From Nitrosopumilus sp. (GTDB lineage Archaea > Thermoproteota > Nitrososphaeria > Nitrososphaerales > Nitrosopumilaceae): a DNA stretch of 64,000 nucleotides. The stretch spans positions 896,001 through 960,000 of the forward strand of contig OZ243974.1 in NCBI GenBank assembly GCA_965214775.1. Direction: 5' to 3'. A program made the translations under genes and the position numbers. The notes below the pieces were generated by a model. That model had not been told where the DNA came from and did no database searches. It worked only from the letters and a program-made list of their open reading frames with translations. Of the stretch, positions 1 to 64,000 are shown piece by piece (position 1 is the first letter of the stretch; each line of letters starts with the position of its first letter).

Positions 1-112
1 GGTCAAATCATCGACCTGTTCTGTCTTAGACATGTCTTGTGTTGTGATTTCTCTGCTTTTAAGGGTGACTGATCCGCTAGTCTGCCGGTAATAGGGGTTG
101 GAGATTATCGCC

Positions 113-160
113 TAATTCATCAGAATTGTAATTCATCAGAATTGTAATTCATCAGAATTG
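113..160. repeat. Tandem 16-bp repeat TAATTCATCAGAATTG x3
   Basis: Three exact copies (113-128, 129-144, 145-160). The unit is the inner part of a family-C MITE end and abuts a family-A MITE. Confidence 0.9.
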
Positions 161-270
161 TAACAGGTCGGGCTCTGAAAGTTCAGGCGTGAACTTTGCC
201 ATCTTGGGGAGGTCTTCCATGTAGATTTGTGCCTAAAACCAGGAGCAGCTTCCAGAGCCCGACCTGTTAC
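160..270. mobile_element. MITE family A (111 bp, IS66-type ends)
   Basis: TIR GTAACAGGTCGGGCTCTG...CAGAGCCCGACCTGTTAC, homologous to copies at 12347 and 37001. No TSD visible here. Confidence 0.9.
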
Positions 271-553
271 CATAACTTTTGGGAAGACCGCAGTCATAGG
301 CGGCGTCAAAACACCCGAGAATTTTGATCCCTTTGTCCTTTGGCAGGATCTTTCCATTTTTTTTGAAGGCGAAGCATAAAATGACACCGGTAACACTGCA
401 TCATCGCCTGCCAAAAGAAGACATGGTGGCTTCCACAAACATTTTATCACCGGCCATGCCGAGTCATCATGCAATCAGCAAAGATGAAAGCCTTTCTGAT
501 TGCCGTTGGGGAATGCAACGCAAAAAAATTCCGCTGTAAAAAGAGATGACAAA

Positions 554-1285
554 ATGAACTTTGGGGAAAAATCGAAAATAAAATCAAAGGAAAAAATGAT
601 AGAATTTATGAATTCGGAGCGTATTGGCAGGATTTCTACCATTGATGAGGACGGCTTTTCTTTTATTGCTCCGATGAATTTCGTATTCTATGATGGCGCA
701 ATCTACATTCACGGGTTTCCCAGGGGGGAAAAATATTCCAATATTGAAAGAAATCCCAAGTGTGGTTTTGAGGTTGACAAGGAGCTGGCATTTTTGCCAT
801 CGTATTTTTTCGAGCCGCCGACTGATGCATCAAAGACTGATACCCTGTATGTCAGTGTGGTGATCAAGGGAATGGCCGAATCCGTTGAGGATTTTGACGA
901 AAAAGCAAATGCATTGAACGCACTGATGGAGAAGAGCCAGACAGAGGGGGGATATGAAAAACTATCCTCTGACATGCCTTCGATTCGCGGAGTAAAGCTA
1001 TTGAAGATCATTCCAAAAACCATGACTGGAAAGTACAAGCTTGGCCAGTACTGGAATGAGGACAAGAAACTGCAAGTAACTGCAAGACTCTTGGAAAGAT
1101 CTGTAAAAAACCCAAAACAAACCCTCAAGCTGCTAAACATTGCGGGATTGGACAAGTTAGACGATGAAACCACAAAAAATCTGGCATGGCTGCATGCATT
1201 GGATCTGGCAAAAATGATGGGATACACGAACACTGCAGAATACCCTGAGATATCGCTATCTAAAGCAGAAGATGTGGACTGGTAG
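554..1285 (+). CDS. Pyridoxamine 5'-phosphate oxidase / NimA-like FMN-binding protein
   Basis: GRISTID..G.SFIAPMNFV..IYIHG...GEK...NPKCGFEVD...YVSVVIKG pattern. ATG at 554 preferred over TTG at 500. Confidence 0.8.
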   Translation: MNFGEKSKIKSKEKMIEFMNSERIGRISTIDEDGFSFIAPMNFVFYDGAIYIHGFPRGEKYSNIERNPKCGFEVDKELAFLPSYFFEPPTDASKTDTLYVSVVIKGMAESVEDFDEKANALNALMEKSQTEGGYEKLSSDMPSIRGVKLLKIIPKTMTGKYKLGQYWNEDKKLQVTARLLERSVKNPKQTLKLLNIAGLDKLDDETTKNLAWLHALDLAKMMGYTNTAEYPEISLSKAEDVDW

Positions 1286-1398
1286 CCAGCTCTCATTTTC
1301 ACCCTGCTTGATTGAGGTGCAGGGCCACGCATGCCTTGCCGGCATTTCCATTCTAGTTACAAAACAACAACGCCTCATTTTGTTTTAGTGGTTTGACG

Positions 1399-1528
1399 GG
1401 GGTTGTCGCTTAATTTATCTATCTGGCTCAATCTACACGTTTTTCTGAACTTCCGTATACCCTGCACGCCTAGATCCTGATGACGTCATATGGTTTTCAG
1501 GAATTCTGATAAATTAGGCGACAACCCC
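1399..1528. mobile_element. MITE family C (130 bp, IS256-like ends)
   Basis: TIR GGGGTTGTCGC(T/C)TAATT...AATTAGGCGACAACCCC with 9-bp TSD GGTTTGACG (1390-1398, 1529-1537). Confidence 0.9.
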
Positions 1529-1579
1529 GGTTTGACGTGCAGATTCACGGTATTGTTTGATTGCGAATTTTTCGTGACT

Positions 1580-1662
1580 TATAGCAACGGGCAGAAGTCT
1601 TTGAATCAAAATAGGTCACAACTACACGTAAAAAACCTCAATTATTTCTGCTCGTTGCTATA
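1580..1662. mobile_element. MITE family B (TA-ended, IS630/Tc1-type)
   Basis: TATAGCAACGGGCAGAA...TTCTGCTCGTTGCTATA. Other copies at 12270 and 50312. Confidence 0.85.
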
Positions 1663-1927
1663 TATGAATGACGGTCAAAGGATGGGTGACTACACACGTT
1701 AAATCGATTAAAATGCCTGCAAATGACAGGTTGTCTGTATGTAAGTTACTTGACAAATGTACAGAAAAATCCTAGCATTTGCAGTTTCTAATTTCGGGTT
1801 ATATCTCTGGCGTGGAGGGCAAGGGACAAACCCATAGTAGACGAAGTCATGAAGCTAGTTTAGTGACGTTATCTAATACTTGATTGAGTTGACAACCATT
1901 TTAAACAAGAGCTGTGGCAATACACTA

Positions 1928-3091
1928 ATGCCGTATCTTGACTACAACGCTACGACGCCAGTAGATCCGATCGTGCTAGATAAGATGCTGCCACTGTTCC
2001 AATCGCGTTTTGGAAATCCGGCAAGCGCCACACATGAGACGGGCAGACTGGCAGCCGATGCGGTAGAGGAGGCCCGCGATCAGATTGCCGATGCCGTCGG
2101 GTGCGGCAAATCTGACATAATATTCACGTCAGGTGCTACCGAGGCCAACAACACCGTACTATTCGGGCTAGCAGATGCAAAGTCGGATCGTATGATACTT
2201 GCAGGGACAACCGAGCACAAGTCAGTCTTGGAGATGTGTAAAAGATTAGAGAAGGACAATGTTGCCGTAGGATATGTTCCGGTGGATCCAGATGGTGTCA
2301 CGGATCTGGCAAAGCTAGACAAGATGCTTGAATCCGACATGGTAGATCTGGTATCCATCATGGCAGCCAACAGCGAGACAGGGGTCATACAGCCGGTAAA
2401 GACAATTACAGAGATCGTGCACAGGCACGGTGCTCTGTTCCATTGTGACGCCACGCAGGCCATCGGCAAGATCCCCCTCAACGTACAAGATCTGGGAATA
2501 GACGTGGCTACGATGAGTAGCCACAAGATTTATGGCCCCAAGGGATGCGGCGCGATAATAGCTACAAGAGATGTGCGCAGGAAACTAAGACCCATGATGT
2601 ACGGCGGCGGCCAGGAAAACGACATGCGGAGCGGCACCCTCAACGTGCCTGCCATAGTGGGATTCGGCTTGGCATGCCACATGGCAGCAATCAATTGGAT
2701 CAGGGATGCCCCAAGACAAAGGGAGTTGAGAGATTATTTCGAGAAAGAGCTGACTGGAAAGATAGCAGACGTTACGATAAACGGCATTAATGCAGAGAGG
2801 CTTCCAAACACATCAAACATACGTATAACTGGCGCACTAGCTGATGCTGTTATGACAAATGCTAGTAGGGTAGAGATATCCACAGGAAGCGCTTGCTCAT
2901 CGTCTACGATGGAGCCATCCCATGTTCTAATGGCGATGGGACTTGACAGAACCGCAGCAGATGAGTCACTGCGAGTATCGCTAGGCAGACCAACTACGAT
3001 GGAGGAGATCAAGCTTGCCGTCGACGAGATTGCAAAGGCAACCAAGTATGTACGAGCAAAGGAAGCCGAGATTCCCAGGAGGATGGTCTGA
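1928..3091 (+). CDS. sspA: Cysteine desulfurase (IscS/NifS class I), SspA-like by context
   Basis: YLDYNATT, SGATEANN, PLP lysine motif SSHKIYGPKG, RSGTLNV, catalytic STGSAC. In an operon with DUF4007 and ATPase genes. Confidence 0.85.
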   Translation: MPYLDYNATTPVDPIVLDKMLPLFQSRFGNPASATHETGRLAADAVEEARDQIADAVGCGKSDIIFTSGATEANNTVLFGLADAKSDRMILAGTTEHKSVLEMCKRLEKDNVAVGYVPVDPDGVTDLAKLDKMLESDMVDLVSIMAANSETGVIQPVKTITEIVHRHGALFHCDATQAIGKIPLNVQDLGIDVATMSSHKIYGPKGCGAIIATRDVRRKLRPMMYGGGQENDMRSGTLNVPAIVGFGLACHMAAINWIRDAPRQRELRDYFEKELTGKIADVTINGINAERLPNTSNIRITGALADAVMTNASRVEISTGSACSSSTMEPSHVLMAMGLDRTAADESLRVSLGRPTTMEEIKLAVDEIAKATKYVRAKEAEIPRRMV

Positions 3092-4070
3092 CCTGCTGAT
3101 CACAGAGGCCATCGAGACTCCGACTTTTGCAAACCACGAATCTTTTCACCTGAGATACGGATGGCTCAAAAAGGCATATGACGCAGTGATGGAAAACCCG
3201 CGTATCTTTGTATTCGATGACGCGCCGATCAGGCTAGGCGTAGGAAAAAACATGGTTCGTGCCATCCGGTTCTGGGCACTATCTAGCAAGATGATTGAGC
3301 CACGTGGAGATAGGAAGGGAACCAAAAATCCAGAGGTCGAGCCCACCCGTCTAGGGCATGCCATATTCAGGGACGGAGACGGCCTTGATCCATACCTAGA
3401 AGATCCCCAGACGCTATGGCTTTTGCACTGGCTCTTGTTTGCACCCCCGTGTAGGATCCCAATATGGTGGATAATATTAAACGAATTTACGGCCACAAAT
3501 ATCAAGACTGACGATCTTGCAGAATCAATCCAGCACCGAGTTACGAACATATCAGAGTGGAACACTCCCAGCGCAAATTCGGTAAAAAAGGACATCGATG
3601 TGTTCATCCATACATATACAACAAAGCAGGGAAAGCTAGCCACGGAGGATTATCTAGATTGTCCGTTCAGGCAAATGCACATGATCAGGCAGCAGGAGGG
3701 TTCACAGGACACGATGCGCTTTGTATTTGGCAGAAAATACGGAATGACTCCGAAAATAACAGCGTTTGCGTGTCTTGACTTTATTGACAGATTGGGTATT
3801 ACGTCAAAAAGCGTGTCTGTCACTAGGCTTGCAACCGAAGCAGGATGTGTTGGAAACGCCTTTAAGATAGGTGAAAACGACCTTGCCGATCTTCTAAACG
3901 ACGCATGTTTGACCACTGATCAGATACGCATGGAGAACGTCAATGGAGCGCAACATCTAGTGTTTGATGATGCTAGAATCGCGGCAGAGAGGGTGCTCGG
4001 GGAGGCATACAATAAAGACAGATTCAGGCTATCCAAGATACAAACAATGGAGGCGTTGATAACGGATTGA
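3015..4070 (+). CDS. sspB: DUF4007 family protein (SspB-like nickase); true start probably near 3093
   Basis: FANHESFHLRYGWLKK, LGVGKNMVRAIRFW and DPYLEDPQTLWLLHW are DUF4007 hallmarks. Confidence 0.85.
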   Translation: MPSTRLQRQPSMYEQRKPRFPGGWSDLLITEAIETPTFANHESFHLRYGWLKKAYDAVMENPRIFVFDDAPIRLGVGKNMVRAIRFWALSSKMIEPRGDRKGTKNPEVEPTRLGHAIFRDGDGLDPYLEDPQTLWLLHWLLFAPPCRIPIWWIILNEFTATNIKTDDLAESIQHRVTNISEWNTPSANSVKKDIDVFIHTYTTKQGKLATEDYLDCPFRQMHMIRQQEGSQDTMRFVFGRKYGMTPKITAFACLDFIDRLGITSKSVSVTRLATEAGCVGNAFKIGENDLADLLNDACLTTDQIRMENVNGAQHLVFDDARIAAERVLGEAYNKDRFRLSKIQTMEALITD

Positions 4071-7000
4071 AGACAATAGGTAAGGAAGCGTCCAGAATCC
4101 TGCTTTCCCACATAGTTGGGGTTCCCCCAAAGACGTATCCGTCCACAAACATAGAGCAGGACGACGTTACGCTGCTTCAAAACTACCTTCCAAGTGCAAG
4201 CACCCTAGAGATAATAGACCGGTTTTCTGCCGGACTGCGTGGGGCCAAAAGCGGTAGGATGATCTCGGTGACCGGCCCGTACGGATCAGGTAAATCCACC
4301 ATGGCCGCATTCCTAAAGGGTCTTCTTGCCCCAAAAAACAGTAAAGAGTGGAAGGCGGCCCACAACATTCTCAAAAAAGAGCCAGACAGCTACAGGCAAT
4401 CCATGCTATATGCGAGAAGAAAGGCAGGCATACACAAGGATGGGATGATAGTCTGCACCATAACTGCTCGACGCGAGCCGATATCTGCCACCTTGTTGCG
4501 GGGTATAGATGGTGGACTCACAAGGCGTTTTACACATTACACAAAGAAACACTTCCCATCGGCAATCCTGCTGCGTCAGTACTTGAAGGATCTAAAATAC
4601 AGCAACAAGATTCCAGATGCGGCCAAGCTGATCGAGTTGATCGAAGATGTCGCACGAATATCCCCTACCGCCATCATAATAGACGAGTTTGGCAAGAATA
4701 TAGAGTACTTTACGACGGACGAGTCACAGCAGAGCGACCTGTTTCTGCTTCAGGAGCTCGCAGAAAGATCAGGCAAGAGCCGCAGGATCCCGCTGTCCAT
4801 AGTAACGCTGCAGCACATGGCATTTGAGGAGTACGCCGTAGGTGCATCTGTCACGCAAAAGCGCGAGTGGGCAAAGATCCAGGGACGCTTTGAGGACATC
4901 CCGTTTGCCAACTCACCAGAGCAGACTAGGTTGCTAGTATCAGGCACCATAAAACGCACCCCAAACACAGCACATGCAAGGCACGTAAGGTCGTGGGCCG
5001 TAAAAGAATCCAAGATCATGCAGGATCTTGGAATTGGCATGGGTTCGGATCCTGATCTCATAGCATCATGCTATCCCATCAATCCACTCACTCTGGAGGC
5101 TCTTCCCGAGATGTGCTCCCGATACGGCCAGCACGAGAGAACCTTGCTGTCATTTATCTCAGACTCGAAAAAACACACCGTTGCCACGTTTATTGACGAG
5201 CACTACTGGAATCCACAATTCCCGCCATCCGTTGGACTTGATGTACTCTATGATTATTTCATAGCAGGCACCAGCATGATACACTCTAGCTCGGCCAATG
5301 TGAGCAGACTGATGGAGATCGAGACCATAATACGTGATACCCACAGCCTAAACGAGATTGAGAAAAAGACGCTCAAGACCATAGGCGTACTCAACCTTAT
5401 CGGAAGATCTGGATATCTGAGGGCTTCCAAAAGACTGATAGGCTATGCGGTAGGACGTGGCTCACGCCAGGCGCTTGACGCGCTTGAGAAAAAATCTGTA
5501 ATAACATACAGAAAACATGCAGACGAGTACAGGATATGGCACGGCACCGACATCGACATTGCAACCAAGTTGGACATGTACCGCAGAAGATATCAGAGGA
5601 CATCGCTGTCGGAGCTGCTGGTTGATGCAATAGACTTGGAGCCAATAGTGGCAGCAAAGCACAGCATAGAAACCGGTACGATGCGTCTCTTTGAGAGGCG
5701 GTTTGCCTTAAAATCTACAGACTGCATGTCCGGTGAGAATTATGACGGCATGATCATGTACAGGGTTGACGGCTCTGAGTTGCCCAAGATGGAAAAACCC
5801 GTAATTACCGTAATGGCAGGAGACACTACCGACCTCAAGTTTGCCGCCATTGAGGTCTCTGCCATACGAGATATCCTCAAGTCCGACGACGAGGTGACAG
5901 CCGATTGGGTGGCAAGAAAGGAGATTGAGGAACGGTTGGCAGATGCCGAGGTCGTATTAGACAGGAAGTTTGCAGAGACGTATGGAGAAACGGCTAGATG
6001 GTCGTATGAAATGGGTGGTAAAGAAATCACATTGAGGGGAAAGCCTAGTACGATGGTGTCGGACATATGCAGTGCCAAATACCCACATACTCCGATAATA
6101 CGCAACGAGATGATAAACCGGACGCTACTTTCTCCACAAGGCTCTATGGCAAAGAAGAGACTTTTGGAATCCATGATAACCCGTCCAAAGGATCCCAAGT
6201 TCGGAATAGAGGGGCACGGGCCGGAGCGCGCAATATACGAGGCAGTCATTTATGAGAACGGCATTCATGCACCAAAGACATCCCTTCAGTGGAAGCTGCA
6301 GGATGCCAAAAATGAAAAGATGCATCCCGTTTGGCACGCCATGTTAAGCAGGATACGAAAAGCAGGGGGCCGCATAATGCTGACTGAGATTTACCGAATC
6401 GCCAAGATGCCGCCGTATGGAGTCAAAGACGGACCGGTGCAGTTGCTCGTAGTTGCGATGATCCTCGCACACATAGACAGCATTGCGCTGTACGAGCACG
6501 GCACGTTTGTTCCAAAACTGCAGCCAGAGGTTGCCGAACGCATGACCAAAAATCCCGAGCATTTTGAGGTAAAATACTTCACAAGGACCAGGACAAAGAA
6601 AATGCTTCTCGAGCAGGTTTGCAAAGATCTAGGCATAACACCGGATGGAAGCATACTTGGCGTGGTCGGATACTTGGTACGTACCGTATCTGCACTGCCG
6701 CCGCACATAAAGCACACCAAAAGACTCGACAGGCACACAACCGCCGTACGTGATGCCATACTCCGTGCAGTAGAGCCAGACACGCTGCTGTTTGAGGCGC
6801 TTCCAGAGATGCTAGGATACAGCTCGGATATATCACAGGCTCAGATCAAAAAGTTTTCAAAGACACTTGCAAAATCTGTTAAGACATTACAAAACGGCTT
6901 TGCAAAGACCGTCGATGACATGTGTAATCTGCTCTTTGACTCCACGGGGATAGACGACAGGATCAATCTGTCAAAAGCCGCAAAGGTGATGGAGTCTAGC

Positions 7001-7420
7001 GTTACAGACCAAAAGATGAAGATGTTTCTGGCAGCCGTATCTGCAGACACACTAGAACGCAAGGAGGACTGGATCAACTATGTCGCAATGAGCCTTACCA
7101 ACATGCCGCCCGCGGACTGGAAGGACGAGCAGCGCGACATGTTTGAGAACAGCCTAAGTGCAATATCTGCCAAGTTTAATAGGCTTGCGGAAATACATTT
7201 TGGTGACATCTCCGATAATTTTGTAAAACCATCATATCAGGTTACTGTAACATATGCAGACGGACATGAACATTACAATGTAGTATCGTTAAGACCTGAG
7301 CAAAAAAAGAAGGTGGAAAAAATTGCGGCCAAAATATTACGTGATATGAAGAAGGCTGGACTGACAGATAAGGATCTTAATGGACTAATAGCCGTGTTGA
7401 GCTCCAAATCCCGGGTGTAG
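4067..7420 (+). CDS. sspC: Large P-loop ATPase (SspC-like)
   Basis: Walker A GPYGSGKS, Walker B IIIDEFGKNIEY, EWAKIQGRFEDIPF, YGQHERTLLSF. 4-bp overlap with the DUF4007 gene. Confidence 0.8.
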   Translation: MKTIGKEASRILLSHIVGVPPKTYPSTNIEQDDVTLLQNYLPSASTLEIIDRFSAGLRGAKSGRMISVTGPYGSGKSTMAAFLKGLLAPKNSKEWKAAHNILKKEPDSYRQSMLYARRKAGIHKDGMIVCTITARREPISATLLRGIDGGLTRRFTHYTKKHFPSAILLRQYLKDLKYSNKIPDAAKLIELIEDVARISPTAIIIDEFGKNIEYFTTDESQQSDLFLLQELAERSGKSRRIPLSIVTLQHMAFEEYAVGASVTQKREWAKIQGRFEDIPFANSPEQTRLLVSGTIKRTPNTAHARHVRSWAVKESKIMQDLGIGMGSDPDLIASCYPINPLTLEALPEMCSRYGQHERTLLSFISDSKKHTVATFIDEHYWNPQFPPSVGLDVLYDYFIAGTSMIHSSSANVSRLMEIETIIRDTHSLNEIEKKTLKTIGVLNLIGRSGYLRASKRLIGYAVGRGSRQALDALEKKSVITYRKHADEYRIWHGTDIDIATKLDMYRRRYQRTSLSELLVDAIDLEPIVAAKHSIETGTMRLFERRFALKSTDCMSGENYDGMIMYRVDGSELPKMEKPVITVMAGDTTDLKFAAIEVSAIRDILKSDDEVTADWVARKEIEERLADAEVVLDRKFAETYGETARWSYEMGGKEITLRGKPSTMVSDICSAKYPHTPIIRNEMINRTLLSPQGSMAKKRLLESMITRPKDPKFGIEGHGPERAIYEAVIYENGIHAPKTSLQWKLQDAKNEKMHPVWHAMLSRIRKAGGRIMLTEIYRIAKMPPYGVKDGPVQLLVVAMILAHIDSIALYEHGTFVPKLQPEVAERMTKNPEHFEVKYFTRTRTKKMLLEQVCKDLGITPDGSILGVVGYLVRTVSALPPHIKHTKRLDRHTTAVRDAILRAVEPDTLLFEALPEMLGYSSDISQAQIKKFSKTLAKSVKTLQNGFAKTVDDMCNLLFDSTGIDDRINLSKAAKVMESSVTDQKMKMFLAAVSADTLERKEDWINYVAMSLTNMPPADWKDEQRDMFENSLSAISAKFNRLAEIHFGDISDNFVKPSYQVTVTYADGHEHYNVVSLRPEQKKKVEKIAAKILRDMKKAGLTDKDLNGLIAVLSSKSRV

Positions 7421-7424
7421 AGCC

Positions 7425-7733
7425 ATGTTGGTCGGGGCGATGGATGTTTCTGGAAATCCAGAGAAAGGAAACTATGTGTTTATGGGAATTGTACTTGGCA
7501 CAAAAGAAAATCTTGATGCCATGATTAATAATTTACAGTTGAATAAGATCCCCTCCCCAACAGTTAAACAAAACCAAATTCGCAGTGATCTTGTATCTAA
7601 AATTCGATTTAACCGCAGAGAAAATATTGGATTCTGCATACGATTGGACAGGAAGGAAATAATCAGTGGTGTCAAAGAGAAAATTGACTCTACTAAATAT
7701 GCGGCGATTTATCAAAGATACAACCAGCTGTAG
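7425..7733 (+). pseudogene. Truncated DUF3800-like (RNase H-fold) protein
   Basis: N-terminal GAMDVSGN...YVFMGIV resembles the DUF3800 DESG start. The ORF stops where IS630-associated sequence begins (7730). Confidence 0.45.
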
Positions 7734-7892
7734 TTAATTCATAAAAAAACGAACAATTTTGACAACTGCTTTTGATCCAAACATTAAGATCAGGCAAACC
7801 ATCGCACATGCATGGGAAAACAGGCAGAATTTGTGGCATCAAGGGACAAATTCCTGGGCAAGCAAAGCACTCACGCCTTTGCAAGGCGTACT

Positions 7893-8025
7893 AGACCCGA
7901 CAGTATGGAATACGACAGTTGTTGTTGCTGCAGTAGTTAATTCGTGCATGGGGGGTTTGACATACTGCCACACAAGACCCGACAGTATGGAATACGACAG
8001 TTGTTGTTGCTACTGCTGCAGTAGT
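7893..8025. repeat. Direct repeat pair at the IS630 3' end
   Basis: 37-bp identical AGACCCGACAGTATGGAATACGACAGTTGTTGTTGCT at 7893 and 7975, each followed by GCAGTAGT. Confidence 0.85.
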
Positions 8026-8999
8026 CAGCCCATCAAATATCGGAACATCTTTACCGGTAGGATCTCTCCACTGGCAAACATCTTCCGCACGGACTGCTCC
8101 ATCTCATCAAGCGTATCAAACATCTTGGCAGACAGCCTCCGCTTTATCTCCCTCCACTGTATCTCTACAGGATTGAGCTCCGGCGCGTACGGCGGCAGGT
8201 ACTCCAGTATTATCTCGCCCTTGTACTTTTCCAGCATCTCCCTTACGCCGACAGACTTGTGGTATGACGCATTATCCAGGAATATCAACACCTTTCCGTA
8301 CTTTTCGTGCACCTTTTCCAAAAAGTCGCAAAAGCTGTCGGTGTTGGTCTTGTCATAGAACATATAGTAGAATATGTTAACTGCCAGCACGCCGAACATG
8401 TACCGGCGCTGCCGTGACAGCGATACGGGCGCCGTGACGCTCATGCCGCGCCTGAGCCACCCGTGTTTGGGGCTGTTTGAGGTCTTTTGTATGGATGACT
8501 CGTCTTCTGCCAGTACCGTATACCCTTGCGCCTCCTTTTCCCGTATCAGCTCCTGGGATGCCTCCTTGAACTCGTTCTGCTTTTGTTTTGAGACGGCCTT
8601 TGGGTTCTTTGGCCTCGGCTTCCTCCATGAGAACCCAAGCTCGCGTGCCAGCAGCCGCGTGCCGCTCTTGCTGTATTCTATGCCGAACTTCTTTTTGATG
8701 TGCCGTCTCATCAGGCCCGAGTCCCACAGGCTGCTCTCAAAACCGCACTCCTCGGATCCTGACTTGAGATCCGCCGCAAGCTGTTTCAGCTGCGACTCAC
8801 TCAGCTTGTGCTTGCGTCCCCTGCCTGGCCGCTCGTGCCTTGCACGTATTCCCTCGTCCTGTGCGCGGATGAGCCACTTGGATATGGTGGAATGTGCCCG
8901 GTCGAGGTTCTTTGCTATCTGTTCCACACCAAGCTCGTCCTTGCTTGCTATCCCGTGCAGGAACGCTGTTCCCACCGGTAATTCCTTTTTTCTTTTCAT
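8025..8999 (-). mobile_element. IS630-family transposase, intact single ORF
   Basis: HTH region (GRGRKHKLS..W..LGFSWRKPR) and DDE triad AEDESS / FLDNASYH / PELNPVEIQW. Confidence 0.92.
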
Positions 9000-9255
9000 G
9001 TGTATATATGGGATTGGCAGATCTTATCCCTTGGTTGAAAAAAATTCTCCTTTTTGTAATCAATTGGTAGCCGTGAATACTACGGCACCATAGATATTTT
9101 TTTAATACAAGGGATTCAACATGATCAGGAGATTTTACGGAATTTGCCGAGCACCGGCATCAGCATGGTGCCAGGTCTGCTTAAAATAGACGGCTAACTT
9201 CCGTTAGCCAGATCCCATCAAGGTTTATAACCAAAAATTAGGCAGTTGTCTCAAA

Positions 9256-9633
9256 ATGGGATTGGCAAACGATGTCATCAAGGAGATCGGAAACAGGTCA
9301 AGAGAGTTCTACGAATTTGTTCTGCCGCCAGTTGACATGCATCTAAACAGAGACAGTCTCAAAATAGTAATTGACATTCCCGGATTCTCAAAAAAAGATA
9401 TCAAGCTGGTATTGTGCGGAGACATCCTGTCAATCAAGGCACAGAAGGAAACCAAAGAAGACCAAACGTTGATTTTAAGCCAGCGTCCATACATCATCGA
9501 TAAAAAGATCAGGCTTCCCATCAAAATCAAACAGGGAGAAGAAGAGCAGACCGGTTCTGCAAAATACGAAGACGGTACTTTGACATTGGTTATTCCCGTA
9601 AAAAATCCAGGAAGAGATATTTCCATAGAATAG
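9256..9633 (+). CDS. Small heat-shock protein (Hsp20/alpha-crystallin)
   Basis: PPVDM..IDIPGFSKKDI...AKYEDGTLTLVIP. Confidence 0.88.
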   Translation: MGLANDVIKEIGNRSREFYEFVLPPVDMHLNRDSLKIVIDIPGFSKKDIKLVLCGDILSIKAQKETKEDQTLILSQRPYIIDKKIRLPIKIKQGEEEQTGSAKYEDGTLTLVIPVKNPGRDISIE

Positions 9634-11187
9634 TCAGTGTTTTCTGAAAAGTCCCGAGACTGCCATGACAATTCCCGAGAGTGTCATTCCAGCTAGTCCA
9701 AGAACTTCGTTTGACTGGAACAAGAACGCGGATCCGACAAAGAGGGAAGATGCAAAGATGCTTCCGCTTATCAGAACCACCGGCCTTCTTTTTTTCATAA
9801 AAAATCGGGCCTCATCCATCAGTTTCTTCATTTCAGGTCCCGCTCTTAACGCAAGATCGACTGATTTTGAAAAATTATCAAACGATATTTTTAATTCCTG
9901 GACATATGCCCTTGCTATCAAATTTTCCTCTTGCAGGATGTTTCTCAGAACTTTGACAAATTTGAAGTCCACGTCGTGTGTCTTGTAAATTCCTTCAATG
10001 ATTGACGCCATTCTCATGTACAGTGCCAGGTTTTTTGGCAGGACAAAGGGAAACTTGCTCATCGTTTGGTTTGCCAGCTCCATCAGGCTCTGAATCTCCA
10101 TTTCGTCAGGCTTGCTTCCATGCATGGCACGGATGGAAAGTTCTATCCCTTTCTCAATAACTTCGCGGTTGTATCCCGGAGTAAGCATTCCAAGCTCGTT
10201 CATTGCATTGACAACCCTGGGAGGATTTCGCTCAACTAATGCAAGGTAAAGTCTAACAAGCTTGAACCTGGTCTCGTTGTTGATTCGTCCAACCATTCCA
10301 TAGTCATACAGGATTAGCTTTCCATCACCGGTAACTGAGATGTTTCCGGGATGCGGATCGGCATGAAATATGGAGTGTTTTAGAAGCATCGTAAAAAAGA
10401 CCTTGTGCACGTCAATGACTAGCTGTTCTCGATCAATTCCTGCCTGATCGAGCTCCTTTACGTTTGTGACCTTGATTCCAGGCAGGTATTCCATGGTAAG
10501 GACGTTTTTTGACGAAAAATCTCCATAGACTGACGGAACCACGACCTTGTCGGAGCTTTCCATGTCGGATTTTATTTGCCTAAGGTTTGATGATTCGTTT
10601 GCATAGTCCATTTCTTCATGAATTGTTTCGATAAACTGTGAGAGCATGGCTTTTGCAGAATAGCGCAGGTTGGGATCTACAAAACGCAGTGCCAGTGGAA
10701 GAATTTTTTTCAATACGTCCAAGTCTTCGGCGACTATCTTTTCAATTCCAGGTCTCTTTACCTTAACGACAATCTGTCGTCCGGAGATGGATCCCCTGTA
10801 AACCTGGCCCAGAGACGCGCCGGAAATCGAGTTTGGATCTATATTGTCAAACTTCTCACTGATGGGGCCAATCTCTTCTTCAATAATGGGCCTGACTTGT
10901 TCAAAAGGGGCCGGAGGAACGCTGTCTTGAAGTTTGGATAGTTCTTGCAGGTAAGGCTGTGGCAGAATGTCTGCTCTTGAGGACAGCCACTGGCCCAACT
11001 TGATGTAGACCGGGCCCAGTGAAATGAAGGTTGCAAGAACCTTTCTGGCGTTTTTTCTAAATCGCTCAGAGTCAATTTCGTTTTTTGACTGTTTGATCCA
11101 TGCCTTTCTGTCTTTTCTCAGAGACAGGATTGAAGGAAGGAGTTTTACCAGCACTTTGATGGCTCTGACCTTGGACAAGACAATCAC
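9634..11187 (-). CDS. AarF/ABC1/UbiB atypical kinase
   Basis: LGPVYIKLGQ, ASLGQVY, VKVKRP, FHADPHPGN, DYGMVG. Confidence 0.92.
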   Translation of the reverse strand: MIVLSKVRAIKVLVKLLPSILSLRKDRKAWIKQSKNEIDSERFRKNARKVLATFISLGPVYIKLGQWLSSRADILPQPYLQELSKLQDSVPPAPFEQVRPIIEEEIGPISEKFDNIDPNSISGASLGQVYRGSISGRQIVVKVKRPGIEKIVAEDLDVLKKILPLALRFVDPNLRYSAKAMLSQFIETIHEEMDYANESSNLRQIKSDMESSDKVVVPSVYGDFSSKNVLTMEYLPGIKVTNVKELDQAGIDREQLVIDVHKVFFTMLLKHSIFHADPHPGNISVTGDGKLILYDYGMVGRINNETRFKLVRLYLALVERNPPRVVNAMNELGMLTPGYNREVIEKGIELSIRAMHGSKPDEMEIQSLMELANQTMSKFPFVLPKNLALYMRMASIIEGIYKTHDVDFKFVKVLRNILQEENLIARAYVQELKISFDNFSKSVDLALRAGPEMKKLMDEARFFMKKRRPVVLISGSIFASSLFVGSAFLFQSNEVLGLAGMTLSGIVMAVSGLFRKH

Positions 11188-11564
11188 TCCAGATAATTTT
11201 TTAATTTCTTTGTAACTGCGTATCCAGCACAGCCTGCGATTAACGAGGCAAGCAGAATTGCAGGAATCGAGGATTTGCCTGATTTTTTCTTTAATATTTT
11301 TGCGACTTGTGTTCCGCCAAAGATGCCACAGGCCAGGCCAACCAGGAATTCAGGTGCGTCCTTTACAAGATGGCCCACAGGATCCACCCTAGGATCGATT
11401 TTGTCCGTATGAACTAGGAATTTATCATCATACTCCCTGATGTGTAGATTTCCATACCGATACTGCTTCCTGGCTCCGTTTTTTTGTCCAAGGAATGTTT
11501 CTTCAGCCCCGTCAAGCATGAATTCGCGCAATTCCTTTGGGACCTCAATTTCATCCCTTGGCAT
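11184..11564 (-). CDS. Hypothetical membrane protein
   Basis: ATG ORF with upstream TATA-like element, 4-bp overlap with the kinase gene, C-terminal hydrophobic helices. Confidence 0.75.
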   Translation of the reverse strand: MPRDEIEVPKELREFMLDGAEETFLGQKNGARKQYRYGNLHIREYDDKFLVHTDKIDPRVDPVGHLVKDAPEFLVGLACGIFGGTQVAKILKKKSGKSSIPAILLASLIAGCAGYAVTKKLKNYLE

Positions 11565-11764
11565 GATCGCAAGAGCAAGTGATTGCTTATAATCTTACGG
11601 TATGCCCGAAAGTGCTTTGAGGCTAGAGTTGGACAAGCAAAGACGCGGCATCTAGAAATCCCAACTAGTCCTGTGTTCCCTTTATCGAGTATTTTAGAAC
11701 CAGGTTCGAACAGAAAGTAGGGGAAACCTTGCCCAAAAAGGATCTTATGCCGCCTATTGAAAAT

Positions 11765-11953
11765 TTAGCCGTTGATCTTGTCTTTTGTAAACAACACAAA
11801 ACTAGCTCCAAAACAAAGCACCATTGCAATTCCGGTTGCATATGCGTAATTGAAACCAATTCCAAGGTGATCTGTTTCGTGATAGTAGTTTATCAAAAAT
11901 GTTGCAACCAACAAAACTGCGCCAATGTACGTTAATTTTCTGTGTAATTCCAT
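11765..11953 (-). CDS. Small two-TM hypothetical protein
   Basis: 62 aa with two hydrophobic segments. Confidence 0.6.
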   Translation of the reverse strand: MELHRKLTYIGAVLLVATFLINYYHETDHLGIGFNYAYATGIAMVLCFGASFVLFTKDKING

Positions 11954-12175
11954 AAAATTTTCACCACTAGAAGCTATATGAATTTAGAAACATCAGAAAC
12001 CCTCAAGAAGGAAGAGGAGGAAGAGGAGCTGTGACAGATCCAACTGATGCTGCCTGCCATGAAGTGCTCACAAATAATCGGGGGCCTTTTGCGGGGCAGT
12101 CTAGCTGTGTTTTGCCGGCTCAAACCCTTGCGGGTTGCCATAAAAGGAAGAGAGATGCGCCCTTTGCCACCACCC

Positions 12176-12246
12176 GTAGTCAGTACATAAAAAAGCGGAC
12201 AGTCTTGACAACTGTTTTTGATCCAAAGATTAAGATCAGGCAGGCC
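12176..12246. repeat. Second copy of the segment at 7730-7800 (IS630-associated end fragment)
   Basis: GTAGT..CATAAAAAA..TTGACAACTG.TTTTGATCCAAA.ATTAAGATCAGGCA shared with 7730-7800. Confidence 0.75.
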
Positions 12247-12269
12247 GTATGTACATGTATGAGCATACA

Positions 12270-12469
12270 TATAGCAACGGGCAGAAGTCTTTGAGTCAAA
12301 GTAGGTCATAATTACACGTAAAAACCTCAATTATTTCTGCTCGTTGGTAACAGGTCGGGCTCTGGAAGCTGCTCCTGATTTTAGGCACAATCTACACGGG
12401 AGGCCTCCCCAAGATGACAAAACTCGCGCCTGAACTTCCAGAGCCCGACCTGTTACGCTCGTTGCCATA
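12270..12469. mobile_element. MITE family B interrupted by a family-A MITE
   Basis: Matches 1580-1662; the right TIR is split by the insertion at 12347. Confidence 0.88.
12347..12456. mobile_element. MITE family A, nested
   Basis: GTAACAGG...CCTGTTAC with 8-bp TSD GCTCGTTG (12339-12346, 12457-12464). Confidence 0.93.
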
Positions 12470-12483
12470 TTACGCATAAGATC

Positions 12484-12573
12484 GTACGAGTTTACCCCTT
12501 GGACGTCCTAGTGTCTGGAGCCTTCATGATCACGCCTGTCACATCGTATCTCAGGTGAGGGGTAAACTCGTAC
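12484..12573. mobile_element. MITE family F (90 bp)
   Basis: TIR GTACGAGTTTACCCCT...AGGGGTAAACTCGTAC with 9-bp TSD CATAAGATC. Confidence 0.92.
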
Positions 12574-12622
12574 CATAAGATCCGGTGTTAGTTTTAAATA
12601 TTGACTCCATTATAATCACAAC

Positions 12623-12766
12623 ATGGCGTTAAGAGAAGTCAAACCGCTGGATAAAAAACAATGGGCTCAAGTTCAAGACATGTTGAAAACTGGGCCAACT
12701 GATGAATCCATTGCTATTGTAAAGAAAGCTCTGGAACGTGCCTCAAAAATTAAGAGGGATTATTAA
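12623..12766 (+). CDS. Small 47-aa protein, putative antitoxin of the downstream GNAT
   Basis: MALREVKPLDKKQWAQVQDMLKTGPTDESIAIVKKALERASKIKRDY, not in the ORF track. Ends 18 bp before the GNAT start. Confidence 0.55.
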   Translation: MALREVKPLDKKQWAQVQDMLKTGPTDESIAIVKKALERASKIKRDY

Positions 12767-12784
12767 TTTTTCTTGGCTGCAAAG

Positions 12785-13328
12785 ATGAGTCTTGATGCAG
12801 TTGACGTTAAGTTTGAACGACTTGGATCTACTGATCCAATAGACAAGACGTTTGAATCCTCAGATCCTGAATTTACAGAATATTATCAAATACAGTCTCA
12901 GTATGATCTACAAGAAGGCCTTGCAGGAACTTATCTGCTAAAAGTAGATGGCAGAGTAGTTGGTTATGTGTCATTAGCTATGGCTCATTTACGAAGAGTC
13001 CACAGAGCAAACATATGCAAAAGAGTCTGACGGAAATATACCTGCATTATTAATCAGTCATCTTTCTGCGCATAAAGAGCATCCAAGAGAAGGAATCGGT
13101 ACTAGACTAATAGATGAATCGCTTAGAATTGCAACTAAATATTCAGAATATATCGGATGTCGGTATCTGATACTAAATCCAAGAGATGGTGACATAGTAA
13201 GAAAATTCTATGAGGCATATGGTTTTACATATGTCAACAATGAAAAAGATGACAAAGAAAACGACGCATTCATTTTAGATATTCAACAGGAAAAAAACCC
13301 ACAGTTTGAATTTAAGAGGGACTGTTAA
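12785..13328 (+). pseudogene. Frameshifted GNAT acetyltransferase (TacT/AtaT-like toxin)
   Basis: First frame ..VVGYVSL... After a shift near 12993 it reads IPALLISHLSAHKEHPREGIGTRLI..GCRYLILNP..RKFYEAYGF to TAA at 13328. Confidence 0.75.
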
Positions 13329-13384
13329 GTTGCAGGGATGTGATTCTGCCTGTCAAGAGTTGGGGTACGAAAATTCCAGATCTT

Positions 13385-13495
13385 CCAACAGCTCGGGCTC
13401 TGCATGCCGTTCCCGATTTTAGGCACGAGTTATGTCTGAGTGGCCCTTTTTGGTGGCAAAACTCACGCCTGAACATCCAGAGCCAGAGATGTTGC
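13385..13495. mobile_element. Degenerate MITE family A
   Basis: AACAGCTCGGGCTCTG..TTTTAGGCAC..AAAACTCACGCCTGAACATCCAGAGCC. Confidence 0.75.
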
Positions 13496-13650
13496 AATTG
13501 TGGCCTCAAGCTCGCTGCGTGTGGGTCAGCGGCCCTTCATAATGCCGATGTTGTGCAGGCATCGTATTTGATCAGCATGATCGCAGTGTGACGTTAAGTA
13601 GGTTGCCAAAACACGGGTGGTCACATACAAAAAAATTTCAGATGGGGTAT

Positions 13651-13732
13651 TAGACTTTATGCGTAATCGGTGCAGATCTAGAATTATTACGAACAAATTC
13701 ATCTCATTTAGGTCGATTACGCATAAAGTCTA
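13651..13732. mobile_element. MITE family E (82 bp)
   Basis: Perfect TIR TAGACTTTATGCGTAATCG...CGATTACGCATAAAGTCTA. Inverted copy at 47609; lone end at 14213-14231. Confidence 0.88.
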
Positions 13733-13804
13733 TTACGGGTCTTGAGAACCTCAAGACCATACTCAAAAAGAAGGGATGCTACAACCAGCTGCTTGACATA
13801 TACG

Positions 13805-13934
13805 GAGGTTGTCGCCTAATCCCACTTGTTTTACTTAATCTGTACGTTTTTCTGAATTTCTGCCCTTTTACACGCCTGATCCATGTGACGTTTCAGCGGT
13901 TTTCAGGAATTCTAGCGAATTAGGTGACAACCCC
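13805..13934. mobile_element. MITE family C
   Basis: GAGGTTGTCGCCTAAT...AATTAGGTGACAACCCC with degenerate TSD CATAT(G)ACG. Confidence 0.88.
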
Positions 13935-14265
13935 CATATGACGTACATGGTACGGACAGCCTTTCTTCTGACTCGTCAGCGGGGCACATGGCCGTGCTGC
14001 ATGGTTGCGCATGTCTTTTTGACATGAACCGGTTTTTGTGTGCCATGGCAGGATCCGCATGCAGCAGTCTGATCTGATCAACACGTTTACGTCTGGATGA
14101 TCTTGCGGAATTTTTAATCACAATATCAACATCAAAAAATGGAATATGATTTTGATACATCGTGCCTGTTTTGCCAAAAAAATATTCGATTTTCAACTGC
14201 ACGCACTACAGTCAATTACGCATAATGTCTAATGGATATTTCCAGGTTTTAGACTAAAAATCCAG

Positions 14266-15582
14266 TCACGAAGGCGTAATTGGCTGTCTTTTGCGCCTGC
14301 GCATCAAGAAAATCCCCATTCCAATGGCAACTGCTATAGGAATTACCGCCAATGATGCGTCCGGACCGCCTTCTTCCTCGTTTGAAAGTTCTCCAACGAA
14401 AATTAAAGTATCGTGGCTTACAAAAATTTCATCGCGAACTCCGTCCTTGTATCTTACGGTAATTGTTACCTCATGCTCCCCATACTGTGGCTGGCCGTCA
14501 AATTCGATTGGGAGGTTGAATGGAACGGGAGCATCAACTTCTATTTCATCAATAAATTGGGATTGCGGTTTGATGTTAGAGTCGCCTCGCGGTTCAATGG
14601 ATGCAAACCCGAACAGTCCGTCTTCGTTTCCCTCATTGAGAATTTCCCCGACAACCATCTGGATTCCAGAGAGCTCTATTACCTTTACGTTGAACACCGT
14701 CAGATCAATCAGTCCCTTGATGTAGAAATCGGCAATTTTTGAAATTACTTCTTGATCTCCGTGCGCATTATAGTATGAAATCGATAATGGGATTCGTAAC
14801 GTGTCTCCTTTAAGCGATTCTGGAACGTATACGGTTGCAGTCAGGAACTTTGCGGATTGGGGCTCAATTGTCCCTATATCCCAGTTTGATTCCAAGATTA
14901 CCACGTTCTCAACATTGGTCGTTGAAGATGCTGTTGATGCACGTTCTGTTTGGGTGTTCGTTGAGACAATATCAACGCCCGATATTGGCGCGGTTCCATC
15001 ATTTGCAATTTCAATCGTAACGTTGTTTGTTGTCAACGAGGTCAAAAATGGTTCCAGTGCCCGAACGTTGATAACGCTGTCTCCAGTAACTTTGAATTGA
15101 AAGTCGGCAAATGCCGTTCTGACTCCGGATTCCCGCAGTCTCGAATAGTCGACTTTGACTGTTGCCGGATACTGCTGGACCGGGGTAGTGTCGGCAATAT
15201 TGACAAAAAATGTCAGATGGAAACTGTCTCCGGCAAGGGAATTGGAATCACTGTCAGCCCTAATAACGGTGCCCGGTCCATCTGACGGACCAAACCCAAA
15301 CGGCAGTGACAGCTGTCCTCGGATTCCGGTAATGTCCTGGCTTCCAACGTTTGCAAAAATCACGGTGAATGGGACGTTTCTGTCACCGGCCTCGACTTCG
15401 ATCTTTTCATTCAGGGTTCCAAAGTACGCATCAAGGAATTTTACATCCCCAAAATCACGCTCAAACGGCGAATTGCCAAAACCGCCGGACGTGATTTGGG
15501 CAGATGAACCGTTTGTGACCAGCGGCAAAAATCCAATTATTATTGCCACCACAACTGGCAGCACTAGCTTTTGAGCAGTCAT
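14266..15582 (-). CDS. Membrane-anchored S-layer-domain (COG1361-like) protein of the ABC exporter operon
   Basis: Signal peptide, Ig-like beta-rich domains, C-terminal TM plus basic tail. 4-bp overlap with the ABC ATPase. Confidence 0.75.
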   Translation of the reverse strand: MTAQKLVLPVVVAIIIGFLPLVTNGSSAQITSGGFGNSPFERDFGDVKFLDAYFGTLNEKIEVEAGDRNVPFTVIFANVGSQDITGIRGQLSLPFGFGPSDGPGTVIRADSDSNSLAGDSFHLTFFVNIADTTPVQQYPATVKVDYSRLRESGVRTAFADFQFKVTGDSVINVRALEPFLTSLTTNNVTIEIANDGTAPISGVDIVSTNTQTERASTASSTTNVENVVILESNWDIGTIEPQSAKFLTATVYVPESLKGDTLRIPLSISYYNAHGDQEVISKIADFYIKGLIDLTVFNVKVIELSGIQMVVGEILNEGNEDGLFGFASIEPRGDSNIKPQSQFIDEIEVDAPVPFNLPIEFDGQPQYGEHEVTITVRYKDGVRDEIFVSHDTLIFVGELSNEEEGGPDASLAVIPIAVAIGMGIFLMRRRKRQPITPS

Positions 15583-16292
15583 GCTGTCAGGGCCTTCTCC
15601 ATTCCATGCAGATGATCTCCTTCAGATGTCTTGCCGTCGTTAATTGTGATTATTCTGTCAGCATCCCCAAAATGCTGTCTGTCGTGGGTCACGATAATGA
15701 AGGTCTGATTGAGCTTTTTTGCCATTGATTTCATCAGGTCAACTATAACCTGGGAAGTAACCGAGTCAAGATTTCCAGTCGGCTCGTCGGCCAGAACTAT
15801 TGACGGCTTGTTTACCAGTCCGCGTGCAATTGCGGCTCTCTGGGCCTGCCCGCCGGAGATCTTGTTTGCACGCTTGTTAATTTGGGATTCAAGTCCCACA
15901 GAAGTCAACAGATCAATTGCGTCGGATTTTGCCGTTTGAGTGCTTTTGCCGATCTGTCTGGGCAGCAGAACGTTTTCCAGGACGGTTAGATCAGAAAGAA
16001 GGTTGGAAAATTGGAAGATAAACCCTAGTTTCTTGTTTCTAAACGATGATATGCTGCTGTCGTTTAGCGATGTGGTATCAGTACCGTCAATGAAAATTTT
16101 GCCTTTTGTCGGTCTGTCAAGCAGTCCTATCATGTTAAGCAGTGTGGACTTTCCCGAGCCGGAGCTTCCGACAATCAAAACAAATTCCCCCCGCTTGATT
16201 GAAAACGAAGCGTTGTCAAGTGCCCTTACCTTGTTTTCCCCTTCTCCGTATATCTTGCTGACATTGTCGATTTCCAGTAGTGCCCTAGACAG
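15579..16292 (-). CDS. ABC transporter ATP-binding protein (LolD/MacB-like)
   Basis: GSSGSGKST, ISGGQAQR, LADEPTGNLD. The frame is open upstream of 16178 (LLEIDNVSKIYGEG); start uncertain, possibly CTG at 16292. Confidence 0.88.
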   Translation of the reverse strand: MSRALLEIDNVSKIYGEGENKVRALDNASFSIKRGEFVLIVGSSGSGKSTLLNMIGLLDRPTKGKIFIDGTDTTSLNDSSISSFRNKKLGFIFQFSNLLSDLTVLENVLLPRQIGKSTQTAKSDAIDLLTSVGLESQINKRANKISGGQAQRAAIARGLVNKPSIVLADEPTGNLDSVTSQVIVDLMKSMAKKLNQTFIIVTHDRQHFGDADRIITINDGKTSEGDHLHGMEKALTA

Positions 16293-17472
16293 TTCTCATC
16301 GCCTCCACAGGCAGTAATTTCGTTGCCCTATACGACGGATACAACGAGGCAATTATTGCCAGAATAAATGACATTAGTGCGGTTTGGGCAATCTTTCCCC
16401 AATCATAGCTCACCTCTAGAGGCAGGCTGTTGTTAAAGGACATTTTCGTTTCCTTGGCATAAAATGTATAACCCAGTCCTGCTGCCGTCCCCACGCCTGC
16501 CCCGATTGCCCCAATGATCATTCCCTGGAAAATGAAGATGATCAGGATGTCCCTTCTTTTTGCGCCAATTGACCTCATGAGGCCGATTTCCCTGGTTTTC
16601 CCGTTTACCAGCATCATCTGGATGGTGACGATTGCAAACGCCGAGGACATCATGCCAAAGTAACCAATCATGTTGATCATTGCAATTCCAGATCTAAATC
16701 CAGCCAGCTGTTCTTCGGCAGACTCCTCTATGGTTTCAGCTAAAAAGTCATCGTTAGGAAACGAACGTAAAAAGAATTCCTTGACTTCAAAAGCCTTTGA
16801 TGGATCGTTTAATTTTACCATAAGTGAGCCGGTGTCACCCTGACGGTTCATCATGTCCCGTAGCGTGTCAATATGGATCACGGCAGTATAGTCAAAGCCC
16901 TGGCCCCCCGGGGATTTTGCAATTCCAGATACGGTGAACCGTCTTATTTGATCCTCGCCGTATCTGTCTACTACAAGAACCTTGACGCTGTCTCCAACCT
17001 CTGCCCCGCCCAGGTCTCTTGCGACATTAGAACCCAGAACGATTGAATTTCTTGAAAATACATAGGATCCGTCTGAAACGGTTTCGTGGACTGTCGAGGC
17101 ACGGATATCCGTAAAGGGATCAACCCCTACGATTGGAACACGCGTTTCTTCGACAAGCTTGCCATGCTTTGTCATGTTCACTTCTGCAGTCGACGAGAGC
17201 CGCGGCGTCGCGGCTTCAACATACGGGATTCTTTCAAACCAGCTTACAAGAGACAGATCAGACTTGTCGATGAAATCAGCATCGTCAGTTACAAGAATGT
17301 CCCCGTTTCTGTAATCACTGATGTCCCGAACAATAGCATCAAAGAGCCCCTGAAAGATTACAAAATTTACATGAATTACTAAAATTCCAATCGTTACAGC
17401 CAGGACTGCCCCTATCAAACTCCCTTTTTTGTTAAACAGCATTCTCTTTGCCAGGGTCAGCCTGTATTCCAC
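16285..17472 (-). CDS. ABC transporter permease (FtsX/LolE/MacB-like)
   Basis: KTREIGLMRSIGA..I..IF and ASLYPSYRATKL.PVEAMR. Confidence 0.9.
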   Translation of the reverse strand: MEYRLTLAKRMLFNKKGSLIGAVLAVTIGILVIHVNFVIFQGLFDAIVRDISDYRNGDILVTDDADFIDKSDLSLVSWFERIPYVEAATPRLSSTAEVNMTKHGKLVEETRVPIVGVDPFTDIRASTVHETVSDGSYVFSRNSIVLGSNVARDLGGAEVGDSVKVLVVDRYGEDQIRRFTVSGIAKSPGGQGFDYTAVIHIDTLRDMMNRQGDTGSLMVKLNDPSKAFEVKEFFLRSFPNDDFLAETIEESAEEQLAGFRSGIAMINMIGYFGMMSSAFAIVTIQMMLVNGKTREIGLMRSIGAKRRDILIIFIFQGMIIGAIGAGVGTAAGLGYTFYAKETKMSFNNSLPLEVSYDWGKIAQTALMSFILAIIASLYPSYRATKLLPVEAMRTV

Positions 17473-17558
17473 GATCAGAATAAAATAGTCCAGTATTTAA
17501 TATATATGATACATAGTGCTAACATAATGGACAATTTTATATAAAATTAGTTTTTTGT

Positions 17559-18497
17559 ATGCTTTATGGAGATACTTTGAGTGACAAAATGGACATTTTA
17601 GATATGAAAATTTTGAGCAGGTTGCTAAACAACTGCAGGGAGTCTGACAGGCAGATAGGCCTGGAACTGGGTGTCTCAGGGGGGGCAGTCCGCGCCAGAA
17701 TCAAAAAAATGCAGCAAAGCGGCATTATTGAAGACTTTTTCATCAAAGTCGAGCCTCCGGTTTTGGGATATGGAATTTTGTACTTTGTTGTGTCTGGAGA
17801 AGATATCAAAGAAATTTTAGAGCAGGTAAGCCTTGTCGGCGAACCGTTTGTTGTGGTCCCATGTGTTGGCGGAATTACGGTTTGCGGCATTGTGATCAGG
17901 GAGGATCTGGAGCAAAAAGTAGAGCTTGCATCAAAACTTATGAAGGATCTCAGGGTATTGACAATTTTTGAGGCCGACAGCAATAATGCCGGGTTTGATT
18001 CAAACCTTACAAAGACAGACCTTGAGATTTTGGGAGAACTGATTTCAGATCCCAGGCAAAAAATCGAAAAGATTGCAAAAAAAACCGGTTTGTCAACAAA
18101 GACAGTTGCAAGATGCATTGGCAAGCTTCGGGAAAACGACGGCATTCAATTTACATTGGTTTATGATCCCCAAAAAATCAAAGGTTTTATTCCGCATGTG
18201 ATCCTTGCATGGGTACAAGACGATCTCAAGGGCACGCTGGAAAACATGAACAAAGTGTTTTCTGACTCGTATCTACAAATTCCGTTTATTGCAAAAAATC
18301 AGATTGTCTTGTTTATGTACAGTGACAGTATCTTCAGGATGGACGAGGTCACTCAAAGGGTCAGAAACATCAAAAATGTAAAATCGACAGACTTGTTCAT
18401 ACCTAAAAAAATTTCATTTTATGACAAATGGCTGGACAGGGCAGTGGGTGATTTTAAGAAATCGCCAACGCTGCACCTGGCATATCAAACAAATTAA
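17559..18497 (+). CDS. Lrp/AsnC-family regulator with two HTH domains
   Basis: MDILDMKILSRL..CRES..IG..LGVS..AV..RIKKM, plus a second HTH (LTKTDLEIL..DPR). Confidence 0.85.
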   Translation: MLYGDTLSDKMDILDMKILSRLLNNCRESDRQIGLELGVSGGAVRARIKKMQQSGIIEDFFIKVEPPVLGYGILYFVVSGEDIKEILEQVSLVGEPFVVVPCVGGITVCGIVIREDLEQKVELASKLMKDLRVLTIFEADSNNAGFDSNLTKTDLEILGELISDPRQKIEKIAKKTGLSTKTVARCIGKLRENDGIQFTLVYDPQKIKGFIPHVILAWVQDDLKGTLENMNKVFSDSYLQIPFIAKNQIVLFMYSDSIFRMDEVTQRVRNIKNVKSTDLFIPKKISFYDKWLDRAVGDFKKSPTLHLAYQTN

Positions 18498-18522
18498 ATA
18501 ACAAGAATTTTGCACGGGATCA

Positions 18523-19038
18523 GTGAAAAAAACAAAGATCTATGACGGAAAAATTTTGGGATTAAGCGTGTATGACGGAAAAATCAAGGGAAGAAAGGTC
18601 AGGCGAGAGATAATAGAGCACAGAGGCGCATCGGCAATGCTTGCATTTGACGAAGATAAAAAACTGATTCTGGTCAGACAGGACAGATTTCCTCACGGGT
18701 GCGTTTTAGAGATTCCGGCAGGCACGCTGGAGAAAAACGAGGAGCCCGTAAAATGCGCATTCAGGGAACTAGAGGAAGAGACCGGATACAGGGCAAAAAA
18801 AATGACGCCGCTGATCACGTTTTACCCTTCAATTGGCTACAATTCAGAGATCATTCACTGCTTTTTAGCCTCAGGGGTGAAGAAAGGTGCCGGTTTGAGG
18901 CTTGACGAGGATGAAATTTTATCGGTAGAAAAGATGGATTTCAAAAAAGTGCTGGGAATGATCAAAACAGGAAAAATCCAGGATTCAAAAACGGTTTGTG
19001 CTGTTTTGGCATATGCATCAAAGAAGAGACTCTACTGA
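18523..19038 (+). CDS. NUDIX hydrolase (ADP-ribose pyrophosphatase-like)
   Basis: Nudix box GTLEKNEEPVKCAFRELEEETGY. Confidence 0.92.
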   Translation: MKKTKIYDGKILGLSVYDGKIKGRKVRREIIEHRGASAMLAFDEDKKLILVRQDRFPHGCVLEIPAGTLEKNEEPVKCAFRELEEETGYRAKKMTPLITFYPSIGYNSEIIHCFLASGVKKGAGLRLDEDEILSVEKMDFKKVLGMIKTGKIQDSKTVCAVLAYASKKRLY

Positions 19039-19044
19039 TTATTC

Positions 19045-19627
19045 GTAACCATATGTGTCTCAAAAACAAAATTCAGATGGTACCAAGATAAAAGGCAATG
19101 CAAACAGACAGATTAGCGCAAAAAAAAGGATATGTGTGAAATCAAAGGCGGAGCAGCAGTATGTCGGCCTGGACGTGCACAAGGAGTCCATCCAGGTCGC
19201 GGTGATGGACAAGGACGGCAAGGTCCTGGGGAATACAAAAATAAGCAACAGGAACAGCGAGATAAGAGAGATGTTTGCAAAGATTCCGGATAACACCAGG
19301 TGCGTCATGGAGTCCTCGTATGCTAAAGAAATAGATGGCCTTCAGTCAGTGCATAGTGGACATGCGTGTGAAATGAACGTCATCATCATTATTATTATTG
19401 TCATTACAGTTAGAACTTTAATCTGCGTTGATGTAGTTGAGGGAGATCCTCGTTTAGTAACTGCAGAACGGTTCTGACAAATGGATGAAGAATGGTACTG
19501 AGGGAGATCCTCGTATAGATAAGTGTCCGACCTTCATTTTGTGATTGTCAGGAAGAGACCCCCAGCCAAAGCCATACTTCACAACACCGTTACGCGTGGA
19601 ATCCTTATAAGCACGACACATAGATAC
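19045..19627 (+). mobile_element. Internally deleted IS110-family element, copy 1
   Basis: YVGLDVHKESIQVAVMD...CVMES (DEDD RuvC N-terminus), then a jump to the 3' end. Imperfect IR GTAACCATATGTGTC / GACACATAGATAC. Confidence 0.8.
19412..19541 (+). ncRNA. Putative IS110 bridge-RNA-like ncRNA, copy 1
   Basis: Two stem/internal-loop modules, each capped by the hairpin GAGGGAGATCCTC (19439, 19500), downstream of the IS110 ORF. Confidence 0.5.
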
Positions 19628-19980
19628 AACATCAGTCCTTTTTATACTGACAAGCCAACTTTTCTGGGCAGCATCTTATGATCAGATGCCCTTGCAGACA
19701 TGACTGAGCATCAGACATTTGTGATCAGTCATTGCAGGATTGGAATTTGCTGGGGTGATCCATTATCGGCATCTTGGTCAAAGAATTTCGATGGAAATCT
19801 TTTTTGATCTTGCCTGCTTGATGTAACACATGGACTCCAAATCTACGCCTGCACACAATATGGATCTTGCAAAAGCCATTGCCATGATTAAGGAGAAGGA
19901 CAAGGAGATCACCCTGCTGAAAAAGGAGAAGGACAAGCTTCAGGCAAGGCTTGCCATGTACGAGAGTCCCAACATGCCCA
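19624..19980 (+). mobile_element. Truncated left end of the IS66-family element
   Basis: Near-identical to 28463-28920 without the 28715 MITE. Encodes the transposase N-terminus MDSKSTPAHNMDLAKAIAMIKEKD and breaks off 7 bp before the serpin stop. Confidence 0.88.
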
Positions 19981-19987
19981 GCACAGA

Positions 19988-21250
19988 TCAGGTCTGGGGG
20001 CTGGGATCCGTAACCCTTCCCATGAACAGGATGGCGCCGCTCTCGTCATCCTGTATGATGAAGACGAACGGGCGGTCTGCGATAAAGGGCACCGGCGGCG
20101 GCGGTGCTGAAGTTGTTGTGACAACAACGGCAGTCACGGCCGCTGCCTCCGTCCCCTCCTCATTTATATCTACAAACGCCTTCTGTGCCGACTTGCTTAC
20201 GTACAGGTTTTCATCCGATACGTCTGCGATGCCCGAAAGATCGGCTTTCTCGGGATCAAACACGTCCGCCACTCCGAGCCTCGCCAAAGGATCTGTAAGA
20301 TCATAGTATGTCTCCATCCTGAACTTTGGCATCGACACCTCCACGTCCGTCTGCAGCATGTCTTTATTCCACTTCTGTATGAGCCCAGCAGAAAGCGTCT
20401 CCTGCAGCGGATCCATCCCGTCCCTGTCTGCCGGCAGTATTACCAGCATGGAGAGTCGATCACCCTTGTATGGAAGCCTGAGCATCTGCACGTCGTCCTG
20501 CTGCGTATAATCGAACATGCCCACCACGTTCATAAAGTCTGTCCTGACGCTCTGCGTGCCGTCCTTCCAGAACTCGGACTCGCGCGTGTTTTCCTCCGGA
20601 AACTGCGTCACCCACGTTCCCTTGAAGTATATAGCGTTTGTCAGGACAAGCGCGGTCAAACTATTTACATCCTCGGGCGTAAGTATCTTCTTTATCTTTT
20701 CGCGCGTCTTCTCAGACGCCCAGCTGTTTATCCTGTCCGTGCTGCCCTGCGAGTCTTTAAAGTCAACGCGCTCGATGTCGGCAAGGTATGTGCCGCGTAT
20801 GGTATTCACATACGAGTCATGCGGTGCAAGCCAGTCGGCAAGCCACATCGAGTTTGCCAGCTCCAGCGTGGCATATGGATCGTGTCTGGCAATAGAGGAC
20901 ATCGTGTGTGCAGTGGCGTTGTGGCGCGCCTGCTCGTCGGGTTCAAAGCCAAATGCCGCCTCTATCTGCCCTGCACTGTCGCCTCTTGCCCCCTCGTACA
21001 GCATGGAAAAGACCACGTATATGCTGGTAGGGGAGAAGAAGATGTTCTCGTCACTGTCTGCTGAGACCAGCTTATAAAAGTCGACTGCAAAGCCGTTGTT
21101 TGCAGACGCGATATCCTCTGGAATCGTAGCGGATCCTGGCTGTAGAGATGCAACTATGGAATGCGGTACCGTCGTTTCGGCGTACAAAAGGACGGATGCC
21201 GCAACCACAACGGCGGAGACTGCCGCTATGGCATAGAGGCGACTGTTCAC
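19988..21250 (-). CDS. Serpin (serine protease inhibitor) with N-terminal signal/anchor
   Basis: ENIFFSPTSI, NAIYFKGTW, MPKF, hinge/RCL EEGTEAAAVTAVVVTTTS, FIADRPFVFII..ILFMGRV. Confidence 0.95.
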   Translation of the reverse strand: MNSRLYAIAAVSAVVVAASVLLYAETTVPHSIVASLQPGSATIPEDIASANNGFAVDFYKLVSADSDENIFFSPTSIYVVFSMLYEGARGDSAGQIEAAFGFEPDEQARHNATAHTMSSIARHDPYATLELANSMWLADWLAPHDSYVNTIRGTYLADIERVDFKDSQGSTDRINSWASEKTREKIKKILTPEDVNSLTALVLTNAIYFKGTWVTQFPEENTRESEFWKDGTQSVRTDFMNVVGMFDYTQQDDVQMLRLPYKGDRLSMLVILPADRDGMDPLQETLSAGLIQKWNKDMLQTDVEVSMPKFRMETYYDLTDPLARLGVADVFDPEKADLSGIADVSDENLYVSKSAQKAFVDINEEGTEAAAVTAVVVTTTSAPPPPVPFIADRPFVFIIQDDESGAILFMGRVTDPSPQT

Positions 21251-24200
21251 GGAACGATCACCGCGTATGGCTCGCGATCATGGTTCTGCAAGTCCGATGC
21301 GGTCACCCAGAACACATACGTGCCTACTGCCGTGCCCGTCGTGTCAAGCGATATGGCTGCCGTGCCGTTGCCGTGATCCGTCACCGAAACGGAGCCTTCC
21401 GGCATGCTGTCCGGTATCATTCCTATTGTGATTGGGTCTCCTTCTGCATCAGAGGCACGTACTACAAGCGATAGTTGCTGTGATGTGACGGTCATCGGGC
21501 TGGATACAGCAGTACCGTTCTGCGAGAAGGCAAGCTCAAACTCCGGGCCGTCGTTCTCCTGTGCTGCTGTGTCACCTGTGCTCTGGCTGCCGCTTGTGGT
21601 CGTGCTCGACGCGGAGTATTGCGGACCGACCACCACTCCGCGTGGGTCGTCCATCCTGTTGCCGGACACAAAGACCGAGGCGGTGCCGGAGGATATGCTT
21701 ATGATGTTGTCGTCGTCCTTGTTTGCCACGTACAGCACGACGGCATCGTCCATGTCCATGCCGTACGGCTCGTCTATCAGCGATGTGATGGTAGTGATCA
21801 GCGATCCGCTTGTCGGGTTGATCTCGTTTACGCGCCCGGCATCATCGCCGCCCTGGTACAGGCTGGATCCGGTGCCGCCCATGGCTGCGCCGCACTCCAG
21901 TCCCGCGGCCCTGTACGTGTTGGGCGGGGACGAGCCGGTTCCAGATATCGCGCCCTGGTACGTGCCGTCAGAGGCCCGGTAGTAGAGTATCTTGTCAAGC
22001 GACCTGTCTGCTGCATACATCCGGCCGTCTGTGCAAAAGACCACGTCGTACGGGGACAGTAGCGCGGTGGCGCCCGAGCTTGCCGGGTTGCGCGATGCGT
22101 CGCCAAAGTATCCCAGCGACGAGCCGGACGACGAGAACCTCTCCACTCCCATGCTTGTGGCCACGTACAGCGTGTTGCCGTTCCACGTGAGGCCGTACGG
22201 GTATCCCGTAGTGGATGCCCACCCGGCGCTTGATCCGCTGATCGGGGCGCCTGTGGCGCCATTGTACTTGCGTATCTTGCTGTATGTGTTGTCTGATATA
22301 TACAGGTGGCCGTCAGGGCCAAAGGCCACGTCCCACGCCTTGCCAAGGCCTCCCGCCCTGCCCTCCACAAAGTCGCCGAGATACGTCCCGCTCTCCGAGA
22401 AGACCAATACCTCGCGGTCATCAGTATCTGCGACGTATATCGAATGGCCTGATGTGGGTGATGAACCCGAGTCGCTTATGGATATGTTGTCTATCATTGT
22501 TATCTCAGATGAGCTGGAGCTGCGCGCAGTTATGCGCACCTGCATCTCGGAGACCAGGTGTCCGGAGGACAGGTCGTATGACTCTGTATGCCACGTGCTG
22601 TCGTCGTCGCCGGAGGAGGCCTGCCAGTCAAACGCGGTGGTCCATGCAGAGCCGTCGTGCAGCTCCACCCTGAGGTACTCGCCGCCGTCAAGTGACGATG
22701 ATACGAACCTGTCAAGCGTCAGGTGTCCTGTCTGCCGCGACGACAGGTCTACCGGCGACAGCGTGATGGTACAAAGCGTGTCGCAGTTGCTCGAGTATGC
22801 GACGGTGTTGCCCGTCTGGCTGCCCGGCAGCGGCGTGGTGGGCGAGCGCGTGATCCAGTCCGAGTCGCCGCCCTGGGTCCAGCCGTCCAGTCCTGACTCA
22901 AAATCCTCTGATATCGTGGCGGGTCGCGACGGAGGCTGGACAGTCGAGCCGTCGGATGCGGCACTTATTGTTATGTCGTCAAGCTGCACGTCCTCGCTTG
23001 AGGAGCTCTGCTGCGTGACCAGCCTGATCTTAAAGTCGTCTGCCTCAAGATATGACGCAAGGTCGTACGATTCCTGGTGCCACATGTTGTCGTCGCCCCC
23101 GAGGTTGTGCGACCAGTGGTATATGGTGCTCCATGTCGAGCCGTCGTATGCCTCCACCTTGAGGTACTCGTCACGGTCAAGCCCATAGTCTATGAACCGC
23201 CAGAACCCGAGGGTGGCAGAGTCATAGTCGGTAAGATCAAGGGAGGTGGTAAGCGTAAGCGTGCACATGTTGTCGCAGTTGTCAGAGTGCAGAACCTTGT
23301 TCTCACTGTCACGGCCGGGCAGCGTCGGCGCGCTGTGCGATTGGGACGTGGAGATGGTCCAGTCGCCGTCGCCCGTCTCGGTCCAGTGCGTGGTAAGATC
23401 AGAGGATTCAAAGTCGTCCAAGAACAGGACGGTCTCTGTTGCTGCGGGAGGCTCCGGCGTCGCCGTATCCGCTGGGGCGGCATACTCCATCTCGAGGCTC
23501 CAGTCGTTGAGGATCCCGATGTCTCCGCCTGCATAGTCACCCACCGAGAGAGTCCAGTTGCCTGCAATGGCAGAGCCCGTCATGGATCGGAGTCCTGTGT
23601 GCGAGGACGAGTAGTAGGTGCTGGATATGTTGTCTGTGCTGCCGCCTGTCCTGCCGTGCAGTGTGGCCTGCGTTCCGTCAGGCGAGTTGAGCTCCACCCT
23701 GAGGTCCCCGATGTACGTGTGGGTTATGCTGACTGACACCGTCAGGGAACTCGAGGTTCCGTTTACCGGAACGTATATGGTGCTTGCCGCATCCTGGCTG
23801 CCCGTGTTGTCTGGTATGGTGAGGCCCGACTCTGCCGTGGAGCGGTACGTGGCGCTTGCCGGACACGAGGCGGTACCGCTTGCGCCAGACGCCCCGCCGG
23901 AGCACGAGCTTGGAACGTACCCCACAAACATGCGCACGTCGTTGTAATTGAAAAGAAATTGCCTAAAGTCATAAATCAGCGACTCCGCCTGGTTTCTCTG
24001 GCGGCTTGCCTCGTGCGCGGCTTCCTCGTCAACGCCGTCAGCAGAAAGTGTGGCAGATCGGATGGAGATCGGCGTGGCAAGCTCCATCATCCGGCTGCCG
24101 CTTGGAGGTATTGCTACCGTGTACGTGGTGCCGGATGTGGTGACGAGCTTCAGGTCGACTCCCTCCATGTTGACGGAGCCTACGTATATGGCAGATACCG

Positions 24201-26604
24201 TATATCCCGGGCCTGAGAACGTCTGAGAATAGTCTGCGTGGGCAAAGCCCGAGGTGACCTCAAGCGTGTCCCAGTCCCTTATGTTATCAGAGCTTGGAGA
24301 GACGTTGGCAGAGCCCGGAGGAAGCGACTCGGCCCGGAGCGTCACGGTGGCAGGCGTGCCGGTTTGCTGGCCGTCGTGCGGCGTTATCTGAAACGTGTCC
24401 GTGCCGGTAAAGTTGCTGTTCGGCGTGTACACCGCGCGCGACGTGGTCTTTGTTATGAACTCGTCCGTCGTGATTACTCCCTTTGTAGGATCCCTTGATA
24501 CGTGAAACGACACCGCATCGCCGTCCGCATCAGACGCAGACAGCCTCACCACCTTCTCCATGCCGGGGCTGACTATGTGCTCTGAGGGGCTGGCGACCGG
24601 CTGGGTGTTTGAGGAGGAAGGCAGGAAGCTGAGCTGACGCGTGCTTGCAAGTGCAAAGTTCTGGACGGGCTTGTTCAGACTGTCCAGCCCGGAGCCCGTG
24701 ACGGTTATTGTATATGTTCCCGTCCTGCCTGGCGTGAACACCGCAAACTCGTTTGTCTGGTGCGATGATTCTGCGCGTATCGTGCTTCCGTCGGGTGCGG
24801 CTATCGTAAAGTCAAGGTTTGCAATGTTGGCTGGAAATATTCCAGCTGTCTGGGCTGCGAGGCTTCCGCGGTCTACTTGCTCTGCTATGCCGCCGTGTGG
24901 CTGCACCAGCCATGTAAGTATCACCTTTACGGGATCCGAGGTATCGGAGACGACGAACCTGTACTGCCTGGATGTTGTGCCGGTGTCAAGATAATCGGAT
25001 ATCACATAGTTTGAGGAGGTGTGGACGTAGCCGAGTGACTTGGATACGTCCAGTATGCCAAATCCCACATTGTTGAGGATTCCAAGCGATGCGGCACTGT
25101 TTGCCTCGTTATGATCTCTTGGCTGCATTAAGTGTGAGCAGTTGCCAGTTCCGTTGCTCTGCTCGTACTGCGACGAGTTGCAGGGAATTGGCCCCTGCCA
25201 GTTTGCCCCCAAAAGGAGGGCGGCCTTGACCTCTGCAGGGGTCAGCTCTGGTCTTGCCTCCAGCAGGATTGCAGATGCGGCACTCACTTGCGGTGCGGCA
25301 TAGCTTGTCCCGCTTGCCATAACAGTCTGATTGCCTGTGTGATATCTTGCTATAACGTTTATGTCTGTTGCCGGAGCTACGATCTCTGGCTTTAGCCTGT
25401 TGTCTGGTGCAGGCCCTCTGCTTGAGTGGTTATACATTGTTATGGTGTTAGGAGTACGATCGTCTATTCCTCCTACGGTGATCGTGTTATGAGTGCATCC
25501 TGGAGCTCTAAGAGAATGATAGTTAGCTTCTGATGCGTTGATAACTCTAATAGTTCCTTCGTTTCCTGCTCCAGATACTACAACCATGCCCTTGTCTACT
25601 GCCTCGTTGGTGATCAAGGCAAATGTGTTGTGGCGGTCATTGGAACATGGCAGCCCTGCGCTAATATTTGCAACATCTGCACCACGGGTAAGTGACCAGT
25701 CAAGTGCATGAGCCACGTATGAATGAAAGGAATTTGCGATGTGTTGAGTCTGATTACCAAATGAATACTGGGCATCAAGCAGGCTTACACCCGGTGCTAT
25801 GCCATTATGTGCCGGCATCCCGGAGGCAGCAAGCACGCCTGCTACCTGTGTTCCATGTGTGGAACTTACACTCTCATGAGTTATGTCAGATGGCTGTTGC
25901 CCCCTACAAGCATCAGAAACACCACAATACGCCCTGTCTACTATCTTGCTATTTAGCGACGTATGATTCAGTCCGGTATCGACTACTGCCACGGTGACTC
26001 CGGTTCCGTCAAACACTCTGCCTGCTGCAAGTCTCAAGTCAAGTGGCGTTGCATTGATGGTCTCCCTTGCGGTATCTACGGCAAGCGTGACTTTTTGCTC
26101 ACCATCGCCAATCTTATACACGTCATCATCTAGCGCAAAGCCCGGTATGTCGGCTACGGGGATCGACGCGGTGACAAACGAGAGTGACTCTGCCGCAACG
26201 ATGTCTCGTGCGCCAACAGCCTTGAGCCTCTTTACTACTGCCTCTTTGTTTTCGCTGGCGGTCTCATCGCCATCACGGCCGTCCCCGTCGTCCCTGCTAA
26301 CCACCATTACGACGTTATAGTAGCGCTCCCCGTCATACACGCCAAAGTCGCCTTCCTGCGGATCCTCTAGGATCAGATCCTGAATCCTTGAGTAAAAACC
26401 TTCATCGAACTTGTATTGGTGGCCATCGACGTTTGCAACCGGCCCAGGCGCCGTGGCATTTCCGGGCAGGATGTCGCCAGGTATGCTGCCGGAATGCGCC
26501 GAGTCCGCATCGTCTTGCGCGGTCTGAGACATTGATACTGCCGGAGGAACAAGGAGAACCGCTGAGAATAATGCCAAGAGAAGAATCACCGTTCTGATAA
26601 TCAC
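21247..26604 (-). CDS. Secreted multidomain S8 subtilase (PPC, Ig/cadherin-like, P-proprotein, two MAM-like, NHL-like propeller)
   Basis: Signal peptide; triad VAVVDTG / STHGTQVAG / SGTSYAAP, oxyanion GAGNEG; P-domain HTYIGDL..GNWTLSV.D..GD.G.L..WSL; IYVADT..DVAFGPDG repeats. Confidence 0.92.
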   Translation of the reverse strand: MIIRTVILLLALFSAVLLVPPAVSMSQTAQDDADSAHSGSIPGDILPGNATAPGPVANVDGHQYKFDEGFYSRIQDLILEDPQEGDFGVYDGERYYNVVMVVSRDDGDGRDGDETASENKEAVVKRLKAVGARDIVAAESLSFVTASIPVADIPGFALDDDVYKIGDGEQKVTLAVDTARETINATPLDLRLAAGRVFDGTGVTVAVVDTGLNHTSLNSKIVDRAYCGVSDACRGQQPSDITHESVSSTHGTQVAGVLAASGMPAHNGIAPGVSLLDAQYSFGNQTQHIANSFHSYVAHALDWSLTRGADVANISAGLPCSNDRHNTFALITNEAVDKGMVVVSGAGNEGTIRVINASEANYHSLRAPGCTHNTITVGGIDDRTPNTITMYNHSSRGPAPDNRLKPEIVAPATDINVIARYHTGNQTVMASGTSYAAPQVSAASAILLEARPELTPAEVKAALLLGANWQGPIPCNSSQYEQSNGTGNCSHLMQPRDHNEANSAASLGILNNVGFGILDVSKSLGYVHTSSNYVISDYLDTGTTSRQYRFVVSDTSDPVKVILTWLVQPHGGIAEQVDRGSLAAQTAGIFPANIANLDFTIAAPDGSTIRAESSHQTNEFAVFTPGRTGTYTITVTGSGLDSLNKPVQNFALASTRQLSFLPSSSNTQPVASPSEHIVSPGMEKVVRLSASDADGDAVSFHVSRDPTKGVITTDEFITKTTSRAVYTPNSNFTGTDTFQITPHDGQQTGTPATVTLRAESLPPGSANVSPSSDNIRDWDTLEVTSGFAHADYSQTFSGPGYTVSAIYVGSVNMEGVDLKLVTTSGTTYTVAIPPSGSRMMELATPISIRSATLSADGVDEEAAHEASRQRNQAESLIYDFRQFLFNYNDVRMFVGYVPSSCSGGASGASGTASCPASATYRSTAESGLTIPDNTGSQDAASTIYVPVNGTSSSLTVSVSITHTYIGDLRVELNSPDGTQATLHGRTGGSTDNISSTYYSSSHTGLRSMTGSAIAGNWTLSVGDYAGGDIGILNDWSLEMEYAAPADTATPEPPAATETVLFLDDFESSDLTTHWTETGDGDWTISTSQSHSAPTLPGRDSENKVLHSDNCDNMCTLTLTTSLDLTDYDSATLGFWRFIDYGLDRDEYLKVEAYDGSTWSTIYHWSHNLGGDDNMWHQESYDLASYLEADDFKIRLVTQQSSSSEDVQLDDITISAASDGSTVQPPSRPATISEDFESGLDGWTQGGDSDWITRSPTTPLPGSQTGNTVAYSSNCDTLCTITLSPVDLSSRQTGHLTLDRFVSSSLDGGEYLRVELHDGSAWTTAFDWQASSGDDDSTWHTESYDLSSGHLVSEMQVRITARSSSSSEITMIDNISISDSGSSPTSGHSIYVADTDDREVLVFSESGTYLGDFVEGRAGGLGKAWDVAFGPDGHLYISDNTYSKIRKYNGATGAPISGSSAGWASTTGYPYGLTWNGNTLYVATSMGVERFSSSGSSLGYFGDASRNPASSGATALLSPYDVVFCTDGRMYAADRSLDKILYYRASDGTYQGAISGTGSSPPNTYRAAGLECGAAMGGTGSSLYQGGDDAGRVNEINPTSGSLITTITSLIDEPYGMDMDDAVVLYVANKDDDNIISISSGTASVFVSGNRMDDPRGVVVGPQYSASSTTTSGSQSTGDTAAQENDGPEFELAFSQNGTAVSSPMTVTSQQLSLVVRASDAEGDPITIGMIPDSMPEGSVSVTDHGNGTAAISLDTTGTAVGTYVFWVTASDLQNHDREPYAVIVP

Positions 26605-26663
26605 AATATTCTTGTGGGATCTTTAATTCATTTAATACTTACGATCCGGATTAACGATTGTTT

Positions 26664-26747
26664 CATATGAAAATTAGTTCCGCCCCTCATTAGTATCCTT
26701 CTCCATCCATTTTGGGTTGCTTTTCCTGATCGCATCTGCGGCCTTCC
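26664..26747 (-). mobile_element. Inverted 3'-end fragment of an IS481-like element
   Basis: Reverse complement matches about 28370-28450 (GCGATCAGGAAAAGCAACCCAA.ATGGATGGAG..AATTTTCATAT). Confidence 0.8.
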
Positions 26748-26780
26748 AAGCCATCCCCGGGGTATTGTAGAGGATAATTG

Positions 26781-27385
26781 GTAACCATATGTGTCTCAAA
26801 AACAAAATTCAGATGGTACCAAGATAAATTGCAATGCAAACAAACAGATCAGCGCAAAAAAGAGGATACGTGTGAAATCAAAGGCGGTGCAACAGCAGCA
26901 ACAACAGTATGTCGGCCTGAATGTGCACAAGAAGTCCATCCAGGTTGCAGTGATGAACAAGAACCGGAGGATCCTGAGGAACACAAAGATAAGCAACAAG
27001 GAAAGCGAGATAAAGAAGATGTTTGCAAAGAAGAGGGGAAGGTCCAAGACCGCAGTGGCCGCAGCATCCAAGCTGCTGCGTATATCATACTGGATGCTAA
27101 AGAAGGAGATGACCTTCAAGCAGTGCATAGGAGATATGTATGTGAAATGAACGTCATCATTATTACAGTTAGAACTTTAATCTGCGTTGATGTAGTTGAG
27201 GGAGATCCTCGTATAGTAACTGCAGAACGGTTCTTACAAATGGATGAAGAATGCTACTGAGGGAGATCCTCGTATAGATAAGTGTCCGACCTTCATTTTG
27301 GAATTGCCAGGAAAGACCCCCAGCCAAAGCCATGCCTCACAACACTGTTACGCGTGGAATCCTTATAAACACGACACATAGATAC
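26781..27385 (+). mobile_element. Internally deleted IS110-family element, copy 2
   Basis: YVGLNVHKKSIQVAV fused in frame to the IS110 C-terminus KRGRSKTAVAAASKLLRISYWML. Same ends as copy 1 but a different deletion. Confidence 0.82.
27171..27300 (+). ncRNA. Putative IS110 bridge-RNA-like ncRNA, copy 2
   Basis: 130 nt, nearly identical to 19412-19541. GAGGGAGATCCTC at 27198 and 27259. Confidence 0.5.
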
Positions 27386-27395
27386 AACATTCTAT

Positions 27396-28450
27396 TGTAC
27401 GAAAATTAGGTCGCACTAATTTGAGGAGGATTGCAAAGGATTACTTTAGGCTTTACCGATCAAGAAAACCGATGGTTGTAAGGCTCGAGGCAAAGCAGAT
27501 CAGATACGCAGTGACGCAATGTGCAGGGGGACGAAAGCCCTCGGAGGTGGCCCCGGAGATAGGCGTCACGACAAGGCACGTCCAGCGGATGTATGCCCGG
27601 TTCAGGAAGACAGGCGACACGCACCACGTGCCGCTCAAGCCGGGAAGGAAAAAGAGCGCCCCGGTTCCCGACGGGGACGTGCGCGCAGTCCTGGAGGAGT
27701 ACAAACACAGTGCAGCAGGGGTGGTTCATACGGCCAAGAGGCTGCGAAGGCAACTCGATATAAGCTACTACGAGGTATACAGGATAATGAAAGAAAACGG
27801 GCTGGTGACGCCATCGGCTGCAAAATCAATGCCCAGAAAATACGTCCGCTTTGAGCGCAAATACTCCAATGCCATGTGGCACGTGGACTGGCATACCATG
27901 AAGGATCCGCGCTTTGCAGGGCTCAATTTGGTCACGTTCCTAGACGACTCGTCCAGGTGCGTGACTGGTGCGGGCCTGTTCAGGGAGGCCACCTCAGAAA
28001 ACGTCGTGGCGGTCCTGCGGCAGGCCGTGGCCCAGTTCGGCGCGCCTGCCACCATACTCTCAGACAACGGCAAGTGCTTTGTCGGGGCGCGCTCGGATCC
28101 GAAGAAGAAGAAGAGTCCGCCCAAGGGCGGATGGAGGCCCACTGCCTTTGAGGAGGAGCTGCTCAACTGCGAAATCGGGCTGATAAACTCCAGGCCGTAT
28201 CACCCGCAGACCAATGGCAAACTGGAGAGATTCCACAGGAGCATCGAGGAGGAGATATGGAACCACAAGAGTCTGTCTGCATACATCGACTACTATAACG
28301 AGGACAGGCTGCACTGGTCGCTTGACATCGACAACTACGAGACGCCGCTGCGGGCATTCTCCGACAGGGAGGCCACAGAAGCGATCAGGAAAAGCAACCC
28401 AAGATGGATGGAGGAGGACATTGGTGATGGTGCGACATAATTTTCATATA
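27396..28450 (+). mobile_element. IS481-family element with intact transposase (CDS about 27472-28440)
   Basis: TIR TGTACGAAAATTAGGTCGCAC / GTGCGACATAATTTTCATATA; DDE WHVDWH, ILSDNG, PQTNGKLERF. Confidence 0.9.
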
Positions 28451-28714
28451 ATACACACATAGATACAACATCAGGTCCTTTTTATACTGACAAGCCAACT
28501 TTTCTGGGCAGCATCTTATGATCAGATGCCCTTGCAGACATGACTGAGCATCAGACATTTGTGACCAGTCATTGCAGGATTGGAATTTGCTGGGGTGATC
28601 CATTATCGGCATCTTGGTCAAAGAATTTCGATGGAAATCTTTTTTGATCTTGCCTGTCTGATGTAACACATGGACTCCAAATCTACGCCTGCACACAATA
28701 TGGATCTTGCAAAA

Positions 28715-28807
28715 GTATGTGGTCACGTCCCCTTACTGGCTAGGCGTGGAAATCATAATTGTGTATACTAATTCGTGCCTGATTGGTGGGGATAGGTGAC
28801 CACATAC
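28715..28807. mobile_element. MITE family J (93 bp, IS66-type)
   Basis: TIR GTATGTGGTCAC...GTGACCACATAC with 8-bp TSD TTGCAAAA. The empty site is visible at 19861-19880. Confidence 0.93.
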
Positions 28808-29828
28808 TTGCAAAAGCCATTGCCATGATTAAGGAGAAGGACAAGGAGATCACCCTGCTGAAAAAGGAGAAGGACAAGCTTCAGGCAAGGCTTGCCATGT
28901 ACGAGAGTCCCAACATGCCCATGTCCACGCCGTCATTATACAACAATGCCAGAAGAAAGTTCAGGGAGAAAAGGGGCGAGGATCCCGGCAGCAGTCCCGG
29001 CGATGCTGCTCGGGGCAAGAAACGCGGCCCTCCGTGCGGACACCATGGTACATCGCACGGCAACCGGCCATCCATGACATTAAGGTACGATCTTGGCTCC
29101 AAAATATGCCCAAAGTGCAACATCCAGCTACGGATGCTCAAACCGATCCACAAGCTTGTAAACGACCTGGATGACTCCATGCGCATGCTCACTGCCAATA
29201 CCATCATCCAAAACGCGATGTGTCCACAGTGCAATACCGTGCATGTCGCAGCGACCCCGTTTCTAAGCGGCACGTCACTTGGGCCCGTCTCGCTTTCTCT
29301 AATCATGATGTTCTTTGAGAAGGGAAACACAAACGAGGACATTGCAGAGTACTTTCAGTATATGTTTGGATTCAAGATGGTCCCAAATGCCGTGACTGCC
29401 GCCCGGCACGCAGTGGCAGAGGCGATTCAACAAAACATGATACAACGCATACAATCATTCATTGCGGGCAGGCCGTGGATACAGGTGGACGAGACCGGAT
29501 TTAAGCGCGGCGACGGACACATGGGATACGTCTGGGTGCTCAACTGTGAGGGGGCGTGCTTTGTGGTCTTTGCAGATTCCCGGTCCTCCGAGGTACTGCG
29601 CACGCACTTTGGATGGCTGGATCCCAAGACTCCCATAGTCGTAGACGGGCTGGCCCAGTACAAGCTGTTCTTTGTGACAATCCAGAGGTGCTGGAGGCAC
29701 CTTCTGGCATATGCAGAAAAGCTTGCAGTAAAGATGCCCGAAGGCGATAACGAGAAAAGGTATGACTTGCTGCTGGAATTCTACAGGAAGATAGATAAAA
29801 TCAAGACGCTTGCGCCGCTTACATACAT

Positions 29829-29951
29829 CAGTACTTCCTAGGTGTGCTTTTGCAGACCCGGCACGGCATAGCCGCTAATTTTGTTTACGCGTAAGGTCTT
29901 CTACAAATTACGTGATTACCGTGCCTGTAAAAATACACCTAGGAAGTACTG
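29829..29951. mobile_element. MITE family I (123 bp, ISH3-like ends)
   Basis: TIR CAGTACTTCCTAGGTGT...ACACCTAGGAAGTACTG with 4-bp TSD ACAT. Confidence 0.92.
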
Positions 29952-30767
29952 ACATGGAGCTTTCAAGGGAGGCATACAAAATAATCATTACATATGAGGA
30001 CGATCACGTGCGTACACACCTGCTAAACGCCATATCTGACATGTTTACGTGTCTAGCGTATCTAGGAATGCCGCCGCACAACAACGATACGGAGCGGTGC
30101 ATACGCAACGGGATCATACCACAACGCAATGCGCGCCACAAGATCGTAACTGACGGTGGAAGAAAGACGGCTTCTGCACTGCTGACGTTCTCGATGACAT
30201 GTCGCAAGCAGAATATACATCCTGCAGGTGGACTCTTGGAATACCTGCGGAATCCTGACTGGGATGTCTTTGCAGAAGCAGGCGATGATGATGATATGCG
30301 CCTGCTGTCCTCGCTTGTCAATACGGACGGTACAAGATACGGCGTCTTTGAGTGTCCCGGGCCGCCGTCGGTGTGGCGGCCTGTAGTCGCCGATGAGGAC
30401 GCAGGCAGCAGAGGAGGAGCGGTACGGCGGGACCGGACGGCCGTCGTACCAGTAGCAGCTCCCATAACAACATGATCCGTCTGGCGCCTACGGGACGGCG
30501 TAACCCGTAGCTTCATGTCAAAGAATCCGACTGTGTAGACAAGTCTGCCAATTGACAGCGCCTTGCAAGTGTAACAATTTCTGACTGCATGGCAAGTGCC
30601 GTATGCCAATCTGTTGTATGCACGGCGTCAGTCAGTCAGTCTTGCATGTACAAAGGATGTGTCAGTAACAGTGTATCTAGTCTGTCACAACAGATGATGC
30701 GAAATGATCAAAAAGTTCTTGGAAAAAAGTTGGCTTGTCAGTATAAAAAGGACCTGATGTTGTACGA

Positions 30768-31748
30768 TTATTCGTTGTAGATGGGCTTTACAAGATCTGC
30801 CACATCGGCCCATGACTGGATTACTTTTTCAAACAAATAGACCAAATCAAGGAAATCCATCGGAATTTCCTTTTTCTTGTCCAGGCTTGCACGCAGCGAA
30901 CTGAGTTTGCCTTCCAGTTCCTTATGGGACGAAATTGCTTCGATTGCCAGTAACCTGTCAGGCCCTGTAAAGGCATCGATGGATTTTTCAGCCAAGATGT
31001 CAAAATTCCTCACAACGTCAAAAATTTTCTTTGTGTGCTCCTTTGAAAGTGATGAACTGTAAATCAGGTCGGACAGCTCAACTATGGAATCGCCTGCATT
31101 TTCCAACAGGTTTGCAGCAACCCTGTAATCCAGAATGTCAATGTTTTCCAGATTAAAGGCAGTTGCCAGCCTTCTGTCTACAAGGGTACTTCGGATTAAT
31201 CTGACCAGCAAAAAGTACTGCCGGTTAACTTCCACATCGCGATTTGGAATGGTTTGCAGGTTGGATTTGTCATTTGATGTCAGGCCGTTTGTCGCATCGT
31301 CATACATTCCCAGAGCAATCGAGCTCATTCTTTTGAGAATTTTTTGCGGATTTAGCGTCGTTGCATCCAAAAGAAACTGCATGTTAATGTGACGGGCGTC
31401 CTCTTCAATTATTTCCATTCCAACAAGTCGCCTCATGGAATTGCGTATCTGCTCTCGATCTTGGCCAGGAATTATGGACTTTGAGTTGATTTGAATGATG
31501 TCATATCCCAAAAGATATGCACCGGTAATGTCTGCAACGATATTCTCCTCTTTTGGCAGGGGATATGAAATAACCAATTCCTTGGTTCTGCGGGTTTCTT
31601 TGTTTGCAGAAATGGAAATGCTGTCCTGGCCGGTTTCAAGTTCTACCTGACTGCTTTTATCCAAGTTGTTTGCATCAACCCATTCTTTTGGAAGGGAGAC
31701 TAGAATGCTGCTTCCGATTCTTTGCAGGCGTCTAATGAATTTAGTCAA
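30768..31748 (-). CDS. phoU: Phosphate uptake regulator (AbrB-PhoU fusion)
   Basis: RRLQRIGSSILVSLPKEW AbrB N-terminus, AYLLGYD, RDVEVNRQYFL, LENAGD. Confidence 0.85.
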   Translation of the reverse strand: MTKFIRRLQRIGSSILVSLPKEWVDANNLDKSSQVELETGQDSISISANKETRRTKELVISYPLPKEENIVADITGAYLLGYDIIQINSKSIIPGQDREQIRNSMRRLVGMEIIEEDARHINMQFLLDATTLNPQKILKRMSSIALGMYDDATNGLTSNDKSNLQTIPNRDVEVNRQYFLLVRLIRSTLVDRRLATAFNLENIDILDYRVAANLLENAGDSIVELSDLIYSSSLSKEHTKKIFDVVRNFDILAEKSIDAFTGPDRLLAIEAISSHKELEGKLSSLRASLDKKKEIPMDFLDLVYLFEKVIQSWADVADLVKPIYNE

Positions 31749-31813
31749 TTTATACTAATTTAATTAATTTAAGCCATATTCTTATATTTTGTGTTAAATT
31801 TAAACTCAAATGA

Positions 31814-32725
31814 ATGGAGGCCAAGGCGTTTTGTCCTGCACACATCACAGGCTTTTTCACAGCCCATTTAGGTGACTCGCAAAAAAATTCCGAGAGTCTT
31901 GGTTCGACGGGGGCAGGGTTCTCAATCAAGCAAGGAGTAACAACCAGCGTGATGGTTAGTGAAAGGCAGGGGCAGGAATCAAATTTTAAGATTTCAGCAG
32001 TTGGTTACGAGTCAGACAAGACCGACATATCGGAATTCGTTCTGAATGAATTTCTAAAACTGGGAGATTTCTCAAACAGGTTTTTTGATATCAGGCATGA
32101 AATTACAATTCCGGTCGGCTATGGCTTGGGATCAAGCGGTGCTGTTGCCTTGTCACTTTCATTTGCCTTAGACGAGGCCTTGCAGACAAAATTAGACAGG
32201 ACAGAGATTGGAAGGATTGCTCATAATGCCGAAGTTAGTTGCAAAACGGGCCTTGGAGACGTATTGGCCTCATACCACGGCGGGTTTGAGATCAGGGTCA
32301 AGCCGGGAGCTCCGGGAGTAGGAAACGTTGAAAAAATTTCAACTGAGAAAATTTCGATCATAATGGTTTGCTTTTCCCCGATTTCTACAAACAGGTTCAT
32401 CAAAGACCGGCTATCACAAATCAACGGGCTTGGCGGCGTAATGGTCAACAGGTTGTTAGAATCAAGGAATTATGAGCATTTTCAGGATATGTCGTTGGAA
32501 TTTGCAGAATATGTTGACGTCATAACGCCAGAAATGCAGAAACTTGTCAGTGAGTTGTCTGAAATCGGCATCAAGTGCGGGATTGCCCTGTTTGGCGAGA
32601 CGGTTTTCACGATGATTCCAAAAGACAAGGAAGACGCCGTCTTTGGGGTTTTGAAAAAACATTCTGGCGGAATAGTCATAAAGTCAGAACTAGACGACGT
32701 TGGAGCAAGAGTTCTGAGCAATTGA
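31814..32725 (+). CDS. Pantoate kinase (GHMP family)
   Basis: FCPAHITGFF, GSTGAG, IPVGYGLGSSGA, AHNAEV..KTGLGDV; in the CoA operon. Confidence 0.9.
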   Translation: MEAKAFCPAHITGFFTAHLGDSQKNSESLGSTGAGFSIKQGVTTSVMVSERQGQESNFKISAVGYESDKTDISEFVLNEFLKLGDFSNRFFDIRHEITIPVGYGLGSSGAVALSLSFALDEALQTKLDRTEIGRIAHNAEVSCKTGLGDVLASYHGGFEIRVKPGAPGVGNVEKISTEKISIIMVCFSPISTNRFIKDRLSQINGLGGVMVNRLLESRNYEHFQDMSLEFAEYVDVITPEMQKLVSELSEIGIKCGIALFGETVFTMIPKDKEDAVFGVLKKHSGGIVIKSELDDVGARVLSN

Positions 32726-33502
32726 TTGAAAACCATGCCGCCGCTAATTCCAAAATCCCACCCAAGAGCAAAATCACTATCAATAAGAAAAAGACTGGTA
32801 GACGGCTTTGATGGAGGATTGGTGGCAAAGGAGGGGCTTTTAGCTCAGGGCAGAGGCGAGGCGTTTGACTACCTGCTTGGAGAGAAGACCGGAAAGGCGG
32901 CCAAAAAGGCCATCAGGGCAGCAGCGGCTCAGCTGATTCAGGCACAAAACCCGGTAATTTCGGTAAATGGAAACATTGCAGCCCTGTGCCCAAAACAGAT
33001 AGTCAGGCTGGCAGACCAGACCGGTGCAAAGCTTGAGGTAAACCTCTTTTATGCAGATGAAAACAGGAAAAAGGCCATAGTCAGGACCCTGAAGAAGAAC
33101 GGTGCAGGGGAGGTTCTTGGCATCAATCCAAGATCGTCGGCAAGACTAGACGGGACTGATTCGGAGAGAAGGATCGTGGACAGGAACGGGATTTTTGCTG
33201 CAGACATCGTGGTGGTTCCGTTAGAAGACGGAGACAGAACGATGGCACTGCAAAATGCAGGAAAGACCGTCATCACGTTTGATCTTAATCCACTTTCCAG
33301 AACCTCTCAGACTGCGGACATTACAATTGTAGACAATGTCACAAGGGCAGTTGATTTGCTGACAGCTGAATGCAGGAAACTGTCCAGATCAAGTCCAGAC
33401 AGAATAGAAAGAATCATTTCTGATTTCAATAACAGGGACAATCTTTCAGAGAATGTGATCCAGATAAGGAACAACCTGACAAGGAGGGCCAAGATTGCAT
33501 AA
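32726..33502 (+). CDS. 4-phosphopantoate--beta-alanine ligase (phosphopantothenate synthetase)
   Basis: IPKSHPR..SL, GRGEAFDYLLGE, PVISVNGN, VPLEDGDR, DLNPLSRT. Confidence 0.93.
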   Translation: MKTMPPLIPKSHPRAKSLSIRKRLVDGFDGGLVAKEGLLAQGRGEAFDYLLGEKTGKAAKKAIRAAAAQLIQAQNPVISVNGNIAALCPKQIVRLADQTGAKLEVNLFYADENRKKAIVRTLKKNGAGEVLGINPRSSARLDGTDSERRIVDRNGIFAADIVVVPLEDGDRTMALQNAGKTVITFDLNPLSRTSQTADITIVDNVTRAVDLLTAECRKLSRSSPDRIERIISDFNNRDNLSENVIQIRNNLTRRAKIA

Positions 33503-34337
33503 ATCTGTTCAAGACATCCTGGACATGAAAAGGGAGGGAAGGAAGATTTCTGTAATTACCAGTTATGATTACACGCTAGCATCGTTGTGCGACAAAGCCG
33601 GAATTGACATTTTGCTGGTTGGCGACAGTGCAGGCATGGTAATGCTAGGGTATGAAGATACAATCGCAGTCACAATGGATCAGATGTGCATGTTTACCGA
33701 ATCCGTAAGCAATGCAAGAAGGTCCTCGTTGCTAGTAGCCGACCTGCCGTTTATGTCATATCAGGCAAGTGCAGAGGATGCGATAAGCAATTCAGGGAGA
33801 CTGATCAGGTCAGGGGCAGACGCGGTAAAACTGGAGGGGGGCTCGACAATGGCCAAGACAGTTGGCGCAATAGTCGGCGTTGGAATTCCAGTCATGGGAC
33901 ATATCGGATTGCAGCCCCAGACTACAACGCTATCGCAGGGATACAGGGTGCAAGGAAAGACAAAAGACGCCGCAATGAAGCTAATCCAGGATGCAAAAGA
34001 TCTTCAAGAAGCCGGGGTGTTCAGCATTGCAATAGAGATGGTCAGTCACGAGGTTGCACGGATTATCTCAGAAACAGTAGACGTTCCGATTATCGGAATC
34101 GGCTCGGGAGCAGGCTGCGACGGACAGGTGCTGGTTGTTCAGGACTTGCTGGGCATGTATGATAAGATCAGGCCCAAATTTGCCAAGAGATACATGAATC
34201 TGTCCGAAGACATTGTAAAATCGCTTGAAAATTACAGAAATGACGTCGTCTCAGGAGCGTTTCCTGCCGAAGAAAATTGGTTTTCGATGGACGAAGCAGA
34301 GTTGAAAAAATTACGTGATCATGTTGCCGGCAGCTAA
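33495..34337 (+). CDS. panB: 3-methyl-2-oxobutanoate hydroxymethyltransferase
   Basis: TSYD, LLVGDS, DLPFMSY, AVKLEGG, MGHIGLQPQ, IGIGSG..CDGQVLV. Confidence 0.96.
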   Translation: MHKSVQDILDMKREGRKISVITSYDYTLASLCDKAGIDILLVGDSAGMVMLGYEDTIAVTMDQMCMFTESVSNARRSSLLVADLPFMSYQASAEDAISNSGRLIRSGADAVKLEGGSTMAKTVGAIVGVGIPVMGHIGLQPQTTTLSQGYRVQGKTKDAAMKLIQDAKDLQEAGVFSIAIEMVSHEVARIISETVDVPIIGIGSGAGCDGQVLVVQDLLGMYDKIRPKFAKRYMNLSEDIVKSLENYRNDVVSGAFPAEENWFSMDEAELKKLRDHVAGS

Positions 34338-35586
34338 GAAAAAACCTAAGAAAAATCATCGTCGTCATCATCCGTCACTAGACATTGTCTCATCCCACGG
34401 AACAGAGCTGTCAGGAAGGAAGATTGTTCTGTGTGTGGCAGGCAGTGTTGCAGCATACAAGGCAATAGAACTGTCCAGGTTGCTCATGAGACACGGTGCG
34501 GATGTGACTTGCGTAGCAAGCAGTGCCGTGACCAAGCTGATCCAGCCCGATTATTTCAAATGGGCTACGGGAAATGATGTGATTACAAAGCTTACCGGGA
34601 AACTGGAACACATAAGATTGGCCGATTACAGGCAATCAGACTTGTTGGTCGTCTATCCCGGAACGGCAAATACGCTTGGAAAATTAGCTAATGGTATTGA
34701 CGATACGCCTATTTCCACAGTGTTGACAGTCGGATTTGGCTCAAAAATTCCAATTTTGATGTGTCTGGCAATGCATGAGTCAATGTATGAAAATTCTGCA
34801 GTAAAAAGGAACGTTGATTTTTTGAAAAGCAAGATCCAGTTTGTGAATCCGCAGGTGATCGAGGGAAAGGCAAAAGCCCCGGAGCCGGAACGTGTCCTAG
34901 AAGAGGTGTTGGGCAGGTTTGGTTTTTCGCCTGTTCTGAAGGATAAGAGAGTTCTCATGACGGCGGGTCCTACGATTGAATACATTGATCCCGTAAGAGT
35001 AATTACAAATGTCAGTTCGGGAAAAACAGGGGTACTGCTTGCATCAGAACTGGTTTCTGCCGGCGCAAAAGTTTCCATGATATATGGGCCGGGAAACGAA
35101 ATGCCTCCAAAGGGCGCAAAAGTTACCAACGTTAAAACAGGCAAGGAGATGTACGATGCGGCAAAAAAGGAGCTGGAGAAAAAATTCGATGTCGTCATCA
35201 TGGCAGCTGCTGCATCTGATTATACGCCTTCAAGGTTCTCAAAATCAAAGATCAAAAGCACGAAAAGATCCCTTAGTATCAGCCTCAAAAAAGCCCCAAA
35301 AATCATCGATTTGGTCAGAAAGTCTCAAAAAGAGGCGTTTCTCGTCGGATTCAAAGCCGAGACAGATGTTTCTCAGGGCAGCCTGATAAAATCAGCCCAA
35401 AAAAAGATGGTTGATTCGGATGCCGACATGATAATTGCAAACGACATTGGAAAAAAATATCAGAAGAATCCACAGATGAACAATGTTTTGATAGTTGACA
35501 GAAACAATGTGAAATCCTCAGGATGGAGAAAAAAAGAAAGCATTGCCAAGCTTATCAGAAAAGAGATCGAAAACAGGCTGAAATGA
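34315..35586 (+). CDS. coaBC: Phosphopantothenoylcysteine decarboxylase / phosphopantothenate-cysteine ligase
   Basis: GSVAAYK, TANTLGKLANGIDD, TAGPTIEYIDPVRVITNVSSGKTG, VGFKAET. Confidence 0.96.
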   Translation: MIMLPAAKKKPKKNHRRHHPSLDIVSSHGTELSGRKIVLCVAGSVAAYKAIELSRLLMRHGADVTCVASSAVTKLIQPDYFKWATGNDVITKLTGKLEHIRLADYRQSDLLVVYPGTANTLGKLANGIDDTPISTVLTVGFGSKIPILMCLAMHESMYENSAVKRNVDFLKSKIQFVNPQVIEGKAKAPEPERVLEEVLGRFGFSPVLKDKRVLMTAGPTIEYIDPVRVITNVSSGKTGVLLASELVSAGAKVSMIYGPGNEMPPKGAKVTNVKTGKEMYDAAKKELEKKFDVVIMAAAASDYTPSRFSKSKIKSTKRSLSISLKKAPKIIDLVRKSQKEAFLVGFKAETDVSQGSLIKSAQKKMVDSDADMIIANDIGKKYQKNPQMNNVLIVDRNNVKSSGWRKKESIAKLIRKEIENRLK

Positions 35587-35772
35587 AGAAATCGGAGACA
35601 AAAAATGGTTTCAACGGATGTTAAAGCAAGACAAAAAATGAAAAAGAAAAATTTCGATACACTCAAACGTATGCGACACTTCTCCTTTGAGCATCATCCA
35701 TATCCAGTAACAAAAAGTTCTCAGTCAAACCAGATACAATGGATCTACACATCAAACTGGAACAAAATTATG

Positions 35773-35882
35773 GTAATAGTTCGGGCTCTAAGTTTAGGCA
35801 TGAAAATCATTACTAATGAATGCCGATCAAAATAGAATTTGTGCATAAAATCATAAACGGCTTCCAGAACCCGATCAGTTAT
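35773..35882. mobile_element. Degenerate MITE family A variant
   Basis: GTAATAGTTCGGGCTCT...CTTCCAGAACCCGATCAGTTAT, closest to the 49075 copy. Confidence 0.7.
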
Positions 35883-35883
35883 C

Positions 35884-36116
35884 AAAAGGGAGTGCGTCTG
35901 GCCGCATGACTTTGCTAGGTTCCAGGATGCAAAAGCCGTCATGGCAGAGGCGTTTGAGGATTACAATTCCAACAGGATCCACTCTACACTGGGATACCTG
36001 ACGCCAGACAAGCTTGTCCGAAAAACCCGGAAAATAAGGGGGTATGGTAAAAATGAGCGATCAAAGTGTGCGTAAAAGATCGCCAAAAGCGTTCCTATTT
36101 TATGGGATCCACTCCA
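35884..36116 (+). pseudogene. IS3-family transposase C-terminal remnant with right end
   Basis: KRECVWPHDFARFQDA..AFEDYNSNRIHSTLGYLTP; ends GGATCCACTCCA. Confidence 0.78.
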
Positions 36117-36156
36117 CGCCTGCCACGCCGTATCTCAGGTGAGGGGTAAACTCGTA
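36115..36156. mobile_element. Half copy of MITE family F
   Basis: CACGCCTGCCAC..GTATCTCAGGTGAGGGGTAAACTCGTA. Confidence 0.75.
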
Positions 36157-36304
36157 TCTGTATCTTGCGGACTGCAATGAGATGTAAAATGTTTTTATCT
36201 TTGTCAAGAAAAACTTGTAATTCTAACTTTTTGTTGCCTACCCCATCATCTAATATTCCAAACAGATACAAACCATCTCTGCATTCGTCACATTTGGTAT
36301 GATG

Positions 36305-36433
36305 GGGGTTGTCGCCTAATTCCGTCTACTTGACTCAATCTGCATATCTTTCTGGATTTCCGCCTTTTGTACGCCTGATCCACGTGGCATCTCAATGGTT
36401 TTCAGGAATTCTGATGAATTAGGCGACAACCCC
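36305..36433. mobile_element. MITE family C
   Basis: GGGGTTGTCGCCTAATTC...GAATTAGGCGACAACCCC. Confidence 0.9.
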
Positions 36434-36530
36434 CCCCCCATCGTACAATGACCAAGCGGATTCTGCATTGACGTGCCAGCTTTGGTGAAGTTTCAGCAAT
36501 CAGAATCTATAAAACAAACACCCACAAGCC

Positions 36531-37645
36531 ATGCTGCATAGTGTTACATCTATGACTACGTCGTATGAACTCTTTGTAGAAGTATTACGCTGTTCTTTTT
36601 TGGGTGGCAGGCACACCGTAAACGGCAAGGAATACGTGTTGGAACCGACGATACTCAGAAGGTATGACTTTATACAACAGGATCCGAGCTTCGGTCAAAA
36701 GTCGGAGATGAACCGGATGTTTTCTGACATGCCGGATTGCTTCAGGAACACGGCCAGGAGTGAGATGTACCGGAAGGACGGTGGATGGATTCGCATGGGC
36801 TACGACGAACTGAAGGTAAAGCAATACGACATGAACGGCGAAGCCTTTCTGATCCCCATCATGGATAAGAGAACCGTCGGCATAGACACCAGCAGCTACG
36901 ACGGTGACACGTACGTGTGCATGGGGTTCTTTGACAACCCCCATGCAGGCTATCACTATGTTGAGAGGTTCCTCGAGATTCCCAGATCAAGGGAACAGCC
37001 GTAACAGGTCGGGCTCTGGAAGCTGCTCCTGATTTTAGGCACAAATCTACACGGGAGGCCTCCCCGAGATAACAAAACTCGCGCCTGAACTTCCAGAGCC
37101 CGACCTGTTACGAACAGCCTTCTGAATTCAAATGGAACAAGACGAACGCAATGTACAGAAAACGCGTGACGGAGAATCTGGAGGAGCTGTTAAAGATATC
37201 GTGCGATGTGGTTCTGATGATCAAGACCAACGCGCTGATAAAACCGGCCGAAACAACGGTAGACATATTTGTCAAGCTTGTCGAGGGCTGGTTTACGAAC
37301 TATGATTACATTGGCCAGAAAAGAACCGCGCTGAGGGACAGGCTGTTTGCACTGGCAGATTCCACGCCGGTTCACAGCGATTCAGACTTTAGTCCGCTCA
37401 GCCCGAGCAAGGTGACACGGCAACTAGTCAGGATACTGTCTGCGGGTAGGCCATATGAACCGCTGTATGCCACCAAGGAGTCCCACGAGTCAGAGCCGAT
37501 CCAGCTTGCAGACGTCTTGTGTGGGGCGCTGGCACGACAAATCATGGACAAAAAGACCGACATCTTGACTCCGTGGGAATTTCATAATCGGTTGAGGAGT
37601 AAGAAAGATGAAAAGACAGCAAAGTATCACTACTGGAGATTTTGA
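36531..37645 (+). pseudogene. DUF3800-like protein split by a MITE
   Basis: VGIDTSS, EFKWNK and SEPIQLADVLCG motifs. Removing 37001-37119 fuses the two ORFs in frame (REQPSEFKWNKTNAMYR). Confidence 0.75.
37001..37111. mobile_element. MITE family A
   Basis: Full TIRs with 8-bp TSD GAACAGCC (36993-37000, 37112-37119). Confidence 0.95.
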
Positions 37646-37661
37646 TAGCCACTGCCCTTAT

Positions 37662-37724
37662 AACACAGATGATCCCGCCTCTGGCGAGCCCATAGCCTGC
37701 TCGGCAGCAACTTGATCATATGTT
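37662..37724. ncRNA. Candidate structured RNA 3' of the DUF3800-like gene
   Basis: Closing stem AACA..ATGATC/GATCAT..TGTT enclosing hairpins CGCC-TCT-GGCG and CTGC-TCG-GCAG. Confidence 0.3.
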
Positions 37725-37786
37725 GGACATACCTGGATATAAGTTGGTATCTGTGAGCTGTCCCAGAGTATAAAAACACGGCAGGA

Positions 37787-37960
37787 TTAGCGAGGCCTAT
37801 ATCGTGGATTTATTTGGTTTGATGCTTTGGCACGCATCTTTCTCCTGAACCTTTTGACACACTTGTCAGGATTGCCCATGATGTCATGCTCCCAAAAGCG
37901 CAGCACGGACCAGCCCTCGCGCCTCAGTCTAGCCAACACGCGACGATCCCTGTCCATGTT
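37787..37960 (-). pseudogene. Vsr/DUF559-like endonuclease C-terminal remnant
   Basis: NMDRDRRVLARLRREGWSVLRFWEHDI is the Vsr C-terminal signature; the N-terminus is missing or decayed. Confidence 0.7.
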
Positions 37961-38319
37961 TCCCTGGGGCTCCGGCGACTCTGTCTGAGGTTTCTCAACA
38001 CCTAACCGACACGCGACGATCCCTGAGAGTTGATTCGAAATTAGCAAATTTTGATCAAATGGGCACATAATGTACGCCAACCCGATCCAAATGCAGGCAA
38101 GGCGTACGTAATCCATGAAATTACTTGCTAGATTGTCAGAGTCCCCGCGCATTCAGGATGTGTGCCGGCATGACCGTCCCTAGTCTTCCCAGTAGCCCAA
38201 AAAACGGCCCCGGATTTGAAACAAATCAAATTGTGATGCCTGCAGATTCGCCCGCTGCCATCTGCACAGTCATGAATCATGTACTTCTGTGAAGACTGGT
38301 CCCCGAGTTTGATTTATTG

Positions 38320-38410
38320 GTAAGAGTTTACCCCTCCCCCAAGATACGACGTGGCAGGCGTGACCATGAAGGCTCCGGCCAGCAGTACAGCCTGAGGGGT
38401 AAACTCTTAC
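38320..38410. mobile_element. MITE family F
   Basis: GTAAGAGTTTACCCCT...AGGGGTAAACTCTTAC, near-identical to 50446-50536. Confidence 0.9.
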
Positions 38411-38677
38411 GGGCTCTGGAAGCTGTTCCTGTCTGTCGGCCGGAGCTCTTATGATCACGTCTGCCACGCCGGGGGTAAACTCTTACGGGCTCTGGAAGCT
38501 GTTCCTGTAGTGCGCACATCAAAAAATGGATCATAATTTTGACATATCGTGCCTATTTTAATAAAAAATGTCCAGATTTCAACTGTGCACACTGACTTCA
38601 GGCACGAATTTGCCCGGGAGGCCGCCGCTCCAAGGTGACAAAACTCACGCCTGAACTTCCAGAGCCCGACCTGTTAC
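38411..38677. mobile_element. Fragmented family A and partial family F mosaic
   Basis: GGGCTCTGGAAGCTGTTCCTG occurs twice, each directly after an F end. A right half at about 38598-38677. Confidence 0.75.
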
Positions 38678-38717
38678 GAAGAACATTAAAATCAGAACCA
38701 AGAGATCTGAAAGAAAA

Positions 38718-39563
38718 TTGAAAGTCGATTCGTTTGAATACAAAAAAAGAAATATGGAAATTTGGAACGAAATTGCGCCAAGATATCACAAGAGATGGGC
38801 TACTGCGACACACGGACCCTTTCAGAGTACGGAAAAACTAGTAGGGCATCTTGGTGTAAAGAAGGGCAACAGCGTATTGGATGTTGCATGTGGTACGGGG
38901 GCAGTAACCAAGAGGCTGAGTCAGAAAGTCGGCAAGTCAGGCAGTGTTGTTGCCGCAGACACATCGGTTGCGGCAATAAAGATTGCGCAAAAATGGAACT
39001 GGGAGAACACAAACGTATCATTCGTAAATTCCGATGCAGAGAACTTTTCATTCAATCAAAAATTCGACATCGTTACCTGCCAGTATGCCTTGTTTTTCTT
39101 TCCAGATGCAGGCAGGGCGCTGAAAAACATGAGGAGGAATCTCAAAAAATCCGGAAAGATAGGCATATCCGTGCACGGCCACAGAGACAAGGTACCGTTT
39201 TTTGGAGCAATACGTGATGCCGTAACACAGTTCATTCCCGACTATATGCAGCAGCCAGGAACCCCAGACCTGGAAAGATACGGAACAAAAAAGGCCCTCA
39301 GAAACGAGATAGCAAAATCCGGATTTTCAAACATTTCAGTTTACGACTATGTTTTCAGATATAGCCCAAGAAAATTTGACGACTATTGGACAGATTACAT
39401 CAGATATGTTGCAAGGCCCCTCAAAGAAAAATTGTCAGCCTTGGGCAGATTGGAGAGAGAAAAACTCGGAGAGATGGTAAAGGAAAACACCAAACCGTTT
39501 ACAGATAGAAACGGAACGATTCATTTCCCTTGGGAAGTTTTAATTCTAACTGCAAAAAACTAG
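38718..39563 (+). CDS. Class I SAM-dependent methyltransferase (UbiE-like)
   Basis: VLDVACGTG, FDIVTCQYALFFFPD. Confidence 0.9.
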   Translation: MKVDSFEYKKRNMEIWNEIAPRYHKRWATATHGPFQSTEKLVGHLGVKKGNSVLDVACGTGAVTKRLSQKVGKSGSVVAADTSVAAIKIAQKWNWENTNVSFVNSDAENFSFNQKFDIVTCQYALFFFPDAGRALKNMRRNLKKSGKIGISVHGHRDKVPFFGAIRDAVTQFIPDYMQQPGTPDLERYGTKKALRNEIAKSGFSNISVYDYVFRYSPRKFDDYWTDYIRYVARPLKEKLSALGRLEREKLGEMVKENTKPFTDRNGTIHFPWEVLILTAKN

Positions 39564-39583
39564 ATGGGAGAGGTAGAAAAGAA

Positions 39584-40090
39584 ATGGGAAAAGACAGAAA
39601 GAGGAGAAAGGCCGGAGGCAGAGAAGACAGAGAAGAAAAGCCAAAAAACAGAGATTTTAAGGCATTTCTCAAAAAAAGAGCGCCAATTTATCTCGGATTA
39701 ATGGGACTGTTCCTAGTTTTTGCAGTGCCCGAACTAACCAAGGGGGACTTGGAGAGTTCATTTCCAGAACTTTCAACTGAAGATCAGCAGATAGTGGATG
39801 TTTTGATGGGATACAACGGGCCAGATGAAGCCGGTCTGACTGTAATGGAGGCATTATCAAGCAGGATAGCAGAGGAGTATCCCGATGAAAAAATTTACAA
39901 CAACAAGAAAACGAGTGTGGATCTGTCTGTTTTAAAAATTAATTCAGAGGAATACCAGGTAATGCTTGATTTCAAGTCACACAAGGGAGAAATGAATTAC
40001 GACTGGAATGTCAATGCAGATTCGAATGAAATAGATGCAAACAATCCAGATTCAAAACACATTCTAGACGTGGTGGATTATTACGACTAG
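39584..40090 (+). CDS. Hypothetical single-TM protein
   Basis: Basic N-terminus (MGKDRKRRK), one TM, acidic domain. Confidence 0.7.
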   Translation: MGKDRKRRKAGGREDREEKPKNRDFKAFLKKRAPIYLGLMGLFLVFAVPELTKGDLESSFPELSTEDQQIVDVLMGYNGPDEAGLTVMEALSSRIAEEYPDEKIYNNKKTSVDLSVLKINSEEYQVMLDFKSHKGEMNYDWNVNADSNEIDANNPDSKHILDVVDYYD

Positions 40091-40092
40091 TC

Positions 40093-41181
40093 TCAAATTG
40101 TAACCAAGTCTTTTGTAAATTTGTGCATTACAAGAGCGCGATCCCTTACAATCAAGGAATCCTCAATTCTTACTCCGAATTTGTTTTCGATGTAAATTCC
40201 GGGTTCGACAGTTATTGCCATGTTTTTTTCTAATTTTGTTTCACTTTTGTAGGATACGGTTGGCAGCTCATGAACTTCCAATCCAATTCCATGGCCTGTT
40301 GAATGGACAAAGTATTTGCCAAGATTTTTGCCATCTATGAATCTCCGACAGGCAGCATCAACGTCTTTACAGCCTGCATTTGGCCTTACAGATTGCAGCC
40401 CCAATTTCTGCGATTCTTTGACAGTTTCATAGGCTTCACTTGCCTCATTAGAAATTTTGCCAAAGGCAAAGGTTCGTGTTGCGTCTGAAACATATCCCCT
40501 GTATCTTAGTGTAAGATCAGTAACGACAAGATCGCCCTTTTTGAATTTTCTTTGGGTGACTTGTGCGTGAGGAAGTGCCCCGTTTGGGCCTCCGGCAATA
40601 ATTAACGGATTCAGAGTGGACTTGTATCCGGTGTCAAACATTCCTTGTTCCATTGCAAATTTCATCAGAATTGTCTGAAGCTCGGATTCCTTTTGCCCTT
40701 CCTTCATCTTTTTTGTGCACAGCTCGAACATTTCGTCGATGATTTTTGATGCCTTTTTGAGGATTTTGATCTCGCTTTCATCCTTGATCATTCTTGCGTT
40801 GTAAAATGGCTCGGCGGAAGGCTTGATTTTTGGAACTGACTCTTTTAGATTGGCCATTGTTTGGTAGTTCTGGCAGTCAGTACAGGCTCTGTTTTTCCTG
40901 ATTTTTTTTCTTAGAGACGTGACTAGTCCTGTTCCGCGCTCGGCAGCAACCACGTCACAGTCCTCAGATTCGCCTTTTGCCCTGCCTGCCTCAAGTTCAG
41001 GCGCAATGATGGTTGTTCTGCCGTTTTTTTCCAACAGTCCTATCGCCTCTCCCCAGAACCCTGTCATGTAAAACAGGTTTTCAGGCTCAAATGCGACCAG
41101 CGTGTCACAGCCGATCTTTTGTGCATGTTTTAGAAGGTTTTTTCGACGCCGGCTCACAACAAACCATCTGGCTTTTCTCAA
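40093..41181 (-). CDS. Xaa-Pro peptidase (M24); start probably near 41157
   Basis: ALPH, GYVSDATRT, HSTGHGIGLEVHE, TVEPGIY, GVRIED. Confidence 0.93.
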   Translation of the reverse strand: MRKARWFVVSRRRKNLLKHAQKIGCDTLVAFEPENLFYMTGFWGEAIGLLEKNGRTTIIAPELEAGRAKGESEDCDVVAAERGTGLVTSLRKKIRKNRACTDCQNYQTMANLKESVPKIKPSAEPFYNARMIKDESEIKILKKASKIIDEMFELCTKKMKEGQKESELQTILMKFAMEQGMFDTGYKSTLNPLIIAGGPNGALPHAQVTQRKFKKGDLVVTDLTLRYRGYVSDATRTFAFGKISNEASEAYETVKESQKLGLQSVRPNAGCKDVDAACRRFIDGKNLGKYFVHSTGHGIGLEVHELPTVSYKSETKLEKNMAITVEPGIYIENKFGVRIEDSLIVRDRALVMHKFTKDLVTI

Positions 41182-41184
41182 TTT

Positions 41185-42258
41185 ATGTATGATGCAAAGT
41201 TTGTATATGGAAATTCAGTGGGGTTTCTTGTGACAGAAGACAAGGAAAATAAAGAGAAGAAAAAGAAGAAGGTTGTTGCGTTGCTGTCAGGCGGATTAGA
41301 CAGCCAGCTAGCAGTCAGAATGATGCAAGAGCAGGGATTTGACGTGTCAGCAGTTGCAATAAAGACGCCCTTTTGTGACTTTGATTGCGGAAGGGGGTGT
41401 GGTTTTGAGATCAGGGAACGCGCAGATGATCTCAATGTTGATCTGAAAACAGTGTATCTTGGTGACGAGTACATTGAGATGCTAAAAAATCCCAAACACG
41501 GAATTGGCGCAGGGTTTAACCCATGTGTGGATTGCCGTTCAATGATGTTTGAGGCGGCAAAAAAACACATGGAGGAAATCGGTGCGGAGTTTATAATTTC
41601 CGGAGAGGTTTTGGGACAGAGGCCCATGAGTCAGCATGCGCCCTCGCTTAGAACGATTGAAAAAGAGTCAAACCTGGTTGGAAAAATTGTAAGACCGCTA
41701 TCTGCAGGATTGCTTCCTCCAACAGATCCGGAAAAAGACGGCTTGATCAAAAGGGAGAACATGGGAATGATCAAAGGCAGAACAAGAAGAACGCAGCTAC
41801 AAATGGCAAAGGAGTATGGAATAGAAAATCCGCCAAATGCCGGTGGCGGATGCCTGCTAACAGATCCCGTCTTTGGAGTCAAGGCCAGGGATCTGTTTGA
41901 GCATACTGATACCCCCACAATAAATGATGTCGATTTGCTAAAAATTGGAAGGCATTTCAGATTGGATGAGCAAACGAAACTTGTCGTTGGAAGAAACAAG
42001 GATGAAAACGAAATGATTAAAGCAATTGCAATGCCAGGAGACGTTTTGCTTGAGGCAAAGGATCATGTCGGGCCAATTTCAATTATCCGTGGCAAAAACG
42101 CAAAGGAGCACCTTGGTTTTGCGTCGTCGGTAACTCTGAGATACTCTGATGCGCCAAAAAACGAATCATGTACGGTTTTAATCAAATCAGAAAATAATTT
42201 CGAAGAAATTACAACCAGAGGAGCTTTGGAGGAAGACTATCTGAAGTTTAGAATCTAG
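41185..42258 (+). CDS. PP-loop tRNA thiouridylase-like protein (ThiI/MnmA-related)
   Basis: ALLSGGLDS, NPCVDCR, GEVLGQRPMSQ, PNAGGGCLLT, GRHFR. Confidence 0.85.
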   Translation: MYDAKFVYGNSVGFLVTEDKENKEKKKKKVVALLSGGLDSQLAVRMMQEQGFDVSAVAIKTPFCDFDCGRGCGFEIRERADDLNVDLKTVYLGDEYIEMLKNPKHGIGAGFNPCVDCRSMMFEAAKKHMEEIGAEFIISGEVLGQRPMSQHAPSLRTIEKESNLVGKIVRPLSAGLLPPTDPEKDGLIKRENMGMIKGRTRRTQLQMAKEYGIENPPNAGGGCLLTDPVFGVKARDLFEHTDTPTINDVDLLKIGRHFRLDEQTKLVVGRNKDENEMIKAIAMPGDVLLEAKDHVGPISIIRGKNAKEHLGFASSVTLRYSDAPKNESCTVLIKSENNFEEITTRGALEEDYLKFRI

Positions 42259-42330
42259 GCGTGAAATTTTTAAAAAATTAGTTAAAACTAAGGAAGAGTT
42301 TTTGAAGAAGTAACCGCATTTTGAAATAGA

Positions 42331-42609
42331 ATGCAAAAGCAAGAAAATCCGACATATCTCAAAGCAGTTACAATTAGGGAGGTCAGTGATGTCTATTCAA
42401 TCAAGGAGGATATCAAAAAAGACATGATTTTGATTCTCAGGGTTACGCCGCTGGCACAAAAGGATGTTGAGCAGCTCAGAAAGGTGGTTGAAGAACTGTA
42501 TTCTATTGCAAAAACTGCTGGTGCAGACATAGCTAGATTGGGGGAGGAAAGAATCATCGTAGCCCCGTCCGGCATAAAGATATGGAAGCCAGAATACGAT
42601 CTAAAATAA
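42331..42609 (+). CDS. sepF: Archaeal SepF-like protein (DUF552)
   Basis: ILILRVTPL..L...V.EL....ADIARLGEERIIVAPSGIKI. Confidence 0.8.
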   Translation: MQKQENPTYLKAVTIREVSDVYSIKEDIKKDMILILRVTPLAQKDVEQLRKVVEELYSIAKTAGADIARLGEERIIVAPSGIKIWKPEYDLK

Positions 42610-44577
42610 TTTTATTGCCTCTTGAATCTGGGGATAATGTGCAGGAACTCTGTGCATGCGTCTAATGTTCATTGCAAGGTTTTCGGATTTCTTACGTTCG
42701 CCGTGATTGACTAGCACCCTTCTAAGTTTTGGTCTGAGACGCTGTACAAAGGACATCAGCTGGTTGTAGTCGCTGTGGCCGCTGAATCCGTCTAGTTTTT
42801 CAACTCCGCAGTTTATTGTGACAACTTCCACCTTTCCCTCTTTTCCAAGCATTGAGACTTGTTTTGAGCCATCTAAAACCCGTCTTCCAAGAGTCCCGTT
42901 TACCTGGTAGGATACAAACAGGGCCTTGTTCTTTTTGTCAGGCGCAATATTTTTGAAATATTCCAAGACGGGGCCGCCTTCCAGCATTCCGGATGTAGCC
43001 AAAATAATACATGGCGAATCCTCCCTCATCGGTTCTTCCCTTGCATCTGCATGCTCAATGTTTGTGAAATATTCAGAATCAAACGGATTGTCGTCAGTTT
43101 CAAGAATCTTTTGTTTTAATTCCCTTGCCAGATATTCAGGATATGATTCATGGATTGCAGATGCCTCGGAGATCATTCCTTCTGTAAATACGGGCGCTTC
43201 AATCATTTGGCCAGATTTCATATAATGGTCAATTACCATCATCAGTTCTTGGGCACGTCCCACTGCAGGAATTGGAATCAGGACTTTGCCCCCATCTGCC
43301 AGTGTGTTGTTTACAGCATTGATGAAGGCAGATTCGACTTCCTGCCGACTGGGTTGGATGTCTTCCTTTAGGCCATAAGTGCTTTCAATAAGCAGCGTTT
43401 CGGCCCTTGGGAAGTTCCAACTGGCTGCCTCAAACAAAATGCTTTTTCCAAACTTGATATCGCCAGAATAAACAAAATTATGATCGCCATTTCCAATATG
43501 GAAGTGACATAAAGCAGAACCTAAGATGTGTCCGGCATTTGCAAGAACCAGCTTGATGTCAGGTGAGATGTCCGTTACAGTTCCATAAGGCAACGTAATG
43601 GTCTGTCTCATGATTTGTTTTACGTCGCGCTCAGAGTAAATCGGGGTTCTTCCTTGTGCGGCTGCGACTTTGATTGCGTCTAACTGAATCAAGTTCATCA
43701 TTGGCAGGGTGGGCTCGGTGCAATAGATTGGTCCCTTGTATCCGTATTTGCAAAGTGTTGGTAAAAAGCCGGTATGATCCAAGTGGGCATGCCCAATTAC
43801 AACTGCGTCAATTTCATCCAGAGTCATATTCAGGGAATCCAGTCTGGGAAATGCGTCCATGGGAGAGCGGGCGCCGGGATTGATTCCGCAGTCTATCAAA
43901 ATTTTGCTTTCCGGGGTCGAGAGAAGCAGCGAAGAGCGTCCAACCTGGCCAAATCCTCCCAGGGTGTACAATGAAACTTCAGTCCTTTGGGACAGTCTAG
44001 GTCGGAAGATTTCATCCCCGACTTGCTTGAGTTGCTTACTACGCTCAGATGAGGCCTGCTTGAGAGTGGCATTTATTGTTTGAATTGTACGGGAAGGGAC
44101 CGTGGTAGCCTTTCTGACTCGTAGCCTCCATCCTATTTTTGCAGTCACCTCTGTATGATTGAATTCTTTTGCATTCCGCTGCAACAGCCAAGGCCGCTTG
44201 GCTTCAATTGAGACCTCGCCTGTGGCAGTATCAAATATCGTTCCCTGCAGATTTGCATTTTTTGGAACGCATTCTGCTAGAATTTTTCTGGCCTGGTCTT
44301 CTGGTTTACGAATTGATTCGTCTGTTCTAACTACAATTCTTTTTTTAATTACATTTACAAGATTGGAGATTGTTTCATTGTTTTCCATCAGGTATCGCGG
44401 GGAACTTGTATACAGTGCAATTCTTGGCCCTTCATATTCAATTTTTGTAACGCTTGCTTCCTTGGGAATACTTTGCAGTATGGTGGCCATTATGTTTTGG
44501 CTTGAAGGTAATTCTTTGGATGGTTGTTTTCTTTGCATTAAATCACTAAAGTTCGATGACAGCTTTCTTTTGCTCAT
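42601..44577 (-). CDS. beta-CASP ribonuclease aCPSF1 (FttA)
   Basis: KH domains (IEYEGPRIALY), LGGFGQVGRS, HAHLDH, AGHILGS, GFSGHSD. Confidence 0.95.
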   Translation of the reverse strand: MSKRKLSSNFSDLMQRKQPSKELPSSQNIMATILQSIPKEASVTKIEYEGPRIALYTSSPRYLMENNETISNLVNVIKKRIVVRTDESIRKPEDQARKILAECVPKNANLQGTIFDTATGEVSIEAKRPWLLQRNAKEFNHTEVTAKIGWRLRVRKATTVPSRTIQTINATLKQASSERSKQLKQVGDEIFRPRLSQRTEVSLYTLGGFGQVGRSSLLLSTPESKILIDCGINPGARSPMDAFPRLDSLNMTLDEIDAVVIGHAHLDHTGFLPTLCKYGYKGPIYCTEPTLPMMNLIQLDAIKVAAAQGRTPIYSERDVKQIMRQTITLPYGTVTDISPDIKLVLANAGHILGSALCHFHIGNGDHNFVYSGDIKFGKSILFEAASWNFPRAETLLIESTYGLKEDIQPSRQEVESAFINAVNNTLADGGKVLIPIPAVGRAQELMMVIDHYMKSGQMIEAPVFTEGMISEASAIHESYPEYLARELKQKILETDDNPFDSEYFTNIEHADAREEPMREDSPCIILATSGMLEGGPVLEYFKNIAPDKKNKALFVSYQVNGTLGRRVLDGSKQVSMLGKEGKVEVVTINCGVEKLDGFSGHSDYNQLMSFVQRLRPKLRRVLVNHGERKKSENLAMNIRRMHRVPAHYPQIQEAIKLF

Positions 44578-45187
44578 CGGTCAGAAGACGGAAGCCGTCT
44601 TTATCCATGATGGCGACGTTGATTCCGTCGCCCGTGCCAATATTTCTAACGATGGCAGCTTTTACTGCACGTAAAGCAATTTTCTTTGCCTCTTCTACGG
44701 TGAGGTCTTCTCTGTATTCGTCTTCAAGCAGGCCATAAGCAACAGGAGAGCCACTTCCCGTAGTAACGTATGATTTGCCTTCGACTGAGCCAAACATGTC
44801 AATGTTAAACAATGCAGGCCCTTGTGCGTCATAACCGCCAACCAAGATATCGGCCATGAATGGATAGCCCCTGTTTTGATGAAATATCAATGAACAAAGC
44901 CTTGCCAAAGAATGGATTGAGATGGGTCCTTGTTTTTCCACTCTGTGCAAGTTAGAATGATAGCGCAGGATATCGACGATGTTTTGTGCATCAGCCACTC
45001 CGCCGGCCAAGGTCAGACCGGCATGATGATCAATTTTTTGGATTTTCATGGTATTGTTATTTGCAATAAAATAACCCGCACTGGCTCGCATATCTGCACA
45101 TAGTACAACGCCATCTTTGGCCTTGATGCCTACTGTTGTAGTCCCGTGCAGAATTTTTTCTTCGACATTATTTGACAAAAAATACAC
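44546..45187 (-). CDS. psmB: Proteasome subunit beta
   Basis: HGTTTVGI propeptide cleavage site, DMRAS.G, TGSGS. Confidence 0.95.
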   Translation of the reverse strand: MYFLSNNVEEKILHGTTTVGIKAKDGVVLCADMRASAGYFIANNNTMKIQKIDHHAGLTLAGGVADAQNIVDILRYHSNLHRVEKQGPISIHSLARLCSLIFHQNRGYPFMADILVGGYDAQGPALFNIDMFGSVEGKSYVTTGSGSPVAYGLLEDEYREDLTVEEAKKIALRAVKAAIVRNIGTGDGINVAIMDKDGFRLLTDEQKKAVIEL

Positions 45188-45255
45188 CTATTAAGATAAA
45201 GTAGGTGGCATTCCACCCTTTTAAATAACTTTTTGATCCGTTGAAATCATAAATA

Positions 45256-46329
45256 ATGACAAAAAATCAAGATCGCATGCAATCATCACATACGATGGAA
45301 CTGCCTAGGCTCATAGAAATAGGCGAAAAAAACATTGCGGATTTTGGAAAGTTCTTAAAAAGGCTAGACAGGCCAAAAAAAGTTTCGTTGATTTCCGGAA
45401 CAAATGTTCAGAAAGTTTTAAGGAAAAAAATAGAAAAATCTCTCAATTCAAATAGGATTAAATTTATTTGGCATACCTCAGCTGACAATCAGATAGAATC
45501 GCTAAATCGGATTCAAAAAAACGTGAAAAAAGACAGGGCATGCCTGATAGCAGGGATTGGTGGCGGGAGATCTGTTGACGCTGCAAAGTTAATTGCCCAT
45601 AATTTGGAAACATCGTTTGTTAGTTTGCCGACTGCAGCATCCCATGATGGGATGGCAAGCCCGTTTGTTTCTGTCAAGAGTGACAAGCCTCATTCAATCG
45701 TAGCAACGGCCCCGATGGGGGTTTTTGTAGATATAGACATCATCAAAAAAGCACCAAAAAAATTGCTTGCAAGCGGATGCGGGGATTTGATTGCAAACAT
45801 TATTGCAGTTAAAGATTGGCAACTTGGCCACGAAAAGAAAAAAGAGTACTATGGAAGATATGCAGCAGACTTGGCTTTGATGAGTGCCAAGATAGTAATG
45901 GAAAACTCGCCAGAATTTGCAAAAAAAGGCTGTTGTCCGGATGCCAGAGTAATCGTCGAGGGATTAATCAGTGCAGGCGTTGCCTCGTGTATTGCAGGAA
46001 GTAGCAGGCCATGTTCTGGTGCAGAACACCTGTTCTCACACGCACTTGATAAAATCGCGCCAGGAATTGGATTACATGGTGAAAAGTGCGGGGTTGGTTC
46101 CATTTTGATTGGAAAACTACAGGGGCAGGATTGGAAAAAAATTGTCAAGACGTTAAAAAATGTCGGAGCACCGACAAACGCAAAGGAGATCGGATTGACT
46201 GAAGAAATGGTAATAAAGGCACTAACTATCGCACAAGACCTCAGGCCTGAGAGATATACGGTTTTAAAAGAGATCAAAATGACTGACAGGAAGGCACGAG
46301 ATCTTGCAAAGAGTACCAGAGTAATCTGA
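45256..46329 (+). CDS. egsA: sn-glycerol-1-phosphate dehydrogenase
   Basis: GGGRSVD, PTAASHDG.ASP, SSRPCSGAEHLFSHALD, LHGEKCG. Confidence 0.95.
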   Translation: MTKNQDRMQSSHTMELPRLIEIGEKNIADFGKFLKRLDRPKKVSLISGTNVQKVLRKKIEKSLNSNRIKFIWHTSADNQIESLNRIQKNVKKDRACLIAGIGGGRSVDAAKLIAHNLETSFVSLPTAASHDGMASPFVSVKSDKPHSIVATAPMGVFVDIDIIKKAPKKLLASGCGDLIANIIAVKDWQLGHEKKKEYYGRYAADLALMSAKIVMENSPEFAKKGCCPDARVIVEGLISAGVASCIAGSSRPCSGAEHLFSHALDKIAPGIGLHGEKCGVGSILIGKLQGQDWKKIVKTLKNVGAPTNAKEIGLTEEMVIKALTIAQDLRPERYTVLKEIKMTDRKARDLAKSTRVI

Positions 46330-46331
46330 GT

Positions 46332-47480
46332 TTAAGCGGTCTTTTCTTCTTCTGCTGTTGGGTTTTCAGCGGTCTTTTCTTCTTCTGCTGTTGGGTTTTC
46401 AGCGGTCTTTTCTTCTTCTGCTGTTGGGTTTTCAGCGGTCTTTTCTTCTTCTGCTGTTGGGTTTTCAGCGGTCTTTTCTTCTTCTGCTGTTGGGTTTTCA
46501 GCGGTCTTTTCTTCTTCTGCTGTTGGGTTTTCAGCGGTCTTTTCTTCTTCTGCTGTTGGGTTTTCAGCGGTCTTTTCTTCTTCTGCTGTTGGGTTTTCAG
46601 CGGTCTTTTCTTCTTCTGCTGTTGGGTTTTCAGCGGTCTTTTCTTCTTCTGCTGTTGGGTTTTCAGCGGTCTTTTCTTCTTCTGCTGTTGGGTTTTCAGC
46701 GGTCTTTTCTTCTTCTGCTGTTGGGTTTTCAGCGGTCTTTTCTTCTTCTGCTGTTGGGTTTTCAGCGGTCTTGTATTTCGTTTCTTGAGCTTGCTTGCTG
46801 ATATATGTCTCAACAAAACTTACTTTTTCAATTGTTGGAACAAATTTGAAAATATCAAGTTGGATAAAGTGTTTCATGGTTTGTAAATTAGGAGCACGCA
46901 AAATCTCTTCATGCACTAAAATGCTTACCTCTTTGTCTTTCAAATCAAATGAAATTTTAGAATCTTCCACTGGGAATCTGTTTTTTAGAATTCCATCAAC
47001 TTTGTCATTGGGCGAATCAAGTGATTTAATGACATTTACATCAAAGAGGATGGTTTTTCCTGCATGTTTGTGATTGTAATCTACTTGAACTCTGCCTGAA
47101 CCAATAAATCGGATAATTCCCTTTTTGTTATCTACTTCGATTGTATCTCCAACTGAAACTTTCTCTGCATCTTCGCCTAATTTTCTTATAGAAATCATTC
47201 TAATTTTACGAGAATCACGTGTGCCAAATCCTTTGTCAGGAGTTACTTCAACTGTAAGTTTATCGCCTACTGCAGTTTTTGCTAATGCCTCATCAAGACC
47301 TTGTAGGACAGGGTAAGAGATTTCGCCAATTGAAACTAGTTTTGGTTGATACTTTACATTTTCTTCATAAATTAAATTTTTTATTGCATCCTCCTCAATT
47401 GTTGTGTCAAACACTTTCTCACTATCTTTCACTTTTGCAGTGTAATCTACAAGGACAAGTGAACCTTTATCGAAAGTCAA
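46332..47480 (-). CDS. FKBP-type peptidyl-prolyl isomerase (SlyD-like) with acidic repeat tail
   Basis: VDYTAK..VFDTT, GLDEAL, PDKGFG.RD, VDYNHKHAGKTILF. Confidence 0.9.
   Translation of the reverse strand: MTFDKGSLVLVDYTAKVKDSEKVFDTTIEEDAIKNLIYEENVKYQPKLVSIGEISYPVLQGLDEALAKTAVGDKLTVEVTPDKGFGTRDSRKIRMISIRKLGEDAEKVSVGDTIEVDNKKGIIRFIGSGRVQVDYNHKHAGKTILFDVNVIKSLDSPNDKVDGILKNRFPVEDSKISFDLKDKEVSILVHEEILRAPNLQTMKHFIQLDIFKFVPTIEKVSFVETYISKQAQETKYKTAENPTAEEEKTAENPTAEEEKTAENPTAEEEKTAENPTAEEEKTAENPTAEEEKTAENPTAEEEKTAENPTAEEEKTAENPTAEEEKTAENPTAEEEKTAENPTAEEEKTAENPTAEEEKTAENPTAEEEKTAENPTAEEEKTA
46336..46772. repeat. Perfect 33-bp tandem repeat x13 encoding TAENPTAEEEK
   Basis: Unit GCGGTCTTTTCTTCTTCTGCTGTTGGGTTTTCA, identical copies, no spacers. 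Confidence 0.97.
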
Positions 47481-47608
47481 TGTGATCGGTCTCGAATTTC
47501 CTTATATTAAGTTAAACCTAGAAGCTCTACAATTGAGCCCGTAAAACCCGTAAAATTAGAAGGGACTGTTTTATCAAAATCTTGCATCGGAGATGAAGAA
47601 AATGGCAG

Positions 47609-47690
47609 TAGACTTTATGCGTAATCGACCTGAGTGAGATGAATTTGTTCGTAATAATCCCAGATCTGAACCGATTACGCATGAGGTCTA
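47609..47690. mobile_element. MITE family E (inverted relative to 13651)
   Basis: TAGACTTTATGCGTAATCG...CGATTACGCATGAGGTCTA. Confidence 0.88.
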
Positions 47691-47803
47691 TCGTGTCCAG
47701 AATGCCATCGTTTCAATCAGGAGAAGATCCATATTTCAGGTGTCGAAGATTGGACAGAACCGACGTAAGCAATACCTAAATAATCAATTGTTACATATAC
47801 AAC

Positions 47804-48227
47804 ATGAAGCAAGTCGATTGTGATTGGACAGAACAAGACACTGAAATTTGTGTTAGGGCAGAAAACAGTGGCATGGCCCTTAATGCAAAAACAAATGAAC
47901 CCTTAACATTACAGGAACTAGGGGTGCTGGCCTCATCATATGACAAGGTACGAGAAAACACTACAATAGATGTGTTTTTAAAAGACAAGATAAACTCAAT
48001 ACCGTTTGAGTTCTAGACGTTTCATCAAATTCTCGGTAGATTTTGCACGACAGTATCAGCTAGCTTGGTACAACCAACGTCCATTAATCGTCAGGTGTAT
48101 TGATGAGTTAGAGAGTGGAAATGTACGAATTGTAAATTGTCCAGGCGAAGATAGATCTTATTCCGAATATGCAAAATGCAGAGTGTATTTTAGAGATGAA
48201 ACTCTTCTCAGTATTGAGTTTGTATAA
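47804..48227 (+). pseudogene. Probable frameshifted hypothetical gene
   Basis: Two overlapping same-strand ORFs (47804-48016, 48006-48227) joinable by a single shift near 48006. Confidence 0.45.
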
Positions 48228-48243
48228 CAGAAGGAACTGGGCC

Positions 48244-48390
48244 CCTAGGCAGAGTTGAAGCCACGACCGCCTGCCGGACAGGCATGAAAACCACAGCTGC
48301 AGGCAGAATCGGCCCTGATAAGCGTGGACGGTACGAACAAGTGGAAGACGATAATCCAGAACGCCGGCCTGGGCAAGTACTCTGTCTAGG
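48244..48390 (+). mobile_element. Deleted DDE-transposase element remnant with short IRs
   Basis: IR CCTAGGCAGAGT / ACTCTGTCTAGG. Encodes ISVDGTNKWKTIIQNA, resembling archaeal IS6-like transposase C-termini. Confidence 0.55.
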
Positions 48391-48479
48391 CTAAATTTTC
48401 AATCAGGAGAAGATCCATATTTCAGGTGTCGAAGATTGCACAGAACCCGGTTGAGAAAAAGATAATTAAGATAAAATAA

Positions 48480-48758
48480 TTATGCGAGTAGTTTTGTTTG
48501 TAAATTACTTATTTTCATTGCGGGATAATATTGCATGAAATTAAATAGTCTAGATCTAATATCAGATTCAGATGTCGGTCTGTTACCAAATTCCATTGTG
48601 AAAGTTAGTGTTTGACCGGATTTACTTTCAGATGTTATATTAAGATCTGGATATTGTTGTGCCAATCTCATTTTCATAAGCCTGCCCCAATCACATGGTT
48701 TAACATCATTTCCAGTTTGGACATTGGACTCAACATCAAAGCTTACTGACACGTTCAT
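48480..48758 (-). CDS. Hypothetical protein (92 aa, AT-rich)
   Basis: Clean ATG-TAA ORF with globular composition. Confidence 0.55.
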   Translation of the reverse strand: MNVSVSFDVESNVQTGNDVKPCDWGRLMKMRLAQQYPDLNITSESKSGQTLTFTMEFGNRPTSESDIRSRLFNFMQYYPAMKISNLQTKLLA

Positions 48759-49056
48759 TTCAGATTAATAACCTCCTCCTCATCATCATCTGAATCAATT
48801 TATTACTTTTTCGTAGGAAAGGCATGACTAAAAAGACGATGGTGCTTTCAGATGACAAAGATTTTCTATATTCTTTCATGATGTTTCTAGACTTTATAAC
48901 AAAGGGCAATTTTCCAGATTTAAAGCACATGAGGTTTTTATGAACATCATTAATTATCGTAGGCAAAATATCATATGGTCTGGCTTGTGTGAACCAAGCT
49001 ACCAAAAAGTGAGAAATAATTTCCTAGGGAAAAATTGGGATTTGTCATAATGACTA

Positions 49057-49184
49057 GAGGTTGTCGCCTAATTCATAACAGCTCGGGCTCTGGAAGTTCA
49101 GGCATGAGTTTTTCTACTGGAATTTCGATCAAAATAGAATTCGTGCCTGAAATCAGAAACGGTTTTCAGAACCCGATCAGTCAT
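49057..49184. mobile_element. Family C end fused to a family A variant
   Basis: GAGGTTGTCGCCTAATTC followed directly by ATAACAGCTCGGGCTCTGGAAGTTCAGGC...CAGAACCCGATCAG. Confidence 0.75.
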
Positions 49185-49208
49185 AAAATATTGAGAATTA
49201 AGCTGACA

Positions 49209-50009
49209 CTAGTTCAACCCTTCTTCAACAGCCTTTAGCAGGTTAACAAACTGCGGGTGTTTTGTACTTGCACTGCCAACAAGAATGCCATCAACATTAT
49301 CTTGTCTGAGATAACCACGGACATTGTCTTCATTTACACTGCCCCCGTATAGTATACGGACGGTATCAGTTGTAGGTTCGCCAAGAATGTTATTCAAAAC
49401 ATGTCTTATAGATCCATGTATTTCATTAACAGAACTGGCATCCGGAGGAGATACCGGATTCTCTGAGCTTATAGCCCAGACGGGTTCATAAGCAATGCCT
49501 AGTCTGTCTTTTACCAAATCAGAAGGCAGGTCTTCCAAGGTTTCTGCCAATTGACTTTCTAGAATCTTGATTGTCTTGTTTTGATTCTTTTCTTCAAGAC
49601 TTTCTCCAATACACAGAATTATCTTCAATTTAGACTGAGTTAATGCAGCTTTTGCTTTTTCATGAATTAATTTGTCGGATTCACCTTTGTATTTGCGCAA
49701 CTCAGAGTGACCAAGAATTACATATGTACAACCAACATCATCTAACATTTCAGGTGTGATGTGACCCGTATATGCGCCATAACTACCAAGATCAACGTCT
49801 TGCCCGCTTAATTCAATATTAGTTCCGTTGACTGCATTGATTACAGGTATTAAGTGAAGAAATGATGGAGACAGTACTAGTTCACAATCATCTTTTTTTG
49901 TACTTTGTAGATTACGCCAATCGGCAATTTGTTTTGCAAGCTTTTGGGCACTTGCAGCATTCAGGTATGCCTTCCATGCGCCTACTACAATTTTTTTACG
50001 TTCTGCCAT
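49209..50009 (-). CDS. tpiA: Bacterial-type triosephosphate isomerase homologue (divergent)
   Basis: GAWK, GAYTG, VILGHSELR, ILCIGESLEE, IAYEPVWAI, ILYGGSV, DGILVGSAS; 266 aa. Confidence 0.85.
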   Translation of the reverse strand: MAERKKIVVGAWKAYLNAASAQKLAKQIADWRNLQSTKKDDCELVLSPSFLHLIPVINAVNGTNIELSGQDVDLGSYGAYTGHITPEMLDDVGCTYVILGHSELRKYKGESDKLIHEKAKAALTQSKLKIILCIGESLEEKNQNKTIKILESQLAETLEDLPSDLVKDRLGIAYEPVWAISSENPVSPPDASSVNEIHGSIRHVLNNILGEPTTDTVRILYGGSVNEDNVRGYLRQDNVDGILVGSASTKHPQFVNLLKAVEEGLN

Positions 50010-50311
50010 TCAAATTACCTTGCTTACTTGATGTGAATCGAATGCCGAATTGAAGATATATAATTTACGAGAAAAACCACGGGATGGACTAGTAGTAGTG
50101 CCACCATATGATGGCATCTGCCCATATCAACAAGAGGGATTTGCTGTTTTGAATTGAGTCTAATTTGAGCTGTTTCAAATTAAGAACCGTTTTATGCGGC
50201 ATTTCTGGGAAGGTTGATTCTGGAACAAAATTTTCGTGTAAAAAATGCATGCTTTGCATTCTCCTGTTGCAGATTCGCACGTTCCCGTCTGCACTGCCAT
50301 CATAAGTCAAG

Positions 50312-50436
50312 TATAGCAACGGGTATAAGTCTTTGAGTCAAAGTAGGTCATAACTACACGTAAAAAACATCAATTATTTCTGCTCGTTGCTATAACTACA
50401 CGTAAAAAACATCAATTATTTCTGCTCGTTGCTATA
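50312..50436. mobile_element. MITE family B with duplicated 42-bp right end
   Basis: ACTACACGTAAAAAACATCAATTATTTCTGCTCGTTGCTATA present twice in tandem. Confidence 0.88.
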
Positions 50437-50445
50437 CATCTGCAA

Positions 50446-50536
50446 GTAAGAGTTTACCCCTCCCCCAAGATACGGCGTGGCAGGCGTGACCATGAAGGCT
50501 CCGGCCAGCAGTGCCGCCTGAGGGGTAAACTCTTAC
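50446..50536. mobile_element. MITE family F
   Basis: Full TIRs with 9-bp TSD CATCTGCAA. Confidence 0.93.
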
Positions 50537-50717
50537 CATCTGCAAAGACAGAGTATGAATATCTGTAGTTCCAAAATGCTGAAACGTTTGGATAGACTGC
50601 AGTCTGTCAAATATGTCACACTGCAAAACAACCAGTAACCACATAGGAATTGCCGGACTGGCTGTGACTTGCAGATCCTAACAGGAAGGAATCACTTGGG
50701 TATAAAATCAGCAGGAT

Positions 50718-51863
50718 CTAGAGGGCTTTGAGTTTTTCTTCGGCAGTTTTGAGTCCCGCTTGGGCATCTATATCATATCCCATCATTGCCAAGGTTGACG
50801 AGATTGCAGAGACGGTCCTCATTACATGGTACGGACTGACTTCACCCATACAGCCAACCCGGAAAACCTTGCCCTTAAGGTTCCCAAACCCGCCTGCAAC
50901 CAAAACTTTGAATTTGTCTGCAAGAGTATTTCTAAATGTCTTGTCTTCAAGACCGTCCAGGTAGTTTAACGCAACGATTGAAATTGAGCGATCTTCCTCT
51001 TTTGCAAACGGGGAAAGGCCCATTGCGCTTAGGCCCGAATACAAAGCGTCAGAACATACCTTGTGTCTGTTAAAGACATTTGGCAGTCCCTCCTCTAACA
51101 GGATGGACAGCGCTTCCCTGTATGCATAAAGCAACGGCAGTGCCGGTGTGAAAGGGGTATGCCTTTCTTCGTCATAATACTTGAAGTATCTTGCCAGGTT
51201 AAAGTACATCGTATTTGGGGGATTTTCAATCATGTATTTCTTGGCTTTGGCGCTGACAGAAATCGGCGAAATTCCCGGGGGTGCTGCAATGGCTTTCTGA
51301 GCGCCGGTCATGCATACGTCAACATTCCACTTGTCAACCGGAAGTGGCGCGCCGCCCAAAAGGGATACAGAATCAACCACATAAAATGCGTCATTTCTTG
51401 ATGTCAAATCAGACACCTTATCAAGATAGTTTACCATAGTGCCAGTCGATGTCTCGTTGTGAACAACGTAGAACGCCTTGACGTCCTTGTTATTGTCAAA
51501 TGCTTCCTTAACTTGATCAAATGTTGCGTTTTCACCCGGCGGAGTTTCAAGTTTTACGACGTTTGCGCCTTGTCCCTGGATTAACTGGGACAGCCTGTTA
51601 CTAAATTCGCCGTTTACAGGAATGATGACTTTGTCGCCTTTCTTGACAAGATTTACAACGCCGGCCTCAACTGCTCCGGTTCCCGATGCCGATAGCGCAA
51701 CAATATCATTTTTGGTTTCAAAGACTTGCCGGGTTTTGTCAACCACGTCGGTGTACAGTTCTACAAAATCATCACTACGGTGGTTAATGATCGGTGCAAG
51801 CATCGCCCTCATTACTCTATTAGGCACGTTTGTTGGGCCTGGAAGCATTGAAAGATATTCCAT
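50718..51863 (-). CDS. Class V aminotransferase (serine-pyruvate/alanine-glyoxylate type)
   Basis: LPGPTNV, SGTGAVE, HNETSTG, VDSVS, GAQKAIAAPPG, FRVGCMG. Confidence 0.93.
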   Translation of the reverse strand: MEYLSMLPGPTNVPNRVMRAMLAPIINHRSDDFVELYTDVVDKTRQVFETKNDIVALSASGTGAVEAGVVNLVKKGDKVIIPVNGEFSNRLSQLIQGQGANVVKLETPPGENATFDQVKEAFDNNKDVKAFYVVHNETSTGTMVNYLDKVSDLTSRNDAFYVVDSVSLLGGAPLPVDKWNVDVCMTGAQKAIAAPPGISPISVSAKAKKYMIENPPNTMYFNLARYFKYYDEERHTPFTPALPLLYAYREALSILLEEGLPNVFNRHKVCSDALYSGLSAMGLSPFAKEEDRSISIVALNYLDGLEDKTFRNTLADKFKVLVAGGFGNLKGKVFRVGCMGEVSPYHVMRTVSAISSTLAMMGYDIDAQAGLKTAEEKLKAL

Positions 51864-51902
51864 GATTGTCTAGAGTAGCTAGCATGCGGGGTTTATTTAT
51901 AA

Positions 51903-52403
51903 TTAGAGATTTTTCAAACGATCTTTGGCACTAGTTTGAATCAAAAAATTTTTTGTTCCTTCGGGAACCAAATGCTCCCATTTTTGATCACTGACAATCA
52001 AATTCCGGATATTGGTTCCAGACAGAACGTATCGGTCCAAAAATGGAATGGAAACAACCTGAACAGATCTTTTTGAATAAAGGTGATCTGTCAGCGGATC
52101 ATTTGAGAAGACGATCTGGAATTGAGGAACGATGCCGTCTATCATCTCAATCCATTTTACATGATCGTCCAGATCAGGAATCATGTAGATTGAAATTTTT
52201 TCTTTCATGAAATCGCCAATTGAAGATAAAATCATCTGTTTTCTTTCTTCGGCTGAAAATGGATCGTTTTTCTCCAGGGGTTTGTTTGAGCTTCCCAGTC
52301 CCAGCCACAGATTCTCAACTTTTGTCAGTGCGAATCTTAGTGCATCCAGATGCCCAAGGTGAAACGGCTGGAATCTTCCAATCAGCAAGCCATCCATAGC
52401 CAT
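51903..52403 (-). CDS. nadM: Nicotinamide-nucleotide adenylyltransferase
   Basis: GRFQPFHLGH, DPFSAEER, SGTNIR. Confidence 0.92.
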   Translation of the reverse strand: MAMDGLLIGRFQPFHLGHLDALRFALTKVENLWLGLGSSNKPLEKNDPFSAEERKQMILSSIGDFMKEKISIYMIPDLDDHVKWIEMIDGIVPQFQIVFSNDPLTDHLYSKRSVQVVSIPFLDRYVLSGTNIRNLIVSDQKWEHLVPEGTKNFLIQTSAKDRLKNL

Positions 52404-52458
52404 CTTTAGAAAACTGTTTTTAAAAAACTATCATAAACGGCAGTCTCACAAAAAAATT

Positions 52459-53493
52459 ATGGGCTTTGTGGAGATTAATGGCGGGCACGGGGATGGCGGA
52501 GGACAGATAGTCCGTTCAGCAATTACGCTGTCCTGTATTACAAAAAAGCCCGTGCATGTTGTAAATATTAGAAAAAACAGAAAGGTTGCAGGGCTCAGAC
52601 CGCAGCACGTTGCCGCCATCAGAATTTTGCAAAAAATTTCAAGCGCAAAAGTCACAGGGAACAAAACAGGATCAACTGAGCTGAGATTCATTCCAAAAGA
52701 GATCAATATCCGGACTCTAAACGAGGACGTTGGGACTGCCGGCAGCGTTTCATTAGTCATGCAGACAATTATTCCTCTTGCAATAGTTCTAAAAGAAAAA
52801 TTAAAAGTCAGGATCAGAGGCGGAACAGACGTCTTGTGGAGCCCAACGTCAAGCTATTCGGAGATAATTTTAAGAGAAGCCTTTGGAAGAATGGGATTGA
52901 AATTCTCACTAGAGACAGTCAAAAGAGGGTATTTTCCCAGGGGCGGCGGGGAGACAAGGTTGGAGGTTTTTCCTTCCAAGGTAGGCCCCGTCTTGTTTTC
53001 TGGACGGACATCAGGCGAGGTTACAATTTTGTGTACATTTTCAAAGATTGCAGCCGAGCAAATCTCAAGGGAGGTAAAAAAAATCGAGAGGAAAATCCGT
53101 GAAAATTTTTCAGTAAACGTAAAGATCAAGGAAGAAAAAGCAGCTGACTCGGGTTCTTCAATACTGGTGTACAGCATCGATGAAAAAACGGTTTTTGGCA
53201 TGGATTGCCTGTTTGATAAAAGAGATAATAGTTTTGATTTTGATGTGGAGGAATTCTTGGGAAATCCATATGCAATAGACGAAAACCTGGCAGACATGCT
53301 GGTATTGCCTGCTAGTTTGGCCTCGGGGAAGACGACTTTTGAGGTAAAAGAGATCACCCCGCATCTGGAAACAAACCTGTTTGTTACATCAAAAATCACA
53401 GGTTGCAGGTACGGGATTGGCAGATTGCCCACAGGATACCGGGTAATTGTCGAAGGGACGTCGTCATCGTCATCATACTCCGGCATCAAGTAA
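52459..53493 (+). CDS. rtcA: RNA 3'-terminal phosphate cyclase
   Basis: GDGGGQIVRSA, GLRPQH, GGTDV, RGYFPRGGG, HLETN. Confidence 0.92.
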   Translation: MGFVEINGGHGDGGGQIVRSAITLSCITKKPVHVVNIRKNRKVAGLRPQHVAAIRILQKISSAKVTGNKTGSTELRFIPKEINIRTLNEDVGTAGSVSLVMQTIIPLAIVLKEKLKVRIRGGTDVLWSPTSSYSEIILREAFGRMGLKFSLETVKRGYFPRGGGETRLEVFPSKVGPVLFSGRTSGEVTILCTFSKIAAEQISREVKKIERKIRENFSVNVKIKEEKAADSGSSILVYSIDEKTVFGMDCLFDKRDNSFDFDVEEFLGNPYAIDENLADMLVLPASLASGKTTFEVKEITPHLETNLFVTSKITGCRYGIGRLPTGYRVIVEGTSSSSSYSGIK

Positions 53494-53970
53494 TGCTGCA
53501 AAGAACAAAATTGCCACAGACAAGACAACGGTTACTTCACCAAGAATGATAATTTTTTTTCTTAGTCTTTGAATCTGTTCCTCAGGCATCTTATTTGACA
53601 TGATCCTGTCTTCCACGTCTTTTCGAATGACCCTGACATGCACTGCATAAGTAATGATTAGCAAGACAACAAGGATAATTTTTACAATCAGAAAGTGTCC
53701 GTAGCTTGTCTGAACAAGAATGTCAGGCTTGCCCAACAGCTGATGAGACGTGTAAAGTCCCGTGGCCATCAGAATTATCAGTGAGGGAACAGCTATTTTG
53801 TTAAATCGTCTTCCAACACGAATCATGATTTGCATTCTTTCTTCAATGGAATTTGACATGGTTTTGAGAATCGGAGAAAATACGATTCCAATAAACAATG
53901 AACCCCCAACCCAAATAGCTGCCGATACCAGATGAATCCACGTGATAATTGCCTGTTCCATGACAGCCAT
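53473..53970 (-). CDS. CopD/DUF4149-like membrane protein
   Basis: HLVSAAIWVGG, ATG, YG..L.VK; four TM helices. Confidence 0.8.
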   Translation of the reverse strand: MAVMEQAIITWIHLVSAAIWVGGSLFIGIVFSPILKTMSNSIEERMQIMIRVGRRFNKIAVPSLIILMATGLYTSHQLLGKPDILVQTSYGHFLIVKIILVVLLIITYAVHVRVIRKDVEDRIMSNKMPEEQIQRLRKKIIILGEVTVVLSVAILFFAALLDAGV

Positions 53971-54010
53971 GAAATGAGATGCTTCAAATCAAATATTATG
54001 TATTTGGATC

Positions 54011-54550
54011 TTGACAACCTTTTTTAGTTGTACGCAGTCTGATACCATTGAAATGGCATTACAAAGTAAAATGACAGTTTATGCTGCAATAGCAGGAGTT
54101 TTAGCATTAATGGGGGGAATTGTCTACTATGCCAGTTTAGATAATGCCGATCTTGAACAGGCAGCCATTGAATTAGACGACGTTGAATTAAGGGATGTCA
54201 ATATGCTCAAAAATCAAGCAAAGTTTGACGTCACTTTTCTGATAACCAATCCAAGTGAAAAGACATTCACGGTCTCACAGATAGGATATCAGTTGTATGG
54301 TGACGGTGTTTTGCTAGGATCAGGACAATACTCGACTGCAGACATTGCGTTGCCAGGACGGGCAGTGTTTTATCCAGGAGCCCAAGTCCCATTGAAGAGC
54401 ACGTTTGTTCTCAGCTTGTCAGAGGAAAACTCTGAGATCTACAATTCCATGATAAATGATCAGGTCACTGATTTCTCAGCAGACGGCAGTCTTACTACTG
54501 AAAGTTCTTGGAGCATAGTTGAGAAGGAATTTGAGACCAGACTAAGGTAG
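54011..54550 (+). CDS. Hypothetical LEA_2-like membrane-anchored protein
   Basis: N-terminal TM and F.ITNP..F....I.YQLY beta-sandwich pattern; start likely 54053 or 54071. Confidence 0.65.
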   Translation: MTTFFSCTQSDTIEMALQSKMTVYAAIAGVLALMGGIVYYASLDNADLEQAAIELDDVELRDVNMLKNQAKFDVTFLITNPSEKTFTVSQIGYQLYGDGVLLGSGQYSTADIALPGRAVFYPGAQVPLKSTFVLSLSEENSEIYNSMINDQVTDFSADGSLTTESSWSIVEKEFETRLR

Positions 54551-54554
54551 GGAG

Positions 54555-54628
54555 TGGGCCGAGAGAGATTCGAACTCACGATCACCGCCGTGTCGAGGCG
54601 GTATCCTAACCAGCTAGACTACCGGCCC
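54555..54628 (-). tRNA. tRNA-Val(GAC)
   Basis: GGGCCGG acceptor, anticodon arm CCGCC-TCGACAC-GGCGG, T-loop GTTCGAATC. Confidence 0.95.
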
Positions 54629-54715
54629 ATTGAAGTACAAGACCAGATACAGGCATTATTAACGTTTAACAAAAGAAAGAAAGGTCGAATAAAAAGAGAA
54701 AAAGGCGTGAAACAG

Positions 54716-55426
54716 TTGACTGGAGATTTTACCGAAAGCGAGAAAAACGGATTCTACAAGGCAATCTATTCCAGAAGAGACGTCAGATCTCATTTTATCT
54801 CTAAAACGATTGAAGATGAAAAGCTGTCAAAAATCCTGCATGCAGCTCATCATGCCCCGTCTGTAGGATTTTCTCAACCATGGAATTTTATTTTAATTAA
54901 AAATTCCGAAACTAAAAAGAGAATCAAAGAGTCGTTTGAAAGAGAAAAGGACCGTTCGTCCCAATTGGTTGAAGAGCCAAAAAGATCAAGATATCTTTCA
55001 TTCAAACTAGAGGGAATACTGGAATCCCCGGTAAATCTCTGTGTTACTTATGATCCATCAAAATTTGGTCCTTTTGTCATAGGGCGCTCAAGCATTCCAG
55101 AGGCGGGCCTATACAGCGTCTGCTGTGCAATTCAGAATTTATGGCTGGCATCCAGAACAGAAGGAATAGGACTGGGATGGGTAAGCATTTTGTCAAATGA
55201 TACATTGAAGGAGGTTTTGGACTTGCCTGAGCATGTTGTTCCTGTAGCATACTTGTGTCTGGGATATGTTAACGAGTTTGCAGACAAGCCGGATCTTGAA
55301 ACCTCAGGATGGCTGCCAAGATTGGAACTAAAGGATGTCGTATATTTTGAAAAATGGAACAAGCAGGAAGATTCCGGTTGGGAAGGCATTTCAGAGTTAA
55401 TTAAAGAAAATCTTGATTACGCTTAA
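54716..55426 (+). CDS. bluB: 5,6-dimethylbenzimidazole synthase
   Basis: RRDVR, AAHHAPSVGFSQPWNF, KLEGI, YSVCCAIQNLWLA..EG.G.GWVSI. Confidence 0.93.
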   Translation: MTGDFTESEKNGFYKAIYSRRDVRSHFISKTIEDEKLSKILHAAHHAPSVGFSQPWNFILIKNSETKKRIKESFEREKDRSSQLVEEPKRSRYLSFKLEGILESPVNLCVTYDPSKFGPFVIGRSSIPEAGLYSVCCAIQNLWLASRTEGIGLGWVSILSNDTLKEVLDLPEHVVPVAYLCLGYVNEFADKPDLETSGWLPRLELKDVVYFEKWNKQEDSGWEGISELIKENLDYA

Positions 55427-55451
55427 ATAATTAAGAATGTCTTTTTGTGCT

Positions 55452-55544
55452 GGGCTTGTGGCGCAGAGTCGATTTGACGCGAAACATGGATAGCGCAGTA
55501 GCCTCCTAAGTTACAGATCGAGGGATCGAAGCCCTCCAAGCCCG
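55452..55544 (+). tRNA. tRNA-Arg(CCT) with an approximately 19-nt D-loop intron
   Basis: GGGCTTG/CAAGCCC acceptor, anticodon arm GTAGC-CTCCTAA-GTTAC, extra AGTCGATTTGACGCGAAAC in the D-loop. Confidence 0.88.
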
Positions 55545-55589
55545 TTAAAAAATTTGGAAATTTAAATACAAAGACAGGTTGTTCATTGT

Positions 55590-56117
55590 ATGAAAGTAGT
55601 CGTGATTTCAGGAAGTCCAAGAAAAACAGCCAATACCCAATCTGTCATGAAATATGTTTACGAGTATGCAAGGACAAAAAATCAGGATACAAAGCTGATC
55701 AATCTGTCTGACGGTCAGGTTGAATGCTATAAAGGACCTGATGAAGACTACAACCAGGCAACAGTCGAGGCTGCAGATGATCTGATGAACGCAGATGTCT
55801 GGCTAATTGGCACCCCGATCTATAATTCATTTTTTAGCTCGGCCCTGAAAAATCTCTTCGAGTATGTGAATTACAAAAAAACAGAGGGCAAGGTTGCAGG
55901 AATGACAATTCTTGCATCAGGACAGATAGGGTTTACCGACGTCCAAACCTTGCTTACCCAGTTGCTTTCATATTTCAGAGTCATTACAAATCCCAAAGCT
56001 GTCTTCCTAACGACAGAATCAATTTCTGAAAATTCTGTTTCTGATGCCGATGCCCAAAACAGACTAGAGCAGATGGTCGATGAAACGTTGGAAATTGCAT
56101 CTAAATTAGGAAGGTGA
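55590..56117 (+). CDS. NADPH-dependent FMN reductase
   Basis: ISGSPRK, GTPIYN....LKN. Confidence 0.88.
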   Translation: MKVVVISGSPRKTANTQSVMKYVYEYARTKNQDTKLINLSDGQVECYKGPDEDYNQATVEAADDLMNADVWLIGTPIYNSFFSSALKNLFEYVNYKKTEGKVAGMTILASGQIGFTDVQTLLTQLLSYFRVITNPKAVFLTTESISENSVSDADAQNRLEQMVDETLEIASKLGR

Positions 56118-56330
56118 TTTTTGACAGATTGCCAGTCAGAAAGACGTCTTGAAGCCAGGAAAATTCTTTTGACAGATTTTTAATGAGGTCTTGATTTTCA
56201 TTGGGACGAGAGCCCGTATTCCAAAAAGAAGATCATCTGCAAGACAACGGATTTGGACAAACTCGGTGTTTCTGATATGATGAAAATCAAAATGAAAAAG
56301 CCAAATATAATGAATCGTTAAAAGGTTTCA

Positions 56331-56465
56331 ATGGATCTGGTGGAGGAGGAGGAGGAGCCAACGCAAGCCTGCTCATGTAAATGCCATTTTGGCGGGGCCG
56401 TCAGTTGTCCTGGCTGTAAAAGCAATCACAGAACAGTGACTACATGCTCCCACTGTAACAAATAG
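56331..56465 (+). CDS. Small Cys/His-rich protein (44 aa)
   Basis: MDLVEEEEEPTQACSCKCHFGGAVSCPGCKSNHRTVTTCSHCNK, AATATAA upstream, not in the ORF track. Confidence 0.6.
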   Translation: MDLVEEEEEPTQACSCKCHFGGAVSCPGCKSNHRTVTTCSHCNK

Positions 56466-56467
56466 TT

Positions 56468-56953
56468 CTATTTTCCTCTGGCTTTTCGTTCGGATGCAGC
56501 AAGCGTTTTGAGATTTGCAAGTTCCGTTTTCAATGATTCAATTTGCACAAGCGTCTGCAAATTAGATATCTCTTGGTTTAGTCTTTCGATCTCACTGTCT
56601 TTAATCTTGACAGATTCTTTAAGATCGTTTAGTTCCGCAGACAGCTCGTTTTGGGATTGTCTGATTTCCGTCAGGCTGACTTGTGAGCCAGAAGTTGCGG
56701 TTTGAACAGTCTCTGTGCTACTCGAGCTTTTTTTTTCGCCGTCAGTATGAGACGGAGCATGACTGTGCATGTAATCGGCGCTTTTTTGTGAAATCCAACA
56801 TGTGAAGACCAGAAACCACGTGATGGGAACTGCCATAATGAAAACAAAGTTCAATATGGGCGCAAAGTCCACAAAGTATGGCCACAATCCGGTAAGAACT
56901 GCGGCAAAAACTCCCGTGGTAATTGTTGCCAGATGATTTCCCAGATACCCCAC
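56468..56953 (-). CDS. Hypothetical two-TM plus coiled-coil protein
   Basis: Hydrophobic N-terminus and heptad-rich C-terminus. Confidence 0.75.
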   Translation of the reverse strand: MGYLGNHLATITTGVFAAVLTGLWPYFVDFAPILNFVFIMAVPITWFLVFTCWISQKSADYMHSHAPSHTDGEKKSSSSTETVQTATSGSQVSLTEIRQSQNELSAELNDLKESVKIKDSEIERLNQEISNLQTLVQIESLKTELANLKTLAASERKARGK

Positions 56954-57043
56954 AAAATAGTTGGAAAAATCATTGTTTATAACAGTAATGCCGGCATCGT
57001 CCGCCTGCGCCGAGAATATAAGTAAAAAGAAAAAGGAAACCGT

Positions 57044-57268
57044 TTATTGGTCTTCCTCAGCAGCTGCCTTGGGCAGATCTGATTGTAGAATTTGGATTTT
57101 CTCTAGTAGTTCGGTTCTCAGATCCCTTGCAACTCGTCTGACTGTCGGCCTTGGAACGCCGAGTTCGTCAACAACCCTGCTGTAGATATCTTGCTTGTCG
57201 GTCACCCCTTTGTCAAGATGAGAATTAATTGCTTCTTTAATGATTGTACTTTGGTTTGTACGATTCAA
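57044..57268 (-). CDS. Small HTH-like hypothetical protein
   Basis: VVDELGVPRPTVRRVARDL; TATA-like element upstream. Confidence 0.7.
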   Translation of the reverse strand: MNRTNQSTIIKEAINSHLDKGVTDKQDIYSRVVDELGVPRPTVRRVARDLRTELLEKIQILQSDLPKAAAEEDQ

Positions 57269-57511
57269 CGAATTCTAAATTCTAGTTGTTCTATATAAGA
57301 CTATAACTTTTGAAAATATCAGAATGTCATTTCTGAAAATTGCAGATTTCTATTTTAAAAAAATAAATAATTGTCAAAGTCCCAACTCTAAAAATCGATC
57401 AGCGAAAAACGTACTGGGAACTATGAATTTTTCACCGTACTCTGTGTATCTATGAAAAATTCCAAGTGTGATTTCACAAGACTCTTATGATAAGAGACCG
57501 GATCGTTCCTA

Positions 57512-57988
57512 ATGGCAACAGCTAATATTGAAACAAGTTTTGGAAAGATTTCATTTGACCTATTACCCGAATTAGCGCCTGAAACTGTGAGAAACTTTGA
57601 GAAACTAGCAAGGGAGGGATTCTATGACGGAACCCTCTTTCACAGAGTCATTCCCGGATTCATGATTCAGGGAGGAGATCCCAATACAAAGACAGACAAC
57701 AAGGGCTCATGGGGCACGGGAGGGCCGGGATATACTATTAAAGCAGAATTCAGCTCACGTTCACATCTGAGAGGCATAGTTTCTATGGCCAGAGCGCAAG
57801 ATCCGGACAGTGCAGGCTCGCAATTTTTCATTGTGACATCAGACAGTACCTTTCTAGACAGGCAATACACCGTGTTTGGCAGAGTCACAGAAGGAATGGA
57901 TGTTGCAGACAAAATCGTCAGTCTTGACAGGGATGGCAGTGACTGCCCTCTAGAGAAGGCACAGATAGTTCATGTAACTGTGAAATAA
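57512..57988 (+). CDS. Cyclophilin-type peptidyl-prolyl isomerase
   Basis: FYDGTLFHRVIPGFMIQGGDP, SMAR, SAGSQFFI, YTVFG. Confidence 0.95.
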   Translation: MATANIETSFGKISFDLLPELAPETVRNFEKLAREGFYDGTLFHRVIPGFMIQGGDPNTKTDNKGSWGTGGPGYTIKAEFSSRSHLRGIVSMARAQDPDSAGSQFFIVTSDSTFLDRQYTVFGRVTEGMDVADKIVSLDRDGSDCPLEKAQIVHVTVK

Positions 57989-58930
57989 ATGGAAAGGAAA
58001 ATTTTTTCGCTTTTATTCATCGTATCTTTGATTCTCATAATTCCGCCCATTTCAGCCCAAGAATTCACAATCAGTGAAAAGGCAGATCAGAGATCAGTCC
58101 AGGTAGAAATTAATGAAGACGGGGAAATTCAGGTAAAGCATGTTGTAAGATCTTCAAGTTCTGCCAAACAGTTAGGCTTGCTGGATGGCACCATCAAAAA
58201 TTTATCAATTTCAGATGAAGACGGAAATGAGAGAACGCTTGCAACAATTGGCGACACCAATACAGTATTAATTCTGCCCTCAAACAGAGATTCAGTTATC
58301 AAATATCAGCTGGAAGGTGCTTTAGAATTTAAAAATGACTACTGGACATTGGATTTCCTGTATCTGGAATCAACGACATTCATAATGCCAGAAAATTTGG
58401 AATCAATCTATGTAAACGACAGGATAATAAACCTTGGAGAAAAAAGGGGGTTTGTCTGTCATGGATGCCAAATGGTACTAGAATACTCGTATGATGAGCC
58501 AAGCATTATCAAGAATGTAAAATGGGAGGACAGGGAGTTTGACGTGGAAATTATTTCATTTACAAAAATTAACGAGCTGGTTTTTGATCAGCCTTCAAAA
58601 AGCATGACTATAGATGTTGACGGGGAGGATAAATTTTTGACGGTTGTTATTCCGTTGGAACTGTTGTGGGAGCCGTACACCGTAATTTCTGACAATGAGA
58701 AGATTGTTGTAAGAACGGTAAACAATAACGGGACTCATGTTTGGCTGAACATGAGACCGGACACTTCTGGAGAAATCAGCATAATCGGGACCACCGTTGT
58801 TCCTGAATTTCCAATAATTGCCCCTCTTCTTGTAGCAGGGTTTTTGCTGATTCTAGCATTGCCACTTGTAAAAAAGCTCAGTCTCCACCACCAGAACCAC
58901 AAGAACAAAATCCATATTCGTCTATCCTAG
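57989..58930 (+). CDS. Secreted protein with PEF/PEFG-CTERM-like sorting signal
   Basis: Signal peptide; IIGTTVVPEFP followed by TM and basic tail. Confidence 0.8.
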   Translation: MERKIFSLLFIVSLILIIPPISAQEFTISEKADQRSVQVEINEDGEIQVKHVVRSSSSAKQLGLLDGTIKNLSISDEDGNERTLATIGDTNTVLILPSNRDSVIKYQLEGALEFKNDYWTLDFLYLESTTFIMPENLESIYVNDRIINLGEKRGFVCHGCQMVLEYSYDEPSIIKNVKWEDREFDVEIISFTKINELVFDQPSKSMTIDVDGEDKFLTVVIPLELLWEPYTVISDNEKIVVRTVNNNGTHVWLNMRPDTSGEISIIGTTVVPEFPIIAPLLVAGFLLILALPLVKKLSLHHQNHKNKIHIRLS

Positions 58931-59036
58931 TATCACAAACCGGGCACTTTTCCCCATAATCTACTTCCCACGGCTCTTTTCCAAACAATCTAAAGTGATC
59001 GTCAATTTCTACGGGAATCTCTCGCTTTTTTTCCAA
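58878..59036 (-). CDS. Small zinc-finger-like protein (52 aa)
   Basis: TTG start; EKKREIPVEIDDHFRLFGKEPWEVDYGEKCPVCDTRIDEYGFCSCGSGGGD; not in the ORF track. Confidence 0.65.
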   Translation of the reverse strand: MEKKREIPVEIDDHFRLFGKEPWEVDYGEKCPVCDTRIDEYGFCSCGSGGGD

Positions 59037-59089
59037 TAAACTGTACAAGTATGCCAAGCATAGATATAAGTTCTCAGAGAGGGGTTAAA

Positions 59090-59293
59090 GTGGCAGGCAA
59101 CAGAATGTGTCCGTCATCATTGCAGTGCAAGAGTGCCAGTCGAGTCCCGGCTAACAGGAAACATGGGAAAGTCGGATATTTTGACGTGCATCACACGTGT
59201 AATCAACACAATGCACGTTTTGACCGCCTGGACTGCCAGGTCTTTGAAAAATGTGAAAAGCGTGATTGTTATTGTTGTTGTTCTATGCAATAA
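59090..59293 (+). CDS. Small Cys-rich protein (67 aa, 9 Cys)
   Basis: GTG start after GATATAAG; ends KCEKRDCYCCCSMQ. Confidence 0.5.
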   Translation: MAGNRMCPSSLQCKSASRVPANRKHGKVGYFDVHHTCNQHNARFDRLDCQVFEKCEKRDCYCCCSMQ

Positions 59294-59759
59294 TTTGTTC
59301 TTCAACAAAATAATGCGTTCTATTGCCGCTAGAATTTTTCATTATTTCTTTGTTTGAGGCCATTTTTGCCAGGGCCTTTGAAACATCTAACGGGCTTGCA
59401 GACCACCCGTATTCCCTTAATTGTTCTACAGTTTCAGTCACTGTCCTTGGAGAGTCAAAGAACCTGCCTGTTTCCAAAATTCTCAGCTTGGACTTGATTT
59501 CTCTCTGATTGATGAATCTAGGCTTGTTGAACTCAGGCTCGAACGCTTCGGCATCATCAAGATGTTCCAAGCCAAACTGTGCAGGTTCGGATTCCCGGGT
59601 TTCTTGTGCGGCAGTTTCATAAACAATTTGGGCCTTGTTTTCAGGCAAGTGGCTGGAAAGACTTTCAATCACCTTACCAACTGTTTGGTTGTCAACATAG
59701 AAATCTCTGGAATCGACCTCAATCTCGTTCTCCCCACGCCTTAGTTTTATCCTAGCCAA
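59283..59759 (-). CDS. Hypothetical protein with C-terminal winged-helix-like domain
   Basis: RIKLRRGENEIEVD; FFDSPRTV.E....L...GW. Confidence 0.75.
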   Translation of the reverse strand: MARIKLRRGENEIEVDSRDFYVDNQTVGKVIESLSSHLPENKAQIVYETAAQETRESEPAQFGLEHLDDAEAFEPEFNKPRFINQREIKSKLRILETGRFFDSPRTVTETVEQLREYGWSASPLDVSKALAKMASNKEIMKNSSGNRTHYFVEEQIIA

Positions 59760-59890
59760 TGAAAAATATTCGGTTAGTTTTGATTTATTTTGCTAGCTCT
59801 AAGTAGATTTAAGATTAGATCAAAACTTTTACACAAGTAATTTGGTTTTTTTTCCATTTGAGTTAAAATGCAATTTTGTAATAATTAGGC

Positions 59891-60343
59891 ATGAAATCAT
59901 CCAAAAAGGGCGGTTTGATCGTATTGCTTGCTCTTGCCATGGGCATTTTTGGATATTCCCAATACGCCTCAGCATCGCAGATCGAGGTAAATATCACTCA
60001 AAGCCAGTTACTAGCCCAGACAGACTCGGGCTCAACCTATAATGTTGAATTAGAGTTTCAGAATCCGTCACTTTTAGTTTTAACGGCAGGTGAGACGGAA
60101 TTCTTTGTATTATCAAATGACGAGATGGCCGGAAAAGGCAAACTAGAGCCGTTCACTCTCCAGCCATTATCTAACAGCTATGTTTCAGGGGAATTTCATA
60201 CCAGTTCCCATGCAAGTGATCAGGTCAGATCGGTGAAGATTACCGGGGTTACAAAGTATGACATGGTACTGACATCTATCGATGTGCCATTTGTCTATCA
60301 TCCAACAGAAGAGCAGGCAAGAGAATTTATACATCAAGAATAG
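59891..60343 (+). CDS. Hypothetical LEA_2-like secreted protein
   Basis: N-terminal TM, LEFQNPS. Confidence 0.7.
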   Translation: MKSSKKGGLIVLLALAMGIFGYSQYASASQIEVNITQSQLLAQTDSGSTYNVELEFQNPSLLVLTAGETEFFVLSNDEMAGKGKLEPFTLQPLSNSYVSGEFHTSSHASDQVRSVKITGVTKYDMVLTSIDVPFVYHPTEEQAREFIHQE

Positions 60344-60354
60344 ATTCATCTCAA

Positions 60355-61248
60355 ATGCTAACGGTTTTTGGTTCTGTAGCATTAGACACAATCCGAACCC
60401 CAAAAAAAACTCTCAAAAACGTATTGGGCGGAGCTGCAACGTTTGCAGCAGTTTCTGCTAGCAATTTCGTAGACACCGGATTGATTGCAGTTGTAGGAAA
60501 AGATTTTCCTAAAAGGCACCATGACCTGCTAGCAAAACGTCTTGATCTGAAAGGCCTTACGATAAAAAACGGAAGGACGTTTCGATATGACGGAAGATAT
60601 GACGATACCCTGAGCACAAGAACTACCTTAAAAACGGAACTAAACGTACTGGGGGATTTTAAGCCGACGGTTCCAGAGGAATATAAGAAATCCCAGTTCG
60701 TATATCTTGCAAACAATGATCCAGGACAAAATACCAGACTGATTAGCGAGTTTGACAACGTAAAATTTTCAATGTGTGACACGATAGATTTTTGGATTTC
60801 AACAAAACGTCAGAAAGTAATCAAGATGATAAAATCCGTAGATGCAGTAGTAATCAATGATGAGGAGGCAAAGTTGCTCACAAAGGAATTCAACCTGATA
60901 AAGTGTGCTAAAAAAATGATGCAGTGGGGCGCAAAATATGTAATAATCAAAAAGGGGGAACACGGTTCTCTCATGTTCTATGACGACGTAATTTTCCCAA
61001 CTGCAGGTTTCTCACTAGAGGATGTCGTCGATCCCACAGGCGCAGGCGATTCATTTGCAGGCGCAATGATTGGCTATCTGGCTAGTAAAAAATCCACCAG
61101 CCTTTCGGAAATTAAAAAGGCAGTAGTATATGGAAACGTAATGGGATCGTTTGCAGTAGAACGGTACGGGCTTGATGGCTTGCTAAGAATCAAGAAGGGA
61201 GACATCGGAAAACGAGTCAAAATGTATGAAAGGATGATTCGTTTCTAA
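60355..61248 (+). CDS. PfkB-family carbohydrate kinase
   Basis: GSVALD, LGGAA, INDEEA, KKGEHG, VVDPTGAGDSFAG. Confidence 0.95.
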   Translation: MLTVFGSVALDTIRTPKKTLKNVLGGAATFAAVSASNFVDTGLIAVVGKDFPKRHHDLLAKRLDLKGLTIKNGRTFRYDGRYDDTLSTRTTLKTELNVLGDFKPTVPEEYKKSQFVYLANNDPGQNTRLISEFDNVKFSMCDTIDFWISTKRQKVIKMIKSVDAVVINDEEAKLLTKEFNLIKCAKKMMQWGAKYVIIKKGEHGSLMFYDDVIFPTAGFSLEDVVDPTGAGDSFAGAMIGYLASKKSTSLSEIKKAVVYGNVMGSFAVERYGLDGLLRIKKGDIGKRVKMYERMIRF

Positions 61249-61548
61249 GGTTCTGTGCAATCTTGGTGATATAGACATGGAATCACGGTCTTCTCCATAT
61301 TGGGATTTATGCCTATACAGAATCCTTGCTCCGTTCCATGATCCTGAATCCCTCGTGTCCGAACACGTTCCTTCTGATATACTCCAGAGGGGGTTGTCGC
61401 CTAATTCGCCAGAATTCCTGAAAACCGCTGAGATGTCAGTGGATCAGGCGTGCAAAAATGGCGGAAATTCAGAAAAACGTGCAGGTTGAGCCAGGTAGGT
61501 GGAATTAGGCGACAGCCCCATTTCAGCTGTAGAAGATTGCACAGAACC
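61249..61548. mobile_element. Family D non-autonomous element (IS6-like IRs) containing a family C MITE
   Basis: TIR GGTTCTGTGCAATCTT...AAGATTGCACAGAACC; begins immediately after the PfkB stop. Another decayed D piece lies at about 61593-61652. Confidence 0.8.
61390..61519. mobile_element. MITE family C (inverted), nested
   Basis: GGGGTTGTCGCCTAATTC...GAATTAGGCGACAGCCCC. Confidence 0.9.
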
Positions 61549-61792
61549 AAGGAGGACAATCTTGAAAAATCTGGAAGATAGGAAAATACATCCGTGTCCT
61601 GAACGCCACCGTTTCAATCCGTAGAAGATCCATGCCTCAGACGTCCAAGATTATGTATATTTCCAGACATCTCCGACCTAGAGATCTGGCCACCAAACCA
61701 AGGAAAATCCGAATCCGGTGAAGTTCCATATCCCCAATTTTAGAACCGTTTCTAAAAAGACTTAAGTCCAATCATCATCCAAGTTGCTTTAA

Positions 61793-62146
61793 TTGACGCA
61801 GGAAATTTCTGAAGATGTAGATCGTTTGGAAGCTATTTTCAAGCTTCAAAAGGGATTATCAGAAATGATGAAACTGGACAGGTATCCAAAGGACTCCGAG
61901 GGGAGGGTTTCAGCATTGGCTACTGCGATTGTGCACGAGGCAGTTGAACTACAAAGAACAACAAATTGGAAGTGGTGGAAAACCCCTACAAAATTTAACG
62001 AGGCAGAGGCCAGAGAAGAGCTTGTAGATATCTGGCATTTCGTGGTCCAGGCATCACTGGAACTTAACCTGTCGCCGGACGATATTCTCAGGGAGTACAG
62101 AAGAAAAAATGAAATCAACAGAGAGAGACAGAGAAACGGCTATTGA
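61793..62146 (+). CDS. Dimeric dUTPase / MazG-like pyrophosphatase
   Basis: HEAVEL...WKWWK, EELVDIWHF, Y..KNEIN.ERQ.NGY. Confidence 0.88.
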   Translation: MTQEISEDVDRLEAIFKLQKGLSEMMKLDRYPKDSEGRVSALATAIVHEAVELQRTTNWKWWKTPTKFNEAEAREELVDIWHFVVQASLELNLSPDDILREYRRKNEINRERQRNGY

Positions 62147-62622
62147 AGCGACTTTATCTTTTTTTCAATGACACAAAGATCAGTTTCATTGATCATGTCT
62201 TCTAAACGAATGTTGTCTTGAAAGTGTTTTATCTTGTTTTCAGACGATGTGAGAAACGGATCCGGGCTTGATGAATTTATTATTCTAAAGTTTGAATCAA
62301 TCCCATTTTTATGCAATTCAAAAAGCGAATGGCCAGCTTTGTGTCCCCAGACTTCCTTTCCACAGACAATTATGGTCTTTACATTACTGTTCATAAAGAC
62401 GTAATCAATGATTGAATCAATCCCCTTGTTCTCAGACAACAGTCTGCCGGCAACGCAAATCTGGTTCAAAATTTCAGAATTCTGGAGTTTTTTTAACAGA
62501 TCGATGCTTGAAAGTGTACATACGGCTATAGACGAGTCGGGATTGCCCAGAAATCTTTCCTCAGGAATGGGCAGAATTACCTTGCAAAGTTCACCAATTG
62601 CTTGGCCTAGCGCATTACTCAT
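62140..62622 (-). CDS. MtrA-like protein
   Basis: GNPDSSIAVCTLSS, ENKGI, IVCGKEVWGHKAGHSL..LHKNGID. Confidence 0.85.
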   Translation of the reverse strand: MSNALGQAIGELCKVILPIPEERFLGNPDSSIAVCTLSSIDLLKKLQNSEILNQICVAGRLLSENKGIDSIIDYVFMNSNVKTIIVCGKEVWGHKAGHSLFELHKNGIDSNFRIINSSSPDPFLTSSENKIKHFQDNIRLEDMINETDLCVIEKKIKSLQ

Positions 62623-63704
62623 AAGGCTTTACGCATTATTTTTGCAATTTCGTCAAGATTCCTTTTTGTCACTCCTGGATGAATCGGGATTGAGAGAACG
62701 CTTGATGCTGCCCAATCAGTTACGGGCAATCTTGTTTTTAGCCTGTAAAACGGGGTTTTATGGACCGGTGTCGCATAGTAGGCTGCCGCGCCAACACCTT
62801 TTTTGTTTAATGCTTTGAGCAGTCTGTCCCGCTTGTTTGAGGCAATTGTGTACAGATACCAGTTTACGTTTTCATGTTTTTTTGACTTTGGCAGATCGAC
62901 TTGCAGATCAGAGATCAGTTTTGACAGGTAATTCGCATTGCTTTTTCTTGCCTTCAGGAACCCAGGCAGTTTTTTCATTTGTATGGTTGCAATAGCTGCG
63001 CTTATCTCTGGCAGCCTAAGGTTTAGTCCAAAGATCCGGGTATCGCATCCTTTTGCCATGCCGTGATTTCTTATCATCAACAACTTATCATGCAGTTTTT
63101 TGTCGTCTGTTACAACAAATCCCCCCTCGCCTGCAGTCATGACTTTTGCAGGATACATGCTATAGCAGCCCACTTCAAAGAATGTTCCGGCGTGCCTTCC
63201 TTTGTATACAGAACCCAAGGATTGAGCGGCGTCTTCAACAATTGGAATGCCGTGTTTTCTTGAGATTTCCGATAATTGTGATATGTCTGCAACGTTTCCA
63301 TAGAGATGGACGGGAATTACGGCTCTAGTTTTCTTTGAAATTTTACGCTTGCAGTCCAGAGGATCAATCGTATAATCTTCTTTTTTGATATCTACAAAAA
63401 CCGGCTTTGCGCCGACAGACAAAACAGCGTTGGCAGTTGCAACAAACGTAAAGGAAGGCAACAGCACCTCGTCGCCTTTTTTGATATCCAATGCCAAAAG
63501 AGCAGCCTGAAGGGCCGCAGTTCCGGAATTTACAGCAACGGCAAATTTAGATTTGGTAAATGACGAGGCCTGCTTTTCAAACTGTTGGACGTGCTTTCCG
63601 CCATGGCTGGCAGCAGACGTCAGTAGTGCTCCGTTTTGTAAAATTGATCTCACGGCTGAAACTTCCTCCTTGCCCACAATAGGAATATTGATTGCGATTT
63701 TCAA
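62619..63704 (-). CDS. DegT/DnrJ/EryC1/StrS aminotransferase
   Basis: AVNSGTAAL, FTFVATANA, IPVHLYG, EDAAQSLG, SMYPAKVMTAGEGG. Confidence 0.95.
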   Translation of the reverse strand: MKIAINIPIVGKEEVSAVRSILQNGALLTSAASHGGKHVQQFEKQASSFTKSKFAVAVNSGTAALQAALLALDIKKGDEVLLPSFTFVATANAVLSVGAKPVFVDIKKEDYTIDPLDCKRKISKKTRAVIPVHLYGNVADISQLSEISRKHGIPIVEDAAQSLGSVYKGRHAGTFFEVGCYSMYPAKVMTAGEGGFVVTDDKKLHDKLLMIRNHGMAKGCDTRIFGLNLRLPEISAAIATIQMKKLPGFLKARKSNANYLSKLISDLQVDLPKSKKHENVNWYLYTIASNKRDRLLKALNKKGVGAAAYYATPVHKTPFYRLKTRLPVTDWAASSVLSIPIHPGVTKRNLDEIAKIMRKAL

Positions 63705-63786
63705 CAGTAGTTCTGTTTATAACTAGTCTATAAATCTCCTCAGGAACACATGAATTTTTATATTTCAAAATTTGGCAAACGGCATT

Positions 63787-64000
63787 GTGAAATCGCGTAA
63801 TCTAGAAAGAACAGATCCCGGATACAGGGTCTACCTGTACGTTTTCTATGTTTGTGGCTTCATCATGGGATCATCCCTTGTCTTTGGGGTCTATGTTACA
63901 ATGCAAGAGTGGCTGGCAAATGGGACTTATGTCATGGGAGAGGCAATACACAATACGGCAATCCCCTTTGAGAATTTTGCCAGGGTTTCAACGTGGATCT
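63787..64000 (+). CDS. Partial membrane protein running off the window
   Basis: Open frame from GTG 63787 with hydrophobic YLYVFYVCGFIMGSSLVFGVYV. Confidence 0.5.
   Translation, partial: MKSRNLERTDPGYRVYLYVFYVCGFIMGSSLVFGVYVTMQEWLANGTYVMGEAIHNTAIPFENFARVSTWI

Follow-up and report, generated by a model that had tools for sequence, protein, structure and literature searches.

How did a serpin gene and a subtilase gene, bordered by insertion sequences, come to lie between a NUDIX hydrolase gene and a PhoU-domain regulator gene in an archaeal chromosome, and which elements moved them? The DNA analysed (hereafter the window) is a stretch of 64,000 nucleotides of Nitrosopumilus sp. (assembly GCA_965214775.1, contig OZ243974.1, positions 896,001-960,000 of the forward strand). 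The insert measures 11,721 bp (19045-30765) and is flanked on each side by GATTATTC. Its borders are as follows:

18523-19038, plus strand, NUDIX hydrolase gene, left flank (Pfam PF00293, E 7e-18)
19037-19044, left 8-bp target site duplication GATTATTC
30766-30773, right 8-bp target site duplication GATTATTC
30768-31748, minus strand, PhoU-domain regulator gene, right flank (Pfam PF01895 and PF04014)

The string common to both sides is of 10 nt (GATTATTCGT) and not of 8, as GT begins the IS tip as well as the right flank. The exact 8-bp duplication around the insert that the earlier note had described is thus present, and it is of the IS66 type. The NUDIX stop codon TGA (19036-19038) overlaps the left 8-mer, and the PhoU stop codon, TAA on the minus strand (30768-30770), is included in the right one; since each copy of the 8-mer contains one stop codon, both genes retain their native ends. 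The same note had pointed to the adjacency of the two genes in relatives as informative. In all 11 congeneric loci (L002-L012) the genes are convergent and adjacent, with abutting stops and a single copy of the site, and the encoded proteins display 78-82% (NUDIX) and 81-85% (PhoU) amino acid identity with those of the window. The 8-mer of the empty site is exactly GATTATTC in two of these 11 congeners, AATTATTC in five and another variant in four. The adjacency with a single site copy was also found in a more distant MAG (G031). Across the genome, 92 pairs of facing IS66 or IS1111-MITE ends, 0.3 to 60 kb apart, were tested; 9 of them, including the NUDIX/PhoU locus, have matching 8-mers, for 0.0014 expected by chance. 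The duplication at this locus and the empty site in relatives are both shown.

The IS66-family sequences of the insert are found at its two extremities:

19045-19047, plus strand, tip (G, TA) of the left inverted repeat of IS66-A, severed from the remainder by a MITE
19625-19980, plus strand, IS66-A, IS66-family element truncated to its left part (positions 2-357)
28464-30765, plus strand, IS66-B, full-length IS66-family element
28716-28806, MITE of 91 bp in IS66-B, duplication CTTGCAAAAG
29829-29951, second MITE in IS66-B, duplication ACAT

IS66-A retains the first 49 codons of the transposase gene; the boundary of its tip is ambiguous by 2 nt owing to the TA core. IS66-B displays perfect terminal inverted repeats of 40 bp (the right outer end matches 28464-28503), and the reading frame of its transposase gene is interrupted only by the two MITE insertions, the second of which is also represented by the joint 29825>29953 in read contigs. 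The domain DDE_Tnp_IS66 (PF03050) was detected at 28783-29841 (E 4e-15) and in an intact 540-aa copy, L047 (E 2e-19). Canonical IS66 elements have the accessory genes tnpA and tnpB, which the ISBst12-like group lacks. A 2,127-bp IS66 copy of this genome has a single long ORF (540 aa) and no accessory tnpA/tnpB, and by its gene content the element fits the single-ORF group, not canonical IS66. The terminal inverted repeats of IS66 begin with GTAA in ISfinder descriptions; here they begin with GTAC, and the intact copies of the genome end in GTACAAC[A/T]TC. Identical 8-bp flanks surround 6 of these 12 intact copies; the rule that IS66 yields 8-bp duplications, on which the earlier note had relied, holds in this genome as it does at this locus.

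IS66-A and IS66-B are in direct orientation, are 99-100% identical and bracket the passenger genes with correctly oriented outer ends, the outer left tip being inferred through the MITE. An IS-bounded, composite-like architecture, as earlier proposed, is borne out. A 115-bp variant is 100% identical only between the two arms (the next match in the genome is of 85.7% over 91 nt), and GATAATTG, which borders IS66-B on its inner side, has its partner flank at no IS66 end of the genome. From these two observations, the IS66 subtype is restricted to this locus within the genome, as expected if it came once together with the cargo. The search for a donor of this subtype in G031 identified none, the best match being of 86% over positions 2-304.

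Each IS66 left end is occupied by a non-autonomous element of the IS1111 type:

19048-19624, plus strand, IS1111-type non-autonomous element copy 1 (Pfam PF01548, DEDD transposase remnant)
26781-27390, plus strand, G(TA) tip of IS66-B and IS1111-type non-autonomous element copy 2 (610 bp)

These elements bear on the proposal of the earlier note that the outer ends (GTAACC and GTACAA) come from different elements and that a hybrid composite, with an IS110-type left end and an IS66 right end, acted in one transposition. GTAACC does come straight after the left 8-mer. However, IS110/IS1111 recombinases and IS66 DDE transposases use unrelated ends, and an IS1111-type element is found at the same position in 8 IS66-type ends genome-wide, with unrelated left flanks. 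Copy 1 (588 bp as matched, 19045-19632) is 100% identical to three other copies of the genome, which indicates a recent secondary insertion, and 99.7-99.8% identical to two further copies. The same layout recurs in an independent case of 828 bp, where an IS66-type MITE and an IS1111 MITE lie within an 8-bp duplication abutting GTAACC. The hybrid mechanism is contradicted by these data and we regard it as hardly credible. Among the 14 IS1111-type right ends of the genome, 8 precede TACAAC (7 with the pattern TACAACNTC and the copy interrupted by an IS481-like element here). Given this arrangement and that of the 828-bp case, the leftmost G(TA) is assigned to the IS66 tip, and GTAACC to the IS1111-type MITE behind it. 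Judged by their sequences, both outer ends of the insert are IS66-family ends (GTACAAC...), and the IS1111-type MITE breaks the left end of the transposon rather than forming it.

The repeated unit of IS110 remnant and IS66 left end that had been described around the cargo is confirmed only in part: the IS66 left parts are 99-100% identical, whereas the IS110-type parts are 81% identical, and a 1,065-bp IS481-like element and the 91-bp MITE interrupt the second copy. The difference between these values shows two independent, site-specific insertions of IS1111-type MITEs in the same target, and not the duplication of one unit. The closest other copy to copy 2 is 89.7% identical; a donor of copy 2 was sought in G031, where the best matches (81-90%) identified none. 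The IS481-like elements are:

26653-26780, minus strand, second IS481-like element (X2), terminal fragment, and 33 unassigned nt ending in GATAATTG
27391-28455, plus strand, IS481-like element (X) of 1,065 bp (rve integrase ORF 27421-28440, Pfam PF00665)

X is bordered by the 16-bp duplication CACATAGATACAACAT (27375-27390 and 28456-28471). A copy 100% identical to it is present elsewhere in the genome, and other copies have duplications of 15-17 bp. The segment 26659-26747 of X2 is 94% identical to other copies.

The passenger genes, announced earlier as a protease-serpin pair, were confirmed as such by Pfam, which detected a serpin and a Peptidase_S8 with P-domain:

19988-21250, minus strand, serpin gene, 420 aa (Pfam PF00079 full length, E 3e-120)
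21247-26604, minus strand, secreted multidomain S8 subtilase gene, 1785 aa (Pfam PF00082, E 1e-39)
26605-26652, minus strand, promoter-bearing stretch upstream of the protease gene (alignment of paralogous loci)

The translated serpin begins with a hydrophobic anchor or signal. It contains an alanine-rich hinge that agrees with the consensus of inhibitory serpins, and it is a predicted inhibitor. The subtilase comprises a signal peptide, the S8 domain, the P-domain and Ig/cadherin-like, MAM-like and NHL-like regions, and its translation includes D-, H- and S-containing motifs that are presumably the S8 catalytic motifs. The stretch upstream of the protease gene is conserved among paralogous loci as far as ...CGAT, which sets the right edge of the native-type cargo (19981-26652). 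The serpin is 88% identical in amino acids to L021 and the protease gene 93-97% identical in nucleotides to L022 over 21443-24742, both in G031, whereas the core proteins of G031 and of this genome are only 72.5% (NUDIX) and 64.7% (PhoU) identical. As the cargo is far closer to G031 than the core proteins are, these identities show that it was exchanged horizontally. The serpin family is multi-copy, with six matches in this genome, and any serpin was found in 5 of 18 congeners. The neighbours of L021 map partly to 2384-2396 kb of this genome (G000), where neither scar nor remnant of an ancestral cargo site was detected.

Between the unique flanks and the cargo lie stretches of 588 bp and 1,065 bp that recur exactly elsewhere in the genome, and a wrong join across the IS1111-MITE, IS66 or IS481-like repeats could have brought the cargo to what is truly a plain IS66 site. 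The locus was compared with Logan contigs, which are short-read contigs (k=31), so that its long-range order rests on the assembly. The left junction (17500-19072) and the right junction (30737/8 onward) were recovered without differences in two studies, the IS66-A/serpin (19866-21697) and protease/X2 (24098-26685) junctions without differences in X5 only, and parts of the locus at low depth in X6 and X7. Against a wrong join, the genome is one contig of 2.83 Mb despite hundreds of IS copies, the X5 contig, from an independent study, joins IS66-A with its private differences to the serpin, the 16-bp duplication of X links MITE copy 2 to IS66-B, and the A/B subtype is found nowhere else in the genome. 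Moreover, the depths of cargo and flanks are equal (about 188-238 versus 178-233 in X3 and about 15-18 versus 12-13 in X5). We consider an assembly artefact quite improbable.

On balance, the insert is probably an IS66 compound transposon that is now immobilised, and we infer that the cargo moved with its ends in one transposition event. The left arm would be a truncated IS66 (left inverted repeat and 357 bp), the right arm a full sister copy, and the passenger an operon of the serpin and subtilase genes that has a promoter of its own. The IS66 transposase, supplied by IS66-B or in trans, would have acted on the right end and on the outermost of the left ends. The whole block would then have entered the 8 bp holding the abutting NUDIX and PhoU stops, duplicating them and leaving both genes intact. 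Later, IS1111-type non-autonomous elements would have entered the IS66 left ends after their first bases (G-TA|CAAC...), probably guided by an RNA from their own non-coding region. Copy 1 entered the outer end recently; copy 2 may already have been in the inner end before the move, in which case it would have compelled the use of the outer end. The IS481-like element and the two MITEs would also have landed later in IS66-B. With both left ends broken and the transposase gene interrupted, the unit is now fossilised.

Alternatively, a plain IS66 of the A/B subtype, resident at NUDIX/PhoU, made the duplication and the cargo entered later by homologous recombination, either from a circle carrying IS66(1-357) and the cargo (Campbell-type) or from linear DNA that paired through IS66 homology at one side and was illegitimately joined at position 357. 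Capture of this kind yields exactly the structure observed, in which the cargo lies between direct repeats of IS66 positions 1-357, and the microhomology of only 2 nt (CA) at the 19980/19981 junction is compatible with an illegitimate join. Since 6 of the 12 IS66 copies have no matching flanks, homologous recombination between IS66 copies is common here, which makes capture into a resident copy plausible. Matching flanks alone are no proof that the enclosed DNA moved with its ends: one pair of IS66-type ends, 37.8 kb apart and also bordered by matching 8-mers, was considered as a candidate second compound transposon but rejected, as the unique segments inside it consist of core genes that keep synteny with the right flank in G012, G017 and G034, and as its flanks fall within a repeated element. 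Capture nevertheless requires that a private subtype, of which the genome has no other copy, was both resident and present on the incoming DNA; it also requires a pre-formed truncated IS66 beside the serpin, and at least as many steps as compound transposition. We judge it less probable than compound transposition, but the most probable of the alternatives.

Several searches concern the past mobility of the proposed compound transposon. A second copy of the unit or of the A/serpin junction was found neither elsewhere in the genome nor, with serpin patterns, in 185,579 species genomes; this counts against the compound transposon, and the further serpin/subtilase loci with the same flanking unit that the earlier note had envisaged were not recovered. 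In JGI metagenome contigs, which likewise gave no second copy, six loci contain relatives of the serpin, none of them close (the best is 53% over a part). The empty-site or circular joints that had also been suggested are absent from the 12 joints listed for four runs, in short-read contigs that drop rare forms. The compound transposon model also does not account for the truncation of IS66-A at position 357, 8 bp past the serpin stop.

A compound transposon of the Tn5/Tn10 type carries its passenger genes between two copies of the same IS, moves by its outermost ends and is flanked, as a unit, by a duplication of the length typical of the IS. As read here, the locus shares these three features and would be a new example of this already known kind. 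It differs in that the IS is of the IS66 family in an archaeon, that the left arm is only a 357-bp stump supplying an end, that insertions of a different mobile element later broke both left ends and that no second copy or moving intermediate was seen. A composite transposon was already proposed in an ammonia-oxidising archaeon, for a soil thaumarchaeal fosmid on which amoAB lies between identical IS elements (PMC3379541). As far as the accessible text of that report goes, that case rests on the identical flanking copies, whereas a target duplication and an empty site are observed here, with a different cargo. In sponge-associated ammonia-oxidising archaea, serpin and S08A subtilase genes are co-localised (Moeller et al. 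2019, PMC6790972; Haber et al. 2021, PMC7848895), as are the serpin and the secreted S8 protease of the multi-copy family found here. The accessible parts of these reports describe the presence and enrichment of such genes and of transposases, and discuss the pairs as host-interaction or nutrition genes; in those parts we found no IS-bounded unit with target duplication, nor a demonstration of how the pairs multiply and spread. The locus provides a dated, stepwise record in this respect, with an empty site, an IS66-type duplication, private sister IS copies and a cargo whose similarity to a distant genome far exceeds that of the core genes. In combination, these features make IS66-mediated cassette delivery directly testable.

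The target choice of the IS1111-type elements was analysed from sequence comparisons. One candidate was discarded: GATAATTG (26773-80) resembles GATTATTC at 6 of 8 positions, which could have made the 8-mer a part of an IS110-type element, but the left flanks of 24 copies are unconserved. Intact IS66 ends read GTACAAC and occupied ends ..AGA-TA-CAAC; the intact targets read G-TA-CAAC and G-TA-ACAGG. The IS1111 group is characterized by a long non-coding region downstream of the transposase and by subterminal inverted repeats of 11-13 bp (PMC11187229). Copy 1 has a non-coding region of about 250 nt between the transposase stop (about 19377) and the right end, with two predicted stem-loops, and a subterminal repeat (TATGTGTC/GACACATA) of 8 bp, shorter than in that group. 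The full-length copy L046 matches PF01548 (E 4e-24) and PF02371 (Transposase_20, E 6e-19), of which only a remnant is present at the locus. In 15 IS1111-type copies, three variants of the putative guide were found to covary with three targets. A scan of 18500-31500 with Rfam (E<=1) detected no bridge or seek RNA family, the only match being a spurious miRNA family on a MITE hairpin. We tentatively propose, as a possibility short of even probability, that the IS1111-type elements are RNA-guided, that the guide of the full-length copies is aimed at the tip of another MITE and that the non-autonomous derivatives were re-programmed to the first bases of IS66 left ends. If so, a mobile element would specifically disable other mobile elements, and here an IS1111-type element would have arrested an IS66 compound transposon after the latter had carried a cassette of serpin and subtilase genes between distantly related Nitrosopumilaceae. 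The elements share with the IS1111 group the DEDD transposase, the downstream non-coding region, the subterminal inverted repeats, the orientation-specific targeting of the ends of other transposable elements and a guide-like segment covarying with the target. They differ by the archaeal host, by the target (the first 3 bp of IS66-type ends) and by the non-autonomous state of the locus copies, whose predicted guide is not that of the full-length copies. MITEPpu9 of ISPpu9 is likewise a non-autonomous IS110-family derivative, for which a transposase acting in trans was proposed; in the accessible part of that report it has a bacterial host, REP targets and an sRNA gene, whereas the elements described here keep a putative guide-bearing non-coding region and target IS66 ends (PMC12288879). 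The locus is a natural archaeal example of guide-target covariation of the IS1111 type, and also of a transposable element whose insertions put the ends of another out of action.

The 8-mer GATTATTC is present twice, at 19037-19044 and 30766-30773, on both sides of an 11,721-bp insert located between a NUDIX gene and a PhoU gene. The features of this locus are the following:

18523-19038: NUDIX ORF (PF00293), stop TGA at 19036-19038
directly after the left 8-mer: G-TA, tip of IS66-A (the left, truncated IS66)
19045-19632 as matched: IS110-type remnant, copy 1, 588 bp
ending at 19980: left part of IS66-A
19981-26652: cargo
19988-21250, minus strand: serpin
21247-26604, minus strand: S8 subtilase, 1785 aa
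upstream of the subtilase gene: 48-bp stretch, conserved among paralogues in the alignment
26653-26780: X2, terminal piece (95 bp) of another IS481-like element, followed by 33 unassigned nt that end in GATAATTG
ending at 27390: G-TA and second IS110-type remnant, copy 2
27391-28455: X, complete IS481-like element of 1,065 bp, rve ORF, 16-bp duplication
28464-30765: IS66-B, full IS66, perfect 40-bp terminal inverted repeats
28716-28806: 91-bp MITE inside IS66-B, 10-bp duplication, TIR TATGTGGTCAC
29829-29951: 123-bp MITE inside IS66-B, 4-bp duplication, TIR CAGTACTTCCTAGGTG
30768-31748, minus strand: PhoU-domain ORF (PF01895 and PF04014), stop TAA at 30768-30770

The 91-bp and 123-bp elements are small MITEs of two families, both with many copies in the genome; the 123-bp MITE gives a spurious Rfam miRNA match. 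The element X (rve integrase) has the ends TCTATTG...ATAATACA and makes target duplications of unusual length (15-17 bp). Its copies in the genome of this organism (G000) are found at 492807, 67817, 1226537, 1232190 and 1349531, and its insertion point at the locus is exactly the junction of the IS1111-type MITE and IS66. The G+C content of the cargo (0.50-0.63) exceeds that of the flanks (0.38-0.47) and of the genome (0.471). Since a paralogous serpin-protease locus of G000 has a similarly high G+C content (0.58-0.60), composition by itself is no sign of a foreign origin.

As the earlier note had described, the 8-bp duplication is exact, and in silico deletion of 19045-30773 restores ...CTACTGATTATTCGTTG..., where the NUDIX and PhoU stops abut. 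The PhoU protein was used as query against 31 related genomes and the best 11 congeneric loci were inspected. All 11 display the adjacency supposed by that note, with convergent NUDIX and PhoU genes and a single copy of the site (exact GATTATTC in two, AATTATTC in five, a shorter or altered form in four). The adjacency is likewise present in G031, a more distant Nitrosopumilaceae MAG. A genome-wide scan of 92 pairs of facing IS ends, 0.3-60 kb apart, detected nine with matching 8-bp flanks for 0.0014 expected by chance. The locus is among these nine, and the duplication around the insert is real.

In the 2.83-Mb genome, which is a single IS-rich contig, copies of the IS66 family end in GTACAAC[A/T]TCAGG. 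Identical 8-bp flanks were observed genome-wide for six of the 12 intact copies, in agreement with the 8-bp duplications previously attributed to IS66. The right outer end of the insert is an IS66 end of this type. The GTAACC... after the left 8-mer is the constant left end of the IS110-type element, and the left flanks of 24 copies of this element are mutually unrelated. At the right end of the IS110-type element, ...CACATAGA, the next bases are TACAAC.. for 8 of 14 copies (seven with the pattern TACAACNTC, plus the locus copy interrupted by X), which corresponds to the IS66 left end minus its first G. Genome-wide, 60 GTACAAC[A/T]TCAG tips are intact and 8 are occupied. The junctions G-TA-ACC... 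and ...AGA-TA-CAAC are compatible with insertion at a TA core where no target base is lost, so that the G and one TA are part of IS66. This assignment is confirmed by an independent case: an IS66-type MITE carries an IS110-type element in its tip, and the 8-bp duplication TGCAAGCT abuts GTAACC. From their sequences, both outer ends of the insert can be assigned to IS66. The two ends had been taken to come from different elements; because the left G-TA is an IS66 tip occupied by an IS110-type element, the difference between GTAACC and GTACAA is a secondary state.

The earlier note also regarded the IS110 remnant and the IS66 left end as one unit, duplicated around the cargo. This does not hold, because copies 1 and 2 share only 81% identity, against 99-100% for the IS66 parts next to them; the two units are two independent insertions at one target. 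For copy 1 there are three other copies with 100% identity and two with 99.7-99.8%, and the nearest other relative of copy 2 reaches 89.7%.

IS66-A and IS66-B share a distinct variant of IS66 positions ~250-357, found only in these two among the six copies with that left-end type. A diagnostic stretch of 115 bp is 100% identical between A and B only, the next best match in the genome being 85.7% over 91 nt. The partner of the inner flank of IS66-B (GATAATTG) is absent from all IS66 ends of the genome, and the A/B subtype was not found in G031 (best match 86% over 2-304). The transposase frame of IS66-B is open save for the two MITE insertions. The IS66-A stump is cut at position 357, 8 bp beyond the serpin stop.

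From the 8-bp duplication it follows that an IS66 transposase joined a left and a right end of IS66 to the NUDIX/PhoU site. We moderately favour compound transposition of the whole [IS66 stump - cargo - IS66] unit, because a single arrival predicts a private IS66 subtype present only at the locus and a partner flank absent from the genome, as observed. The MITE in the left end of IS66-B, if already there, would have forced the use of the outer end. Insertion of a plain IS66, followed by acquisition of the cargo through homologous recombination with DNA carrying a sister stump, is less likely; two observations speak for it, the loss of matching flanks in 6 of the 12 intact IS66 copies and a pair of IS66-type ends, 37.8 kb apart, that share an 8-mer. 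As this pair encloses core genes, co-transposition is not proved by matching flanks alone. Both routes leave the cut at position 357 unaccounted for. One end of the 37.8-kb pair (G000:C1:1428905-1466736) belongs to an IS66 copy and the other to an IS66-type MITE, and their outer 8-bp flanks are identical, CCTAATTC. The pair sits in a repeated element, the unique DNA between the ends belongs to the core genome and shows synteny with the right flank in relatives, and the arrangement is probably the product of rearrangements. Near IS copies, synteny with relatives breaks down, and G000 measures 2.83 Mb for 1.2-2.2 Mb in congeners; recombination between IS copies appears to have reshuffled this genome. 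A misassembly of the locus is unlikely, since short-read contigs of two studies, taken together, support each unique junction and give the cargo the same depth as the flanks. Neither the empty site nor the circular junction suggested by the earlier note occurs among the 12 joints listed for the short-read contigs.

Serpin matches number six in G000 and were detected in 5 of 18 congeners. The closest relatives found for the cargo are two loci of G031 (3.2 Mb), L021 and L022. The serpin shares 88% aa identity with that of L021, where the protease gene is reduced to its two end fragments. The protease is 93-97% identical in nucleotides to that of L022 over 21443-24742 (81% aa overall), where it is paired with a serpin of a different type. 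For comparison, the NUDIX and PhoU proteins of G031 and G000 are 72.5% and 64.7% identical, and these sequence comparisons identify the cargo as horizontally exchanged. Homology to both loci begins at 19979, the IS66-A/cargo junction, and no IS66 lies beyond it at either. The cargo can thus be described as a mosaic of cassette types moving between lineages; the donor is neither L021 nor L022. Further serpin-subtilase loci (G000:C1:561962-568679 and ~10090-11217) display 72% nucleotide identity to the cargo. The mosaicism of such loci suggests recombination among cassettes.

The locus is real, clearly resolved and of kinds already known. Compound transposons are textbook structures, and amoAB of a soil thaumarchaeote has been proposed to lie in one (PMC3379541). 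For sponge-associated ammonia oxidisers, published work describes serpin genes close to S08A genes and an enrichment of transposases (PMC6790972, PMC7848895). The insertion of IS1111-type elements into the ends of other transposons and the choice of targets by an RNA guide have also been published (PMC11187229 among the sources), as has an IS110-family MITE (PMC12288879). A literature search of limited scope found neither an IS66-bounded serpin-protease unit nor an element of the IS1111 type directed to IS66 tips.

The guide-target covariation of the IS1111-type elements is a more interesting side-finding than the locus itself. Full-length IS110-type copies encode DEDD_Tnp_IS110 and Transposase_20, with a non-coding region downstream of the transposase gene and a subterminal inverted repeat of 8 bp, the same layout as in IS1111-type elements (downstream non-coding region and subterminal inverted repeats; PMC11187229). 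Copies 1 and 2 retain both ends and this region (19395-19560 and 27160-27330, respectively, for the part considered here). The region has no Rfam match and is predicted to form two stem-loops (-44.8 kcal/mol, z -1.9). In a 15-copy alignment, covariation is seen between the DNA immediately right of the insertion point and an arm of 9 nt in the first stem-loop. The variant TTGATGTAG occurs with the target TA|CAACATCAG of the IS66 tips, and TTGATGTTG, present in one copy, still matches the IS66-tip target better. The variant TTAACCTAG, carried by the five full-length copies, occurs with TA|A(T/C)AGGTTAG, the tip of a MITE of ~112 bp whose intact ends read GTAACAGG; this association is seen in three of the five, the remaining two being self-insertions. 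Finally, TTGACCTAG occurs with TA|TAGGTC. The predicted guide thus differs between non-autonomous and full-length copies, with three variants and three targets overall, which is the pattern expected if the candidate RNA acts as a guide.

At G000:C1:1166531-1167285 and 2397363-2398115, a full IS1111-type MITE is followed by a partial copy starting at position ~414, as if by self-insertion or self-recombination. A full-length IS1111-type copy (L046, G000:C1:1533379-1535918) is interrupted by an IS with DDE_Tnp_4 and HTH_Tnp_4.

Follow-up and report, generated by a model that had tools for sequence, protein, structure and literature searches.

Recombinase-deleted IS1111-type elements of a Nitrosopumilus genome probably retain a bridge (seek) RNA gene with its own target guide

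Two short insertion elements lie in a 64,000-nt stretch of the Nitrosopumilus sp. genome (GCA_965214775.1, contig OZ243974.1, positions 896,001-960,000 of the forward strand), hereafter the window. Judging from their sequences, both are quite probably non-autonomous derivatives of an archaeal IS1111-type element that have kept the two ends and a bridge (seek) RNA gene. The first of them belongs to what appears to be a new recombinase-less family of seven members, carrying a target loop of its own and found at matching sites that differ from those of the full-length elements.

Deleted copies, full-length relatives and insertion habit

The elements and the ends of copy 1 are placed in the window as follows.

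19045-19626, + strand: copy 1, a 582-bp recombinase-deleted IS1111-type element (M-type), GTAACC...ATAGATA; one of seven copies in the genome
26781-27384, + strand: copy 2, a 604-bp derivative with a deletion unlike that of copy 1
19055-19477, + strand: remnant ORF of copy 1, 140 aa; PF01548 at 35.4 bits, profile positions 1-72 of the 155 of the DEDD domain
19051-19059, + strand: left subterminal inverted repeat ATATGTGTC, located after the 6-nt extension GTAACC and read against the right repeat by the IS1111 convention (PMC11187229)
19615-19623, + strand: right subterminal inverted repeat GACACATAG, after which comes the 3-nt extension ATA
19603-19611, + strand: TATA-box-like CCTTATAAG, about 16-24 nt before the right end and pointing outward

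Copies 1 and 2 are direct copies in the same orientation, and the parent is an IS1111-type (IS110-family) element of 1.38 kb. In BLAST HSPs against one full-length copy (genome 1626191-1627569), copy 1 retains query positions 92-382 and 1176-1470 and copy 2 retains 92-344 and 1098-1470; since each holds a stretch missing from the other, the two deletions are independent, as the preliminary description of this DNA had claimed. The deletion of copy 2 recurs in a third element at genome 2796493-2797102 (92-342 and 1098-1476). The DEDD recombinase gene is shorter by about 750-790 bp in each copy, whereas both ends and the putative 3' RNA gene are kept. A Pfam search with the remnant of copy 2 gave no match; with a DEDD remnant only (copy 1) or no Pfam match (copy 2), the copies of the window are therefore regarded as non-autonomous members.

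Full-length relatives occur at other places of this genome, where five copies have an open recombinase frame of 377-378 aa. The 376-aa protein of a full-length copy matches PF01548 (80 bits, cut-off 29) and PF02371 (79.6 bits, cut-off 21.3) and is related to the solved recombinases of ISCro4 (E = 3e-10) and IS621 (E = 6e-9, chain 8wt6_A). The M-type shares only about 80-87% identity with these resident full-length copies, which indicates that its own parent is absent from the genome.

With GTAACC and ATATGTGTC on the left and GACACATAG and ATA on the right, the inverted repeat is 9 nt long with 8 of 9 positions matching, at the short end of the published ranges, namely 7-17 bp (Durrant et al., PMC11208160) and 11-13 bp with extensions of 6-7 nt and 3 nt (Siddiquee et al., PMC11187229). 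An A/T-rich box occupies the place corresponding to the TATA-like box in the right-end 30-mers of all 16 lineages listed; this outward box may possibly serve as a promoter across the circle junction. No circle junction was found in the contigs examined.

Insertion occurs without target duplication and is site- and orientation-specific, the empty sites reading nnnGTA/flank (the slash separates GTA from the flank). The right flanks fall into few families and only TA is common to both junctions, while 29 copies or fragments have left flanks that bear no relation to one another. Insertion would take place at the TA common to both, which lies three bases in from the tip (GTA/...) of terminal inverted repeats of other mobile elements, a position that would account for both the variable left flank and a recognition falling mostly on the right half-site. 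The similar 8-mers preceding the two copies (GATTATTC at 19037-19044 and GATAATTG at 26773-26780), to which the preliminary description had drawn attention, proved to be flanks of IS66-like hosts and not the IS1111-type target.

The domains, the subterminal repeats, the insertion habit and the 3' non-coding region place these elements in the IS1111 group of the IS110 family. A classical MITE is not the appropriate class, the repeats being subterminal, the duplication lacking and a remnant ORF being present; the copy-1 type is better termed a mini-IS1111, although it would work like a MITE, as a non-autonomous hitchhiker.

The 3' module and its two loops

The module retained by both copies, with its loop strands in copy 1, is laid out below.

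19406-19552, + strand: predicted bridge/seek-RNA module of copy 1, 147 nt, 179.6 bits; P1, P2, loop 1, hairpin 1, P5, loop 2, hairpin 2
27165-27311, + strand: predicted bridge/seek-RNA module of copy 2, 175.3 bits; loop 1 guide as in copy 1
19428-19438, + strand: loop 1, 5' strand TTGATGTAGTT; TGATGT is complementary to ACATCA of the right flank CAACATCAG; candidate target guide
19452-19461, + strand: loop 1, 3' strand GTTTAGTAAC; GTAAC equals the left junction (target GTA plus the first bases of the left end); presumed function
19491-19499, + strand: loop 2, 5' strand AATGGTACT; ATGGT is complementary to ACCAT of the left end, with a parallel in lineage G186
19513-19531, + strand: loop 2, 3' strand GTATAGATAAGTGTCCGAC; ATAGATAA equals the right end, TA and the first base of the left end (circle junction)

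The 3' regions of the two copies are 96% identical over 152 nt, and within the 147-nt module they differ at six columns (read from the alignment), of which two fall in the loop strands (GTTTAG/GTATAG and AATGGTACT/AATGCTACT). The first description of the twin hairpin GAGGGAGATCCTC and of two internal loops holds. A covariance model made from six sequences was searched downstream of related recombinase genes at 31 loci, and the module was found at 24 of them, about 20-130 nt past the recombinase stop codon. In the alignment of these 24 loci, which is fitted to the model so that covariation counts lean towards structure, 93.8% of the cells pair versus 77.5% in shuffles (none of 500 reaching it), compensatory changes occur in 25 of the 29 pairs and all five helices covary; slid controls gave 37-49%. 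G-U pairing is common (22 of 24 cells at one pair, 10 of 24 at another), so that an RNA of the recombinase-sense strand fits. The folding energy of the single sequence is unremarkable (z = -0.97), RNAalifold recovered only 12 pairs on a plain MAFFT alignment, and the helix closing loop 2 is ambiguous between GAUGAAG/CUUCAUU and GGAUG/UGUCC.

Loop 1 would be the target loop. Its 5' strand matches the right flank: when the 12 nt located 5' of hairpin 1 were compared with the reverse complement of the right junction in 18 elements, the mean longest run was 6.2, versus a mean of 2.84 and a maximum of 6 for non-cognate guide-target pairs, and none of 20000 permutations reached the observed mean, although such permutation figures overstate independence because the lineages are related. 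Guide and flank also covary inside this one genome, being TAACCTA and ATAGGTTA in the full-length elements, TGATGT and CAACATCA in the M-type, and TGACCTA and TAGGTCTA in the element at genome 2796493. Weak runs (at most 4) were obtained in four of the 18 elements (G066, G069, G076 and G006), and the G000 guides mismatch the crossover bases. Read by eye, the G066 guide would match better with G-U pairs allowed. The 3' strand, GUAAC, matches GTA and the first bases of the left end; the left half-site is uninformative since GUAAC versus GTA/A(C) is invariant.

Loop 2 would be the donor loop, its 3' strand repeating the right end and the crossover (AUAGAUAA) and its 5' strand pairing with ACCAT of the left end. 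In 14 of 16 lineages the right end finishes with exactly the 7-mer of the 3' strand, which occurs in three covarying variants; none of 20000 permutations reached the observed mean. In G000 and G100 the putative left-end match covers 5 nt, and in G186 it covers 6 nt, the crossover included; this guide is short (5 nt) and its register is one base off that of loop 1. Loop 2 had been likened to the element's own inverted repeat: the match to the donor stands, and the informative one is instead AUAGAUAA, that is, the right end, the crossover and the first base of the left end.

Because of its 3' position and of the covariation of the stems, of loop and target and of loop and donor, the module would be, by every available sequence test, a bridge/seek-RNA gene of about 150 nt of the kind described in 2024, which upholds the initial proposal of a two-loop, bridge-RNA-like module. 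Its transcription and its assembly with the protein are presumed. That the conserved module acts instead as DNA, through recombinase-binding palindromes or a cruciform, is highly improbable: both 13-nt hairpins are indeed DNA palindromes and a symmetric protein site predicts covariation equally well, but the long-range helices P1 and P2 join strands about 35-60 nt apart, the heavy use of G-U pairs (10 of 24 and 22 of 24) would mean A-C mismatches on the other strand or in DNA, and the loop strands covary with target and donor as in the experimentally shown seek/bridge RNAs.

The seven-member family and the 11.7-kb block

The M-type is represented by seven copies of exactly 582 bp: four share one sequence, another two deviate from it at 1-2 nt and the last at 21 nt, and the copies have different left flanks. 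All seven lie at or adjoining GTA/CAAC(A or T)TC tips of other repeats, six of these being IS66-like ends, and none was found at the target of the full-length element. The copy-1 family thus sits at GTA/CAACATCAG tips of IS66-like elements with the target guide UGAUGU, versus UAACCUA for the full-length elements, which sit at GTA/ATAGGTTA tips of a 112-nt MITE. Among the GTA/CAACATCAG sites 6 are occupied and 14 empty, versus 1 occupied and 46 empty for the one-mismatch CAACTTCAG (Fisher p = 0.002); for the full-length target ATAGGTTA, 3 sites are occupied and 4 empty, versus 2 occupied and 34 empty for the other variants (p = 0.024). No full-length copy with the M-type guide exists in the genome. 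Nor do the end motifs of these elements occur at the seven further loci that belong to other IS110-family recombinase subfamilies, so that no rival source of the recombinase was seen.

These data are in agreement with a mobilisation of the M-type in trans, apparently by its open-frame relatives: the full-length copies would supply the recombinase and the mini-element's own RNA would pick the target. It had been suggested that non-autonomous, guide-carrying elements borrow a recombinase; non-autonomous behaviour is supported for the copy-1 type by its seven copies at sites of its own guide, and the supply in trans is the part that we infer.

Alternatively, the mini-elements could be passive relics, spread by a lost autonomous parent with the UGAUGU guide, their own RNA genes being unused and no retargeting occurring in trans. 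The identity of about 80-87% to the resident full-length copies means that a different parent once existed, copy 2 carries the same guide with a different deletion, so that the guide predates both deletions, the burst of the M-type could date from the time of the parent's presence, and truncated-recombinase IS110 elements were inactive in one assay reported in a preprint (10.64898/2026.08.14.744561). We nevertheless consider this scenario unlikely. The burst is very recent, since over the 582 bp four of the seven copies show no difference and two others differ at 1-2 nt, yet no parent or parent fragment with a UGAUGU guide remains; the module is without decay in all seven copies; and the five open-frame resident copies have an RNA scaffold and two ends almost identical to these, which makes cross-use plausible.

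Copies 1 and 2 also frame a cargo, within a larger block composed as follows.

19037-19044, no strand: left copy of the 8-bp duplication GATTATTC, outer IS66-like unit
19627-19980, + strand: IS66-like left-end fragment (CAACATCAGTCC...), 354 nt; target of copy 1; 99-100% identical to 28475-28921
19981-26659, - strand: cargo, with a serpin (19988-21250) and a 1785-aa S8 subtilase with P-domain (21247-26604)
26659-26747, - strand: rve-type IS terminal fragment, 89 nt, inverted relative to 28367-28455
27391-28454, + strand: rve-family IS just right of copy 2, with a 339-aa ORF (27421-28440) and a 17-bp duplication (27374-27390/28455-28471)
28472-30765, + strand: IS66-like body and right terminus; ORF 28783-29841, PF03050
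30766-30773, no strand: right copy of the 8-bp duplication GATTATTC, outer IS66-like unit

Two MITEs lie in the IS66-like element itself, one of 81 nt that together with its 10-bp duplication spans 28716-28806 and the other at about 29828-29952. The 11.7-kb block (19045-30765) is an insertion, the flanking genes being adjacent in all 22 same-genus genomes that hold both. The proposal that copies 1 and 2 moved the cargo between them is possible in that the block is an insertion and fits a unit with copy 1 on the left and copy 2 on the right; its IS66-like termini and 8-bp duplication, however, fit a composite, and an IS66-type composite explains the block at least as well.

We give about even chances to the latter, in which the cargo would have moved as one unit with a truncated IS66-like left end on one side and a complete IS66-like element on the other, making the 8-bp duplication, copy 1 later entering the outer tip and copy 2 being already in the inner tip or entering it later. 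The block is bounded by GTA...TAC IS66-like termini with the perfect duplication GATTATTC; from flanks read by eye, 8-bp duplications accompany five other IS66-like copies of the genome, a sixth pair (423126/425250) being without; and the IS66-like left-end segments flanking the cargo are mutually closest (98-100%, versus at most 96% to other copies). A later insertion of copy 1 at this tip is expected because GTA/CAACATCAG tips are the demonstrated target of the M-type. On the other hand, the required donor arrangement leaves no trace in the genome, comparison of the flanks indicates a 1-nt deletion in the outer left terminus (CAACATCAG-TCC), and the IS66-like transposase gene of the block is now interrupted, which calls for help in trans or for a later breakage.

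More doubtfully, a single 8.3-kb bridge-RNA transposon (19045-27384) could have run from the left end of copy 1 to the right end of copy 2 and have entered, with the serpin-subtilase operon as its cargo, the GTA/CAACATCAGG tip of an IS66-like element already resident there. On the left, copy 1 adjoins GTA and GATTATTC; on the right, copy 2 adjoins the CAACAT... of the IS66-like body, and GATTATTC follows the far terminus, so that one IS66-like element with its duplication is interrupted precisely where the IS1111-type target lies. The block as a whole does not belong to the locus, as the 22 genomes indicate, cargo between IS1111 ends was shown experimentally (PMC11187229), and natural 9-kb circles are reported in a preprint (10.64898/2026.08.14.744561). 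However, the IS66-type composite yields the identical final sequence with one event fewer. Neither a second cargo copy nor a donor remnant was found in the genome, the sole relative of the cargo there being a diverged paralogous locus (561962-568679), whereas recent work reports copy-out, which keeps the donor. Moreover, the move and the subsequent rve-IS insertion right of copy 2 would both need extreme recency, copy 1 being identical to three other copies. We regard as improbable the boldest combination, a guide-only hyperparasite that diverts a resident recombinase to the tips of a third transposon family and of which two copies would move the 8.3-kb serpin-subtilase operon as a composite.

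Relation to known systems and meaning

The closest layout is that of the IS1111 seekRNA elements ISEc11, ISKpn4, ISPa11 and ISPst6 (Siddiquee et al. 2024, PMC11187229), which share a DEDD recombinase, the lack of target duplication, a guide RNA 3' of the recombinase gene, subterminal repeats with asymmetric extensions (6-7 nt left, 3 nt right) and a segment complementary to the top strand located 5' of the bottom-strand one. The 6-nt and 3-nt extensions, the subterminal repeat, the 3' non-coding region and the strand order found here thus agree with the IS1111 layout. In contrast, the host here is an archaeon and the recombinase has 376 aa, versus the 330-350 aa given for the family (PMC11187229); the RNA has two clean internal loops with near-identical 13-nt hairpin caps, and target recognition falls almost wholly on the right half-site. 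In the published work the non-coding region functions in trans and a mini-IS consisting of ends only can be mobilised (PMC11187229), whereas here the trans arrangement appears natural, in a recombinase-deleted element with its own re-aimed guide.

A small non-coding module with IS110-family ends, attached to the element or alone, is also known as MITEPpu9/ISPpu9, MITEPpu9 occurring in tandem and solo copies and presumably being moved in trans by the recombinase of the IS (Pares-Guillen et al. 2025, PMC12288879); it carries the sRNA Ssr9 and keeps its parent's target, whereas the element described here carries the predicted bridge RNA itself with a different target guide. Two preprints offer further parallels, large cargo between IS110 ends in expanded or tandem loci (10.64898/2026.08.14.744561) and recombination driven by one matching half-site (10.64898/2026.08.31.748434); as far as described there, both concern bacterial IS110-group elements, unlike the archaeal IS1111-type ones studied here. 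An IS1111-type element is known that enters another transposon's terminal inverted repeat at a set position and in a set orientation; here, the hosts are archaeal IS66-like elements and MITEs, the insertion lies 3 nt from the tip, and two related elements of one genome divide the tips by guide sequence.

The bridge RNA of IS621, of the IS110 group, is reportedly also treated by Hiraizumi et al. in 2024. The IS621 crossover is CT, whereas here it is at TA and the left target guide comprises only about 3-5 nt. The IS621 recombinase is distantly related to that of the present elements (E = 6e-9), and its RNA likewise has target- and donor-binding loops, each pairing with one strand per side of the crossover (Durrant et al. 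2024, PMC11208160). Here the RNA lies 3' and not 5' of the gene, and the strand order of the loops is reversed (PMC11208160).

Bridge/seek RNAs, described in 2024, are under development as programmable recombination tools, and their action in trans and their reprogramming have so far been shown in engineered systems. The same appears natural here, in a recombinase-less element made of ends and guide only, whose target loop has diverged at three bases, which occupies seven matching sites and which coexists with open-frame relatives aimed elsewhere. The genome thus offers a natural orthogonal guide pair on one scaffold, in which occupied versus empty sites provide a read-out of single-mismatch specificity, and an example of targeting almost wholly on one half-site, together with a clean two-loop archaeal RNA family without an Rfam model. 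In this Nitrosopumilus, transposons would divide the tips of other transposons among themselves as safe landing sites.

Deleted copies and their full-length relatives

The genome is a single contig of 2.83 Mb (the window being bases 896001-960000) and for its SSU rRNA the archaeal Rfam model gave 1459 bits and the bacterial one 1097 bits, which identifies the host as an archaeon. Two recombinase-deleted elements of the IS1111 type (IS110 family) were delimited:

19045-19626, copy 1, 582 bp, direct repeat with copy 2
26781-27384, copy 2, 604 bp, direct repeat with copy 1

Both start with GTAACCATATGTGTC and finish with GACACATAGATA. When copy 1 was used as a BLAST query against the genome, 46 matches were obtained, including full-length elements of ~1379 bp (e.g., genome 1626191-1627569). 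The frame is open in five of these (377-378 aa) and interrupted in a sixth. The 376-aa full-length protein exceeds the curated cut-offs for both PF01548 (DEDD_Tnp_IS110) and PF02371 (Transposase_20), and is distantly related to the recombinases of ISCro4 and IS621, whose structures are solved. Of the full-length query, positions 92-382 and 1176-1470 remain in copy 1, and positions 92-344 and 1098-1470 in copy 2 (the breakpoints being BLAST HSP limits). Since the retained stretches differ, the deletions are independent, and the preliminary description, which had placed two independently deleted copies here, is borne out by the comparison with the full-length element now located in the genome. 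The deletion of copy 2 is common to a third element (genome 2796493-2797102).

Copy 1 belongs to a family of seven mini-elements, each exactly 582 bp long, four being identical, two showing 1-2 nt differences and one 21. Their identity with the resident full-length copies is only ~80-87%, and the two types have in common the RNA scaffold, the first 34 nt and the last 12 nt. At seven loci with other IS110-family recombinase genes in the genome, both the module and these ends are absent. These loci (genome 404741, 1983722, 2021756, 2031137, 2633581, 2747495 and 2750123) represent at least two further subfamilies, with short 3' ends.

Structure of the 3' RNA module

A survey of the class revealed relatives in 62 of 301 genomes, giving 30 loci downstream of a recombinase gene (a tally that counts one genome, G283, otherwise unused), and by eye the same architecture persists to ~45% protein identity. 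A covariance model built from six sequences and a hand-drawn structure finds the module (19406-19552 in copy 1) in 24 of the 31 loci searched. In the resulting 24-locus alignment, which, being fitted to the model, leans towards the structure, standard pairs occupy 93.8% of cells against 77.5% in column shuffles, a large margin that none of 500 shuffles reached, and compensatory changes are seen at 25 of 29 pairs. When the partners were slid by 1-3 columns, pairing fell to 37-49%. The two-loop fold drawn by eye in the preliminary description is thereby upheld by covariation in its stems. G-U pairs are common in the long-range helices, which points to a putative RNA of the recombinase-sense strand.

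The single-sequence fold of 19395-19575 gave an unremarkable z = -0.97, with a minimum-energy structure without loop 2, and RNAalifold, given an unguided MAFFT alignment (18 sequences), returned 12 pairs only, because the stems are misaligned in it. For the closing helix of loop 2, two mutually exclusive candidates both score well: in the alignment of module loci (A3, columns 127-134 with 207-227), a conserved UGUCC and a covarying, variable CUUCAUU are both possible partners of the invariant GGAUGAAG. This choice of partners could give the donor loop a switch, or an alternative of the pseudoknot type. At the gathering score, the module was unmatched by Rfam in the window, where two tRNA genes only were found, and a search of 19380-19640 at E up to 10 gave chance-level matches only:

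54555-54628, minus strand, tRNA gene (Rfam)
55470-55544, plus strand, tRNA gene (Rfam)

An A/T-rich, TATA-like box directed outward, preceded by a purine-rich stretch, is located at 19603-19611, ~16-24 nt before the right end, and occurs at the same place in 16 lineages. It could act as a promoter across the circle junction for the near-leaderless recombinase ORF or, when integrated, for the neighbouring host transposon. Contigs of four runs over 18400-20400, which break at repeats, contained no empty site and no circle junction; in two of the runs, contigs extend from the left flank into copy 1.

Loops, element ends and insertion sites

To relate loop 1 to the target in 18 elements, the reverse complement of the right junction was searched for exact runs shared with the 12 nt that lie 5' of hairpin 1. 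The longest run averaged 6.2 for cognate pairs against 2.84 for non-cognate ones (maximum 6). The match was poor in four of the 18 (those of genomes G066, G069, G076 and G006), the G066 guide fitting better by eye if G-U is allowed. For the donor loop, 14 of 16 lineages have in the 3' strand of loop 2 a 7-mer (ATAGATA, ATGGATA or ATGGGTA) that exactly repeats the terminal 7 nt of the element. In each test the observed mean was reached by 0 of 20000 permutations, figures that are not true probabilities, the lineages being related. The left end opens with bases complementary to the 5' strand of loop 2 (ACCAT here; A-TG-CTA in G186, another genome of the genus, where 12 aligned copies define a TG crossover). 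The covariation of the loops with insertion sites and donor ends, proposed as a check in the preliminary description, is observed, and three guide variants covary with their flanks inside this single genome:

Loop 1 guides and right flanks within the genome
Full-length copies: guide TAACCTA, right flank ATAGGTTA
Copy-1 type and copy 2: guide TGATGT, right flank CAACATCA
Element at genome 2796493: guide TGACCTA, right flank TAGGTCTA

The top-strand match lies 5' of the bottom-strand match, the same order as in the IS1111-family seekRNAs described by Siddiquee et al. (PMC11187229) and opposite to that described for IS621 by Durrant et al. (PMC11208160).

Among 29 copies and fragments, the left flanks are mutually unrelated, while the right flanks group into families. 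The similar 8-mers noted earlier to the left of the two copies are not the target: they belong to the IS66-like host elements. To the right of the full-length copies, the sequence ATAGGTTAGCCCC... is the tip of a 112-nt MITE. This MITE occupies genome 1627570-1627681, with termini GTA|A(T/C)AGG(A/T)TAGCCCCTGCC...GGGGCTAACCTAT; ~40 other tips exist (e.g., genome 335131, 1008717 and 2806365), and the MITE serves the full-length copies as insertion site. CAACATC lies directly right of copy 2 and of five of the seven mini-elements of the copy-1 type. For copy 2 and four of these five, this CAACATC is an IS66-like tip; the fifth (genome 2409556) is at another repeat, starting CAACATCTAG. In the remaining two, a partial 3' module comes next, then CAAC(A/T)TCAGG. 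The ORF of the IS66-like element (28783-29841) matches PF03050. An IS630-type reading of these hosts, with TA duplication, is ruled out by this IS66-family ORF and by their 8-bp duplications.

Empty tips read nnnGTA|tip and the left and right junctions share TA only, so that insertion occurs at TA, three bases within another mobile element's terminal inverted repeat. It takes place in a single orientation and without duplication. The IS1111 convention divides the element into GTAACC (6-nt extension), ATATGTGTC ... GACACATAG and ATA (3-nt extension), a layout in agreement with the IS1111 family as presented by Siddiquee et al. (PMC11187229). Six of 20 GTA|CAACATCAG tips are occupied against one of 47 one-mismatch GTA|CAACTTCAG tips (Fisher p = 0.002), and full-length elements occupy three of seven perfect ATAGGTTA tips against two of 36 other variants (p = 0.024).

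Partial 3' modules have their start precisely at GTA|ACTGCAG, a point within the 3' strand of loop 1 that mimics the left junction GTA|ACC:

Genome 69298-69470, 114824-114995 and 2249425-2249597: solo partial 3' modules
After genome 1167112, 2397534, 2402915 and 634161: tandem partial 3' modules, at the first three immediately following a complete element

The recombinase seems to use this internal mimic as an alternative end. The right half-site stays intact at an occupied site, which, we infer, would explain repeated insertion there. In G186 the module was present in five of seven regions examined, three of which are apparent solo pieces made of the non-coding region and the right end:

G186:C1 ~565300, 691500 and 962700 (L075, L076 and L077): solo module and right end, without recombinase gene

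Their left end was not found within the stretches examined; upstream, two of these pieces have >300 nt of unrelated sequence in common.

The cargo block and the movement of the mini-element

Between copies 1 and 2, the block carries a serpin gene and a 1785-aa S8 subtilase gene. The genes on either side, a NUDIX gene (ending at 19038) and a 326-aa gene (30768-31748), stand next to each other, 2-46 nt apart, in all 22 genomes that hold both among the 24 searched from the same genus, so the whole 11.7-kb block has been inserted. Right of the IS66-like terminus at 30765 is GATTATTC, the same 8-mer being found at 19037-19044, before GTA and copy 1, and copy 2 is preceded by GATAATTG. As read from the flanks, other IS66-like copies have 8-bp duplications in five cases, and a sixth pair has none. 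Further insertions lie in the block:

27391-28454: rve-family IS, 339-aa ORF, 17-bp direct duplication at 27374-27390 and 28455-28471
28716-28806: 81-nt MITE (TATGTGGTCAC...GTGACCACATA) in the IS66-like element, 10-bp duplication
~29828-29952: ~125-nt inverted-repeat element in the IS66-like element, interrupting the transposase frame

The 17-bp duplication is unusually long and spans the junction of copy 2 with the IS66-like tip. At 26659-26747 there is an 89-nt piece of one terminus of this IS, in inverted orientation, and ~10 similar fragments occur elsewhere.

We favour a history in which an IS66-type composite moved whole and copy 1 inserted later in its outer tip, since it requires one event fewer and the two IS66-like left ends are near-identical. 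The reading of the preliminary description, by which copies 1 and 2 moved the cargo between them, is rather improbable: an 8.3-kb unit, with its outer ends supplied by copy 1 (left) and copy 2 (right), would have inserted in the tip of an IS66-like element already resident. It would give the same final sequence at the cost of one event more. A donor remnant, searched in the genome as an IS66-like right terminus followed by GATAATTG, gave two matches, neither at an IS66-like end. No second copy of the cargo is present in the genome, only a diverged colinear paralogous locus. At this locus (genome 561962-568679), identity with the serpin-subtilase cargo is 80-91% in three stretches, and the homology begins and stops at the cargo's own boundaries.

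Concerning the mini-element, the simplest reading would be that the resident recombinase moves it while its own RNA picks the site. The RNA of the copy-1 type would then direct insertion at GTA|CAACATCAGG only, not at the CAACTTCAGG variant, the full-length RNA would direct it at GTA|ATAGGTTAGCC only, and swapping 6-7 nt of loop 1 would swap the specificity. A less likely alternative is that a lost parent with the same guide spread the mini-element. Among the six aligned full-length 3' ends the TGATGT guide is absent, five having TAACCTA and the interrupted sixth TAAACTA.

The family, its 3' guide RNA and the guide logic are already known, and 662 archaeal IS110 recombinases are catalogued in the preprint of Vaysset et al. 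Outside supplementary data, which may contain similar cases, a literature search found no recombinase-deleted IS110/IS1111 derivative that at once keeps its own bridge RNA, differs in target guide from a co-resident autonomous element and is amplified at the matching site. The nearest case, MITEPpu9, is described as carrying a different sRNA (PMC12288879), whereas the mini-element carries a bridge RNA. What appears to be new is thus a recombinase-less element with its own, putatively retargeted bridge RNA, amplified at the site that this RNA matches.
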